From contig CANQKX010000003.1 in the NCBI GenBank assembly GCA_947624565.1, positions 11,340 through 75,339 of the forward strand: a DNA stretch of 64,000 nucleotides, read 5' to 3'. Under the pieces are notes generated by a model, which worked only from the letters and a program-made list of their open reading frames with translations, did no database searches and was not told the DNA's origin. The position numbers and the translations under genes were made by a program. Source of the stretch: an uncultured Bacilli bacterium (GTDB taxonomy: Bacteria; Bacillota_I; Bacilli_A; RF39; UBA660). This document shows, one piece after another, positions 1 to 64,000 of this stretch (the stretch's first letter is position 1; every line of letters begins with the position of its first letter).

Positions 1-2
1 CA

Positions 3-266
3 TTAGAATTATCAGAAAAGGAATTTTTTATTCTATTAAAAGAAATGATTAGTTTTGGACTAAAAGGTATTGAAGTATATCATTCAAGTCATTCAAAAGA
101 AGAAATGGATTATTATTTGAAAATAGCAAATAGATATGGATTATTAATAAGTGGTGGTAGTGATTTCCATGGAAAAACTATTAAACCCAATATTGAATTA
201 GGAACCGGTAAAGATAATAATATTAGAATTAAAAAACTATCATTGCTAGATAAATTACATAAATAA
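3..266 (+). CDS. PHP-domain metal-dependent phosphoesterase, 3' part (runs off left edge)
   Basis: Frame open from position 3; GLKGIEVYHS and SGGSDFHG motifs typical of PHP C-terminus. Confidence 0.8.
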   Translation, partial: LELSEKEFFILLKEMISFGLKGIEVYHSSHSKEEMDYYLKIANRYGLLISGGSDFHGKTIKPNIELGTGKDNNIRIKKLSLLDKLHK

Positions 267-380
267 TAAAAAATATAGTGATTAGTTGTTTATCAACTTT
301 ACTATTAGTAGTTTTAAATAGCCTGTGTTATTGTTTCTATGACGAACTTGTTTGAAATACTCTGGCATTTAAATATATTT

Positions 381-406
381 CATCTCTATTTAGAGATGAT
401 TTTTTT
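381..406 (+). terminator. Intrinsic terminator-like hairpin
   Basis: CATCTCTA-TT-TAGAGATG followed by a T run. Confidence 0.5.
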
Positions 407-537
407 AAATAAAAATTCCTAGTGGAAGTTAATTACTTTGTTTTTAACAATTGACTATAGAACAATTTTAAACAAATTTATTATAACGTCTTTATTTTAT
501 AAAAATAAAGACAATATTTTACAACTTTGCCTTTATT

Positions 538-1581
538 TTAATCAATTTTGAAATCTAAATATACATAATTACTCATATCATAAGCCAAATTATTTTCTAT
601 CATCTTATTTGCAATTTTGCAACACTTAGAAATTCTTTTGCCATTAAATAAGGGATCAATATATCTAACTTTTGCTCCATGATGAACATAATAAACATTT
701 TCTGGTTCTTCTTTTGAAATTTTTACTTTTTTAGCGTTTTTCCACAAATTAAAAATATTTTTATATTTAGAAGATTCAATAATATCTATTACATCACTTT
801 CTTTTAATTCATACAAATCTTTCTTTGATATTTTATCTTCATCACTTAATTTCTTTAGAATATCAGCAATAAATTGCATAGAATACCTAGTTCTATCTTC
901 ACGATAAATAACAGATAATCTACTAGTAACTTTCACAAAATTTCTAGCTACCTTTTTAGTTTTAAAACCAAGTTCCATTTCAATTTCTTCGTTATTTTGA
1001 ATTTCTATATCATCATATATTTCTTTAATACTTTTTATATCTAATAATTTATAAGTAAATAATGCATTAGATAATGAATATTCCAATCTATCAGCAGATA
1101 ATTTAGGAGTATTATTATCAGCTATTGGATAAAGATGATAATTATCAACTTCAGATATTTCAATATTATCTCTTTTTAATAAAGCCATTATTTCTTTAGA
1201 ATTTTTTATAATTTCAGTAGTTAAATCTTCAGTTGATTCTTGATTCATATAATCTCCATTCAAGAAATCTATACAATGTTTAAATGCAGGTGTTGATATA
1301 TCGTGAAATAATCCAGACAAAGTTTGTTTTTTGTCATGAGTAAAATGCCATATAATTAAAGAAACGGCAACTGAATGATCAAGACTTGAATAGAAAAAAT
1401 CGCTCTCAAATAAATTTGAATAAATTGTACCACAAGTAACACTAATATATTGTTGTGATAATAATTCTTTTGTATCTATATATTCATTTAGCCATTCTGG
1501 GAATTTTGGTTCTAAAATTTCAAAATAATCTTTTATTTCCTTGCTGATGTTATCATAATATTTACTCATTTTATTCCTCAC
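538..1581 (-). CDS. HD-domain phosphohydrolase
   Basis: SLDHS...GLFHD...SADRLEY motifs. Confidence 0.8.
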   Translation of the reverse strand: MRNKMSKYYDNISKEIKDYFEILEPKFPEWLNEYIDTKELLSQQYISVTCGTIYSNLFESDFFYSSLDHSVAVSLIIWHFTHDKKQTLSGLFHDISTPAFKHCIDFLNGDYMNQESTEDLTTEIIKNSKEIMALLKRDNIEISEVDNYHLYPIADNNTPKLSADRLEYSLSNALFTYKLLDIKSIKEIYDDIEIQNNEEIEMELGFKTKKVARNFVKVTSRLSVIYREDRTRYSMQFIADILKKLSDEDKISKKDLYELKESDVIDIIESSKYKNIFNLWKNAKKVKISKEEPENVYYVHHGAKVRYIDPLFNGKRISKCCKIANKMIENNLAYDMSNYVYLDFKID

Positions 1582-1824
1582 TTCTTATTAAATTCTTTTT
1601 TTATATTTCTTGTTTATTTAATTTTTAATCAATATTATTGTATCATAATTTATAATTTTTTATATAATACATTGAATTTTAATGATGCAAGATAAATCAT
1701 TATTATTTCAAAAAGTAAATTGAGTTTATGATTATTTTATTTCATTATTATCTAATATATTTTAATTTTTATTATTGATATAAATTATAAATTGTTTTAA
1801 AATTAGTATAGAGAAGGTGCGCTT

Positions 1825-3015
1825 ATGAGTAAGAAAAATAAAAAAGAAGAAATAAATGAAAAAGATAGTAAGAAAGTAGAAAAAGAAAAAGATAAAAATG
1901 GTGAAAAAAAGAAAAGTAGTAAATTAAAAAAAATAATTGTTATTGTAATAATATTGTTATTAATAGTTTGTGGTATATTTTATTATCTAGTTGAAAGGCA
2001 AAAAACAGTTATAAAAAATAATATAGAAAAAATTAAAAATCAAAATCAAACTGCATTTATTGATTACAAAAATAATATAGAATTTTTAACAACATGGTCG
2101 TATGATGAATTAAAAAATAATTTAATTAATGAAAAAAAGATAAAGAAAGGTACTAATATTGAAATAAATGTTGATAGTAAAAAAATAGATGAAAAAAATG
2201 AAGTAAAATTTGAAAAAGTAGGAAAAGTAACTATAGATATATATTTAACTAATAATTATAAATATAAAATAATAAAAGAACATGTAGAAAAAATAAAAAA
2301 TCATAAAAAGATTACATTAAAAATAGAAGATACAATATCACCTGTATTAAATGGAGTTAGTAATAAAACTATTACTGTAGGAGATAATTTAAATATATTA
2401 GATGGAATAACTGCGACTGATGAAAAAGAAGGAAATATTACAGTACAAACAGAAGGTGAAGTAGATACATCAAAGGCAGGTACTTATAAGGTTAAAATAT
2501 TTGCTGTTGATAAAAATGGAAACAAAGCAGAACAAGAAATGGAAGTAGTAGTTAAAGCAAAACCTACAGTTTCATATAGAGGTAGTTATAGTTCAAGTAC
2601 TAATAGTTCTAGTAGTAGCTCATCATCACAAAGTGATGCAAGTACAGTAAGTGGAAGATTAGCAATAGCAAGATCAGAAGCAAGAAAAATAGGAGCCCAA
2701 ATATTTAAATCTGGTATGAGTGATTTACAAAAAGCACAAGCAATAGCTACATATTTATATTCAAATGTTGATCGTCAATTAAATCAAAGTAATGAAGCAT
2801 ATAAAACAAATTATGGTAATGAAGCATATGCAGCTTTTGTACTTAAAATAGCTGCTTGTTCAGGTTTTTGCAAGGCTGCAATGCTACTTTGTGAACAGGG
2901 TGGATTACAATGTAAGCATATAAATGCAAACCAGTGGACTCATCAATGGCTTGAAGTATATATAGATAATAGATGGGTACAAATGGATCCTCAACTTGGA
3001 GCAGTATTTTATTAA
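1825..3015 (+). CDS. Membrane-anchored protein with Ig-like (DUF5011-type) domain and C-terminal transglutaminase-like domain
   Basis: N-terminal TM; DTISPVLNG...VDTSKAGTY Ig repeat; Ser-rich linker; Cys-His-Asp triad (AACSG...HQW...MDP). Confidence 0.7.
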   Translation: MSKKNKKEEINEKDSKKVEKEKDKNGEKKKSSKLKKIIVIVIILLLIVCGIFYYLVERQKTVIKNNIEKIKNQNQTAFIDYKNNIEFLTTWSYDELKNNLINEKKIKKGTNIEINVDSKKIDEKNEVKFEKVGKVTIDIYLTNNYKYKIIKEHVEKIKNHKKITLKIEDTISPVLNGVSNKTITVGDNLNILDGITATDEKEGNITVQTEGEVDTSKAGTYKVKIFAVDKNGNKAEQEMEVVVKAKPTVSYRGSYSSSTNSSSSSSSSQSDASTVSGRLAIARSEARKIGAQIFKSGMSDLQKAQAIATYLYSNVDRQLNQSNEAYKTNYGNEAYAAFVLKIAACSGFCKAAMLLCEQGGLQCKHINANQWTHQWLEVYIDNRWVQMDPQLGAVFY

Positions 3016-3102
3016 AGATAATATCAAAATTATCTTTTTTTTAATTATTATTGATTTATTTAAATTTTTATTGTATATTTTAATATAGAAAGGAGAATTA
3101 AA

Positions 3103-3675
3103 ATGAATTATGATGTTTATTATGACTATAATAGTATAGCAGATATTGGAATTGGTACATGGATTATATCAATTGCAGCAAGTGTCTTAATTATAGTTTC
3201 TATGTGGAAAATATTTAAGAAAGCAGGTAAAAAAGGTTGGGAATCAATTATTCCAATATATAATATGGTTGTACTACTTGAAATTTGTAAAATTGAAGTA
3301 TGGCAAATTGTTTTCTTCATAATACCATTTGCAAATATATATATTTTTTTCAGATTATATATTGAACTTGCTAAAAAATTTGGTAAAGGTGTTGGATTTG
3401 GAGTATTAAATGTATTTTTCCCAATAATAACTCTTCCAATATTAGCATTTGGCAGTGCAAAATATGAAGATGATAATAATTCAAACACTGAATCTAATGC
3501 AAGTATATTAGATGTTAGTGAAACTGGTGTACCAAATAATTCAGAAGCAAAAGATTTTGAATACGGATATGAAAAAGAAGAAACAGTAGTTATTCCACAG
3601 ATTAATGAAGATGAAAATTCAGAATCTAGTTCTAATGAAAACGAAGATTCACAATCTAGTTCTAATCAAGAATAA
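3103..3675 (+). CDS. DUF5684-like membrane protein with acidic tail
   Basis: WKIFKKAGKKGWESIIPIYN...LAKKFGKG signature. Confidence 0.7.
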   Translation: MNYDVYYDYNSIADIGIGTWIISIAASVLIIVSMWKIFKKAGKKGWESIIPIYNMVVLLEICKIEVWQIVFFIIPFANIYIFFRLYIELAKKFGKGVGFGVLNVFFPIITLPILAFGSAKYEDDNNSNTESNASILDVSETGVPNNSEAKDFEYGYEKEETVVIPQINEDENSESSSNENEDSQSSSNQE

Positions 3676-3706
3676 TTTAAACAATTTCTAAAATAAGAGG
3701 GTAAAA

Positions 3707-4093
3707 ATGGAAGAAACAAAATTTTTAACAAGAGGTAAGGTATTACTATTTGTAGTAATTATAGTAATCATATTAATAACATATATATCATTTAAAATAG
3801 TTCATACTTCTACAATGAAAAAGTATACAGGTTTCGAAAAAGAATTAATGTCTGCTGCCGAAAATTATTATGAAATAAAAAATATTGAAGTAGAAGATGG
3901 AGAAGAAAAGAAAGTAACAATAAAAGAATTATCTGATATGAATCTTGTTTATAATGAACTTTCTAATAAATGTAGTGGATATGTTATAATAGCAAGTGAA
4001 GAAGATATATCGAAAGATGACTATGAAATTGTTTATAGACCATATATAAAATGTGGAAAAAAATATATGACTGCTAATTATAGTGAATATTAA
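3707..4093 (+). CDS. Single-TM exported protein, pilin-like; paralog of the next gene's N-terminus
   Basis: TM then AAENY...CSGYV...YRPYIKCG; N-terminus MEETKFLTRGK. Confidence 0.6.
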   Translation: MEETKFLTRGKVLLFVVIIVIILITYISFKIVHTSTMKKYTGFEKELMSAAENYYEIKNIEVEDGEEKKVTIKELSDMNLVYNELSNKCSGYVIIASEEDISKDDYEIVYRPYIKCGKKYMTANYSEY

Positions 4094-4156
4094 ATAAGTA
4101 AAATCATTTACTTATTTTCTTTTTGTGTTATAATGTAATTATGATTAGGAGGATTT

Positions 4157-5599
4157 ATGGAAGAAACAAAATGGTTAACAAAAGGTAAAATAATTATGTT
4201 TTCAGTAATTATACTAATAATAGGATCAGTAATAGCTTTTATTTTTATAAGGAAAAGTAATTTAAAAAAAGATTATATTAAATTTGAAAGTCAATTAGAA
4301 TATGCTGCTCCTAATTATTTGTTAAAAGAGAAAATATCTTTAAAGGAAAATGAATGGCGTGAAATAAAAATTGATGATTTATTAAAACAAAAATTAGTAA
4401 TAAACAAGAGGGCATCTGATTGTGATGGATATGTTATTGCTCAAGGACTTGAAAATGATGATAAAATAGAAGAAAATATAATAGAAGAAACAAATGATGA
4501 AAAAAATGTAGCAGAAGAAATAAATAATGAAGAAGATCAAATAGAAAGTAATGAAGATTCATCTGAAGATAAAAGTAAGGATGAAATTAGTGAAAATATA
4601 ACATATAATGCATATATAACATGTAAGAAAATTTATAAAACAAAAGGATATGGTACTAGACCTACTAATGGTAATAAGAATGAAGAAAAAACTCAAACTC
4701 AAAATGACACAGTAAAACCTACTATAGAATTATTTGGCGATGAAACAATTAAAATAAAGCAAGGAGATAAATATGAAGAACTAGGTGCTATTGCTATGGA
4801 TAATATTGATGGGGATATAACTTCTAAAATAAAAATAACAGGAGAAGTTGACACATCAAAAGTAGGTACTTACAAATTGAAATATACAGTATCTGATTCA
4901 TCAAAAAATAAAACTACAAAAGAAAGAACAGTTATAGTTGAAGAAAAGGAAATAGAAGAAGAAAATCCTGTTGAACCAGAGAAACCTGTTGAACCACAAG
5001 TTCCAGAAACTCCACAAAAACCAGAAAATAATACTCCAAGTCCAGCACCATCTTATGAAAAAGATGTAACAGCTCCTATAATAACTTTTAATGATAATAG
5101 TTTATATCAAACAATATGCGCAGGTAATAGTGTTAATATTGCTGTTAATGGTCCATATGGTTATGTAGCAAGAGATAATGTTGATGGTAATATAACAAGT
5201 AGAGTATCTATTACAGGCGATACAGGAGTTATAAATCAACCAGGAGTATATAATTTATATTATCAAGTATCTGATAGTGCAGGTAATGTAGCACATGCTA
5301 GTAAACAATTTACTGTAAAAAGTTGTTCAAGTACTATACCAGATAATAAACCTACAGTATCAGTTAGTAGTGTAAGTTGTACTTCAATGAATATTTCAGT
5401 TAATGAAAATAGGAAACTTCTAGTTACAATAAATCCAAGTAATGCAACTAATAAAAATTTATCTTATTCTTCATTAAATACTAGTATAGCAACTATTTCA
5501 TCAGATGGAATTGTTGTAGGTATATCAAAAGGTAGTGCAACAATAGTTGTATCATCTGCAAATGGACGAAAAGGAACATGTACGGTTAATGTTAGATAA
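4157..5599 (+). CDS. Surface protein: pilin-like N-domain, two DUF5011-type Ig domains, C-terminal Big_2-like domain
   Basis: MEETKWLTKGK; DNIDGDIT and DNVDGNIT repeats; Pro/Glu linker; PSNATNKNLSYSS Big_2 motif. Confidence 0.7.
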   Translation: MEETKWLTKGKIIMFSVIILIIGSVIAFIFIRKSNLKKDYIKFESQLEYAAPNYLLKEKISLKENEWREIKIDDLLKQKLVINKRASDCDGYVIAQGLENDDKIEENIIEETNDEKNVAEEINNEEDQIESNEDSSEDKSKDEISENITYNAYITCKKIYKTKGYGTRPTNGNKNEEKTQTQNDTVKPTIELFGDETIKIKQGDKYEELGAIAMDNIDGDITSKIKITGEVDTSKVGTYKLKYTVSDSSKNKTTKERTVIVEEKEIEEENPVEPEKPVEPQVPETPQKPENNTPSPAPSYEKDVTAPIITFNDNSLYQTICAGNSVNIAVNGPYGYVARDNVDGNITSRVSITGDTGVINQPGVYNLYYQVSDSAGNVAHASKQFTVKSCSSTIPDNKPTVSVSSVSCTSMNISVNENRKLLVTINPSNATNKNLSYSSLNTSIATISSDGIVVGISKGSATIVVSSANGRKGTCTVNVR

Positions 5600-5665
5600 A
5601 AGAATCAATCGATTCTTTTATTTTTACTTTCTATATGATATAATAGTTAAGAAAGTAGGGTAAAC

Positions 5666-6823
5666 ATGATAACGATACGAGATATTAATATAAAAGATAA
5701 AAAGGTTTTAATTAGATGTGATTTTAATGTTCCTATTATTAATGGTAAAATACAAGATGATAATAGAATAGTAAAAAGTATACCTACAATACAATACGCA
5801 ATTGATAATGCATATAAAGTTATAATTATTTCTCATCTTGGTAGAATTAAGACAAAAGATGATATGAAAAAAAATTCATTAAAAATAGTGTGTGATAGGT
5901 TATCTAAATTGTTAAATATAGATATTAAATTTTGTACATACGAAGATGATATTAAAAGTGAAATAAGTAAAAATAAAATAGTAATGCTTGAAAATATTAG
6001 ATTTTTTGATATTGATGACAAAAAAGAAAGTAATAATGATGAACAACTTGCAAAATATTTATCAAGTTTGTGTGATGTATATATAAATGATGCTTTTGGA
6101 GTTTCACATAGAAATGCTGCTTCAACAACTGGAATATCACAATTAGTTCCTAGTGCAATAGGATTTTTAATGGAGGAAGAAATAAATAAATTAAGTGAAT
6201 TATTTAATCCTAAAAAACCATTTGTAATAATTCTAGGAGGATCAAAAGTTTCTGATAAAATTGGTATAATATCAAATCTTATTGATAAAGTTGATAAAAT
6301 GGTGATAGTGGGTGCTATGGCATTTACATTTTTAAAAGCAGAAAATATTGATATTGGAAAATCAATATTTGATGAAGATAACTTAAATTATTGTAAAAAT
6401 TTACTTAATAAATATAAAGATAAAATTATATTGCCTCAAGATGTATATGTATCAGATAATATAAATAGTAAAAATAAAATATTAGTAGATATTGAAAATA
6501 TTCCAAGTAATATGATGGGATTAGATATAGGTGAAAAAACATTAGATAAAATAACAGAAAATATTAAAGATTCTAAAACAATTTTTTTAAATGGACCTGC
6601 AGGGGCATTTGAAAATGAAGTATTTTCATATGGAACAAAAAATTTATTAAGTATATTATATAATACAAATGCAAAAGTTATAATAGGAGGAGGAGATTCT
6701 GCTTCTGCTGCTATAAAATATGGTTATAAAAATAAATTTTATCATATATCAACAGGAGGAGGAGCATCTTTAAAATTTTTAGAAGGAAAAACATTAGATG
6801 GATTAAAATATATAGGGGAATAA
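5666..6823 (+). CDS. pgk: Phosphoglycerate kinase
   Basis: RCDFNVP, SHLGR, NDAFG, GGSKVSDK, GGGDS, STGGGAS. Confidence 0.97.
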   Translation: MITIRDINIKDKKVLIRCDFNVPIINGKIQDDNRIVKSIPTIQYAIDNAYKVIIISHLGRIKTKDDMKKNSLKIVCDRLSKLLNIDIKFCTYEDDIKSEISKNKIVMLENIRFFDIDDKKESNNDEQLAKYLSSLCDVYINDAFGVSHRNAASTTGISQLVPSAIGFLMEEEINKLSELFNPKKPFVIILGGSKVSDKIGIISNLIDKVDKMVIVGAMAFTFLKAENIDIGKSIFDEDNLNYCKNLLNKYKDKIILPQDVYVSDNINSKNKILVDIENIPSNMMGLDIGEKTLDKITENIKDSKTIFLNGPAGAFENEVFSYGTKNLLSILYNTNAKVIIGGGDSASAAIKYGYKNKFYHISTGGGASLKFLEGKTLDGLKYIGE

Positions 6824-6825
6824 AT

Positions 6826-7836
6826 ATGAAAAAATATAGGTTAAATATTTTAATATTAATATTTGTATCAATTTTAATAATGTATTTGATAATGAAAGAT
6901 AATTTTCATCAAATCGTTAATCATTTATTAAATGCAAATTTTGGATTTTTATTTATTGCATTGTTATTTATGATATTTCAAGTTTTATTTCAATCATTAT
7001 CAATGCATTTATATCTAAAAGAAATAGATAAAAATTATAAATTTAAAGATACCTTTATTTTAATGAGTAGCGCATTATTCTTTAACGCTATTACACCTTT
7101 TTCATCAGGTGGACAACCTTTCCAAATGTATTTACTAAAAAAACAAGGAATAAAGGTAACAGAATCTGGTAATGCATTATTACAAAATTTTATCTCATAT
7201 CAAATATCACTTATATTATTTGGTACACTTTCAATTATAATAAACAATTATCTTATTATAATTCCACAAACAAGTTTACTTAGGAAAATAGTAATGATTG
7301 GATATACAGTTAATGTAGTAATATTACTTATATTATTATTTTTAGGTAAAGCAAAAAATGTAAATACAAAGATATTTAATAAAATTTTTAATTTTATATT
7401 TAGTTTTAAATTCATTAAAAATAGAGAAAAATTAAAAGAATTAGCATCAAAAAAAATTGATGAATTCTATAACAGTAGTACATACTTTAAAGAAAATAAA
7501 TCTATACTATTAAAATCTATAGGTTATAATCTAATTTCTTTTATATTCTTTTATTCAATACCATTATTTATATTTGCAAGTATAGGTAAACTTGATGTAA
7601 TATCTTTTTTAGATTCAATAGTATGTTCTAGTTATACTTTCTTTATAGGATCATTTATTCCAATACCAGGAGGAACAGGAGGACTTGAATATGCCTTTTT
7701 AGAATTTTTTAAAGGGTTTACAACTTCCACATTATTATCTGCATGTATGATATTATGGAGATTTATTACATATTATTTATCGATGATATTGGGTGCTTTA
7801 TCACTTATATTTGTTAAAAAGAGGGTAGAAAAATGA
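6826..7836 (+). CDS. Lysylphosphatidylglycerol synthase TM / flippase-like membrane protein
   Basis: FFNAITPFSSGGQP, PIPGGTGGLE, WRFITYY. Confidence 0.85.
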   Translation: MKKYRLNILILIFVSILIMYLIMKDNFHQIVNHLLNANFGFLFIALLFMIFQVLFQSLSMHLYLKEIDKNYKFKDTFILMSSALFFNAITPFSSGGQPFQMYLLKKQGIKVTESGNALLQNFISYQISLILFGTLSIIINNYLIIIPQTSLLRKIVMIGYTVNVVILLILLFLGKAKNVNTKIFNKIFNFIFSFKFIKNREKLKELASKKIDEFYNSSTYFKENKSILLKSIGYNLISFIFFYSIPLFIFASIGKLDVISFLDSIVCSSYTFFIGSFIPIPGGTGGLEYAFLEFFKGFTTSTLLSACMILWRFITYYLSMILGALSLIFVKKRVEK

Positions 7837-9077
7837 GAGTAGGAATATTTACAGAATCATATCCTCCATTAGTAAATGGAGTATCAACTAGTATATTAAT
7901 GCTTCAACATGCTTTAGAAAAACAAGGGCATGAAGTATTTATAATAACTGTTAGTGACGAAAAATTAAAATATAGTATTGAAGATGATGGTAAAATATTA
8001 AGATTACCATCTCTTCAACTAGCTAGGTGTTATGATTATAAATTTACAAGTGTTTATCCAATAAAAGCACTTAATATCATAAAAAAAATGAATCTAGATG
8101 TAATTCATTCAAATGTGGAATTTACTATTGGAATATTTGCAAGAATAGTATCAGCACAATTATCAATACCACTTGTTCATACATATCATACAAATTGGGA
8201 AGATTATACACATTATATAACTAAAAATAAAAAGATATTAGATGAAATATGCAAAAAAAGTATTAAGTACTTATCTGTTTTTTTTGAGGACAAGACTGTT
8301 ACAGAATTAATTGTTCCATCAAATAAAATATATAACTTATTTAAAGATAAATATAATTTTACTAAAAATATTCATATAGTTCCAACGGGTATTGAGACAA
8401 GTAAATTTTATAAAGAAAATTTTGATATTAAGAAAGTAAATGCTTTAAGAAAAAAATATAATATTAAGAAAAAAGATTTTGTAATAATGACAGTTTGTAG
8501 ACTTGCTCAAGAAAAGAGTGTAGATAAACTTATAATTAATCATAAAAAGTTAGTAGATATGAATAAAAATTTTAAATTATTTATAGTGGGGGATGGACCT
8601 GATATAAATAAATTAAAAAAATTGACTCAAGACTTAAATATTTCTGATAATGTAATATTTACAGGTAAAGTATTGTTAGATGATATTCCAATATATTATC
8701 AATTAGGAAATGTATTTGTAAGTGCATCAACAACAGAAACACAAGGTTTAACTATTATAGAAGCAATTAGTTCATCACTTCCTGTAGTTGCGATAAAAGA
8801 TGATGCGTTTTTTAATAGTGTTATAAATGATTTTAATGGTTATTTGTTTGAAACAGATGAACAGTACATAGATTATATATTAAAATTATATTGTAATAAA
8901 GATTTATATAATAGACTATCTAATCAATCTAGGATATTATCAGATGATTTTACATCTGAATATTTTGCACAAAAAGTACTAAAAGTATATAAAACTGCAA
9001 TAGAAAATTATAAATCTAACAAAAACATAATTAATAAAATAAAAAACATTATCAGTAAAAGGAAATATAGATTATGA
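7833..9077 (+). CDS. GT4 glycosyltransferase, probable glycolipid (monoglucosyl-DAG) synthase
   Basis: GIFTESYPPLVNGV, VHTYHT, RLAQEK, ETQGLTIIEA. Confidence 0.85.
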   Translation: MRVGIFTESYPPLVNGVSTSILMLQHALEKQGHEVFIITVSDEKLKYSIEDDGKILRLPSLQLARCYDYKFTSVYPIKALNIIKKMNLDVIHSNVEFTIGIFARIVSAQLSIPLVHTYHTNWEDYTHYITKNKKILDEICKKSIKYLSVFFEDKTVTELIVPSNKIYNLFKDKYNFTKNIHIVPTGIETSKFYKENFDIKKVNALRKKYNIKKKDFVIMTVCRLAQEKSVDKLIINHKKLVDMNKNFKLFIVGDGPDINKLKKLTQDLNISDNVIFTGKVLLDDIPIYYQLGNVFVSASTTETQGLTIIEAISSSLPVVAIKDDAFFNSVINDFNGYLFETDEQYIDYILKLYCNKDLYNRLSNQSRILSDDFTSEYFAQKVLKVYKTAIENYKSNKNIINKIKNIISKRKYRL

Positions 9078-9739
9078 ATAAAATAATAGTTGGAAATTTA
9101 AAATCATCATTGAATGAGTCAAATGTAAAAAATTATGTGGATAAGATTAATAAATATAAGTATGATAATTTAATTATTTGTGTAGATGATAAATATATAG
9201 ATTTATTCAAATCAAATAATTATAATATAGCATATCAAGATATAAATAATATAAATTTAAATAATAATGTAAAATATGCTTTATTAGGTCATTATAGTGT
9301 AAGAAATTTACAAACAGATGAGATTATAAATAAAAAAATTAATTATTGCTTATCACATAATCTTAAAGTAATATTATGTATAGGAAATGAAAAAAAAGAA
9401 GAATTTAAAAGTATAATTAATCAAATAGACAATTGTTTAAAAGATATTAAACCAGATGAAATTAAGAATATAATACTTGCATATGAGCCATTTTATATGA
9501 TAAATAGTAATTTAAATGTTGATATTAAATTAGTAAAAAAATATATAGATGATATTAAAAGTCATGTAAAAAATAAATATAATTTTGATGTAAATGTTTT
9601 ATATGGCGGTAATGTTAATGAGTTAAATATAAATAAAATTTTAGAAATTTCTGATGGAATTTTAGTAGGCAGACTATGTTTTGATGTTAATAAGTTTACA
9701 CAAATATTACATAGTTTAGGACTACTTCAAATAAAGTGA
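9074..9739 (+). CDS. tpiA: Triosephosphate isomerase, short and divergent
   Basis: GNLK, LGH, AYEP, LYGG, GILVG motifs; in operon with pgk. Confidence 0.8.
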   Translation: MNKIIVGNLKSSLNESNVKNYVDKINKYKYDNLIICVDDKYIDLFKSNNYNIAYQDINNINLNNNVKYALLGHYSVRNLQTDEIINKKINYCLSHNLKVILCIGNEKKEEFKSIINQIDNCLKDIKPDEIKNIILAYEPFYMINSNLNVDIKLVKKYIDDIKSHVKNKYNFDVNVLYGGNVNELNINKILEISDGILVGRLCFDVNKFTQILHSLGLLQIK

Positions 9740-9744
9740 TTTTT

Positions 9745-9761
9745 TTCGACAAAATTCGACA
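9745..9761 (-). promoter_or_regulatory. Two tandem Spo0A boxes upstream of spo0A
   Basis: TTCGACA at 9745-9751 and 9755-9761 = TGTCGAA on the minus strand, a perfect 0A-box consensus. Confidence 0.8.
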
Positions 9762-9846
9762 AAACAAGATAATATAATCTCTAGTATCGCGGCAAATTTT
9801 GTTGTATAATTTAGAAGTAAAAAAAATAAAGAGAGGAAAAGACGAA

Positions 9847-10611
9847 ATGAAAAAACAAAGACTACTAGTAGTAGATGATAATTTAAGTTTAATACATATG
9901 GTAAGAGAGTACTGTAAAAATAGCAGTAAAATGGAGGTTACCTACGAAGCACATGATGGAGAGGAAGGCTTTAAAATATTAAAAGAGCATAGTGAAGAAA
10001 TAGATCTAGTTTTACTAGATTTAATTATGCCTAATAAAGATGGATTATATTTTCTAGATGAAGTAGAAAATGGAAATATTAAACCAAATATAATTGTTGT
10101 TACATCTTTTAATGCAGATGAAATGATAAGAAGAGTATCAGCATATAATATTAAATATTTTTTATTAAAACCATTTGATTTAGAAGATTTAGAACAAAGA
10201 GTTTTAGAAGCAACTAATCAAGTAGAATTTAAAACTGCAAATGCACATGAACAAGATTTAAGAATATCTGTAACAAAATTGCTTCATGAACTAGGTGTTC
10301 CATCACATATAAAGGGATATCAATATATAAGAGAAAGTATATTACTATTATATAATAATCCAGATATAGTAGGAGGAATAACTAAAGAATTGTATCCAGA
10401 TATTGCATCTAGATTTAATACTTCAGTTTCAAGAGTAGAAAGAGCAATAAGACATGCGATTGAGGTAAGTTGGAATAGAGGTAATTTAGATCTTATGGAA
10501 GAAATTTTTGGACATAGTGTAGATTATGATAAAGCAAAACCAACAAATAGTGAATTTATTGTAACAGTAGCAGATAAATTAAAGATAGAATTTAATGCAT
10601 TTAAAGTTTAA
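9847..10611 (+). CDS. spo0A: Sporulation master regulator Spo0A
   Basis: Receiver LLDLIMPNKDG; C-terminal GVPSHIKGYQY, ITKELYP, SRVERAIRHAIEV, KPTNSEFI; ATG 9847 follows GAGAGG. Confidence 0.97.
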   Translation: MKKQRLLVVDDNLSLIHMVREYCKNSSKMEVTYEAHDGEEGFKILKEHSEEIDLVLLDLIMPNKDGLYFLDEVENGNIKPNIIVVTSFNADEMIRRVSAYNIKYFLLKPFDLEDLEQRVLEATNQVEFKTANAHEQDLRISVTKLLHELGVPSHIKGYQYIRESILLLYNNPDIVGGITKELYPDIASRFNTSVSRVERAIRHAIEVSWNRGNLDLMEEIFGHSVDYDKAKPTNSEFIVTVADKLKIEFNAFKV

Positions 10612-10739
10612 TTAATCCATTTAGGATTTTTTTAAAACTAATTATTTAAATATAATTCATAATTTTTACATAATTTAAAAAAATACTTTATTATTCATAC
10701 AATTTTTGTTATAATTATAGATGATAGAGTAGGTGTTAT

Positions 10740-11426
10740 ATGTTTATAAAGAAAATATTAATAATTTTGCTATGCCTATTTGTATTTACAGGATGTAAAA
10801 TCCAAGATATTAGTAACGATGATGTAATATCAAATGTAAATTTAATATTAAATAGAAATGTAAAATATATAAATAAAGATGCAGTTGGATATCAATATTA
10901 TTTGCCAGCATATATATCAGTTAAAGATACAAATGATTTTAATAAAGTTCTATATTATGAGGGAAAAACATTTTACATGTATGTTGATGTTGTAAGTTAT
11001 TATCACAATATACAAAAGGAATATAAAGTAAATAAAAAAGCATACATATCAGAAAAGCTAAAACAAAAAAATAAATATGGATATTTACAAGTAAATAAAG
11101 TAGATAATAAATACTATATACAGATGATGTATAATTATGCAAAAATAGAAGCATATGTAAATGATTATGAATTAGTTGATTCAATTAGTAGTATTTCATA
11201 TATTCTTTCTAGTATAAAGTATAATGATAATACAATAGAGACGTTATTAGGAGATAAAAAATACAATTTAAGTGATAATGAAACTTATAATATATTTGAA
11301 ACTAAAGAAACTTCTCAAGATAACTTTTTAGATTATATTAATGAATATGATAATTATAGTGGAGAGTCATCAGCGGAAAGTTTAATTGAAAAGAAAGAAT
11401 TAGAATCAACACAAGAGGAGGATTAA
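10740..11426 (+). CDS. Putative lipoprotein
   Basis: Signal peptide with lipobox FTGC. Confidence 0.6.
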   Translation: MFIKKILIILLCLFVFTGCKIQDISNDDVISNVNLILNRNVKYINKDAVGYQYYLPAYISVKDTNDFNKVLYYEGKTFYMYVDVVSYYHNIQKEYKVNKKAYISEKLKQKNKYGYLQVNKVDNKYYIQMMYNYAKIEAYVNDYELVDSISSISYILSSIKYNDNTIETLLGDKKYNLSDNETYNIFETKETSQDNFLDYINEYDNYSGESSAESLIEKKELESTQEED

Positions 11427-11427
11427 T

Positions 11428-12213
11428 ATGAAAATATTTGAAAAAGTAAAAAATTTCTTTTTTGATGATGAAGTAGAAGAAGATCAAGATGAAGAAGAAA
11501 TTGAAATTCCAGTTAAAGTTCATCATAAAGAAAAAAAAGAAAATGAAGAGATAACAGAAAGAGAATTATTTAGATCTGAAAGAACATTTAATTTTCCTAT
11601 GGATGTTGATGATGATAATAGTATTGAATATGAAGTTAGAGAAAAAAATACAGATTTAAAAGAAACAGTTATTAATAGATCTGAACCTAAAAGAAATAGT
11701 ATTTCTGTTAATCATAATTCACAGTCAAGAACATATTCAAAGTACTTTAATGAAGAGGAAAAGAAAGAAGTAAAAAAATTTAAACCAACTCCTGTTATAT
11801 CTCCAATATATGGAGTATTAGATAAAAATTATAAAAAAGAAGATGTAGCAATAGACGCAAGTAACAGTTTTAATGAATCTAAAAAATTAAATTATGACAT
11901 TATTAGAAAAAAAGCATATGGAAATATGTATGAAAGTAATGAAGAAGAAGAAAAATCAAAAGGAATTTTCTTTAATTTAAATGAAGAAGAAAAAGAAGAT
12001 ACAGATAATGATGATGAAGTTAAAATAGTATATAATGATGTAACATTTGAAGAAGATGATTCACCAAAAGATGAAGAAGAAAAAGAAGATAATATTGATG
12101 TTGAAGAAAATAATGAAGAAGAAAAAATATTATCAGAAACAAAAGAACAAGATTTATTTAATTTAATAGATAATATGTATAACTCCGAAGAAGACGAAGA
12201 GGAGGAAGAATAA
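11428..12213 (+). CDS. Acidic hypothetical protein
   Basis: Long ORF with RBS; FKPTPVISPIYG is the only motif-like segment. Confidence 0.6.
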   Translation: MKIFEKVKNFFFDDEVEEDQDEEEIEIPVKVHHKEKKENEEITERELFRSERTFNFPMDVDDDNSIEYEVREKNTDLKETVINRSEPKRNSISVNHNSQSRTYSKYFNEEEKKEVKKFKPTPVISPIYGVLDKNYKKEDVAIDASNSFNESKKLNYDIIRKKAYGNMYESNEEEEKSKGIFFNLNEEEKEDTDNDDEVKIVYNDVTFEEDDSPKDEEEKEDNIDVEENNEEEKILSETKEQDLFNLIDNMYNSEEDEEEEE

Positions 12214-12214
12214 T

Positions 12215-12505
12215 ATGATGTTTTTAGATGAATTTTTACCAATAGTTATTTATATACTATTAATAGTACTTATTATATTATTAATCGTAATAGCAGTAAA
12301 AGTTATTAAAGCAATGAATAAAGTACAGATAATAGTAGATAATGTTAATGATAAAGTTGAATCATTAAATAATTTTTTCCATGTAATTGATGGTGTTAGT
12401 AGTAAGATGAACTTACTTGGAGATAGATTCATAAACTTTATAGTAAGTATATTTAATAAAATATTTAAAAAGAAAGAGAAAGGAAAGGAAGATGAAAATG
12501 AGTAA
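12215..12505 (+). CDS. DUF948/YtxG-like membrane protein
   Basis: TM plus coiled coil, directly upstream of a YtxH-like gene. Confidence 0.55.
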   Translation: MMFLDEFLPIVIYILLIVLIILLIVIAVKVIKAMNKVQIIVDNVNDKVESLNNFFHVIDGVSSKMNLLGDRFINFIVSIFNKIFKKKEKGKEDENE

Positions 12506-12896
12506 AAAAGGAACTGGAAAATTAATTTTAGGTGCAGGTATAGGAGCAGGATTAGCACTTTTATTCGCACCAAAGAAAGGTGACGAACTTAGAGAGGATT
12601 TAAAGGTTAGAATTAATAACTTAGTAAAAAAAGCAAAAGAAGTAGATGTTAATGAAGTAAAAGAAAATCTTGAAAATAAGATAGATGAAATAAAAAAAGA
12701 AATAGAAGATTTAGATAAAGAAAAAGTTAAAGAAATTGCTCAAAAAAAAGTAAAAGATTTAAAAAAGAAAACTGAAGAATTAGTTAAATATGCTAAAGAA
12801 AAAGGAACTCCAGTACTTGAAAAAGCAGCTAAAGAAGTAAAAAAACAAGCAGCTAATGTATGTAAAGAAGTTTTAGCTAAATTAGAAGAAGAATAA
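12492..12896 (+). CDS. YtxH-domain protein
   Basis: GAGIGAGLALLFAPKKGDELR signature. Confidence 0.85.
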   Translation: MKMSKKGTGKLILGAGIGAGLALLFAPKKGDELREDLKVRINNLVKKAKEVDVNEVKENLENKIDEIKKEIEDLDKEKVKEIAQKKVKDLKKKTEELVKYAKEKGTPVLEKAAKEVKKQAANVCKEVLAKLEEE

Positions 12897-12946
12897 TCTT
12901 CTTTTTTATTGACTATTTATAATTTTTATAATAAAATTAATGTGTA

Positions 12947-13160
12947 AATTAATTATGATTTATATATTAGTAATTAATTATATGAAATAAAGAGACTTAA
13001 AGATTTGGTGTAACTTTAAGCATATAATTAATGAATATACAGTATAATGAATTAATTCGTATATCTAGCGTTAATAGATTAAAGAGCATAGAAATCTATG
13101 AAGTAAGGTGGTACCGCTATAATTAGTCCTTACATCTAGATTTTTTATTGTTTAAGGAGG
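12947..13160 (+). promoter_or_regulatory. Tyr T-box riboswitch leader
   Basis: Stem I AGAGA and GGTGTAA motifs; specifier loop GAATATAC with TAC (Tyr) at 13038-13040; T-box GTAAGGTGGTACCGC with GTCCTTAC partner. Confidence 0.85.
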
Positions 13161-13164
13161 ATTT

Positions 13165-14391
13165 ATGGAATTATTTGAAGAATTACAGTGGAGAGGATTA
13201 ATAAAAGATGTTTCTGATCCAAAAATTAAAGATATGATTAATAGTGGTAATTGTACATTTTATTGGGGTACAGATCCATCTGCAGATTCTTTACATATAG
13301 GACATTTATGTAGTTTATTAGTTGCTAAGAGACTAGAAAAGAATAATAATCATCCAATATTATTAATTGGAGGAGCAACTGGACAAATTGGAGATCCAAG
13401 ACCAACAACTGAAAGACCTATGATTACAAAAGAAGAAGTTAATCATAATGTAGAATGCTTGAAAAAGCAAGTAACAGATTTATTTGGATATGAAGTAGTA
13501 GATAACTATGATTGGTCTAAAGAAATTAATTTTATTGACTTCTTAAGAGATTATGGTAAATACTTTAATGTTAACTATATGCTTGATAAAGATATAATTA
13601 GAAGAAGATTAGAAACAGGTATTACCTATACAGAATTTTCTTACATGATAATGCAAGCGCTTGATTTTTTATATTTATATGAAAATAAAAATTGTATATT
13701 ACAAATGGAAGGTTCAGATCAATGGGGAAATATTACATCTGGAATAGATTTAGTTCGTAAAAAAACAGGTAAAGAAGTATATGGATTTACAATACCACTT
13801 ATTACTGATAGTACAGGTAAAAAGTTAGGTAAAAGTGAAGGTAATGCTATATGGCTTGATAAAAATAAGACGTCTAGTTATGAATTATATCAATTTTTCT
13901 TAAATGTTGAAGATTCAATGGTAATAGATTATTTAAAGAAATATACATTTTTAAGTAAAGAAGAAATAGATAAATTAGAAGATAGTACAAATAAAGAACC
14001 TGAAAAGCGTTTAGCACACAAAAAATTAGCAGAAGAAATAGTTACATTTTTACATGGCAAAGAAGGATATGAATCTGCAATTAAAATAACAAATGCATTA
14101 TTTAATGGAAGTATAAAAGAATTAAGTGAAGATGAATTAAAATCTGCTATGAGTGGGGTTGAAACTATTACTATAGATGAAGAATGTAATATAGTTGATA
14201 TGCTTGTTAATACTAAAATATTATCTAGTAAAAGAGAAGCAAGAGAATTTATTACAAATGGATCTATTAGTATTAATGGAGAAAAAATAAATGATTTAGA
14301 TATGCTTGTAAATAAAGAAAATGCATTGTATAATAAATATATAGTAGTTAGAAGAGGAAAAAAGAAATATTATTTAGTTATATTTAATTAG
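13165..14391 (+). CDS. tyrS: Tyrosyl-tRNA synthetase
   Basis: DPSADSLHIGH, GSDQWGNI, KLGKS, C-terminal S4 domain. Confidence 0.97.
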   Translation: MELFEELQWRGLIKDVSDPKIKDMINSGNCTFYWGTDPSADSLHIGHLCSLLVAKRLEKNNNHPILLIGGATGQIGDPRPTTERPMITKEEVNHNVECLKKQVTDLFGYEVVDNYDWSKEINFIDFLRDYGKYFNVNYMLDKDIIRRRLETGITYTEFSYMIMQALDFLYLYENKNCILQMEGSDQWGNITSGIDLVRKKTGKEVYGFTIPLITDSTGKKLGKSEGNAIWLDKNKTSSYELYQFFLNVEDSMVIDYLKKYTFLSKEEIDKLEDSTNKEPEKRLAHKKLAEEIVTFLHGKEGYESAIKITNALFNGSIKELSEDELKSAMSGVETITIDEECNIVDMLVNTKILSSKREAREFITNGSISINGEKINDLDMLVNKENALYNKYIVVRRGKKKYYLVIFN

Positions 14392-14401
14392 GAGGTAAAT
14401 A

Positions 14402-14758
14402 ATGACAAAATTATTTTCAAAGGAAAAAGATATATTTTTAAAGGTAGTTAATTCAATACTAGTTATATGGCTTATGGTTGCTATAGTAATTACTTTAGGT
14501 GTTGGAATTAAAATTATTAATAAAGAAGTAGTTCCAACATACGAAACATATTCTAAAGAAGTTTGTGCATTAGATAAAATACCTGCAGAAGAAATAGATC
14601 AAGAACTTGCTAAAAATAATTGTAATGAAAGTTATATTAGTGAGAAAAAATATATTGAAAGAATGAATAAAGCAAATATTGATAATATATTAATATCAAT
14701 ATCTAATATAGTTATAGTTTCATTATTCTTACATTTATTAAATAAAAAATCAAAATAA
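14402..14758 (+). CDS. Two-TM hypothetical protein
   Basis: RBS AGGAGGT; two hydrophobic segments flanking a loop with two Cys. Confidence 0.6.
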   Translation: MTKLFSKEKDIFLKVVNSILVIWLMVAIVITLGVGIKIINKEVVPTYETYSKEVCALDKIPAEEIDQELAKNNCNESYISEKKYIERMNKANIDNILISISNIVIVSLFLHLLNKKSK

Positions 14759-14785
14759 AAACCCAAGATTAACTTGGATTTTTTT
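14757..14785. terminator. Bidirectional terminator between convergent genes
   Basis: CCAAG-ATTAA-CTTGG flanked by A and T runs. Confidence 0.55.
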
Positions 14786-14786
14786 A

Positions 14787-15389
14787 TTATCTACTATAAA
14801 ACTCAACGATTAATGCTTCATTAATATCTGAACTAAGTTCACTTCTTTCAGGATATCTAACATATGTACCTTCAAGTTTATTTTTATCAAATGTTACATA
14901 TTCAACAGTATTGTTAATAGCTTCTAGTGCTTCTTTAATAGCTTTATGATCTTTAGAAGATTCTTTTACACTAATAACATCTGATGGTTTAACTGAATAT
15001 GATGGTATATCAACCTTTTTACCATTAACAAGTATATGTCCATGATTAACTATTTGTCTAGCACCTCTTCTTGTTCTAGAAAGTCCCATACGATAAACAA
15101 TATTATCTAATCTACTTTCAAGAAGTTTTAAGAAGTTTTCACCATGAATACCTTGCATTTTACCAGCTTTTTCAAAAAGTATTCTGAATTGTTTTTCATT
15201 TAGTCCATAAGTAAATTTAACTTTTTGTTTTTCATTTAATTGAATAGAATAGTTAGAAGCTTTTGCTTTTCTGTCTTGTCCATGAACACCTGGTTTATAA
15301 GGTCTTTTAACTATATCTTTACCATTTTCTAAAGTAGAAAAACCAACTCTACGACTTTTTTTATTCGCAGGTCCAGTATATCTTGACAT
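14787..15389 (-). CDS. rpsD: 30S ribosomal protein S4
   Basis: [30 protein letters not shown]. Confidence 0.98.
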
Positions 15390-15594
15390 TTTCCTTTTCC
15401 TCCTTTACTAAATTTCAAACTTTAAGTACTTTTTTGCCAGTATATAGGGTGTTATTTTTTAATATTTTCCTATACGTAGCTTAAAAAGGGTATAGTACTA
15501 ATAATACTTATTCGTAAATAACACATTAAATACTTCAAAAAACGCTACAAAATGTTTGCAATATAAATTATAACATAAAAATGTAAATAGTCAA
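15390..15594 (-). promoter_or_regulatory. rpsD sigmaA promoter and long leader (probable S4 autoregulatory element)
   Basis: TTGACT (15594-15589)-N16-TATAAT (15572-15567) with extended TG; about 170-nt untranslated leader as known for Bacilli rpsD. Confidence 0.5.
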
Positions 15595-15652
15595 TATCAT
15601 TAATTTATATTATTATTAAATTATGTTATAATTTTGTATAGTAGGTGAGAAT

Positions 15653-16924
15653 ATGAGTATAATTGATATTATAACTAAAAAGAAAAATAAGGAAGAATTA
15701 ACATATGAAGAAATCAAATATATGGTTGATGGATTTATTAATGGTGAAATTAAAGATTATCAAATGAGTTCATTTTTAATGGCTATAACTATTAATGGTA
15801 TGACTTTAGATGAAACATTTAATTTAACTAAAGTTATGATTGAAAGTGGAGATATAATTGATTTATCGACTATTGATGGAATAAAAGTAGATAAACACTC
15901 AACAGGTGGGGTAGGTGATAAAACTACTTTAGTAGTTGCACCTCTTACTGCTTCATGTGGGGTACCTATAGCTAAAATGAGTGGAAGAGGACTTGGATTT
16001 ACCGGAGGTACAATTGATAAATTAGAATCAATTAAAGGATTTAATACAACTATTAATATGGATTACTTTATAAAACAAGTAAATGATATAAAAATATCAT
16101 TAATATCGCAAACAGGTAATTTAGCACCTGCAGATAAAAAAATATATGCACTAAGAGATGTAACAGCAACAACTGAATCTATTCCTTTAATTGCATCTAG
16201 TATAATGAGTAAAAAAATTGCTTCTGGTGCCGATAAAATAGTTTTAGATGTAAAGGTAGGTAAAGGTGCATTTATGAAAACAATAGATGATGCCAAAGAA
16301 CTATCTAAAACTATGATTAATATAGGTAAAAAATTTAATAAAGAAGTAGTTGCTATTGTTACTAATATGAATTACCCTTTAGGAAAAACTATTGGAAATG
16401 GTATTGAAGTAAAAGAAGCAATTGATACATTAAATTGTAATGGGGAAGAAAGATTTACAAATTTATGTTTAATTATCGCATCATATATGGTATCTTTAGG
16501 AAAAAATATTAGTGTAGAAGATGCTTTTGATATGGTCAAAGAAAAGCTAAATAATAAAGAAGGATATAATAAGTTTTTAGAATTTGTAAAATATCAAGGT
16601 GGAGATATAAATAATATAGATATTTGTAAAAATAAGTATGAAGTATTAAGTGAAAAAGATGGTTATATAACTGATATTGATACATTAAAATTAGCAGGAT
16701 TTGCAAATGATTTAGGTGCTGGAAGAAAAACAAAAGAAGATAATATAAATTATGGTGTAGGAATTATATTAGAAAAAGGTATAAATGATTATGTTAATAA
16801 GGATGAAGTTATTGGATATGTAATTAGTGATAATATTGTAGATACTAAGTTATTAAGTGATGCATTTATTATAAGTAGTGAAAAAATAAAAGAAGAAAAT
16901 ATAATATTTGATATTATAAAATAA
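15653..16924 (+). CDS. pdp: Pyrimidine-nucleoside phosphorylase
   Basis: DKHSTGGVGDK, KMSGRGLG, YALRDVTAT, SIMSKK. Confidence 0.95.
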   Translation: MSIIDIITKKKNKEELTYEEIKYMVDGFINGEIKDYQMSSFLMAITINGMTLDETFNLTKVMIESGDIIDLSTIDGIKVDKHSTGGVGDKTTLVVAPLTASCGVPIAKMSGRGLGFTGGTIDKLESIKGFNTTINMDYFIKQVNDIKISLISQTGNLAPADKKIYALRDVTATTESIPLIASSIMSKKIASGADKIVLDVKVGKGAFMKTIDDAKELSKTMINIGKKFNKEVVAIVTNMNYPLGKTIGNGIEVKEAIDTLNCNGEERFTNLCLIIASYMVSLGKNISVEDAFDMVKEKLNNKEGYNKFLEFVKYQGGDINNIDICKNKYEVLSEKDGYITDIDTLKLAGFANDLGAGRKTKEDNINYGVGIILEKGINDYVNKDEVIGYVISDNIVDTKLLSDAFIISSEKIKEENIIFDIIK

Positions 16925-16944
16925 AAAGAACTCAGTTCTTTTTA
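16915..16944 (+). repeat. 30-bp direct repeat, left copy (pdp stop plus terminator)
   Basis: TATAAAATAAAAAGAACTCAGTTCTTTTTA, 29/30 identical to 18405-18434. Confidence 0.8.
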
Positions 16945-17312
16945 CTTTGTAAATTATTTGGAATTTATTTTACATGATAATTTATAAATTTAAATTAATT
17001 TTAATTTCAACAAGGAATATATAACAGAAAGAAACTATATATAATGTTGAAAAAGAAATATTTAATAATATAAGAATTATATTAGTGATATAAAGAATAA
17101 TAAATCAATTATTATTTAGAAGGAACAAAAATTATATTTGAACAAATTATATAAGTAGAACAGTTAAAGAATATTGATGTAAATGTGTAAATATGTTACA
17201 ATATAAAACTAGATAAAGTTCAAAGAAATTCGATGGAGGATTATAGTTAATTAGTCATTACATATTATATAATTTATCTTGTAAATGACTACTAATACTA
17301 TATAAGATAATT

Positions 17313-17867
17313 ATGAATAATGAAAATACTAAAGAAATTTTTAATTATAATGGAGAATGTAGTTTTAAACAATTTAAAGATTATATTAAAGTTTATATTA
17401 AGGAATTTCCAGTAAGAATACCAAAAAAAGGTATAATTATTTTTACAATAGTATATTTTTTATCTGCCTTAGTAGGCTCTATGATAGAAGAAACATCCAT
17501 ATATGACGTTTTATTTTTATTTATAGTGTATTTAATATTTCTTCTTCTAATTCTATTTAGTGTATTTTTAACAATAAAAATAACTACACGAAAACAATAC
17601 AAAATACTTACAAAACAGTTAAATTATAAGGAATATACTCTAAAGTTTTATGGTGATTTTTTTATAGCAAATATGGAAGATAGAACTAAAAAAATAGAAT
17701 ATACAAGTATAAAAAAAATTATTGAAAATAAGATATATTTTTACATAATTTATAATACATCATCAGTATTATGGTTAAAAAAAGAATTACTTAATGAAAA
17801 ACAAAAAGATTTTATTAGAAATATAAATGTAGGAGGTTCTTTAAAAAAATATAAAAACTTTAAATAG
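17313..17867 (+). CDS. YcxB-like membrane protein
   Basis: Two TMs then IEYTSIKKIIENKIYFYI. Confidence 0.55.
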   Translation: MNNENTKEIFNYNGECSFKQFKDYIKVYIKEFPVRIPKKGIIIFTIVYFLSALVGSMIEETSIYDVLFLFIVYLIFLLLILFSVFLTIKITTRKQYKILTKQLNYKEYTLKFYGDFFIANMEDRTKKIEYTSIKKIIENKIYFYIIYNTSSVLWLKKELLNEKQKDFIRNINVGGSLKKYKNFK

Positions 17868-18069
17868 AAAGTGTAACTAGATATAGGAAACAAAACGATG
17901 AATTACCAAACAGTGTATCTAATCCTAGAATTTAATAGGAAAACAATAGTATATATGTTTTAGTAAGTGGTCAAAATTTATTAAAAAATAGTATCAAGTG
18001 GTAGGGTAAGATATACTTATTATATAACTGGAAATGCTTGTCATATTGATATAGATTATAGGTGATCAT

Positions 18070-18414
18070 ATGGAAAAATTTATAATAAAAATAATAGATA
18101 TTATAAATACGAAAACTTTATTTTTATATTTACTGATATAGTAACTGAATATTTAAAGACGATTAAAAATAAAAAAATTAATTCATCTATTTCAAGAGAT
18201 GGATATATTAAAAAAATTTGATGGATTGTAGCAGTTTTATTAGGATTTTGTATCAAATATTTCATAGATGTAGATATATTTTTTTATGGTAGTGTAGTAG
18301 TATGTATTATAACAGAAGGAATTTCAAGGAATTTCAATTTATGAAAATTTTAGAGAATTAGGCGTAAAACTATATTTACAAAAGTATTTTGAAAAATTGA
18401 ATGATATAAAATAA
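18070..18414 (+). pseudogene. Phage holin (toxin secretion/phage lysis holin, family 4) pseudogene
   Basis: DIVT.YLK.IKNKKINSSISRDGYIKK...EGIS/IYENFRELGV; in-frame TGA at 18219; 10-bp tandem duplication AAGGAATTTC at 18316-18335 shifts the frame. Confidence 0.75.
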
Positions 18415-18434
18415 AAAGAACTTAGTTCTTTTTA
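18405..18434 (+). repeat. 30-bp direct repeat, right copy (bidirectional terminator)
   Basis: TATAAAATAAAAAGAACTTAGTTCTTTTTA. Confidence 0.8.
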
Positions 18435-19513
18435 TTTGCAATATATTTTATATAATATTCTTCATATGACATACCTTTTTTATGTACTTTAGTTGCAGTT
18501 TCTACTCCAACATATCTTATATGCCATGATTCAGCAGCATAACCAGTTATATCTTCCCATTCTTCTTTATATCTAAATATATATCCATATTTATATGCAT
18601 TTTTAGAAAGCCATGCATATTCTTCTCCTTTAGTTGTTATAGTCCATATGTTAGCAAGATCAATCGCAAGTCCAAGTTCATGTTCTGAAAATCCAGGTTT
18701 AGCAGCAAATTTATCTGCTTTTTCTTTACCATTTTCATATACATAATTGTCATATATTATTTTTTGATAATCATAACTTCTATATGCAGATTCTGCATAG
18801 AAATTAACACCATCTTTTCTAGATGCATCACACATTTCTACAAATTTGTCATATGCTTCTTTTCTTAACTGTTTTTGTCCATAGCTGTTATTAGCGTAAT
18901 CATCTGACATATCAACTAAGTCATCTGGTTCATAATCTTCAGGTATTTCTAAATATTTATTAGTTAAAACAGTAATATCGTTAGGATTTTTAACAATCAC
19001 ACTATCTTCATAATATTCTTTATCCAAATTAAGTTCAATTCTATAAACTATTTCATCAATACTTAAATTTTTATTATTTTTTTGGTAATTTAGATATCTA
19101 TCAAATTTAGAATATTTAAACAAATCATTTTTTATATATTCCTCATAATCTTTATTATATTTTTTAGATAAAAATTCTGTAATTTGACTACTTTTTAAGT
19201 TTCTAAGAACATAATCAATAGTAGTTTTATTATATCCTTTATCATCAAGTTCTATTATATAATCATTTGTTTTATCATTTATCTTTTTATTATTTTTCAA
19301 ATAATTTATGGTATCTTTAATTTCATCTTTTGTGTAATTAATACTAAACAATGTATCAATAATTTTACTATATTTTAAATTAGAAATATAAAGAGGTGCA
19401 TTTAATATCTTTACTCTATTAATTATAAAGATTGGGAGCAATACTATCATAACTAATAATATTTTTGCAATATTTCTTCTAAGTTTATAATTAGGTTTTT
19501 TACTTCTTTTCAA
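18422..19513 (-). CDS. VanY-like M15B D-Ala-D-Ala carboxypeptidase, membrane anchored
   Basis: SAYRSY, PGFSEHELGLAID, ESWHIRYVG. Confidence 0.88.
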   Translation of the reverse strand: MKRSKKPNYKLRRNIAKILLVMIVLLPIFIINRVKILNAPLYISNLKYSKIIDTLFSINYTKDEIKDTINYLKNNKKINDKTNDYIIELDDKGYNKTTIDYVLRNLKSSQITEFLSKKYNKDYEEYIKNDLFKYSKFDRYLNYQKNNKNLSIDEIVYRIELNLDKEYYEDSVIVKNPNDITVLTNKYLEIPEDYEPDDLVDMSDDYANNSYGQKQLRKEAYDKFVEMCDASRKDGVNFYAESAYRSYDYQKIIYDNYVYENGKEKADKFAAKPGFSEHELGLAIDLANIWTITTKGEEYAWLSKNAYKYGYIFRYKEEWEDITGYAAESWHIRYVGVETATKVHKKGMSYEEYYIKYIANKKN

Positions 19514-19616
19514 TATACTTCACCTACTTTACTTTTATTATACCAAAAGTGAAAAAATTGTCTATAAAAATTTCATAAATAAATACTTTTTACATATTTT
19601 TTATTAGAGGTGTTAT

Positions 19617-19972
19617 ATGAAAAAGTTTTTGTTTATATTTTTAATATCTTTTATGTTTATGATTAATGTAAATGCAGAAGATTTAAAACTAACTGAAGGC
19701 GCTAAAAGTTCAATTTTAATAGAAGCATCAACTGGTGAGATAATTCATAATAATAATGAAAATGAAAGACTTGCTCCTGCATCAATGACTAAAATAATGA
19801 GTTTAATTATAATTATGGAAGAAATAGAAAAGAAAAGTATAACTTTAGATGAGGTAATAACTGTAAGTGAAAATGCATCAAAAATGGGTGGATCACAAAT
19901 ATACTTAGAGGCTGGAGAAAAAATGACAGTTAATGATTTATTAAAGGCAATATGTGTTGGTTCTGCGAATGA
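19617..19972 (+). CDS. dacF: D-alanyl-D-alanine carboxypeptidase DacF, 5' segment (interrupted; runs 18 codons into the element to 20027)
   Basis: Signal peptide; ERLAPASMTKIM (SxxK); MGGSQIYLE; homology ends at VGSAN (SxN). Confidence 0.92.
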
Positions 19973-19995
19973 ACTAGCTGTTTCAATAAAGCAGT
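19950..19995 (+). other. Left attachment junction, crossover dinucleotide GA at 19971-19972
   Basis: Only GA is shared with the right junction; element arm 19973-19995 is an imperfect inverted repeat (16/23) of 36579-36601. Confidence 0.85.
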
Positions 19996-20075
19996 CGCAT
20001 CTTTTAAAAGAAGAAATAATAATATAACTACATATAAACCTTATGTTTTAAAGTATTATTGTAAGTTTTATATAT

Positions 20076-20098
20076 AAAGCCATACTAGGCTTTTTTTT
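20076..20098 (+). terminator. Intrinsic terminator at the element's left end
   Basis: AAAGCC-ATACTA-GGCTTT running into a T tract; directly at the stop of the circular-form recombinase. Confidence 0.7.
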
Positions 20099-20210
20099 GT
20101 TTCAAGTAATTTAATTAGATTAAATAGTAGTAACTAATGATATAATGTATATATAAACATATTTAGACATAGTTATTTTTACTAATTCATTCTTTTATTT
20201 GTGTGGTGAA

Positions 20211-20239
20211 TTGACAGTTTTAATGTTTTATAGTATTAT
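20211..20239 (+). promoter_or_regulatory. sigmaA-type promoter of the cargo operon
   Basis: TTGACA-N17-TATTAT about 40 nt upstream of the first ATG. Confidence 0.55.
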
Positions 20240-20281
20240 AAACACCATAAAAAAGGGATTTGGTTTGAATCGGGTGATTTT

Positions 20282-21151
20282 ATGATAGATTTACATACTC
20301 ATACAGTTCATTCGGATGGGATGTTAACAGTGAATGAATTGATTAATAATGCCGTTGAGAATAATGTTGAAGTTATATCTATAACTGATCATGATACTAT
20401 TTCAGCATTAAGTGAATATAAAAATATGCATTTAAAAAATGATATATTGGTTATTCCTGGAGTTGAGTTTTCTACAGATACATATTATTTAGGTAGGAAA
20501 ACCAAAATTCATTTATTAGGATATGGTTATAGTGTTGGAGATAAAGTAATAAATCAAGTATTACATGAATTATATATTAGGCGCTTTAATGACAATAAGG
20601 AATATATAGAAAATTTAATAAAAAAATTTCATTATTTAAATATGGATTATTTTAATGGCTTTGACTATGGTAAATATGGATGGTTATATAAGAATATATT
20701 GAATTATATAAAAACATTTATAGATAGGGAACAATTAGAATTATTGAAAGAATATTTGATAAATAATAGACCTCGTTATAATAAATATAATGAGAGAGTT
20801 GAAGATATGATTAGATTAATACATTCTTGCAATGGTTATGCAGTATTTGCACATCCTCAAAAGTGTGATGTTACTAAAGAAGAACTTCAAAAATTAGTTA
20901 TATATTTGAGAAATTTAGGATTAGATGGATTAGAGACATATCATATTGAATCAGATCAAAATGATAGAAATTATATACATAGTTTAGCTTTAAAATATGA
21001 TTTATATGAAACTGGTGGAAGTGATTTTCATAGTTTTAAGTACTCTAACGGTGTTGGTGATTCCAATATAAGATTTCCTCAAGATTATGAACCATTATTA
21101 GTAAAAAAGTTAATAAAAGAAAAAAAAGTGTTGGGTGATATCATTGAATAA
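20282..21151 (+). CDS. PHP-domain phosphoesterase
   Basis: DLHTHTVHSDG, ITDHD, IPGVEFS, FAHP, TGGSDFH. Confidence 0.9.
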   Translation: MIDLHTHTVHSDGMLTVNELINNAVENNVEVISITDHDTISALSEYKNMHLKNDILVIPGVEFSTDTYYLGRKTKIHLLGYGYSVGDKVINQVLHELYIRRFNDNKEYIENLIKKFHYLNMDYFNGFDYGKYGWLYKNILNYIKTFIDREQLELLKEYLINNRPRYNKYNERVEDMIRLIHSCNGYAVFAHPQKCDVTKEELQKLVIYLRNLGLDGLETYHIESDQNDRNYIHSLALKYDLYETGGSDFHSFKYSNGVGDSNIRFPQDYEPLLVKKLIKEKKVLGDIIE

Positions 21152-22082
21152 TGAAAATATAATGTTAGAAAAATATAACAAAAAATATCTATTACCTGTA
21201 TATTCTGGAACACTCGCTATTGAAGGAATTCTTAAAAGTTTAAGATTAGGTAAAAATGATAAGGTGTTGATTACTAATGTTGTATGCTATAGTATTTTAC
21301 ATGCTATACTAAATGCTGGTTTGATTCCAATTATAGCAATCCCTAGTAATGGGCTAACATTAAGTAAAAAAGAAATCAGAGAAATAGTAAAAAAGGAAAA
21401 AATTAAAGTATTTATTGCGGTTCATCAATATGGTTATGAACAAGAGATAGAGAAAATTAATAATTTAATTATTATCGAAGATATTTCTCAAGCTTGGAAT
21501 ATTAAATTAAATAATAGACAAGTTGGAGAAAATAGTGATTATATTATATCTTCTTTAGGAAATAGTAAGCCATTATCCAATGGTGTTGGTGGATTAATAA
21601 TGTCTAATATTAACTTTATTAGTAAGTTTGATATAAAAACTAAAGAGTGTAGAAATAGTATTGATAGTATTTTGGAGTTTTATTATCCATTAACAATTAA
21701 TTATAAAAGAATAGTTAAAAAAGCAAATAAAAAAGTTTCTAATCAAAGAAAAAATGCAAATTTTTTTAAAAAATTACTAAAAATTTATAATTTTATTAGA
21801 TTAATAGATGAAAACAATACTATTCCAAGTTATCACAGGTTTCCAATATATGTAGATGATATTGAATATGATAATATTTTAAAAATTTTAGATAAATGTA
21901 AGGTTAATTATCAAAAAGAATATAAAAATAAGTTAGACAAGTTAAATGTAGTTAAGAAATTAGATATTAAAGTAGTTAGTAATAATAACATAAAAGAAAA
22001 GTGTTTATTATTAAAAACTAATAATAATTATCTAAATTTGAAAAAATTTGAAATTGAAATGAGGAAGCACTATGGATCCTAA
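21135..22082 (+). CDS. DegT/DnrJ-family PLP aminotransferase-like protein, N-terminally short
   Basis: SGTLA, VHQYG, IIEDISQA, SLGNSKPLSNGVGG. Confidence 0.75.
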   Translation: MISLNNENIMLEKYNKKYLLPVYSGTLAIEGILKSLRLGKNDKVLITNVVCYSILHAILNAGLIPIIAIPSNGLTLSKKEIREIVKKEKIKVFIAVHQYGYEQEIEKINNLIIIEDISQAWNIKLNNRQVGENSDYIISSLGNSKPLSNGVGGLIMSNINFISKFDIKTKECRNSIDSILEFYYPLTINYKRIVKKANKKVSNQRKNANFFKKLLKIYNFIRLIDENNTIPSYHRFPIYVDDIEYDNILKILDKCKVNYQKEYKNKLDKLNVVKKLDIKVVSNNNIKEKCLLLKTNNNYLNLKKFEIEMRKHYGS

Positions 22083-23019
22083 AATTATGTATATAAGAGT
22101 ATCAGAAAATTGTAATTCTCATTGTTTTATGTGTCATTTTGCTGGTACTACTAATTCAATAAATATAAATAATGAACAATACGATAAAATATTAAAACAT
22201 ATGAGAAATCATAATTACAAGATGATTAGGTTTACAGGTGGAGAGCCTTTATTGCATAAGAATATAATTGATTTTTTAATCAAGGCAAAAAAACTTGGAG
22301 TTAAAACTTCAATAATTACAAATGGTTATCTATTACCAATATATGCTGATCGACTTATAGATTGTAAATTAGATGAGTGCATTATTAGTTTAGATGGATC
22401 TTGTAGCAGTATTCATGATAGTTTAAGAAATTTTAATGGGTGTTTTGAAAATATAATTAAAGGTATAAAAAAATTAAAAAGTAAAAATATCATCATAAGA
22501 GTTAATACAGTAGTGAGCGGTAAGAATATACATGATATAAATAATATGTACGATTTATTAGTAAATTTAGGTGTAGATCAGTGGTCTATAATACCTATTA
22601 AATATAAGGATAATTTATGGAATGAACATAGTAAAAAATACTATTTAGATTTTGTTGATAGGGTAAAAGATTCTACTAGCATAAAGTTTTTAGGTTATTC
22701 TAAAAACTTTGCTGGTATTAGTGACAAAGAAATTGATGATACTTTTTCTAATAACTCCACATTAAAAATTAATGGTCAATGTAAAGTGGTTGATAATGTA
22801 AGATTTTATATACCCGATAAGGATATACTAATTCCCTGTAATTGTGTTGCACATAGATTAAAGGAAATACCCTTTGATTTAAGTGGTGATATGGAAGAAG
22901 TATGTGAAAAAATCCGACTATGGTTAAAAGAGAATAATTCTAATTGTAAATGTGAACCGTTAAATGTTTATATTAACGATCATCCTGAAATAATGGATGA
23001 AGATGAAATATTATATTAG
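22072..23019 (+). CDS. Radical SAM enzyme, BlsE/MilG-like (cytosylglucuronate-modifying)
   Basis: YIRVSENCNSHCFMCHFA CxxxCxxC, IRFTGGEPLLH, ITNG, SLDG; C-terminal Cys residues; N-terminus resembles BlsE as recalled. Confidence 0.75.
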   Translation: MDPKIMYIRVSENCNSHCFMCHFAGTTNSININNEQYDKILKHMRNHNYKMIRFTGGEPLLHKNIIDFLIKAKKLGVKTSIITNGYLLPIYADRLIDCKLDECIISLDGSCSSIHDSLRNFNGCFENIIKGIKKLKSKNIIIRVNTVVSGKNIHDINNMYDLLVNLGVDQWSIIPIKYKDNLWNEHSKKYYLDFVDRVKDSTSIKFLGYSKNFAGISDKEIDDTFSNNSTLKINGQCKVVDNVRFYIPDKDILIPCNCVAHRLKEIPFDLSGDMEEVCEKIRLWLKENNSNCKCEPLNVYINDHPEIMDEDEILY

Positions 23020-23030
23020 GTGGTGATAAT

Positions 23031-24185
23031 ATGATAAATCCTAATGAATATGGTAGTTTATTATTTGATGAAAAAGAAAAAGAATATTTAAGTAATGTAA
23101 TTGATACAAGAAGAATATTTAGATATTCAAAAACACAATATCCTTATACATCTATGTGTGAAGAAAAAATTAAGAATTTAGTAGGTTCTAATTATTGTTT
23201 AATGACAACTAATGGTACTTCATCTTTAAAGAGTGCATTTATAGGTGCTAATGTTAAAAAAGGTGATAGAGTATTAATCAGTTCTTATACATTTTTAGCT
23301 ACTGCTTTAGCGGCTATAGCAATAGGAGCAATTCCTATACCAATAGAAGTTGACTTAGATTATGGTGTTAATATAGAGGATTTAAAAAATGAGATTAAAT
23401 TAGGATGTAAGACTTTAGTTGTTGTTCATTTTCAAGGTAGAACATTTGACTTAAGTGAAGTAAAAAGAATATGTAAAAAAAATGGTGTTATTTTAATTGA
23501 AGATGCTTGCCAGGCTTTTGGAGCAAAGTTTAAAGATAAGTATGCAGGAACATTTGGAGAAATTGGTGTTTATAGTTTTCAGCAATTTAAACAAATAACA
23601 TGTGGCGAAGGTGGATGTGTTGTTACAAACAATGAACTAATATTTAACAGAATGCGTAATTATACAGATATGGGATCAACTAGAAATAGATTTCCATCGT
23701 GGGATAGTGATGAGGCATTGTTTGGTGAAAATAATAGAATGAATAATTTATGCGCTGCTGTGCTGTATGCTCAATTAGAAAAATTAGATAAAATAATTTC
23801 TAAACAAAGAAAATCTAGAGAAAATATAATGAAAAAAATTAGTAATATTAACAACATATTAACAAGCAAGGATAGTAGTGGAGATACTGGCATGAATATT
23901 ATTATTATATTGAATGATAAAAAATTTAAAGAAGAAGTTATTAATATTGGTAAAGAGAATGATATTGAATTTAGAAATATGTGGGCATCATTATACTATG
24001 ATAATGAATTGTTTAAAAAATATAAATTAACATCTAAAGATTTAAAAAATAAAGAATGTAGTTATACAAGAGAGTTGATTGATAAAATGTTAGTAGTTTC
24101 TATTCCTCCAATACTAAATTCTGATGATGAAGTTAAGATAGCAAATTTAATTCAGATAATAAATAATAAGGGGTATTTATCATGA
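23031..24185 (+). CDS. DegT/DnrJ/EryC1/StrS sugar aminotransferase (BlsH/MilD-like role)
   Basis: TNGTSSL, VVVHFQG, IEDACQAFG, SFQQFKQITCGEGG. Confidence 0.9.
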   Translation: MINPNEYGSLLFDEKEKEYLSNVIDTRRIFRYSKTQYPYTSMCEEKIKNLVGSNYCLMTTNGTSSLKSAFIGANVKKGDRVLISSYTFLATALAAIAIGAIPIPIEVDLDYGVNIEDLKNEIKLGCKTLVVVHFQGRTFDLSEVKRICKKNGVILIEDACQAFGAKFKDKYAGTFGEIGVYSFQQFKQITCGEGGCVVTNNELIFNRMRNYTDMGSTRNRFPSWDSDEALFGENNRMNNLCAAVLYAQLEKLDKIISKQRKSRENIMKKISNINNILTSKDSSGDTGMNIIIILNDKKFKEEVINIGKENDIEFRNMWASLYYDNELFKKYKLTSKDLKNKECSYTRELIDKMLVVSIPPILNSDDEVKIANLIQIINNKGYLS

Positions 24186-25117
24186 TAATTGAAAGTATTA
24201 GTAATAATGAATATTTGGAAATTCTAAAAAATAATAATATAGATATTCCTATATATGCAGATCAAGAAGCACTTGATATATATTCTGAAAAAGAAATTAT
24301 TAAAGTTGTTAAGAATGATTGTCCATTAGCTGTATTTTTAGTACCAATCAATAATAATGGAGTTAGAAGGGAGTATAGATTTTTTCCATATATAAGTCCA
24401 ATATTTATAAATAATGAAAACAATTATAGTAAAAAGAAAGTACTAAAAATAATTTTTAATTATTTATTTAATAAATATGATTACTGTTTTATTCCATTAC
24501 ATCCTTCATTTAAAATGATTTCTGGGATACAAAGTGAAGGTGGATTTGTCGAAATGCGACATACTCATGTAACTGATAAGAAAATGAGTTTAGATAATGT
24601 ACCAACTAAATTAAGAAATCATATTAGAAATGCTTTTAAACAAGTAGAAGTTGTTATAGAAAGTGATTATGATGATTATGATTTTAATTTAGCAATTAAG
24701 GGTGATAAGGATGAAATTTTTAAAAGAAGTAATTTAGCTAAGAAGTTAATCGATAGTGGAAAAGGTTTAGTAATTAAGGGTATTGTTAATGGTAAAGTTA
24801 AAGCAGGTATAATTTGTATATACGATAAAGAGTGGGCATATTTATTACATTCTTATCAAGATAAAACAATTAGGGGTATTATTCCTTTACTTATATTAAA
24901 AGCAAATGAATATTTATTTGATGAAGTAGGAATAAAATATTTTGATTTTGAGGGAAGTGTTATAGATGAAATAGATGATTTCTTTTCTAGTTTTAATGTA
25001 AATATAGTAAACTATCCATACATAATTGAATCAAAATCAAAAGAAAAATTTTATGGATTGATTGATAGAAGTATGAATATTGAGGGAAGGATAAAAGAAT
25101 ATGAAAGTAACAAATAG
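24182..25117 (+). CDS. GNAT/FemAB-like acyltransferase-fold protein
   Basis: KLRNHIRNA...AYLL...GIKYFDFEGS...FFSSF pattern of Fem-type GNAT domains. Confidence 0.65.
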   Translation: MIIESISNNEYLEILKNNNIDIPIYADQEALDIYSEKEIIKVVKNDCPLAVFLVPINNNGVRREYRFFPYISPIFINNENNYSKKKVLKIIFNYLFNKYDYCFIPLHPSFKMISGIQSEGGFVEMRHTHVTDKKMSLDNVPTKLRNHIRNAFKQVEVVIESDYDDYDFNLAIKGDKDEIFKRSNLAKKLIDSGKGLVIKGIVNGKVKAGIICIYDKEWAYLLHSYQDKTIRGIIPLLILKANEYLFDEVGIKYFDFEGSVIDEIDDFFSSFNVNIVNYPYIIESKSKEKFYGLIDRSMNIEGRIKEYESNK

Positions 25118-26144
25118 AGAATTTACTAATATAAAAAATGGTAGGCAAGTATATATAATTACTGAAGATGATAGTTTTAAAAACAAAGATTTTGTATTAT
25201 TAGAGTGCGAATCTGAAAATATAGAAGTGGAAATAACAATTAAATACAAATATAATAATTTAGATGATTGCTTTAATTTAATTCCTTTTGAATTGTTTGG
25301 AAATTTCAAAAATAAAGACGAAGCTAAAGACTATTATAAAAATGTGAAAAATATTATAGTATATAGAATAAAGTATGATAATAAGAAGTCTTTAAGTAAT
25401 GAATTGGATCCTGAATTACTAAAATTAATTGATTTATCTTCAATTAATAAGAATACAATAGGTCATAGTTCTAGTGAAGTTTATGAAGTAAGATTGAAAG
25501 ATGGGACTAATGCAATTTTAAAAATTCAATATTTAACTAGTAGAAATGATTTGAAAGGAGAATATGAAAGAAATAAATGGTTAGAGGGAAAATTAAACGT
25601 TCCAAAAGTATACTATTATAAAGAATTAAATAATTTTCAATATTATTTAAGAGAAATGAAAAATGGTATATCTGCTCACAAAGTAGAAAATTTTGCTAAA
25701 TTGGTGGGTAAAAATCTAAAGCAGATACATAGTATAGATATTACAAATTGTCCTTTTAATAATAATAGTGTTGACAACTTATTAAAAATAGCTCTATCTA
25801 AAATCGATATAATTCTACCAACCATACTAGAAATATATCCAGAAATGAATAAGGAAAGTATTCTTGAATTTTTAAAAGATAATAAACCTACTGATAATGT
25901 ATTGGTACATGGAGATTATAGTTTGCCAAATATATTAATAGATGATAATGGGAAAATAAGTTTAATTGATTTAGGGGACGTTAGTATATCAACTAAATAT
26001 TTTGATTTATATTACTTAAAGAAAAGTTTTGTTAGAAATAAAAAAATGGAATTTTTTAATGATTTTTTAGAAAGTTATGGACTATCTGAAATTGATGAAA
26101 AATCTATGAAGTGGATGGATATAATAGATAAGGTGCTATTTTAA
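25101..26144 (+). CDS. Aminoglycoside phosphotransferase APH(3')-like kinase with N-terminal ASCH-like domain
   Basis: IGHSSSEVY, WLEGKLNVPKV, LVHGDYSLPNIL, IDLGD; about 90-aa extra N-domain. Confidence 0.8.
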   Translation: MKVTNREFTNIKNGRQVYIITEDDSFKNKDFVLLECESENIEVEITIKYKYNNLDDCFNLIPFELFGNFKNKDEAKDYYKNVKNIIVYRIKYDNKKSLSNELDPELLKLIDLSSINKNTIGHSSSEVYEVRLKDGTNAILKIQYLTSRNDLKGEYERNKWLEGKLNVPKVYYYKELNNFQYYLREMKNGISAHKVENFAKLVGKNLKQIHSIDITNCPFNNNSVDNLLKIALSKIDIILPTILEIYPEMNKESILEFLKDNKPTDNVLVHGDYSLPNILIDDNGKISLIDLGDVSISTKYFDLYYLKKSFVRNKKMEFFNDFLESYGLSEIDEKSMKWMDIIDKVLF

Positions 26145-28243
26145 TGATTATCATAAGAAATATAAAAAAATTAGTTGAATATGAAAAAATAATAAGAAGT
26201 TTAAATATAAATAATTTTCAGCAAACATATGACAATATTTATTCAATTTATTTATCAAATAAAAGTGCAATTACATTTATTGAAAATGAGATGCTAACAG
26301 TATTTGTAAAAAGAGATGAAAATATTTATGAATGTCCTTTAAATATAGAACCAATTATAGGTAGTAAAAATACATCAAAAGAGTATTTAAATTTTATAAA
26401 TACTATTAAGAAATATTTAAAAAAAACAATATATTTTCCATTAGTATATGAAGATTCAAATTTTTATAAGATTTTAAAAAATGATGTGTATACTTATGAT
26501 AGATTATATACTTCAATATGTAATTATACTAAAATTGATAATATAATTGATAGAGTATTAAATAGTGATAGAGTACATTATTCCAATAAAAATGTTAAAA
26601 AGTTTGAAAATAAATTGTACATTAAATATTATACAAAGATAAATCCAAGAAATATTATAACAGAAATTGAAAGTGATAGTTGGAAACACTTAGCAAAACA
26701 AGATATGATAGCTAAAGAAGAACAACTTGTATATTATTCATCGATCGTAGAATTAGGTATTGCAAATATTGCAGTTTCTTACATGAAAGATACAAATGAT
26801 ATAGTTTCATATAGAATAGAAGCTTTATATAATAACAAAATTCATGTTTTAAAAAATTCTTATAAAGAGAAATATAAAAAATATTCACCAGGATCCTACA
26901 TGTTAATTAGTGATTTATACAATCATTATAAAAATACTGAATATATGGATTTATATGGTGGACCTGGTTTAGTTAAAGATATGATAGAAACGTATAGAGT
27001 TAATAGATACGATATGGTAATTGGTGATATGAAGGTAATCAGAGACTTAGAGAATAATAGAAAAAAATGGGATTTAAAAAACTATAATAATTTTTTAGAT
27101 GGTAAATCAATCAAAGAAGTATTTAATAAGAAAAAAAATATTCTTGCAGTTGCTAGCTGTTTTGGATTAGGTCCAGTAGGAAAATTAAGTGCTATTGTAG
27201 AAGCAAGTAAAAATGATTTTAACTGGTTTGCTTCTGGTGAAGAGTTTGATGTAAATGTATTTAATGATAAAAAAATATTTATTGATAAATGTTTTACTAT
27301 GGATAAAGATGAAATAAAAAAATTTATAGATAAATACAATATTAAATATGCTTTAGTAGTATTAAAAAATAAGATGGCCCGTCTACTATTAGAATTAAAT
27401 GTTAAAGTTATATATGTGGATAGTTTACCATTTTTGTGGAGTGTTGCAGATGCTAAAACTGGTAAAATCCCATATGATGTTGATTGCTATTGTGCACAAA
27501 AAACTATTGAATTATCTAATGAATCAAATAAATTGTTTAGCAATGTGAAAAACTTGGTTTGGATTAATCCAATTATAAATATTAACAGAAACAATTTAAA
27601 CAATAATCTTGAAAACGAAGAGTTTATCTTAATAAATATTGGAGGATTGCATTCTCCAACAACTAGTGGACTTGATTATGTAGATATTGTATTAAAAAGC
27701 ATTGTGAATATTTACAGTAACATTAAAATAATAATAACAACTTCTTCTGAAGCATCTATTGATTTAAATGAATATTTTAAAGAATATAAAAATGTTATTA
27801 TTAAAAATTTGAATCAAAATGATTTTTTTGAACATATCAAAAAAGCAAAAATTTTTTTTACAAGTCCTGGTTTAACTACTATATTAGAAAGTAGAAGTAT
27901 AGTTAATAAAGTGATTTTTTTACCACCACAAAATATAAGTCAATTTTATAATGTTGAATATGGAAAAAAAATATTTGAATATTATAAAGAGATTACTTGG
28001 AATAATAGTGATTTAAGTTTAATTGGTTTACAAAAGTATTTGAATAAGGATGAACATGGGGTCATAGAAATAATAAATGATAATATTCAAAAAATGAATA
28101 ATTTGAGTGATATAAAAAAATTTATAAAATACATTAACAGTGTTTTAAATGAGGATTATGTATTAAATAAAAAAAGTATTGATGTTAAATTTGATGGAGC
28201 TATGCAAGTAATAGATAATATCAAAAAAGTAATGGAGGAATAA
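26144..28243 (+). CDS. Fusion of GNAT-like domain and cytosylglucuronate (CGA) synthase-like GT-B glycosyltransferase
   Basis: N-half SWK...YKKYSPG...DLYGG GNAT pattern; C-half FGLGPVGKL, YVDSLPFLW, LINIGGLHSP, TSPGLTTILE, LPPQNISQ. Confidence 0.7.
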   Translation: MIIIRNIKKLVEYEKIIRSLNINNFQQTYDNIYSIYLSNKSAITFIENEMLTVFVKRDENIYECPLNIEPIIGSKNTSKEYLNFINTIKKYLKKTIYFPLVYEDSNFYKILKNDVYTYDRLYTSICNYTKIDNIIDRVLNSDRVHYSNKNVKKFENKLYIKYYTKINPRNIITEIESDSWKHLAKQDMIAKEEQLVYYSSIVELGIANIAVSYMKDTNDIVSYRIEALYNNKIHVLKNSYKEKYKKYSPGSYMLISDLYNHYKNTEYMDLYGGPGLVKDMIETYRVNRYDMVIGDMKVIRDLENNRKKWDLKNYNNFLDGKSIKEVFNKKKNILAVASCFGLGPVGKLSAIVEASKNDFNWFASGEEFDVNVFNDKKIFIDKCFTMDKDEIKKFIDKYNIKYALVVLKNKMARLLLELNVKVIYVDSLPFLWSVADAKTGKIPYDVDCYCAQKTIELSNESNKLFSNVKNLVWINPIININRNNLNNNLENEEFILINIGGLHSPTTSGLDYVDIVLKSIVNIYSNIKIIITTSSEASIDLNEYFKEYKNVIIKNLNQNDFFEHIKKAKIFFTSPGLTTILESRSIVNKVIFLPPQNISQFYNVEYGKKIFEYYKEITWNNSDLSLIGLQKYLNKDEHGVIEIINDNIQKMNNLSDIKKFIKYINSVLNEDYVLNKKSIDVKFDGAMQVIDNIKKVMEE

Positions 28244-28244
28244 T

Positions 28245-28691
28245 ATGAAAATATATTTAGCAAGTCCTATATCTAAATATGTAAGAAATGGAATGAATGA
28301 GGATTATACTGAAACTATGGATAATGTTTATAAATTATTATGTAATTATGGAGAAACATATTATCCGTTAAAAAAAGAAGCATATGGAGCCGATAAAACC
28401 GCTGGTTCAGGTGATGTATGTACGAAAATAGATTTTGATAAAGTAAATGAAGCAGACTTAATAGTTGCTTTCCCAGAAGATTCACAAGGTGTTTCTGTTG
28501 AAATAGGCTGGGCTAGCTCAGTAAATAAAAAAATACTTATTTTTATTGATAAAAAATACCATCAATCAGAATTAATTAGATTTATTGATACAATCACTCC
28601 TACAGTAAAAGTAAACATAGATACAGTAAAAGGTTATAAAAATGTTGAAAAACAAATATTAAATGAAATAAACAAGTATTTTGGAGGATAA
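28245..28691 (+). CDS. Nucleoside 2-deoxyribosyltransferase / CMP hydrolase family (BlsM/MilB-like)
   Basis: IYLASP, DFDKVNEADLIVA, SQGVSVEIGWA. Confidence 0.8.
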   Translation: MKIYLASPISKYVRNGMNEDYTETMDNVYKLLCNYGETYYPLKKEAYGADKTAGSGDVCTKIDFDKVNEADLIVAFPEDSQGVSVEIGWASSVNKKILIFIDKKYHQSELIRFIDTITPTVKVNIDTVKGYKNVEKQILNEINKYFGG

Positions 28692-28693
28692 TT

Positions 28694-29776
28694 ATGGAGT
28701 TAAAATGCGATTTTCAAGTTTATCATCCTTTGGGTGGAGCATCTTATGTTTTTGAACATGATATTATAAATTATATATTACGTAAATCTAAAAAGAGAAA
28801 AATTGTTATAAGTGTAGGGGCACAACCAAATTCTTCTCCACATTTTGGAACATTATGTGTATTTTCATTAGCTTTTTCACTTGCAAAAATGATTAAAGAA
28901 ATAAGTGGCGATAAAGAAGCTAGTGTTTTGTTTGAAGTAGTAGATACAGCTCCAAGCAAAACAATTGAAATAAATGAAATAAAGTATCAAAAAGATTTAA
29001 AAGATTCTAATAAAATGAAAGATTCAATGAATGACTTTCAAGAAATACTAGATTATTTTAGCGAAAAAAATAATATTAGTTATAGTATTAGAAATCAAAA
29101 CGCTTTTAATAGTCAAAAAGAAATTAAAAATATTTTAAAAAATATTATTTCAAAGCAGGATAAAATTAGGTATTTACTTGACCCTGATAATGGTAGATTA
29201 AGAATGAGGTGTACTTGTCCAAAATGTGGATTAGTGGATAAAGAAGGAATTAATACTACCATAGAAAATGATATTATTAAATCTATATGCCCAGAACATG
29301 GTGAATATATTGTAAATTATATGAAAAATAGTAATAGAGTTGAGTATAATACACCTTTGAGAAATTTAGTAAGAGCCATCTTATATGGAATTGTTAATGA
29401 AAGCAGTGACTATGATTACGAGATAATTAGAATTACTGGTGGCGATTATGCTGGATTTTATCAAGAAGAATTATTGTATAAAGTAGCTTCTATTTTAGGT
29501 TATAAAGTTAGTTCACTTCCAATGATATTGTATTGTCCACAAATATTAGATTGGTCTGGAGCAAAGTTGTCAAAAAGTCTATATGTAAAAGAAGGAGCTT
29601 ATTCAGATTTGCCAAAGTATGTAATTAACTATTCTTTTTTAAAAGAAAAATTTGGTATAAAGGGATTAGATGTTATAATGAATGAGACAGTGTTATGGTT
29701 AAATGAACCTTATAGACTATTTAGGAATTATTCAGTATATTATTTTATTAATTTATTTGAGAAAGGAAGATTATAA
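28694..29776 (+). CDS. Class I lysyl-tRNA synthetase-like catalytic domain without anticodon domain
   Basis: GAQPNSSPHFGT (HIGH-like), CPKCG...CPEHG, GAKLSKS (KMSKS-like); only 360 aa. Confidence 0.7.
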   Translation: MELKCDFQVYHPLGGASYVFEHDIINYILRKSKKRKIVISVGAQPNSSPHFGTLCVFSLAFSLAKMIKEISGDKEASVLFEVVDTAPSKTIEINEIKYQKDLKDSNKMKDSMNDFQEILDYFSEKNNISYSIRNQNAFNSQKEIKNILKNIISKQDKIRYLLDPDNGRLRMRCTCPKCGLVDKEGINTTIENDIIKSICPEHGEYIVNYMKNSNRVEYNTPLRNLVRAILYGIVNESSDYDYEIIRITGGDYAGFYQEELLYKVASILGYKVSSLPMILYCPQILDWSGAKLSKSLYVKEGAYSDLPKYVINYSFLKEKFGIKGLDVIMNETVLWLNEPYRLFRNYSVYYFINLFEKGRL

Positions 29777-30076
29777 ATGGATATAAAAAAAACTCAGGAA
29801 GAAATAATACAAAATAAGATAAATCATGGATTTAATACAACAGATATAGCTAAAGAGTTTTGTTTACTTTATGGTGAGGTTGGAGAAGCATATGAGGCAT
29901 ATCGTAAAAAGAAAGATGATTTAGGAGGAGAACTAGCAGATGTTGCAATTTATTTGTTAGGAATTTCAGAATTGTTAGGCTTTGATTTGGAAAAAGAAAT
30001 AAAAGATAAAATGGAAATAAATAAGAATAGAGTATATAAAAAAGTAGATGGGGTTAATGTTAAAGTTGACATTTAA
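29777..30076 (+). CDS. MazG-like nucleotide pyrophosphohydrolase
   Basis: LLYGEVGEAYEA...GGELADV. Confidence 0.85.
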   Translation: MDIKKTQEEIIQNKINHGFNTTDIAKEFCLLYGEVGEAYEAYRKKKDDLGGELADVAIYLLGISELLGFDLEKEIKDKMEINKNRVYKKVDGVNVKVDI

Positions 30077-30093
30077 TTATTTTAGTATATAAT
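30066..30093 (+). promoter_or_regulatory. Consensus sigmaA promoter for the ABC-F gene
   Basis: TTGACA-N16-TATAAT, 23 nt before ATG 30117. Confidence 0.65.
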
Positions 30094-38832: not shown

Positions 38833-40581
38833 ATGAAAGGAAATTTAACTGTAAAAGTAGTAGGAATAATAATAGGGGCTTTAGTTAGTTTACTAGTAGG
38901 TATAAAAGGGGTAAAGGCTTTAGAAAATGATTCTACATTAACAACTAATTATATTGATAATGTATATGCATATCATTATAAAAATGGAGTTCTTATGTCT
39001 TATGGGAAATTACCATTTAGATATCAAAATGGTAAACTAGCATATTGTATTGAACCATGGAGAGTTATAAATACCAATGTTTATAATTCAACAGATGACT
39101 GGAATATATCAAATTATACAAATGAAGAAAAAAGACAAATGGAATTAATCGCACATTATGGATACCAATATGAAGGTCATGATTCAATAAGATATTATAT
39201 GGCTACTCAAGAACTTATATGGTTATTTAAAGATGATTATGTTAAATGGTCTAATGAATACTCTATAAATGGTCAAGAAATAAATGTTGATTATGAAAAA
39301 AATGAAATACTTAAATTAGTAAATAGACATGATTTATTGCCATCATTTTCAGGTAGTTGTTATACTAGTTATTTAGGAGATAAAATATCAATTACTGATA
39401 CAAATAATGTACTTGATAATTATAATATAATATCAGATATACCATATACTAAAGATGGTTCTACTTTAACATTTAATGTTAATAAATTAGGATCATTTAA
39501 TGTAAAATTTACATCTAAATGTATAAGTGATAATAATTCAACATTAGTTTATTATATTAATAATTATGATAGTCAAAAAATGGCATCTTTTGGATTAAGT
39601 GATATAAAAAGTGCACAATTAAATATTACTTCAAATAAAGTACATGTAAGAATAAATAAGAGAGATAATAATACAAAAGATTTAATTAAGAAAGAGGGTA
39701 CTATATTTAAAGTTAAAAATTTGAAAACAAATACTTATATTTCTGAAAATTTAAAAGTTAATAAAGATGGTTATGCAAATATTGATCTTGAAGAAGGTAA
39801 ATATGAAATAGAAGAAATAAATGCATCAAAAGGATATGTAGTAAATAAAAATAAAAAAGTAATAGAAGTTAATAGTAATGTTGATGTTAGTGATTTATAT
39901 TATGATGTAGATATATATAATGATGTTCCAAAGGGTAAAATTATTATAAATAAAATTGATGAAGATTCAAATAAATTAGAGGGTGTAGAAATAGGATTGT
40001 TTGATAAAAATTATAAAAAAATAAAAAGTATAATAACTACTAAAGATAAAGAAAATATATTTGATAATTTATCTTTAGGTACTTATTACATTAAAGAATT
40101 AGATACATTAAATGGTTATTTACTTGATGATAAATATTATAAAGTGGAATTAACATATAAAAATGATAAGACTTATGTAGTTGAAAAAGAATTAAAACTT
40201 GTTAATAATAAGATTAAATGTGATATTGTTTACATCTCATCATCAGAAGGTAAAAAATTAAAAAATGTTGAAATAAATGTATACGATTCTAATGATAAAT
40301 TAGTATATAATGGTAAAACAGATGAAAATGGTAAAGTTGTTATTGAAGGATTACCATATGGAAAATATTATATAAAGCAAATAAAAGTTCCAAGTGGATA
40401 TATATTAAACGAAGATAGTTATACATTTTATGTTAATGATAGTACATGTGTATCCTCTATAAATGTAACAAATGAAAAAACTGTTATGCCTGTTACTAGT
40501 ATGAGTTGTAATATATATTTAAGTTTATGCGCATTATTTATGAGTTTAGGAATATATAACTTTGTTAAGAAAAATAACTAG
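38833..40581 (+). CDS. Thioester-domain adhesin with SpaA/prealbumin-like Ig repeats and sorting signal
   Basis: AYCIEP...ATQELIW (Cys-Gln); three G.Y.I.(E/Q)...GY repeats; MPVTS + hydrophobic segment + KKNN. Confidence 0.75.
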   Translation: MKGNLTVKVVGIIIGALVSLLVGIKGVKALENDSTLTTNYIDNVYAYHYKNGVLMSYGKLPFRYQNGKLAYCIEPWRVINTNVYNSTDDWNISNYTNEEKRQMELIAHYGYQYEGHDSIRYYMATQELIWLFKDDYVKWSNEYSINGQEINVDYEKNEILKLVNRHDLLPSFSGSCYTSYLGDKISITDTNNVLDNYNIISDIPYTKDGSTLTFNVNKLGSFNVKFTSKCISDNNSTLVYYINNYDSQKMASFGLSDIKSAQLNITSNKVHVRINKRDNNTKDLIKKEGTIFKVKNLKTNTYISENLKVNKDGYANIDLEEGKYEIEEINASKGYVVNKNKKVIEVNSNVDVSDLYYDVDIYNDVPKGKIIINKIDEDSNKLEGVEIGLFDKNYKKIKSIITTKDKENIFDNLSLGTYYIKELDTLNGYLLDDKYYKVELTYKNDKTYVVEKELKLVNNKIKCDIVYISSSEGKKLKNVEINVYDSNDKLVYNGKTDENGKVVIEGLPYGKYYIKQIKVPSGYILNEDSYTFYVNDSTCVSSINVTNEKTVMPVTSMSCNIYLSLCALFMSLGIYNFVKKNN

Positions 40582-41089
40582 TATATTATTAATTTTATCT
40601 TCTTTATTTATATTATTTTATGATTCAAAGAAGACTAGTGATTATAAAGCTAATATTGATAATGTTATAAAAACAAATAATATAAATAGAAAATATGATG
40701 GATATATATATATTCCAAGTTTAGATTATAAAGGATTAATAAAAACTGGTGAATATAATAAAATACTAGATAATAATTTAGTTTTAATGGTTAGTAATAA
40801 AAAAATCATAAATGAAAAGTATGGTAATATTGTACTTGCAGGTCATAATAATAAATATGTTTTTTCTAAAATATATAAATTAAATATAAATGATGAAGTA
40901 ATAATTAGTGATTTTGATAATACATATTCATACATAATAGATGAAATAAAATATGTTAATATAAAAAATAAGCAAGTACTTGATAATGTATATGATAAAA
41001 AAATATTAACTTTAATAACATGTACTAGTAATAATCAAATAAGGTATGTAGTTAGAGCAAAATATAACTATAAAAAAGAAATTAAATAA
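40562..41089 (+). CDS. Sortase
   Basis: LAGHN, LTLITC, RYVV catalytic triad; N-terminal TM. Confidence 0.9.
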   Translation: MLRKITSILLILSSLFILFYDSKKTSDYKANIDNVIKTNNINRKYDGYIYIPSLDYKGLIKTGEYNKILDNNLVLMVSNKKIINEKYGNIVLAGHNNKYVFSKIYKLNINDEVIISDFDNTYSYIIDEIKYVNIKNKQVLDNVYDKKILTLITCTSNNQIRYVVRAKYNYKKEIK

Positions 41090-41144
41090 ATGTAATTAAT
41101 TTCTTTTTTTGTGCTATAATTGGAGTATAAAGGAGTTGATATAT

Positions 41145-41816
41145 ATGTTTTGCCAAAAATGTGGAAAAGAAAATAAAAATAGTAGTAAATATTGTGCATC
41201 ATGTGGTGAAAAATTAGGTGAAAATAATGTTATTCAAACTAATACTGATGAACCAAAAGTATTATCAATATTATCTTTAGTATTTAGTATAATACTATTT
41301 CCAGTTGGATTAATATTATCAATAATTGGACTTGTTAAATGTAGTAAATATAAAAAAGAAAATAATAAAAATTCAAAATATTTACCATTTAATATAGCAG
41401 GTTTAATAGTATCAATATTTGAATTAATTTTAATTACAGTTTTGATTTTTATAGTTGTAGTTTTATATAATTCATTTTCTAATTCTGATAAAATAATGAA
41501 ATCAACTTGGAAATGCAAAATGAGTCCATTTTCAAGTAATTATGTTTCAACAGCTACTTTTGATGGTTCAAATTTTACTTGGTCTAAATATAATGATGAA
41601 GAAAATAATACTATAAAAGGAACATATAATATAATAAATAGAGAATATTCTGATGGAGAGGTAGAATATGAATTAATTCTTAAACCTAATTATTATGTTA
41701 TATCAGGAAAAGTACAAAATAATTATATTACAAGATTAGAAACAGATATGAAATTTACTAATTCAAGCGCAACTATTGAATTTGATAATTTAAAATATTA
41801 TTGTGATAGAAGATAA
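41145..41816 (+). CDS. Zinc-ribbon membrane protein (DUF4190-like)
   Basis: FCQKCG...YCASCG, two TMs; ATG 41145 follows AAGGAG. Confidence 0.7.
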   Translation: MFCQKCGKENKNSSKYCASCGEKLGENNVIQTNTDEPKVLSILSLVFSIILFPVGLILSIIGLVKCSKYKKENNKNSKYLPFNIAGLIVSIFELILITVLIFIVVVLYNSFSNSDKIMKSTWKCKMSPFSSNYVSTATFDGSNFTWSKYNDEENNTIKGTYNIINREYSDGEVEYELILKPNYYVISGKVQNNYITRLETDMKFTNSSATIEFDNLKYYCDRR

Positions 41817-41817
41817 C

Positions 41818-42795
41818 ATGAGTTTTAAAATAGGAAATGTTAAAATAGAAAATAATGTATGTCTAGCTCCTATGGCTGGTATATGTAATAGTGCATTTAG
41901 AAGATTAGTAAAAGAGTATGGTGCAGGATTAGTATTTGCTGAAATGGTTAGTGATAAAGCACTTATGTATGATAGTCAAAAAACTAAAGATATGCTTTAT
42001 ATGACTGAATATGAAAGACCAATTGCGCAGCAAATATTTGGTAGTGATAAAGAGAGTTTTGTGATTGCAGCTAAAAAAGTATATGAGCTAATGAAACCAG
42101 ATATTATAGATATAAATATGGGATGCCCTGTACCTAAAGTTGCGATTAAATCTCAAGCAGGTGCTGCTCTTTTAAAAAATCCAGAAAAAATAAAAGAAAT
42201 AGTAAAATCTGTAGTATCTGTTGTACCATGTCCTGTAACTGTAAAAATAAGAAGTGGTTGGGATAAAGATCATATTAATGCTGTAGAAGTAGCGAAAATA
42301 TGTGAAGAGGCAGGAGCAAGTGCAATTACTATTCATCCAAGAACAAGAAGTCAAGGATATGATGGTATTTCAGATTGGAATATAATAAAGCAAGTAAAAG
42401 AAAGTGTAAGTATTCCTGTAATAGGTAATGGCGATATAAAATCAGTAGATGACGCAATTAAAATGTTATCAGAAACTAAATGTGATGCTATTATGATAGG
42501 AAGAGGGGCATTAGGCAATCCTTATATTTTTAAAGAAATAACACATTATTTATCTACTAATGAAAGATTACCAAAACAATCTGATACTGATAAGATAGAT
42601 ATGTGTTTAAAACATTTTAAGTATTTACTTGAACTAAAAAATGAAAAAGTAGCAGTGCTTGAAATGAGAACACATGCAGCATGGTATATAAAAGGATTAA
42701 AAAATTCTACAATTATAAAAAATCAAATATTCAAATGTAATACAAAAGAAGAACTTGAAAAAATATTAACTGATTATAAAAATAACCAAATTTAA
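41818..42795 (+). CDS. dusB: tRNA-dihydrouridine synthase B
   Basis: LAPMAG, DINMGCP, VTVKIRSG, IGNGDI, MIGRG. Confidence 0.93.
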   Translation: MSFKIGNVKIENNVCLAPMAGICNSAFRRLVKEYGAGLVFAEMVSDKALMYDSQKTKDMLYMTEYERPIAQQIFGSDKESFVIAAKKVYELMKPDIIDINMGCPVPKVAIKSQAGAALLKNPEKIKEIVKSVVSVVPCPVTVKIRSGWDKDHINAVEVAKICEEAGASAITIHPRTRSQGYDGISDWNIIKQVKESVSIPVIGNGDIKSVDDAIKMLSETKCDAIMIGRGALGNPYIFKEITHYLSTNERLPKQSDTDKIDMCLKHFKYLLELKNEKVAVLEMRTHAAWYIKGLKNSTIIKNQIFKCNTKEELEKILTDYKNNQI

Positions 42796-42867
42796 CCAAA
42801 AAACAGCAATATTTATGTGTGATTGCTGTTTTTTTGTGATATAATTGGTTATAGTGGAGGTGAAGAA

Positions 42868-44349
42868 TTGAGAGAACTTACTGAGCAAGAAATTGTAAGA
42901 AGAGAAAAGTTAGATAAAATAAGAGAAGTTTGTAATCCTTATCCAGAAAGATATGAAGTAACACATTCTTTAAAAGAAGCATCAGTTTTACCTGATGAAA
43001 CTAAAAATGTAAGTGTTGCAGGTAGAATAGTATTTATGCGTAAAATGGGTAAAATGAGTTTTTTAAAACTTCGTGATATTGAAAGCGATTTACAATTATC
43101 AATAAAAGTTGATTTAGTAGGTGAAGATAAATATGAATTCTTTAAATCTAATATAGATGTTGGTGACTTTATAGGTGCAACTGGAGAAATATTTACTACA
43201 CATACTTTAGAAAAAACTTTGAGAGTATCTAGCTTTGAATTTTTGGGTAAAGCATTAAAACCATTACCAGAAAAATTTCATGGTCTTACTGATGTAGAAC
43301 TTTGTTATAGAAATAGATATGTAGACATGATAATGAATGAAGATACTAGAAAAAGGTTCTTAATAAGAATGAATTTTATAAAAGAACTTAGAAAATTTCT
43401 AGATAATAATGGATATTATGAAGTTGAAACACCTATTTTAAACAATAAGCCAAGTGGAGCAGTTGCTAAACCATTTAAATCTCATCATAATGCACTTGAT
43501 ATGGATGTATATTTAAGAATAGCACCTGAAACATATATGAAAAGATCAATAATTGCAGGTATACCAAAAGTATATGAAGTAGCAAGATGTTTTAGAAATG
43601 AGGGAATAGATGCAACTCACTTACAAGATTTTACTATGATAGAAGCATACCAAGCATATTTTAATTATAAAGATAATATGAAATTTATAAGAGAAATGCT
43701 TCAAACAATAATTATGAATATATTTGGTACACTTAATATTCAAGTAGGAGATAAGATGGTTGATTTATCAGGTGAATGGCCTACAGTATCATTTAGAGAA
43801 TTAATAATAAAATATTCTAATATTGATATTAATGAATATAATACTAAAGAAAAACTATTAAGTAAAATAAAAGAAGAAAATATAGAACTTGATAGTGAAA
43901 CACCTATTGAAAATTTAGGATATGGTAATTTAGTTGATTACTTATATAAAAAAGTAGCAAGACCAAATATGATTGAGCCAGTATATTTAACAGAACATCC
44001 ATTAAGTTTATCACCGCTTGCTAGATCAAATGATGATAATAAAGAAATAGTAGATAGATTTCAACTTGTTATAAATGGTGCAGAAATAGTAAATGGTTAT
44101 TCAGAACTTGTTGATCCAATTGAACAAGAAAATAGATTACTTGAACAGGCAAAATTAAAAGCAGGTGGAGATGAAGAAGCTATGGAAATGGACTATGATT
44201 ATATAAGTGCTATGGAATATGGTATGCCACCAATATCAGGTTGGGGTATGGGTATTGATAGAATTATTCAACTTCTTACAAATAGTGATAATATAAAAGA
44301 TGTTGTAATGTATCCACTTATGAAACCAATAAGTGGTAATGAAAATTAG
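42868..44349 (+). CDS. lysS: Lysyl-tRNA synthetase, class II
   Basis: LPEKFHGL, YLRIAPE, FRNEG, EYGMPP.SG.G.GIDR; TTG start after GGAGGTG. Confidence 0.97.
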   Translation: MRELTEQEIVRREKLDKIREVCNPYPERYEVTHSLKEASVLPDETKNVSVAGRIVFMRKMGKMSFLKLRDIESDLQLSIKVDLVGEDKYEFFKSNIDVGDFIGATGEIFTTHTLEKTLRVSSFEFLGKALKPLPEKFHGLTDVELCYRNRYVDMIMNEDTRKRFLIRMNFIKELRKFLDNNGYYEVETPILNNKPSGAVAKPFKSHHNALDMDVYLRIAPETYMKRSIIAGIPKVYEVARCFRNEGIDATHLQDFTMIEAYQAYFNYKDNMKFIREMLQTIIMNIFGTLNIQVGDKMVDLSGEWPTVSFRELIIKYSNIDINEYNTKEKLLSKIKEENIELDSETPIENLGYGNLVDYLYKKVARPNMIEPVYLTEHPLSLSPLARSNDDNKEIVDRFQLVINGAEIVNGYSELVDPIEQENRLLEQAKLKAGGDEEAMEMDYDYISAMEYGMPPISGWGMGIDRIIQLLTNSDNIKDVVMYPLMKPISGNEN

Positions 44350-44357
44350 GAGGAAAA

Positions 44358-45929
44358 ATGAAAAAATATAATGTATTTAAAGTTTTATTAATTGCTCTTT
44401 TAGTAGCAATAGTATTTAGTTTTTTAATCCCTTCTACTATTGTTGGTTACTCAGGATTAGAAAAGGGAGCAATAAATCCTATAAATTTAGTTGATTCAGT
44501 ATCAAATGGATTAACTTCATTTAGTGTATTTATTGATACATTTATATATATATTATGTATAGGTGTATTTTATTCAGTATTAAAAAAATCAGGTAAATAT
44601 GATGATGTTATAAATAATACTGCAGTTAAATTTAAGAATAATAAAGGGTTATTTTTAGTAATTAGTATATTAACTTTCGGAATATTATCAGCAGTAATTG
44701 GTAATATGATTGTAATGTTAGTATTAGTTCCAGCTTTTATAGATATTGCTAAAAAATTAGGTTATGATAGCAAAAAAGCAATTGCTTCTACAATAGGAGC
44801 AATACTATTAGGTAGTTCTGGAGCATTATATACAAATTATTTAAATCAAATAATGCAAGTTACTATTCAAACAAATATTGTTGCAAAGATTATAATACTT
44901 GTTATTTCACTTGCTTCTTTAATAGCATTTGTTCTTTTAGGTCAAAAACCAAAAGATGTAAAACTTGAAGCAAAAGAAATAAAAAAAGGTTTACCAATAA
45001 GTATAGCATTTGATGTAATATTATTCTTTATAGTACTTGGAATGATTCCATGGAATAGTTATTTTGGATTTGAAGGATTTTCAAGTTTTCATGAAACTAT
45101 AACTGAATTTACAATTTATGATGTATCAATATTTAATGCAATTGTTGGTTCAACACTTGTTGCATTTGGAGAATTTACAGTATATGTTATATCTGTAATA
45201 TTAATAGTAACTTCTATAATACTTGCTTTAATATATAAATTTAAAGTAGATGACATTTTAGAGTCTGTAGCAAAAGGTGTTAGAGTAGCACTTCCATTTG
45301 GATTAATAGTAATTATAGCAAATACAATTTTAGTTGGAATTTATAATTCAGGATTCTTTAATACATTAATTAATAGTATTGCAAAAATGAGTGATTCTGT
45401 TTTATCAGGAACAACATTATCTGCATTATCTTCATTAGTATATCCAGATTATACATATGCAACTCAATTTACATTATCAACAATTACATATGTAATAACT
45501 GATACTGCAATTTATGTTGTATTAGGATTAATATTCCAGACAATTTATTCATTATTTTTACTTATTTCACCAACAAGTATATTATTACTAACTGGATTAC
45601 ATTATGAATCAATTAGTTATAAAGATTGGATTAAATATATATATAAATATTTCTTAGGATTATTAATTGTATTCTTTATGATAATAATGATTGTTGGTAA
45701 AAAATATGTAAAACCAGTATCATTTATAGTTTTAGTTGTATTAGTAGCTATTTTTATACTTTTCATAATTTTAAGCAAGAAAAAACCTAATGATAAAAAG
45801 ATTGTTAGTGAAGTAAAAAAAGAAGAAAAGAAAGAACCTAAAAAAACTACAACTACAAAAACAACTTCTAAGAAATCAACAACTACAAAAAAACAAACAA
45901 CTACTAAAAATACAAGTAAGAAAAAATAG
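44358..45929 (+). CDS. YfcC/DcuC-like multi-pass membrane protein
   Basis: About 13 hydrophobic segments, ISPTS motif, basic Thr/Lys tail. Confidence 0.6.
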   Translation: MKKYNVFKVLLIALLVAIVFSFLIPSTIVGYSGLEKGAINPINLVDSVSNGLTSFSVFIDTFIYILCIGVFYSVLKKSGKYDDVINNTAVKFKNNKGLFLVISILTFGILSAVIGNMIVMLVLVPAFIDIAKKLGYDSKKAIASTIGAILLGSSGALYTNYLNQIMQVTIQTNIVAKIIILVISLASLIAFVLLGQKPKDVKLEAKEIKKGLPISIAFDVILFFIVLGMIPWNSYFGFEGFSSFHETITEFTIYDVSIFNAIVGSTLVAFGEFTVYVISVILIVTSIILALIYKFKVDDILESVAKGVRVALPFGLIVIIANTILVGIYNSGFFNTLINSIAKMSDSVLSGTTLSALSSLVYPDYTYATQFTLSTITYVITDTAIYVVLGLIFQTIYSLFLLISPTSILLLTGLHYESISYKDWIKYIYKYFLGLLIVFFMIIMIVGKKYVKPVSFIVLVVLVAIFILFIILSKKKPNDKKIVSEVKKEEKKEPKKTTTTKTTSKKSTTTKKQTTTKNTSKKK

Positions 45930-46014
45930 AGATATATGAAAATATATTTCTTTTTTTGTATAATTTTTATTAAAAAGGCCATAAATATCATAGAATTAAC
46001 TAAGGAGGATATTT

Positions 46015-48264
46015 ATGTTTGGAAAATTCAGTGAAGAAGCACAAAAGATTTTAGTATTATCACATAAGGAAATGACTGAGTTAAAACATTCATGTGTAGG
46101 AAGTGAACATTTATTACTTGCAGTACTGAAAACTAACAATGAAATATCAGATAAATTAAAAAAATATAAGGTAACATATAAAAAGTTTAAAGAACAAATT
46201 ATAAATACGATAGGATTTGGAGATGAAACAAACAATTTATTTATATATTCTACCTTATTAAAACGAATATTAGAAAATTTAATATTAGAATCTAAAGAAA
46301 CAGGTGAAGAAATAACTGTTAATTCTTTAGTTTTAGCTCTTTTAAATGAAGGTGAAGGAAGAGCAATAAGAACATTATTATCTTTAGGAGTTGATATTAA
46401 CAAGCTATATGCTGATATAAGCGATAAAAGAAGTATAAAACAAAAAAAATCAAGAAAATTAACTATAGAGGAATTAACTACAGATCTTACAAAAAAGGCA
46501 AAAAATAAAGAACTAGATCCTGTTATTGGAAGGGAAGAGGAACTTCAAAGGGTAATTGAAATATTATCTAGAAGAGGAAAAAATAATCCAATATTAATCG
46601 GTGATGCAGGTGTTGGTAAAACAGCTATTGTAGAGGAACTAGCAAGAAGAATAGAAGATGGGAATGTACCATTAACATTAAAAAACAAAAGGATACTTTG
46701 TTTAGATATGGCATGTACAGTGGCAGGTACAAAATATAGAGGTGAGTTCGAAGAAAGAGTAAAAAAAATAGTAAAAGAATTAGAAGATAATGAAGATATA
46801 ATTATTTTTATTGATGAAATACATACATTGGTAGGTGCAGGAGGTGCAGAAGGTGCGATTGATGCATCAAATATATTTAAACCAGCACTTGCTAGAGGTA
46901 AAATGAGATGTATAGGAGCAACTACAACAGAAGAATATAAAAAGTTTATTGAAAAAGACAATGCACTTGATAGAAGGTTTCAAAAGGTGGTTATTGAAGA
47001 ACCTAATAATGAAAATTTAAAAAATATATTAATGAATTTAAAAAGTATTTATGAAGGGTATCATGGTGTTAAAATATCAGAAGAAATAATAGATAAAATA
47101 ATTACATTATCAGATAGATATATATATGATAGACATGAACCAGATAGATCAATAGATATACTAGATGAAGTGTGTACAAAAGTATCATTAAAAGAAGAAA
47201 AGGAAGAAAAAGAATTAATAAAATTAAATAATGAATTATCAAAAATAAAAGAAGAAAAAAATAAATGCATAATAAATCAAAATTATGAAAAAGCATACAT
47301 ATTAAAAGAAAATGAAGAAAAGACTCTAGATAAAATAAATAAAATACAAATGAAATTAATAAGAAAAAAACAGTTAAAAAAAGTAACTATAGATGATGTT
47401 ATAAATGTTGTTAGTATAAGAACTAAAATTCCAATATATGAATTAAACGAAAATCTAGATTATCAAGTACAAAAGATGCAAGATGACTTAAAAGATAAGA
47501 TTATAGGTCAAGATAATGCAATTAATAAATTAATAGAAATTACTAAGAAAATTAAATTAGGTATAAAAGATAAAAATAAAAGTTATTCATTATTATTTTG
47601 TGGACCAACAGGTACAGGCAAAACATATTTATCAAAAGTATTTGCAGAAAATTTAGTAGGTAAAAATAATATCATAAAACTAGATATGAGTGAATATTCA
47701 GAAAGTATAAGTATAAATAAATTAATAGGTTCTCCTGCAGGATATGTAGGTTATGATGACAATAAAAATATATTTGAAGAAATAAGAAATAAACCATATT
47801 CAGTTTTAATATTAGATGAAATAGAAAAAGCACATAAATCTGTTATTAATTTCTTTCTAAATATATTAGATGAAGGTAATTGTAAAGATTCTAATGGTAG
47901 AGTAATCAGATTTGATAATGTGGTTATTATAATGACTAGTAATGCATATATTAATAAAGAATTAATGGGATTTAACAAAAATATTCAGGAAGATGGTTTA
48001 CTTGAATTTTTCTCAAAAGAATTTATAAATAGAATAGATGAAATAGTAATGTTTAATAAATTTACTGAAGATGATATAAATAAAATAATAATAAAAGAAG
48101 CAAATAAATATTATAATAAATACAATAAAGATAGTGTAATTAGTTTAGATATAATAGAAAAAACAAAAAAAGAATCAAATTATGAAGAATTTGGTGTTAG
48201 AAAATTGTGTAAAATTGTAAGAAAAGAAATAGAAAATCAAATAGTATGTGAAGTATTTTCATAA
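46015..48264 (+). CDS. clpC: Clp ATPase ClpC
   Basis: Clp N repeats, LDPVIGR, GDAGVGKT, FIDEIH, UVR-like coil, GPTGTGKT, LDEIEKAH. Confidence 0.92.
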   Translation: MFGKFSEEAQKILVLSHKEMTELKHSCVGSEHLLLAVLKTNNEISDKLKKYKVTYKKFKEQIINTIGFGDETNNLFIYSTLLKRILENLILESKETGEEITVNSLVLALLNEGEGRAIRTLLSLGVDINKLYADISDKRSIKQKKSRKLTIEELTTDLTKKAKNKELDPVIGREEELQRVIEILSRRGKNNPILIGDAGVGKTAIVEELARRIEDGNVPLTLKNKRILCLDMACTVAGTKYRGEFEERVKKIVKELEDNEDIIIFIDEIHTLVGAGGAEGAIDASNIFKPALARGKMRCIGATTTEEYKKFIEKDNALDRRFQKVVIEEPNNENLKNILMNLKSIYEGYHGVKISEEIIDKIITLSDRYIYDRHEPDRSIDILDEVCTKVSLKEEKEEKELIKLNNELSKIKEEKNKCIINQNYEKAYILKENEEKTLDKINKIQMKLIRKKQLKKVTIDDVINVVSIRTKIPIYELNENLDYQVQKMQDDLKDKIIGQDNAINKLIEITKKIKLGIKDKNKSYSLLFCGPTGTGKTYLSKVFAENLVGKNNIIKLDMSEYSESISINKLIGSPAGYVGYDDNKNIFEEIRNKPYSVLILDEIEKAHKSVINFFLNILDEGNCKDSNGRVIRFDNVVIIMTSNAYINKELMGFNKNIQEDGLLEFFSKEFINRIDEIVMFNKFTEDDINKIIIKEANKYYNKYNKDSVISLDIIEKTKKESNYEEFGVRKLCKIVRKEIENQIVCEVFS

Positions 48265-48291
48265 AAAAAAGTTCATTAATGAACTTTTTTT
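48263..48291. terminator. Bidirectional terminator
   Basis: A run-GTTCATTAATGAAC-T run between convergent genes. Confidence 0.65.
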
Positions 48292-48292
48292 A

Positions 48293-48652
48293 TTACATTT
48301 TATTTGATATATTATCATCTTTATCATTAATTTTAGGTTCGATGTATTCTTTTACTCCTCCGGATTTTACTTTAAATTGGTTGCTAGTACCTTTTCTATC
48401 AAAATATGAGTTATTTCTTTTGCCCTCAACTCCAAAGTTTACTGTAGCATTATCTACATCTACATTGTCTAAATCAGAAACATTTACATCAGTATATTGA
48501 GGAAAAACACTAGCAATTCCAGCTTCAAATTGTAATTTCGCATCCACACCATGTTTTTCTCCTAATGTTTTAGCTATTTTTCCTAAATTTAATAATTGAT
48601 CTTTTGCATATCTTATACCCATTGTGTAAAAATCATATTCATTTTCACTCAT
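48293..48652 (-). CDS. Hypothetical protein
   Basis: ORF with RBS GAGGA. Confidence 0.55.
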   Translation of the reverse strand: MSENEYDFYTMGIRYAKDQLLNLGKIAKTLGEKHGVDAKLQFEAGIASVFPQYTDVNVSDLDNVDVDNATVNFGVEGKRNNSYFDRKGTSNQFKVKSGGVKEYIEPKINDKDDNISNKM

Positions 48653-48759
48653 AACTTATCCTCATAATTTAAATTCTATCATATATTGTTAGTATAATCA
48701 AATAAAGTATACTAAAAATAATATATTTGTGTTAAAATATGTATATAAAGGAGATTAAT

Positions 48760-50151
48760 ATGAAACTATATAATACCTTAAATAAAAAAATAGAAGAATT
48801 TATACCTAACAAAGATAATGAAGTAAGAATGTATACATGTGGTCCTACAGTATATCATTACGCTCATATTGGTAATCTAAGGACATATATATCTGAAGAT
48901 ATATTAGAAAAAACTTTTAAATATTTAGGATATAAAGTAACTAGAGTTATGAATATTACTGATGTTGGTCATTTAGTTGGCGATGGAGATTCTGGTGAAG
49001 ATAAAATGGCAGTCGCTAGTAAAAGGGAGCACAAATCATCACAAGAAATTGCAAAGTATTATACAGAATGTTTTAAAAAAGATTGCGAGAATCTAAATAT
49101 TAGGTGGCCAGATATAGTTAGCAATGCAACAGATAATATAGAAATGTATATTAAAATGATAGAAAAATTATTAGAAAATAATTATGCATATATAAGTAAT
49201 GGCAATGTATATTTTGATACAACTAAGTATGATAAATATTATGAATTATCAGGAAGAAATTCTGAAGATTTAATGGTTGCAGTAAGAGAAGATATAAAAG
49301 AAGATAAATCAAAGAAAAATCCTTTTGATTTTGGTCTTTGGTTTACTAATTCAAAGTTCGATAATCAACAAATGAAGTGGGATTCACCATGGGGAAGAGG
49401 ATATCCTGGATGGCATATAGAATGTTCAGGTATATCAATAAAATATTTAGGAGAATATTTAGATATACATTGTGGTGCTGAAGATGCAGTATTTCCACAT
49501 CATACTAATGAAATCGCGCAAAGCGAATGTTATTTAGGTCATAAATGGTGTAATTATTGGTTACATTTTGGATTTTTAAATGATAAAGATGGAAAAATGA
49601 GTAAAAGTAAAGGTGAATTTTTAACAGTAGATTTACTTAAAGAAAAAGGATATAATCCATTATCATATAGATATTTATGTATAAATTCAAATTATCATAA
49701 TGCTTTAACATTTAGTTTTGATATATTAGATGGTGCACAAATAGAGTATAAAAAGTTAAAAAATAAGGTATCATTATTAACAGATGATGGAAATATAGAT
49801 AATGATAAAATAAATTATTATGATAGTTTATTTAAAGATGCATTAAATAATAATTTAAATACATCTATGTGTTTAACTATTATTTATGATGTACTTAAAG
49901 ATAATCAATTAAATGATATAACTAAAAAGGAATTAATAAGTAAATTTGATGAAGTATTATCATTAGATTTATTAAAAAATAATGATATAGATAAACAGTT
50001 AGAAAATAAAATTAAACAACTTATAGAGTTAAGAAATAATTATAAGACAGAAAAAAATTATGAAAAAGCAGATGAAATAAGAGATGAAATAATTAAATTA
50101 GGCGTAAATATAAAAGATACTAAAGAAGGGACTCAAATAATATGGAATTAA
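48760..50151 (+). CDS. cysS: Cysteinyl-tRNA synthetase
   Basis: CGPTVY, HIGN, PGWHIECS, FPHH.NE, KMSKS. Confidence 0.97.
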   Translation: MKLYNTLNKKIEEFIPNKDNEVRMYTCGPTVYHYAHIGNLRTYISEDILEKTFKYLGYKVTRVMNITDVGHLVGDGDSGEDKMAVASKREHKSSQEIAKYYTECFKKDCENLNIRWPDIVSNATDNIEMYIKMIEKLLENNYAYISNGNVYFDTTKYDKYYELSGRNSEDLMVAVREDIKEDKSKKNPFDFGLWFTNSKFDNQQMKWDSPWGRGYPGWHIECSGISIKYLGEYLDIHCGAEDAVFPHHTNEIAQSECYLGHKWCNYWLHFGFLNDKDGKMSKSKGEFLTVDLLKEKGYNPLSYRYLCINSNYHNALTFSFDILDGAQIEYKKLKNKVSLLTDDGNIDNDKINYYDSLFKDALNNNLNTSMCLTIIYDVLKDNQLNDITKKELISKFDEVLSLDLLKNNDIDKQLENKIKQLIELRNNYKTEKNYEKADEIRDEIIKLGVNIKDTKEGTQIIWN

Positions 50152-50816
50152 TGTTTGTTTTATTAGCGTTTTTAATAGTACTAATATCACAACAGATTTT
50201 AAGTTTTACTTATTCTAAATATAAAAGAATATTAGTTGATAGTGATTTATCTGGATATGAAGTTGCTAAAAAAATACTATCACAATATGATTTAGATAAT
50301 ATAAATGTAGGAAAAGTATCTGGAGAATTATCTGATCATTATAACAATAGTAAAAAGATAATTAATCTATCTTCTGATATATATGAAGGAAAAACAATTG
50401 CATCTTGTGCAGTTGCTGCTCATGAATGTGGACATGCAATTCAATATAAAGAAGGATATAAACCAATAAAAATTAGAAATATTCTAGTACCATTTGTAAA
50501 TTTTGGTAATAGTTTAGGATATATAGTAATAATTATAAGTTTAGCATCATCAATAACAAAATTATTTATAATTGGATTAATATTAATATCTTTTGCTCTT
50601 ATATTTCAATTAGTAACATTACCAGTTGAATTTGATGCAAGTAAAAGGGCAAATAAAGTATTATTACAAATGGGACTTATTACACAAGAAGAACAAGAAG
50701 GTACTAGAAAGATGCTTAAGGCAGCAGCATTTACTTATGTTGCAGGATTAATATCATCAATTCTTCAAATTCTTAGAATAGTATATATTTTTACTGGAAG
50801 TAAAAGAGATGATTAA
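50142..50816 (+). CDS. YugP-like neutral zinc metallopeptidase
   Basis: LSDHY, AAHECGHAIQ, TLPVEFDASKRA, AAAFTYVA. Confidence 0.88.
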   Translation: MELMFVLLAFLIVLISQQILSFTYSKYKRILVDSDLSGYEVAKKILSQYDLDNINVGKVSGELSDHYNNSKKIINLSSDIYEGKTIASCAVAAHECGHAIQYKEGYKPIKIRNILVPFVNFGNSLGYIVIIISLASSITKLFIIGLILISFALIFQLVTLPVEFDASKRANKVLLQMGLITQEEQEGTRKMLKAAAFTYVAGLISSILQILRIVYIFTGSKRDD

Positions 50817-50927
50817 AAAGGAATTTATTCCTTTTTTTATTTGTTTCTCTTTAGTTAACATTGAACAAATATTATTTTATATTATCTATACTTTAACTAT
50901 AAGTTAATTTATAGTTAGGAGAGTAGT

Positions 50928-51302
50928 ATGTATATAGGAGAAAGGATAAGATATTTAAGAGAAAAAAATGGTTATACACAAGAAAAATTAGAAGAAATAA
51001 CAGATATACAAAAAGGAACAATATCAAAATATGAGAATTCTCATAATAGTCCATCTGCAGAAAATATTGAAAAAATAGCGGATGCATTTAATGTCAGTGT
51101 GGACTATTTATTTGGAAGAGATGTAAATGTAGTATCAGAAAGTGATGAAGAATATAATTTAGTAGTTCCTGATGTTGATGTTAAAATTTTAAAAGAATTA
51201 CATAAAGTAGAAAATATAGATTTTCTTAATTTTTTAAGAGAAGACCCAGAAAGAAGAATTAAATTAATAAGAGAAAATAGTAGAGGTTATTATCAAGATT
51301 AA
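50928..51302 (+). CDS. XRE-family HTH regulator
   Basis: IGERIRYLR...TQEKL...TISKYE...VSVDYLFG. Confidence 0.85.
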   Translation: MYIGERIRYLREKNGYTQEKLEEITDIQKGTISKYENSHNSPSAENIEKIADAFNVSVDYLFGRDVNVVSESDEEYNLVVPDVDVKILKELHKVENIDFLNFLREDPERRIKLIRENSRGYYQD

Positions 51303-51313
51303 AAAAAAGAATA

Positions 51314-51910
51314 TTAATTATTCTTTTCATTTTTTAAAATTTTATCTACAATACCATATTCTAACGCTTCATTAGAATCCATAAAATAATCTCTTTCAGT
51401 ATCATTTTCTATAACACTTAAGTCTTTTCCTGTATTAATAGATAATATTTTATTTAATTTATCTTTTAATCTTAATATCCTATTAGCGGCAATTTTTATT
51501 TCAGTTGCTTGACCTTGTGCTCCTCCAAGAGGTTGATGAATCATTACCTCACTATTAGGTAATATATATCTTTTTCCTTTTTTTCCACTAGAGAGTAAAA
51601 ATGCGGCCATAGATGCAGCCATACCAATACATATTGTTGATACATCACTTTTTATATAGTTCATTGTATCATATATTGCCATACCACTTGTTATACTACC
51701 TCCAGGAGAATTAATATATATACTTATATCACTATGGTTTATAGAATCTAAATACAATAATTCAGAAACTACAATATTTGCAGTATTATCATTAATTTCA
51801 TCAGATAGAATTATAATTCTATCTTTTAATAATCTAGAATATAAATCATATACTCTTTCACCATTACTAGTTTTTTCAAGTACGTTTGGAATTAAGTTCA
51901 TTTTTTTCAC
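51314..51910 (-). CDS. clpP: ATP-dependent Clp protease proteolytic subunit
   Basis: [30 protein letters not shown]. Confidence 0.96.
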
Positions 51911-52021
51911 CCATTAATATGTTATCAATTATTTAATAAAATATTCTTATTATTTAGTGACAAATTACTAAAATATGTGATAAAATTATTTTAGAATAAA
52001 AAGATAGGAAGGCATGTAATA

Positions 52022-53668
52022 ATGGATTCAATAAAAGTAAAATATAAAAATAAAGAATATGTATATCCAAAAGGTATAACATTACTTGATATATCAAAAG
52101 ATTTTAAAGATGATTATAGTGAAAGTATAGTAATGGGATCAGTAAATGAAAGACCTTGTGAATTAAGTTTTAAATTAACAAGTAATTGCAATATAAATTT
52201 TTTTGATTTTACTTCGTCTATTGGAAATAGAGTATATGAAAGTGGTTTAATATTTATACTTGTTGAAGCATTTGAAAATGTATTAAAATCAGAAATAGAA
52301 GTTAAATATTCTATAGATAAAGGAATATATGTGCAAACTGAAAAAAAGATATCACAAGATTTATTAAATCAAGTATATGATGAAATGAAATCTATAGTAG
52401 AAAAAGACTTGCCAATACAAAAAAATTTAGTAAGTAGAATGGAAGCTATAAACTATTATAAAAGTATAAACAATTATGATAAAGTTAATGTTTTAAAATA
52501 TTCAGTTAATACTAATGTTAATCTATATAGATTAAATGATAATTATGATTATTTCTTTTCATATCTTCCAGTTAGTACAGGTGTTATAAAAGAATTTAGA
52601 TTAACATATATTGATGAAAATAGTTTTGTACTTAGATATCCTAATATTTACTACATGAATAAAATACCTGTTTATAAACATCATGAAAAATTATTTAATG
52701 AATTTAAAGAATATGATAACTGGTGTAAAAAATTAAATGTAGAGAATGTTAGTGAACTTAACAATAAAGTGTCTAAAGGAAATATTAATGATTTAATATT
52801 ACTTAGTGAGAATATTCAAAATAATACATTATTTAAAATTGCAGAAAAAATAAATAATAATAAAAAGTTAAAAATCATATTACTAGCAGGTCCATCATCA
52901 TCAGGTAAGACAACAACAAGTAGAAAATTAGAATTATTTTTGAAAGGTTTTGGTATGAATCCAATTGCTATATCAGTAGATGATTATTTTGTAGATAGAC
53001 AAAAAACTCCTAAATTACCTGATGGATCATATGATTTTGAATCAATTAAAGCAATTGATACAGAAAGTTTTAATAAAGATTTAAGAGATTTGCTTGATTT
53101 AAAAGAAGTAGTTTTACCAACTTATAATTTTATTACAGGTAAAAGAGAATATGTTAATGAAAGCATAAAATTACATGAAAATGATATATTAATTATAGAA
53201 GGACTTCATGCATTAAATGAAGAATTAACATATTCTATAGAAAAGAAAAATAAGTTTAAAATATATTTATGTCCTTTAACTGTACTTAGTTTAGATAATC
53301 ATAACAGAATTAGAACAACAGATAATAGATTACTTAGAAGAATTGTACGAGATAATAGAACAAGAGGTTATAGTGCAAGTGAGACATTATCTAATTGGTC
53401 AAGAGTAAGAGAAGGAGAAGAAATGTATGTATTTCCATTTCAAGATGAAGCAGATGTTATATTTAATACATCACTTATATATGAACTTGGAGTATTAAAA
53501 CCATACGTTGAACCATTATTATTTTCAGTAAAAGAAAATGATCCAAATTATAAAGAAGTGGTAAGATTACTAAATTTACTTAAAAATGTGTTACCAGTAC
53601 CAACTGATTTTATACCAAGAGATTCTATAATAAGAGAATTTATTGGAGGAGGATATTTTACTAATTAG
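52022..53668 (+). CDS. Nucleoside (uridine) kinase with ThrRS-like N-terminal domain
   Basis: [36 protein letters not shown]. Confidence 0.85.
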
Positions 53669-53682
53669 AAAGGAATGATATT

Positions 53683-54693
53683 ATGATTAGATTAGCAATC
53701 AATGGTTTTGGAAGAATAGGGAGACTTGCATTTAGAGAGATTTATAATGAAGATAATGTTGAGGTAGTAGCAATTAATGATTTAACTGATACTAGAACAT
53801 TAGCACATTTATTAAAATATGATACAGCTCAAGGAAAATTTTTAGATGATAAAATATCATATACAGATGATGATATTGTTGTAAATGGTAAAAATATTAG
53901 AATTTATAAAGAAAGTGATCCTAGTAATTTACCATGGGAAGAGTTAGATATAGATGTAGTTTTTGAATGTACAGGATTTTTTACTAGCAAAGATAAAGCA
54001 ATGAAACATATTGAAGCAGGAGCAAAAAAAGTAATAATTTCTGCACCTGCAGGTAATGATGTTAAAACAATAGTATATAATGTTAATCATGATATATTAG
54101 ATAAATCTGATAAAATTATTTCAGCAGCTAGTTGTACTACAAATTGTCTTGCTCCAATTGCAAAAGTACTAAATGATAATTTTAAAATAAAAGTTGGATT
54201 TATGAGTACAATACATGCTTATACAAATGATCAAAATACTTTAGATGCACCACATAAAAAAGGTGATTTAAGAAGATCAAGAGCGGCAGCAGAAAATATT
54301 ATTCCAAATTCAACAGGGGCAGCAAAAGCAATTGGTTTAGTTATTCCAGAATTGAATGGTAAATTAGATGGTTCAGCACAAAGAGTACCAGTAGATGCTG
54401 GATCAATTGTAGAGTTAACTTGTGTACTTGAAGAAGATGTTAAAATAGATGATATAAATAGCGCAATGAAACATGCATCTAATGAAACTTTAGGCTATAC
54501 AGATGATGAAATAGTATCAAGTGATGTAATAGGCATGAAATATGGTTCACTATATGATGCAACACAAACTAAAATAATAGAAGCAAACGGAATAAAATTA
54601 GTTAAAGTATCTTCATGGTATGATAATGAAATGAGTTATACTTCTCAAATGATAAGAACTGCTAAATACTTAATGGAATTATTAGAAGAATAA
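53683..54693 (+). CDS. gap: Glyceraldehyde-3-phosphate dehydrogenase, type I
   Basis: [24 protein letters not shown]. Confidence 0.98.
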
Positions 54694-54718
54694 AAAAATC
54701 TACAATTGTAGATTTTTT
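54693..54718. terminator. Bidirectional terminator
   Basis: AAAAAATCTACAATTGTAGATTTTTT palindrome between gap and cotJC. Confidence 0.7.
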
Positions 54719-55295
54719 ATATTAAATAACTTTTATCACCAAGTAATTTTTCAGCATATTCTTCATATAATGCTTTAAATCTTTCATAATGTATAACTTC
54801 TCTTTGTCTTAAAAATGATAGTGGAGCAAGTATATCTTCATCATCAGTTAGATTCATAAGATTTTCATATACTGCTCTTGCTTTTTGTTCAGCAGCCATA
54901 TCTTCAGCTAAATCAGCAAGTGGATCATTTGTAACAGCAAAATATGCGGCTGTAAATGGTACACCATTAGAATCTTGTGGATAAACACCAAGACCATGTT
55001 CAGTATATTGACTACCTAAACCTGCTTCTTTTAATTCCTCAGCAGTCGCACCATCAAGTAATTGATATACCATTGCACTTATTATTTCTAAATGAGCCAT
55101 TTCTTCTGTTGCAATATCTGATAATATTGCTTTTCCTTTTTCATCAGGCATTGTATATCTTTGATTTAAATATCTTAAAGTAGCAGCAAGTTCTCCATTA
55201 GATCCACCATTTTGTGTAATAATGTATTTAGCCATTTGTACATTTTTCTTTTTTATATTTACAGGAAACTGTAATCTCTTTTCATACTTCCACAT
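54717..55295 (-). CDS. cotJC: Spore coat manganese catalase-family protein CotJC
   Basis: MWKYEKRLQFPV, GELAA..RYL.Q, DIATEEMAHLE, AAEQKAR, REVIH. Confidence 0.92.
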   Translation of the reverse strand: MWKYEKRLQFPVNIKKKNVQMAKYIITQNGGSNGELAATLRYLNQRYTMPDEKGKAILSDIATEEMAHLEIISAMVYQLLDGATAEELKEAGLGSQYTEHGLGVYPQDSNGVPFTAAYFAVTNDPLADLAEDMAAEQKARAVYENLMNLTDDEDILAPLSFLRQREVIHYERFKALYEEYAEKLLGDKSYLI

Positions 55296-55304
55296 AGTAA
55301 CCTC

Positions 55305-55676
55305 CTAAAATCTTTCCCAAGGCCAAGGACTATTAATCCATTGCCATGGATAATTTTCATTTGAATTAAGTATAATAGGTCCATATCTATTTTCATATTC
55401 ATTCATATATTGTTCAGCAATTTCTTTATATTGATTATATAGACCTAATGCTTGTTTATCATCTGGATATATATCTAGATATAAATTTAATTCATGTGCA
55501 GCAAATGAATACATTTGAACTTCTTGCATAAGAGCTTCTCTTTCATTAGATGGTTTTAAATTTGCTACATACTTATATGGCCAGAAAAAATAATCAAATA
55601 AGTTTCCTCTATTAAGTGCTTCTTTTGGATCTACAATACTATATAATTCTTTATATTCTTCAGAATTATTATTCAT
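55305..55676 (-). CDS. cotJB: Spore coat protein CotJB with fused N-terminal CotJA-like motif
   Basis: ELNLYLDIYP, YGP, WQWINSPWPWE; N-terminal EALNRGNLF....PY. Confidence 0.85.
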   Translation of the reverse strand: MNNNSEEYKELYSIVDPKEALNRGNLFDYFFWPYKYVANLKPSNEREALMQEVQMYSFAAHELNLYLDIYPDDKQALGLYNQYKEIAEQYMNEYENRYGPIILNSNENYPWQWINSPWPWERF

Positions 55677-55743
55677 AAATTTATCACCCTTTCAATTTCT
55701 ATATTATGTTAAAAGTTTAGTTATGAATGTGCATAAGTCCATA

Positions 55744-55772
55744 TTGAATGTAAAACAAATGTTTGATATAAT
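55744..55772 (+). promoter_or_regulatory. dinB promoter with SOS-box-like palindrome in the spacer
   Basis: TTGAAT-N17-TATAAT enclosing AAAC-AAAT-GTTT (55753-55764). Confidence 0.5.
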
Positions 55773-55784
55773 AATATATAGAGG

Positions 55785-56981
55785 GTGAAGACTATGGAAA
55801 GAATAATATTACATATAGATGTAAATAGTGCATTTTTGTCTTGGTCTGCGCTTAAACTACTTGAAGAAGGTTATTCAAAAGATATTAGAAATGAGATATC
55901 AGTAATCGCAGGTAATCCAAAAAAAAGGCATGGTGTAATAGTCGCTGCATCTATTCCTGCTAAAAAGATGGGAATAAAACCTCCAATTAATTTATATGAA
56001 GCAAGAAAAAAATATAATGATTTAATAGTAGTAACTCCAGATTATGAATATTATTATAAAAAATCAAAAGAATTAATAGATTATTTAAAATCCTTATTTA
56101 CAGATATACAACAATATTCAATAGATGAGTGTTTTATAGATTATACATCTTTTAAAAAATTATATGGAAATGAGGTAGATTTTGCATATAAATTAAAAGA
56201 TGAAATATATAAAAGATTTAAATTTACAGTTAATATAGGTATTGGTAATAATAAGTTATGTGCAAAGATGGCTTCTGATTTTGAAAAACCTAATAAAGTT
56301 CATACACTATATTATTATGAATTTAAAGATAAAGTGTGGAATATGGATATATCTAATTTGTTTATGGCAGGTAAAGCATCTTGTAAAAAATTAAGAGAGT
56401 TAAATATAAATACAATAGGAGAACTTGCTAATAGTGATTTAAACATGCTTATTAGAAATTTAAAATCACAAGGTAAACTTTTATATGAATATGCTAATGG
56501 AATTGATGATAGTCCACTTGATATAGATAGATATGATGAAAGAAAAGGAATTGGTTTTTCAAGAACATTAGAATATGATATGGAAAATGTAGAAGAGATA
56601 TATAAATACTTATATGATTTTTCTAAAAAAATCTCTGAAAAATTAAGAGAAAAAAGTGTATATGCAAATACACTTGTAATAACAATTAGAAATTCATCTT
56701 TTAAAACATATAACCATCAGCAAAAGTTTTTTAATGGAATTAATTTAACAGATGATATATATCAAAAATCAAAAGATTTATTTATTCAAACTTGGGATAA
56801 AGAACCAATTAGATTAATAGGACTTAGAGTAACAGATTTTACAGATTCAAATAGTTTTCAATTATCTATATTTGACGAAAATATTAAAGAAAAAGAAGAT
56901 GAAAAAATTCAAAATATCATAGATAAAATAAATAAAGATTATGGTAAAGAAGTAATCAACAAAGGAAATAAATTAATATAA
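55785..56981 (+). CDS. dinB: DNA polymerase IV (Y family)
   Basis: LHIDVNSAF, SIDECF, AKMASDFEKP, IRLIG. Confidence 0.92.
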   Translation: MKTMERIILHIDVNSAFLSWSALKLLEEGYSKDIRNEISVIAGNPKKRHGVIVAASIPAKKMGIKPPINLYEARKKYNDLIVVTPDYEYYYKKSKELIDYLKSLFTDIQQYSIDECFIDYTSFKKLYGNEVDFAYKLKDEIYKRFKFTVNIGIGNNKLCAKMASDFEKPNKVHTLYYYEFKDKVWNMDISNLFMAGKASCKKLRELNINTIGELANSDLNMLIRNLKSQGKLLYEYANGIDDSPLDIDRYDERKGIGFSRTLEYDMENVEEIYKYLYDFSKKISEKLREKSVYANTLVITIRNSSFKTYNHQQKFFNGINLTDDIYQKSKDLFIQTWDKEPIRLIGLRVTDFTDSNSFQLSIFDENIKEKEDEKIQNIIDKINKDYGKEVINKGNKLI

Positions 56982-57079
56982 AATATTTACTTTATCATTT
57001 TTATTTAATATAATATATATAAGGAAAAATTGAAAGGCAATCTATAAGATTGCTTTTAATTACCTAATGGAGGAAGTAA

Positions 57080-59227
57080 ATGAATAGCCAAATAATAAGT
57101 CAAATAGCAATAGATTTAAATATAAATGAAAAGCAAGTATTAGTAACATTAAAGATGCTTGAAGAAGGTAATACAATACCATTTATTTCTCGTTATAGAA
57201 AAGAAGCAACTGGTAATTTAAATGAAGAACAAATAAGAAAAATAAATGAAGTATATTTATATCAAGTTAATTTATTAAAAAGAAAAGAAGATGTTATTAG
57301 ATTAATAGAAGAAAAAGGATTATTAACTGATGAATTAAAGAGTAATATTTTAAAAGCAGAAAAATTAGTAGAAGTAGAAGATTTATATAGACCATATAAA
57401 GAAAAAAAGAAAACAAAAGCAACAGAAGCAATTAAAAATGGATTAGAACCACTTGCTAAAATAATACTTAGTTTTCCAAAAGAACTATATAATATAGAAA
57501 AATTTTTAAATGAAAATGTAAAAACTAAAGAAGAAGCATTAGAAGGTGCAAAATACATAATTGCGGAATATATTAGTGACAATGCATACTATAGAAAATG
57601 GATAAGAAATAACATTTATAAAAATTGTAAGATTAAAACAAAAAAGAAAAAAGATGCAAAAGATGAAAAAAAAGTATATGAGATGTATTATGATTATAAT
57701 GAAGAAGTTAAATATATAAAATCACATAGAGTTTTGGCAATTAATAGAGCTGAAAAAGAAGGAATAATAAGTGTTTCTTTAGAATATAATAAAGAGTATA
57801 TATTAGAATATTTAGAAGGAAAAATAATCAAAAATAAAGATTCTGTATGTGTTAAGTTAGTTCAAGATGCGATTTTAGATTCTCTAAAAAGACTTATTTT
57901 ACCAAGTGTAGAAAGAGAAATAAGAAGTGAAATTACAGAAAAAAGTGAAGAAGATGCAATAAAAGTATTTTCAAAAAATTTAGAAAATTATTTATTAACA
58001 CCACCAATGAAAGATAAAATGGTTTTAGGACTTGATCCAGCATATAGAACTGGATGTAAACTTGCAGTTGTAGATTCAACAGGTAAAATGTTAGATATTA
58101 AAGTAATATATCCACATGAACCAAAAAATGAATATGAAAAAAGTAAGAAAATAGTATTAGATTTAATTGATAAATATAATATAGATGTAATAGCAATAGG
58201 TAATGGTACAGCATCAAGAGAAAGTGAAACATTTATTAGTGATGTAATAAAAGATTCAAAAAGAAAAGTAAGTTATATAATAGTTAATGAAGCAGGTGCT
58301 AGTGTATATTCAGCAAGTAAACTTGCAATTGAAGAATTTCCTAATTTACATGTTGAAGAAAGAAGTGCAATATCAATTGCAAGAAGATTACAAGATCCCT
58401 TAAGTGAACTTGTTAAAATAGATTCTAAATCAATAGGAGTAGGACAATATCAACATGATGTTAAGGAAAAAAATCTAAATGAAGCACTTGATTTTGTAGT
58501 TAGCAAATCAGTAAATAATGTAGGTGTTAATATAAATACAGCAAGTCCTTCTATATTAAAATATATATCAGGTTTAACAAAAAAATCTATTGAAAAAATA
58601 ATAGATTTTAGAAATAAAAATGGTAGATTTAATTCAAGAGAAGAACTTAAAAAAAATAAAATTTTAAGTGATAAAGTTTATGAACAATCAATTGGATTTA
58701 TGAGAGTTATTGATGGTAATAATCCACTTGATAGAACTAGTATACACCCTGAAAGTTATGAAAAAACTATTATATTTTTAAAAGAGCTTGGATTTAATAC
58801 TTTAGATATAGGAACAAAAGAATTAATAGAAAAATTAGATAATATAGATATACTTGATTATGAAAAAAAATTAAATATAGATAAGTATACATTAGAAGAT
58901 ATAATTGAATCATTAAAAAAACCAAATAGAGATCCAAGAGATGAATTAGATAAACCAATATTAAAAAGTGATGTTCTTAAAATAGAGGATTTAAAAAAGG
59001 GTATGAAACTTGAGGGAACAGTTAGAAATGTAGTAGATTTTGGTGCATTTATTGATATTGGTATAAAAAATGATGGGCTTGTTCATATATCTAAAATAAC
59101 AGATAAATATATAAAACATCCATCAGAAATATTAAGTGTTGGAGACATAGTAACATGTTATGTTGATGACATATTTTTAGAAAAAGGAAAAGTTTCTTTA
59201 TCATTAATTAAAAATGATATTGATTAA
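57080..59227 (+). CDS. tex: Tex-family RNA-binding transcription accessory protein
   Basis: TIPFISRYRKE, GLDPAYRTGCK, EAGASVYSAS, C-terminal S1 domain. Confidence 0.93.
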   Translation: MNSQIISQIAIDLNINEKQVLVTLKMLEEGNTIPFISRYRKEATGNLNEEQIRKINEVYLYQVNLLKRKEDVIRLIEEKGLLTDELKSNILKAEKLVEVEDLYRPYKEKKKTKATEAIKNGLEPLAKIILSFPKELYNIEKFLNENVKTKEEALEGAKYIIAEYISDNAYYRKWIRNNIYKNCKIKTKKKKDAKDEKKVYEMYYDYNEEVKYIKSHRVLAINRAEKEGIISVSLEYNKEYILEYLEGKIIKNKDSVCVKLVQDAILDSLKRLILPSVEREIRSEITEKSEEDAIKVFSKNLENYLLTPPMKDKMVLGLDPAYRTGCKLAVVDSTGKMLDIKVIYPHEPKNEYEKSKKIVLDLIDKYNIDVIAIGNGTASRESETFISDVIKDSKRKVSYIIVNEAGASVYSASKLAIEEFPNLHVEERSAISIARRLQDPLSELVKIDSKSIGVGQYQHDVKEKNLNEALDFVVSKSVNNVGVNINTASPSILKYISGLTKKSIEKIIDFRNKNGRFNSREELKKNKILSDKVYEQSIGFMRVIDGNNPLDRTSIHPESYEKTIIFLKELGFNTLDIGTKELIEKLDNIDILDYEKKLNIDKYTLEDIIESLKKPNRDPRDELDKPILKSDVLKIEDLKKGMKLEGTVRNVVDFGAFIDIGIKNDGLVHISKITDKYIKHPSEILSVGDIVTCYVDDIFLEKGKVSLSLIKNDID

Positions 59228-59276
59228 ATTTCATAATTATGATAATATTTTTTTACCGTGAAAGGAATGAAATTTT

Positions 59277-59894
59277 ATGAGTGATATAGAAATATATGAT
59301 AATATAGAAATGTTTAATTATGTATGTGAACTTGATAAAAAAATAAGTCAGTTACAAACACAATTATGCAGTACATACTTTAATAATATAAAGGATGAAG
59401 ATTTACAAGGAGATATTGATCCACCATTATTATCTACAGATAATAATGATGATTTTCAAAGAATAAATAGAGAAATAAAGATGATTAATCATGAGATAAG
59501 GATTATAGATAAAAGATTATGTAATCTGCAGATATACAATGATTCTATTGTAAAAAAATATGAAAATAAAAACTTATCTAAAGAAAGATTAAATCAGGTA
59601 ATGCAGGAAGAAAAAAAGAAAATAGCATTAGATCTTCAAAAACAAAAAAATAAACTTGAAGAAAAAGTACAGAGAATAAAATCAAATCCAAAAGCATATT
59701 TAAGATTCTTAGATATGGAAAGATCCGATTTTGCAATGATTACTGATCCTGAAATTAAAAAGAGATTACAATTTATAAGTGATCAGTTATTAATTCATAT
59801 GTCTGAAAGAGATAGAGCCTTAAAACAAATAAAGAAAAAAGATAAAGGTAAAAACTTGTCATTATTTAAACCTAAAAAGGATAAAAAGAATTAA
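59277..59894 (+). CDS. Hypothetical coiled-coil protein
   Basis: ORF with RBS AAAGGA. Confidence 0.55.
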   Translation: MSDIEIYDNIEMFNYVCELDKKISQLQTQLCSTYFNNIKDEDLQGDIDPPLLSTDNNDDFQRINREIKMINHEIRIIDKRLCNLQIYNDSIVKKYENKNLSKERLNQVMQEEKKKIALDLQKQKNKLEEKVQRIKSNPKAYLRFLDMERSDFAMITDPEIKKRLQFISDQLLIHMSERDRALKQIKKKDKGKNLSLFKPKKDKKN

Positions 59895-59985
59895 ACGTTA
59901 TTTATTATTTTAACGTTTTTTTAATAAAAAATAGAAATTTGTTTTAAAATGTATATTTTTGTGATAAAATGTATATAAAGTAGAG

Positions 59986-61707
59986 GTGACTAAAATGAAC
60001 AAGACACTTATAATATTTACTGCATATATATTAACAACGATTGTTTTAATTGTTATATTTGTTTTGAAAAATAGTAAACAAACTAAAAAAATAAAAGAAT
60101 TAGTTAGTCATCTTGAAAAAGAAAAAAATTTAATCATAAATGCTCCCATATTAAACGAACTTTCAAAGGTTGAAGCTTTAGTAACAGATGATAAATTAAA
60201 AAATAAATATGATGGTTGGCAAAAAAAATTTGATGATATAAGAAATAAATATATACCTGAAATAACTGATATGCTTTTGCAAGCAGATTCATATATTGAT
60301 TCTAGAAATTATAGAGAATTGAGAAAGCTTCTTTCAGATATAGAACTTAAAATATATAAGTCAAGAGAAAAAACAAATACATTATTATCTGAAATAAAAG
60401 AAATAACATTAAGTGAAGAAAAAAATAGAAATCAAATAGTTAAATTAAAAAATGAATACAGAAATATTAAAATGAATTATGAAAAAAACAAAAGTGAATA
60501 TAAACCTGTTAATCCTCAAATTGAACTTCAATTTGAAAATATAGAAAAAAGATTTCAAGAATTTGAAATTGTAATGGAAAAGAAAGATTACGATGAGATA
60601 AACTATTTAGTAAAAGGTATATATGAAATGATAGATCATATTAAATATGTAATAAAAGAAATACCTATGATTCTTATAATGTGTAATGAACTTATACCAA
60701 ATAAAATAGCAGATATTTCTGGTATATATATAAAAATGACAAGGGAGTTATATCAATTAGATTATTTAAATGTAGAATATAATATAAAAGAAACAGAAAA
60801 GAAAGTAAAAGATATTTTAGATAGAGTAAAAGTTTTAAATTTAGAAGATGTAACTTTTGAACTTAAAACAATAATTAATTATTATGATTCTTTATACAAT
60901 GATTTTGAGTACGAAAAAACATGTAAAAATACATTTGAATCTAATATAAAATCTTTTAAATCAAAACTTATTAGGACTAATAAAATAATTAGTAATCTAA
61001 TAGGACAATTAGATGAATTAAAAAACACATATGATTTATCAGATGAGGATGTAAAAAGATTGAATGTAATAAATGAAGAAGTAAAAAAGATAAAAGATAG
61101 TTATAATAACTTAATGGATTGTAATAAAAATCATTCATTTGCATATTCAAAAATGGTTAAGGAATTAGATTTCCTAATGATTAAAGTATCAAAAATAGAA
61201 GAAACATTAAATTATGATTTAAAAACAATAGGTAGTATGAAGGATGATGAATTAAGAGCAAGAGAGCAACTAGATAATATAAAAGGATTATTAAAGAAAG
61301 CAAAAGGTAGAATTAGACTTTATAATATACCTGTACTTCCAGATAATTATTTTATAGAGCTACAAGATGCATCAGATGCTATTAAAGAAATACAAAAAGA
61401 ACTTAATAAAAAACCAATAAACATTGAAACTTTAAATATAAGAGTAGATACAGCAAGGGATTTAGTTTTTAAAGTATTTAATACAACTAATTCTTTACTT
61501 AAAACTATTGTTATGCTTGAAGAAACAATTGTTTATGGTAATAGATATAGAAGTTATAAAGAACAAGTTAATGAAGGATTAACTTTTGCGGAAAAATTAT
61601 TTTATAAAGGTGAATATAAAAAGGCTCTAGAAGTTACAATGAATGCAATTGATTATGTTGAGCCAGGTATTCACAATAAGATAATGCAAGCATATGGCGA
61701 AAGGTAG
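59986..61707 (+). CDS. ezrA: Septation ring formation regulator EzrA
   Basis: N-terminal TM, long helical repeats, C-terminal YGNRYR...VEPG. Confidence 0.85.
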   Translation: MTKMNKTLIIFTAYILTTIVLIVIFVLKNSKQTKKIKELVSHLEKEKNLIINAPILNELSKVEALVTDDKLKNKYDGWQKKFDDIRNKYIPEITDMLLQADSYIDSRNYRELRKLLSDIELKIYKSREKTNTLLSEIKEITLSEEKNRNQIVKLKNEYRNIKMNYEKNKSEYKPVNPQIELQFENIEKRFQEFEIVMEKKDYDEINYLVKGIYEMIDHIKYVIKEIPMILIMCNELIPNKIADISGIYIKMTRELYQLDYLNVEYNIKETEKKVKDILDRVKVLNLEDVTFELKTIINYYDSLYNDFEYEKTCKNTFESNIKSFKSKLIRTNKIISNLIGQLDELKNTYDLSDEDVKRLNVINEEVKKIKDSYNNLMDCNKNHSFAYSKMVKELDFLMIKVSKIEETLNYDLKTIGSMKDDELRAREQLDNIKGLLKKAKGRIRLYNIPVLPDNYFIELQDASDAIKEIQKELNKKPINIETLNIRVDTARDLVFKVFNTTNSLLKTIVMLEETIVYGNRYRSYKEQVNEGLTFAEKLFYKGEYKKALEVTMNAIDYVEPGIHNKIMQAYGER

Positions 61708-61718
61708 GTAAAAAAATT

Positions 61719-62321
61719 ATGGAAAAAGAAAATGAAACAGTTAGTGAAATGTTAGAAAGAAAAGAAAGAAGAATGAAGGAGTTAGTTGATTTTCGTATAG
61801 CGCAGGCAAATGAAGATATAGATGAAGTATTTGCGGATACACAAAATAACCCAGATATTGAGAAAGATATAGAAAAATTAAAAAATCAAAGGAAGGCATT
61901 AGTTGAACAAAAAAATAAAACAAAAAAAAGAAAGTTTGTTAAAAGAGTATTTAAAGTAGTAATAATCGGTTCAGCAACATTAGCTCTTGCAAGTTCATTA
62001 ATTCATATTAATGAAACAAAAAGAAAAATTGATATTTTACAAAATGAAACTTATATTCACGGTGGTCTTAAAGATGAAAATTCAGACAAATATATCTACA
62101 ATCTTAATGACCATATAGAAGAAGGTAAGTGTGCTTTAGGTACTGAGGGAAGTATAGAAGAAAGAATTACAAAATATTGTATTGAAAATGATTTACCAGA
62201 AGCTGTAAAAGATGCAGCACTAGAAAAATATAGATTATGTTATGATAAAGAATATGATGAAGCAGAAGATATAGATTTAATGGAAATATATGAGTCTGTA
62301 AATAAAACTATGGGTAAATAA
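61719..62321 (+). CDS. Hypothetical single-TM protein
   Basis: ORF with a central hydrophobic segment. Confidence 0.55.
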   Translation: MEKENETVSEMLERKERRMKELVDFRIAQANEDIDEVFADTQNNPDIEKDIEKLKNQRKALVEQKNKTKKRKFVKRVFKVVIIGSATLALASSLIHINETKRKIDILQNETYIHGGLKDENSDKYIYNLNDHIEEGKCALGTEGSIEERITKYCIENDLPEAVKDAALEKYRLCYDKEYDEAEDIDLMEIYESVNKTMGK

Positions 62322-62377
62322 ATTGTAATAAAATAGAAGAGTAATTCTTCTTTTTTTTTATCATATAATTAAAATAG

Positions 62378-63226
62378 GTGAAGATTATGTTAAAAAAATT
62401 AATTAAAGTAACTAGTATACTTTTACTTGTTGGATTTAGTTTTTTTTATACTGAAAAAGTTACGAAAATAGCAAGATCAAAAGATCCTATAATGGTAAAA
62501 ATAAATGATATTAAAAAGTCAAATGTTGTTTCACAAGTTGAACCTATTATATATAATGATGAATATGTACCTGGGATTAATGGATGTGAAATTAATGTAG
62601 ATGAGAGTTATAATAAAATGAAGAGTGTAGGTGAATTTAAAGAAGAATTACTTGTTATGAAAGAAATAGAAAATAATCATAATACTAGTAATAAATATAT
62701 AATAAGTGGTAATAAAGTTTTAAAAAATGTAAGTATAATATTTTTAATAGATAAAGAAATAAAAGATGAACTAATTAATTTTCTATCTTCTAAAAATTTA
62801 AGTGCTAATTTTTTTATAGATGGTAATTATTTAGAGAAAGATTTAATAACAATTAAATTTATATCAGAAAATAATAATATATATTACTTAGGAAATAATC
62901 GAAAATATGAAGAAGATTATATGCTTTATAATAATAATTTAATAAGTATGAATGGTAATAATGAATCAGAATATTGTATTGTAAATACTAAAGACGATAA
63001 TACATTAAAATTATGCTCAGATTATAAGATGAAAACGATAAAATCAGATTATATAAAAGATAATATATATACAACTGTTAAAACTAATTTAAGTAATGGG
63101 TCAATATTTACATTTGATACAGATAAGATAGATGAAATAAAAGTTTCAATAAATTATATGTTATCTAAAGGTTATAACATAGTTACTCTTGACAAACTAT
63201 TAGATGAGAGTAATAAATGTGAATAA
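62378..63226 (+). CDS. Polysaccharide deacetylase-like (YlxY-type) protein, degenerate active site
   Basis: TM, VPGING.EINVDESY, GNKVLKNVSIIF, ANFFIDG, GYNIVTLDKLL; metal-binding His residues not evident. Confidence 0.6.
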   Translation: MKIMLKKLIKVTSILLLVGFSFFYTEKVTKIARSKDPIMVKINDIKKSNVVSQVEPIIYNDEYVPGINGCEINVDESYNKMKSVGEFKEELLVMKEIENNHNTSNKYIISGNKVLKNVSIIFLIDKEIKDELINFLSSKNLSANFFIDGNYLEKDLITIKFISENNNIYYLGNNRKYEEDYMLYNNNLISMNGNNESEYCIVNTKDDNTLKLCSDYKMKTIKSDYIKDNIYTTVKTNLSNGSIFTFDTDKIDEIKVSINYMLSKGYNIVTLDKLLDESNKCE

Positions 63227-63338
63227 AGATATTTAAATAATATCTTTTTTTTGTTGTAAAGATATATAAATATTTTGCTTTTTGTTACATGTTTTGGTAT
63301 AATTAATATGATAGTTCGGGTGTAAAGAGGTGGCACGA

Positions 63339-64000
63339 ATGGCTAAAAAGAAACAAAAAAAAGAAACTAATAATTCTGGATTTAAATATCCAATAGAAAT
63401 AAAAGGAATAATATTTATAGTTATTGCAATAATAGGATTCTTAGGATTTAAGGCGAATGTTTTAGGTACTATAATAAAAGGTTTTGCAATGTTTTTAATG
63501 GGATCTTTTGATTTTGTATTACTTGCAATTTTATTAATCGCAGGTTGTTATATGCTTGTTAAAAGAGAAAAGCCAAAGTATTTTTCTACTAGGTTTATAG
63601 GTTTATATATATTTTTAATTGGTTTATTATCACTTGCTCATTTAAATTATATTGAAGAAGATTCTTCATTTATTTCTACAATGAAAGATACTATAGATGA
63701 AGTAATGAAATGTATTAATACACAAGTTTCTTTTTCTGGTGGTGGAGTATTAGGTGCTTTCTTTATATCAATATTCTACTTTTTACTTGGAAAACTTGGA
63801 AGTATAATTATAATTAGTGTATTAATGTTATTAGGTGTATTATTAATTTCTAATTTATCAATTAGTGATGGAATATCTTGGATAAGAGAAAAATTTAATA
63901 GAGAAAAAGATGATGACGAAGAAGAAATTGATGATGAGTATGATGATGAAGATGTAAATGATAAAAAGATAAAAATATCTTCTATTAAAGAACTTACACA
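63339..64000 (+). CDS. ftsK: DNA translocase FtsK/SpoIIIE, N-terminal membrane domain (runs off right edge)
   Basis: ATG after GAGGTG; MAKKKQKK, several TMs, GGGVLG motif; frame open to the window end. Confidence 0.7.
   Translation, partial: MAKKKQKKETNNSGFKYPIEIKGIIFIVIAIIGFLGFKANVLGTIIKGFAMFLMGSFDFVLLAILLIAGCYMLVKREKPKYFSTRFIGLYIFLIGLLSLAHLNYIEEDSSFISTMKDTIDEVMKCINTQVSFSGGGVLGAFFISIFYFLLGKLGSIIIISVLMLLGVLLISNLSISDGISWIREKFNREKDDDEEEIDDEYDDEDVNDKKIKISSIKELT

Follow-up and report, generated by a model that had tools for sequence, protein, structure and literature searches.

A large serine recombinase gene that spans its own predicted attP site and would lose a conserved 34-codon tail on integration

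Introduction

When the reading frame of a mobile element's recombinase runs over the edge of the element and closes on host codons, where does the gene end once the element is free? This question is raised by a window of 64,000 nucleotides (the whole stretch of DNA analysed here) from an uncultured Bacilli bacterium, in which the SxN codons of a PBP5-type D-Ala-D-Ala carboxypeptidase gene are interrupted by an element of 16,631 bp (19973-36603). The initial annotation had proposed that the recombinase gene spans attP and that its C-terminus differs between the integrated and the excised state, a proposal which the anatomy of the two junctions supports. It had also named tyrosine-integrase precedents for an attP site within int, and these are indeed in print for the phage Mx8 (excerpt of PMC6070905) and for SSV-type integrases (excerpt of PMC8371274). 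The junctions, the recombinase, the conservation of its putative tail and the search for the joined form are presented below, followed by the readings they may bear.

Results

The element and the gene it splits

The two halves of the carboxypeptidase gene lie on the forward strand on either side of the element. The 5' half (19617-19972) extends through the GA core of attL at 19971-19972 (Pfam Peptidase_S11, 5.1e-26, profile positions 11-112 of 239), and the 3' half (36602-37399) starts from the codon GAT at 36602-36604 (Peptidase_S11, 3.8e-47, profile positions 106-238 of 239, followed by PBP5_C). In all ten intact orthologues examined from the same genus the protein sequence is ...GSANDA(V/I)V... 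and the DNA at the break point is AATGA-TGC, the hyphen marking the break. When the left part of the window sequence, ending with GA, is joined in silico to the right part, beginning with the next base, the result is ...GSANDAVVALAERISG, which matches these orthologues, and such a precise excision would restore the interrupted open reading frame (ORF). As the break point in the orthologues and the rejoined halves of the window agree, the crossover can be placed at a GA dinucleotide inside the SxN active-site codons; this GA is common to attL, attR and the attB of 10/10 intact orthologues, and the right end of the element was placed at 36603. The cargo, at 20282-32223 on the forward strand, comprises nucleoside-antibiotic-like biosynthetic genes and an ABC-F protein. 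Immediately 5' of the recombinase gene lies an ORF of 64 aa (34739-34933, forward strand) without a Pfam match, which is a candidate directionality factor; every element type looked at has a conserved ORF of 64-68 aa in this position, its length being 66-68 aa in the relatives.

The recombinase and its end in the integrated state

The integrated recombinase ORF spans 34951-36624 (557 aa) and crosses the right junction. Its core of 551 codons (34951-36603, forward strand) ends on the attR core GA (36602-36603), the last codon, AGA (R), finishing precisely on this dinucleotide. It is closed by six host-encoded codons, CSSRSC (36604-36621), and a TGA (the closing segment being 36604-36624, forward strand), taken from the carboxypeptidase DNA in another frame, so that the protein ends ...FLLLFSNNDR (NLNEFLLLFSNNDR) followed by CSSRSC. 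The earlier claim that the frame crosses the right junction and ends on host DNA read in another frame is confirmed, while the host-gene name it used, dacF, is not established.

Pfam assigns Resolvase (3.6e-29, residues 25-171), Recombinase (2.7e-18) and Zn_ribbon_recom (7.1e-09) domains to the core, and R28, V29, S30 and T31 are invariant in 41 aligned homologues, S30 being the putative nucleophile by analogy with the family. Long helices are predicted at residues 97-156, with a pLDDT of about 97-98, in an AF2 model of P0122, a metagenomic relative discussed below. With a catalytic Resolvase domain carrying a conserved serine, the Recombinase and zinc-ribbon domains and coiled-coil-type helices all present, the recombinase is, by its domain make-up, a large serine recombinase (LSR). 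Homologues were found at 57-95% identity. A Pfam search at E up to 10 assigned no family to the last 101 core residues or to the tail described below.

Among the 120 best database homologues (73-95% identical), 96 extend 6-22 residues into host DNA and 23 stop at or before the core codon; 119 carry the C-terminal motif and one lacks it. The fact that 96/120 run into host DNA indicates that the database proteins of this family are almost all of the integrated-state form. Host-encoded ends of the CSSRSC type are not conserved among these 96, and when 23 LSR loci were examined, 21 of them carboxypeptidase-targeting, 19 of the 21 read over the core into the host with unrelated ends rich in Cys, Ser and Gly. 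The core ORF itself is open in all 29 LSR-bearing genomes of the family. A second close full-length copy was not found in the window genome, where the other two LSR matches are partial, lie at contig ends and are 50% and 27% identical. A scan of the forward strand between 34695 and 37500 found no terminator-like site, which makes it plausible that transcription from the integrated recombinase gene would read through into the 3' half of the carboxypeptidase gene.

A tail at the left end

At the opposite end of the element the DNA directly after the attL core GA (19971-19972) opens with 34 codons (19973-20074) that translate to TSCFNKAVASFKRRNNNITTYKPYVLKYYCKFYI and are closed by a TAA at 20075-20077. 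As the last core codon of the LSR ends, and this tail starts, at the same GA, core and tail are predicted to be in frame on the excised circle; the segment 19973-20077 (forward strand) would be joined to the core only in the excised (attP) form, its reading as a C-terminal tail resting on an ungapped alignment and on pN/pS values given below. In the integrated state a TGA, made of the T of AAT and the core GA, sits directly 5' of the tail in the same frame, for which reason the tail would be left untranslated. Right after the stop follows an intrinsic-terminator-like hairpin (20076-20093) with a T-run (20076-20101 in all, forward strand), the sole terminator-like site in 19400-20400 (mean of shuffles 0.1). 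Such a site is also present 3' of the tail in two of the three further element types scanned, namely group B (locus L066) and the spoVS clade introduced below (L095), making 3/4 with the window; group C (L053) has none by the scan criteria, a weaker hairpin with a T-run being seen by eye. Thus the 34 open codons at the left end, their frame on the circle and the terminator directly after the stop all stand as the initial annotation had described them. The probability of 34 open codons is 0.022 from base composition, and 6.3% of 1,452 intergenic start positions within the element give at least 34 open codons. By these figures a single copy of the tail is weak evidence, and the weight therefore rests on conservation.

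Both half-sites of attP inside the gene

The P half-site of the predicted attP (36572-36601, forward strand) contains ACTGCTTT at 36579-36586 and codes for the conserved ...FLLLF... motif of the core, and the P' half-site (19973-19999, forward strand) contains AAAGCAGT at 19988-19995 and codes for tail residues 1-9; the two are symmetric about GA. Read outward from GA, the reverse complement of the P arm and the P' arm match at 18/30 positions, a value reached by 3 of 20,000 shuffles, and a perfect AAAGCAGT block occupies positions 16-23 of both arms. Five other elements show an arm symmetry of 18-21 of 30. On the core side the ACTGCTTT block encodes LLLF, and on the tail side the AAAGCAGT block encodes K-A-V. 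The site is of the serine-integrase type, with dyad symmetry around a 2-bp crossover and both predicted half-sites inside the ORF. This anatomy shows the recombinase's C-terminal end and its own predicted binding site to share the same DNA. Tail codons 9-34 fall outside the P' half-site. An exact 21-nt stretch of the P' arm had no match in metagenome_contigs.

Conservation of the tail as protein

The tail peptide was searched in six frames against 401 genomes of the same family, giving 16 matches at E <=5.3e-7 (the window genome included) and weaker ones up to E 0.1 (50/401). At least 15 related elements of other genera carry the same 34-codon tail, ungapped, at their left end, so that conservation in frame among homologous elements, which had been proposed as the check on the tail, is indeed found. 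Fourteen tails consist of 34 codons followed by a stop; one (G062) is intact without a stop and one (G104) is cut by a contig end. The tails form three sequence groups and share the pattern [K/I]-A-V-x-x-[F/Y]-x-R-[R/K]-x-N-N-I-T-x-x-K-P-Y-x-L-x-Y-Y-x-K-[F/L]-Y-[I/M]. When two tails from the spoVS clade are included, 17 tails align gap-free, and R13, K22, P23, Y24, Y28 and Y33 are invariant.

In the tail frame the 15 intact tails give pN/pS values of 0.51 (codons 1-34) and 0.39 (codons 9-34), as against 0.80-2.74 in the other two frames of the same DNA (0.88 and 2.74 over codons 9-34), figures which describe the data and are not independent tests, the pairs compared sharing ancestry. The tail frame of these 15 tails contains no stops, the other frames two to eight, and the tails of G014 and G021 differ by seven synonymous and no non-synonymous changes. 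Between groups the tails are 53-77% identical, as compared with 38-66% for the C-terminal 201 residues of the LSR. The joint is equally constant: where both ends lie on the same contig the LSR codon ends on the GA core in 5/5 pairs tested, and every left end read has ...GA immediately before tail codon 1. Judged from this comparative evidence, the tail arrangement is not due to chance.

The distribution of the tail is uneven. Twelve of the 29 LSR-bearing family genomes have no tail match at E <=0.1, which may reflect fragmented assemblies or loss of the tail. In three genomes (G059, G114, G124) the LSR reads into host DNA and the left end was not found. Conversely, tails without an LSR on the assembled contigs occur in G159, G062, G243, G284 and G414, which may be due to assembly.

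The same split in a second clade

A distant LSR clade (G333, G202), about 30-36% identical over the last 201 core residues, is inserted in spoVS, the host gene's N-terminal part matching Pfam SpoVS at 3.9e-22. Both ends of the G333 element are on one contig, 15.5 kb apart. Its LSR codon AGG ends on the junction, and its left end has 34 open codons, SGYSSNSVLEIIRRGQVALGEKPYILRYFARFYI, ending ...KPYILRYFARFYI before the stop, with a terminator about 30 nt after the stop; G319 has the same tail. The K-P-Y-x-L-x-Y motif and the final Y are invariant with the spoVS clade included, though its DNA differs. That the spoVS clade shows the same split suggests that the position of attP, 34 codons before the stop, has been preserved while the target and the sequence of the site have changed.

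Decay and loss of the tail

Four to five elements have an intact LSR core and attL half-site but a tail that is decayed or missing. Three of these (G380, G362, G264) have 12-40 gap columns in tail nucleotides 28-105, with frame-breaking deletions, whereas their P' arm (the first 27 nt) has no gaps and 23-26/27 matches. A fourth (G250) carries a one-base insertion causing a frameshift near the tail end. The LSR open frames of these four elements are 562-569 aa long. In G113 and G300 an in-frame TAG stands just before the core and no tail match was found; the left end of G113 retains just the AAAGCAGT block and scraps. The 23/120 tail-less database homologues end variously, in TNS, SNG, SKRK or SNSE followed by a stop, and such different ways of stopping suggest repeated loss of the tail. 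The converse case, an intact tail with a broken core, was not encountered among the loci examined. Loss of the tail with the core intact points to a role, if any, that is modulatory or tied to the free state rather than essential; frequent loss could equally mean that the tail does little.

Search for the joined form

If the tail completes the recombinase on the circle, attP-form DNA should carry core and tail in one frame. The databases were searched with a tail-bearing query, a natural 52-aa open frame from L066 (a group-B tail). One assembled metagenome ORF, P0122 (274 aa, on a contig of 1,607 nt), reads ...DFLLLFSNNDR and continues into an intact tail of 34 residues, and in two others, P0045 (574 aa, contig of up to 57 kb) and P0133, the core runs on into a tail that is partial or frameshifted. 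As residues 1-56 of P0122 derive from a common but unrelated gene family, its contig may be chimeric or rearranged. At group-B junctions the sequence common to attL and attR around the core is only some four bases long, which makes the joint of core and tail in P0122 hard to explain as an assembly artefact. We judge on this one ORF, running from core to tail on a contig that may be chimeric, that attP-form DNA exists.

Further examples are very scarce. Against metagenome_contigs, 0 of the 50 P0122 loci listed run from the LSR core into the tail: three match no more than the LSR segment, up to residue 241; at four there is an attL junction whose tail is intact; L155, next to a MazG-like gene, is a remnant that has been rearranged; and the remaining loci match the unrelated N-terminal 56 residues. 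The viral_contigs (IMG/VR) gave one locus, in the integrated form. Among the 142 matches listed from 1.84 billion representative proteins there is no full-length LSR with the tail; past the joint this search gave only short tail-bearing ORFs (P0159, P0191) and a distant fragment, P0224, with a tail-like end.

Structure prediction adds little on the tail. P0122 was folded with alignment A4; another alignment (A3), which included fragments of tails, wrongly placed the homologues' final core segment on the tail and was dropped. The mean pLDDT of the model is 65 and falls below 50 at residues 220-274 (the C-terminal 55, tail included), so that no structural hint for the tail is obtained, and a PDB sequence search with P0122 gave chance-level matches (E >=0.18).

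Discussion

What the split recombinase may do

As both half-sites lie inside the ORF, integration leaves the 551-codon core at the right end and the 34 codons with their terminator far to the left. The junction anatomy shows that integration necessarily clips the predicted enzyme, and that the full protein, of about 585 residues, would be encoded only by the excised circle or by the attP joint of a tandem array. The evolution of the tail under protein-level constraint suggests that the full-length protein is made and matters. That elements with a decayed tail still keep their core ORF and attL half-site points to the clipped core as the chromosomal enzyme, which would excise the element and rebuild the carboxypeptidase gene; by analogy with skin, SPbeta and gin, this would probably take place in sporulation and probably with the help of a small protein. 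The tail may then be a built-in sensor of the free circle, most likely favouring or limiting integration or setting the stability of the protein, helpful to the element and yet not indispensable. We give a probability of roughly 0.55 to this reading, in which the core is enough for excision and the tail works on behalf of the free circle, through integration, stability or directionality.

A bolder and rather doubtful alternative is that the state-dependent isoforms set directionality alone. The LSR clade would then control the direction of recombination through gene topology, a full-length integrase being made on the circle and a clipped, excision-biased enzyme when integrated, with little or no need for a separate factor; the tail would either suppress attL x attR recombination or be needed for attP x attB synapsis. 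Consistent with this, the architecture confines each isoform to the state in which its reaction can take place, purifying selection acts on the tail, two clades with different targets both place attP 34 codons before the stop, and core and attL half-site survive decay of the tail, which would be expected if the tail were needed for integration alone. The conserved small ORF directly upstream of the LSR speaks against it, as known directionality factors are often encoded directly upstream of the recombinase. Moreover, tail-less lineages are common (23/120) and have arrived at several stop-codon solutions; if they still integrate, the tail is not required. The low predictability of the tail-region structure (pLDDT <50) lends it no help either. 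Should the proposal nevertheless be right, the 34-residue tail would be a cis-encoded, state-gated anti-excision or pro-integration module, in an arrangement held at the same codon while the clade retargeted from the PBP5-type carboxypeptidase gene to spoVS.

The rarity of attP-form ORFs in the databases searched, and the conservation of the tail as protein, would also suit a 'suicidal' integrase in the manner of SSV, which we regard as improbable. Under this explanation an enzyme deprived of its tail is inactive or crippled, integration limits itself and locks the element in, and a full-length enzyme supplied by another copy is needed to excise it; an attP inside the recombinase gene is the defining trait of the SSV type (excerpt of PMC8371274). 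Integration into the carboxypeptidase gene removes just 34 of about 585 residues, though, and all three Pfam domains stay in the core, whose ORF is open in 29/29 family genomes and in the 120 best homologues, where inactive pseudogenes should decay. Nor does the window genome contain a second close full-length copy, and the tail-less elements keep an intact core and attL half-site. Least probable of all is that attP overlaps the 3' end of the gene by happenstance and that DNA-level constraints (attP, terminator, promoter) keep codons whose residues have no role, since, for all that the first eight to nine tail codons are P' half-site and must be conserved as DNA, that the tail has been lost repeatedly and that the C-terminal 55 residues are of low confidence in AF2, it is codons 9-34, outside the half-site, which carry the strongest coding signature (0.39 as against 0.88 and 2.74), the 17 tails contain no indels, K-P-Y-x-L-x-Y and the final Y are invariant even in the spoVS clade, and tail identity between groups (53-77%) is not below that of the C-terminal 201 LSR residues (38-66%).

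Relation to known systems

The closest parallel is with phage Mx8 of Myxococcus xanthus (IntP/IntX), where attP lies within the integrase gene and integration gives a new 3' end and altered enzyme properties (excerpt of PMC6070905). Both systems place attP in the integrase coding sequence, and in Mx8 the new 3' end does not destroy the enzyme; Mx8, however, encodes a tyrosine recombinase, whereas an LSR, a 2-bp GA crossover and a target inside a protein-coding, sporulation-type gene are found here. The SSV-type archaeal integrases (SSV1, pTN3, pT26-2) likewise have the site within their own gene, which is partitioned on integration, and an excerpt of a 2021 review describes self-disrupting recombinases as exclusive to Archaea (PMC8371274). 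Their partition yields two large inactive parts, unlike the removal of the last 34 codons seen here, which leaves the domains in the core, and the present hosts are bacterial and the recombinase is of the serine rather than the tyrosine type. The element works like these attP-within-integrase systems but is not a member of them, having serine-recombinase domains only.

In mycobacteriophage BPs and its relatives attP lies inside a phage gene and integration changes the C-terminus of the product (excerpt of PMC4557955). The gene cut there encodes the repressor, in contrast to the recombinase itself in the element described here. The C-terminal change in BPs removes a degradation tag, and its integrase is a tyrosine recombinase. 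TnpX, the LSR of the clostridial Tn4451/Tn4453, offers another comparison: its expression depends on the state of the element, it uses a GA dinucleotide crossover, and the joint of the circle creates a promoter at the 5' end of tnpX. LSR output tied to element state and a GA crossover are common to both, but in the present element it is the 3' coding end of the LSR that the circle joint would complete.

Among spore-formers, gene-intervening elements with serine recombinases are known from skin (SpoIVCA, in sigK), SPbeta (SprA-SprB, in spsM) and gin (GirC-GirX, in gerE) (excerpts of PMC5595907, PMC5499854, PMC4191935 and PMC5025042). They resemble the present case in being LSR elements inside an ORF that precise excision would restore, an ORF which belongs to a sporulation-linked gene in these spore-formers and putatively does so here. 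The excerpt of PMC5595907 makes no mention of a recombinase gene crossing attP. More generally, no report of an LSR gene spanning attP was found in the literature outside subscription-only papers, excerpts of PMC5595907, PMC10083194 and PMC11722253 included. With this arrangement a principle described for tyrosine integrases, that of a recombination site within the recombinase gene itself, would reach bacterial large serine recombinases as well. It also provides a natural experiment on the poorly understood C-terminus of serine integrases, as full-length, clipped and naturally tail-less lineages can be compared. A practical consequence concerns serine-integrase mining pipelines, which take the ORF from integrated copies (excerpt of PMC10083194): for this family they would record a clipped enzyme with junk residues, and 96/120 of the best homologues are of that kind. 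Since the family is inserted in sporulation-type genes of many uncultured Bacilli from the gut, it also bears on the origin of developmental gene rearrangements.

The host and the identity of the split gene

The host genome assembly (1.06 Mb in 27 contigs) encodes Spo0A (261.7 bits, cut-off 200) and SpoIVA (677.5 bits, cut-off 459.9). Either dacB or dacF may be the identity of the split gene. In G014 the gene that comes after the split paralogue has a Gate domain (PF07670, 1.3e-07), and we take it to be spmA-like; no such neighbour lies near the split gene of the window, and a tblastn search with the two downstream genes of G014 gave no match in the window genome. A literature search under 'dacB' found no report of the SxN codons of a PBP5-type carboxypeptidase as the target of an element. 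Genes of the dacB type are expressed in the mother cell and those of the dacF type in the forespore. If the split gene were forespore-specific, its rebuilding by excision would remove the element from the germ line. Genetic code 4 was rejected for this genome, TGA ending 4/27 long ORFs, TGG being used 64 times and the long ORFs being intact under table 11. The G+C content of the window is about 24% both within and outside the element.

Cargo and sequence surroundings of the element

The cargo of the element, at window 20282-32223, resembles a self-protecting gene cluster for a nucleoside antibiotic. Its genes encode a PHP protein, two DegT-type aminotransferases, a radical SAM enzyme, an APH-like kinase, a 699-aa protein with a cytosylglucuronate synthase-like C-terminal half (TIGR04467, 5.7e-49, under the cut-off), a nucleoside 2-deoxyribosyltransferase-like protein, a MazG-like protein and an ABC-F ribosomal-protection-like protein (NF000355, 429.6 bits versus a cut-off of 380). 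Upstream of the element, at a distance of about 9 kb, lies the Spo0A gene of this 1.06-Mb genome (window 9799-10611).

A terminator-like hairpin followed by a T-run is found at window 34674-34695, shortly 5' of the 64-aa ORF (34739-34933) and the large serine recombinase (core 34951-36603), and its 5' stem is overlapped by an alternative pairing of 34653-34658 with 34677-34682. The hairpin and the alternative pairing (window 34590-34700) may constitute an attenuator of recombinase expression.

The 34-codon tail (19973-20077) is also found in other fusions. In the database ORF P0123 a carboxypeptidase 5' half is joined in frame to the tail, and in P0191 an unrelated N-terminus of 47 residues is joined to it in the same manner. 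Junction variants can therefore, as read from these ORFs, translate the tail in other contexts. In the alignment that includes tail fragments, MAFFT set the last core segment of the homologues (HKVMLHFKLNI...NLKDFLLLF) onto the tail KKAVASYRRRNNNITTLKPYVLKYYYK (residues ~205-274 of the metagenome ORF P0122), a placement suggesting that the C-terminal extension may contain an internal repeat.

Further serine recombinases occur in or near carboxypeptidase gene copies. On an IMG/VR contig (L089:3557-5571) a second, unrelated serine recombinase of 481 aa also breaks the carboxypeptidase 3' half, about 100 codons beyond the first break. In two family genomes (G010:C4:722-3184 and G025:C15:13967-20607), shortened copies of this carboxypeptidase gene, with open frames of 224 and 219 aa, respectively, share a contig with other serine recombinases (26-28% identical), located ~0.5 kb (G010) and ~5 kb (G025) away. 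The recombinase in G010 carries three internal stops. Both loci may represent additional insertion points in the carboxypeptidase gene.
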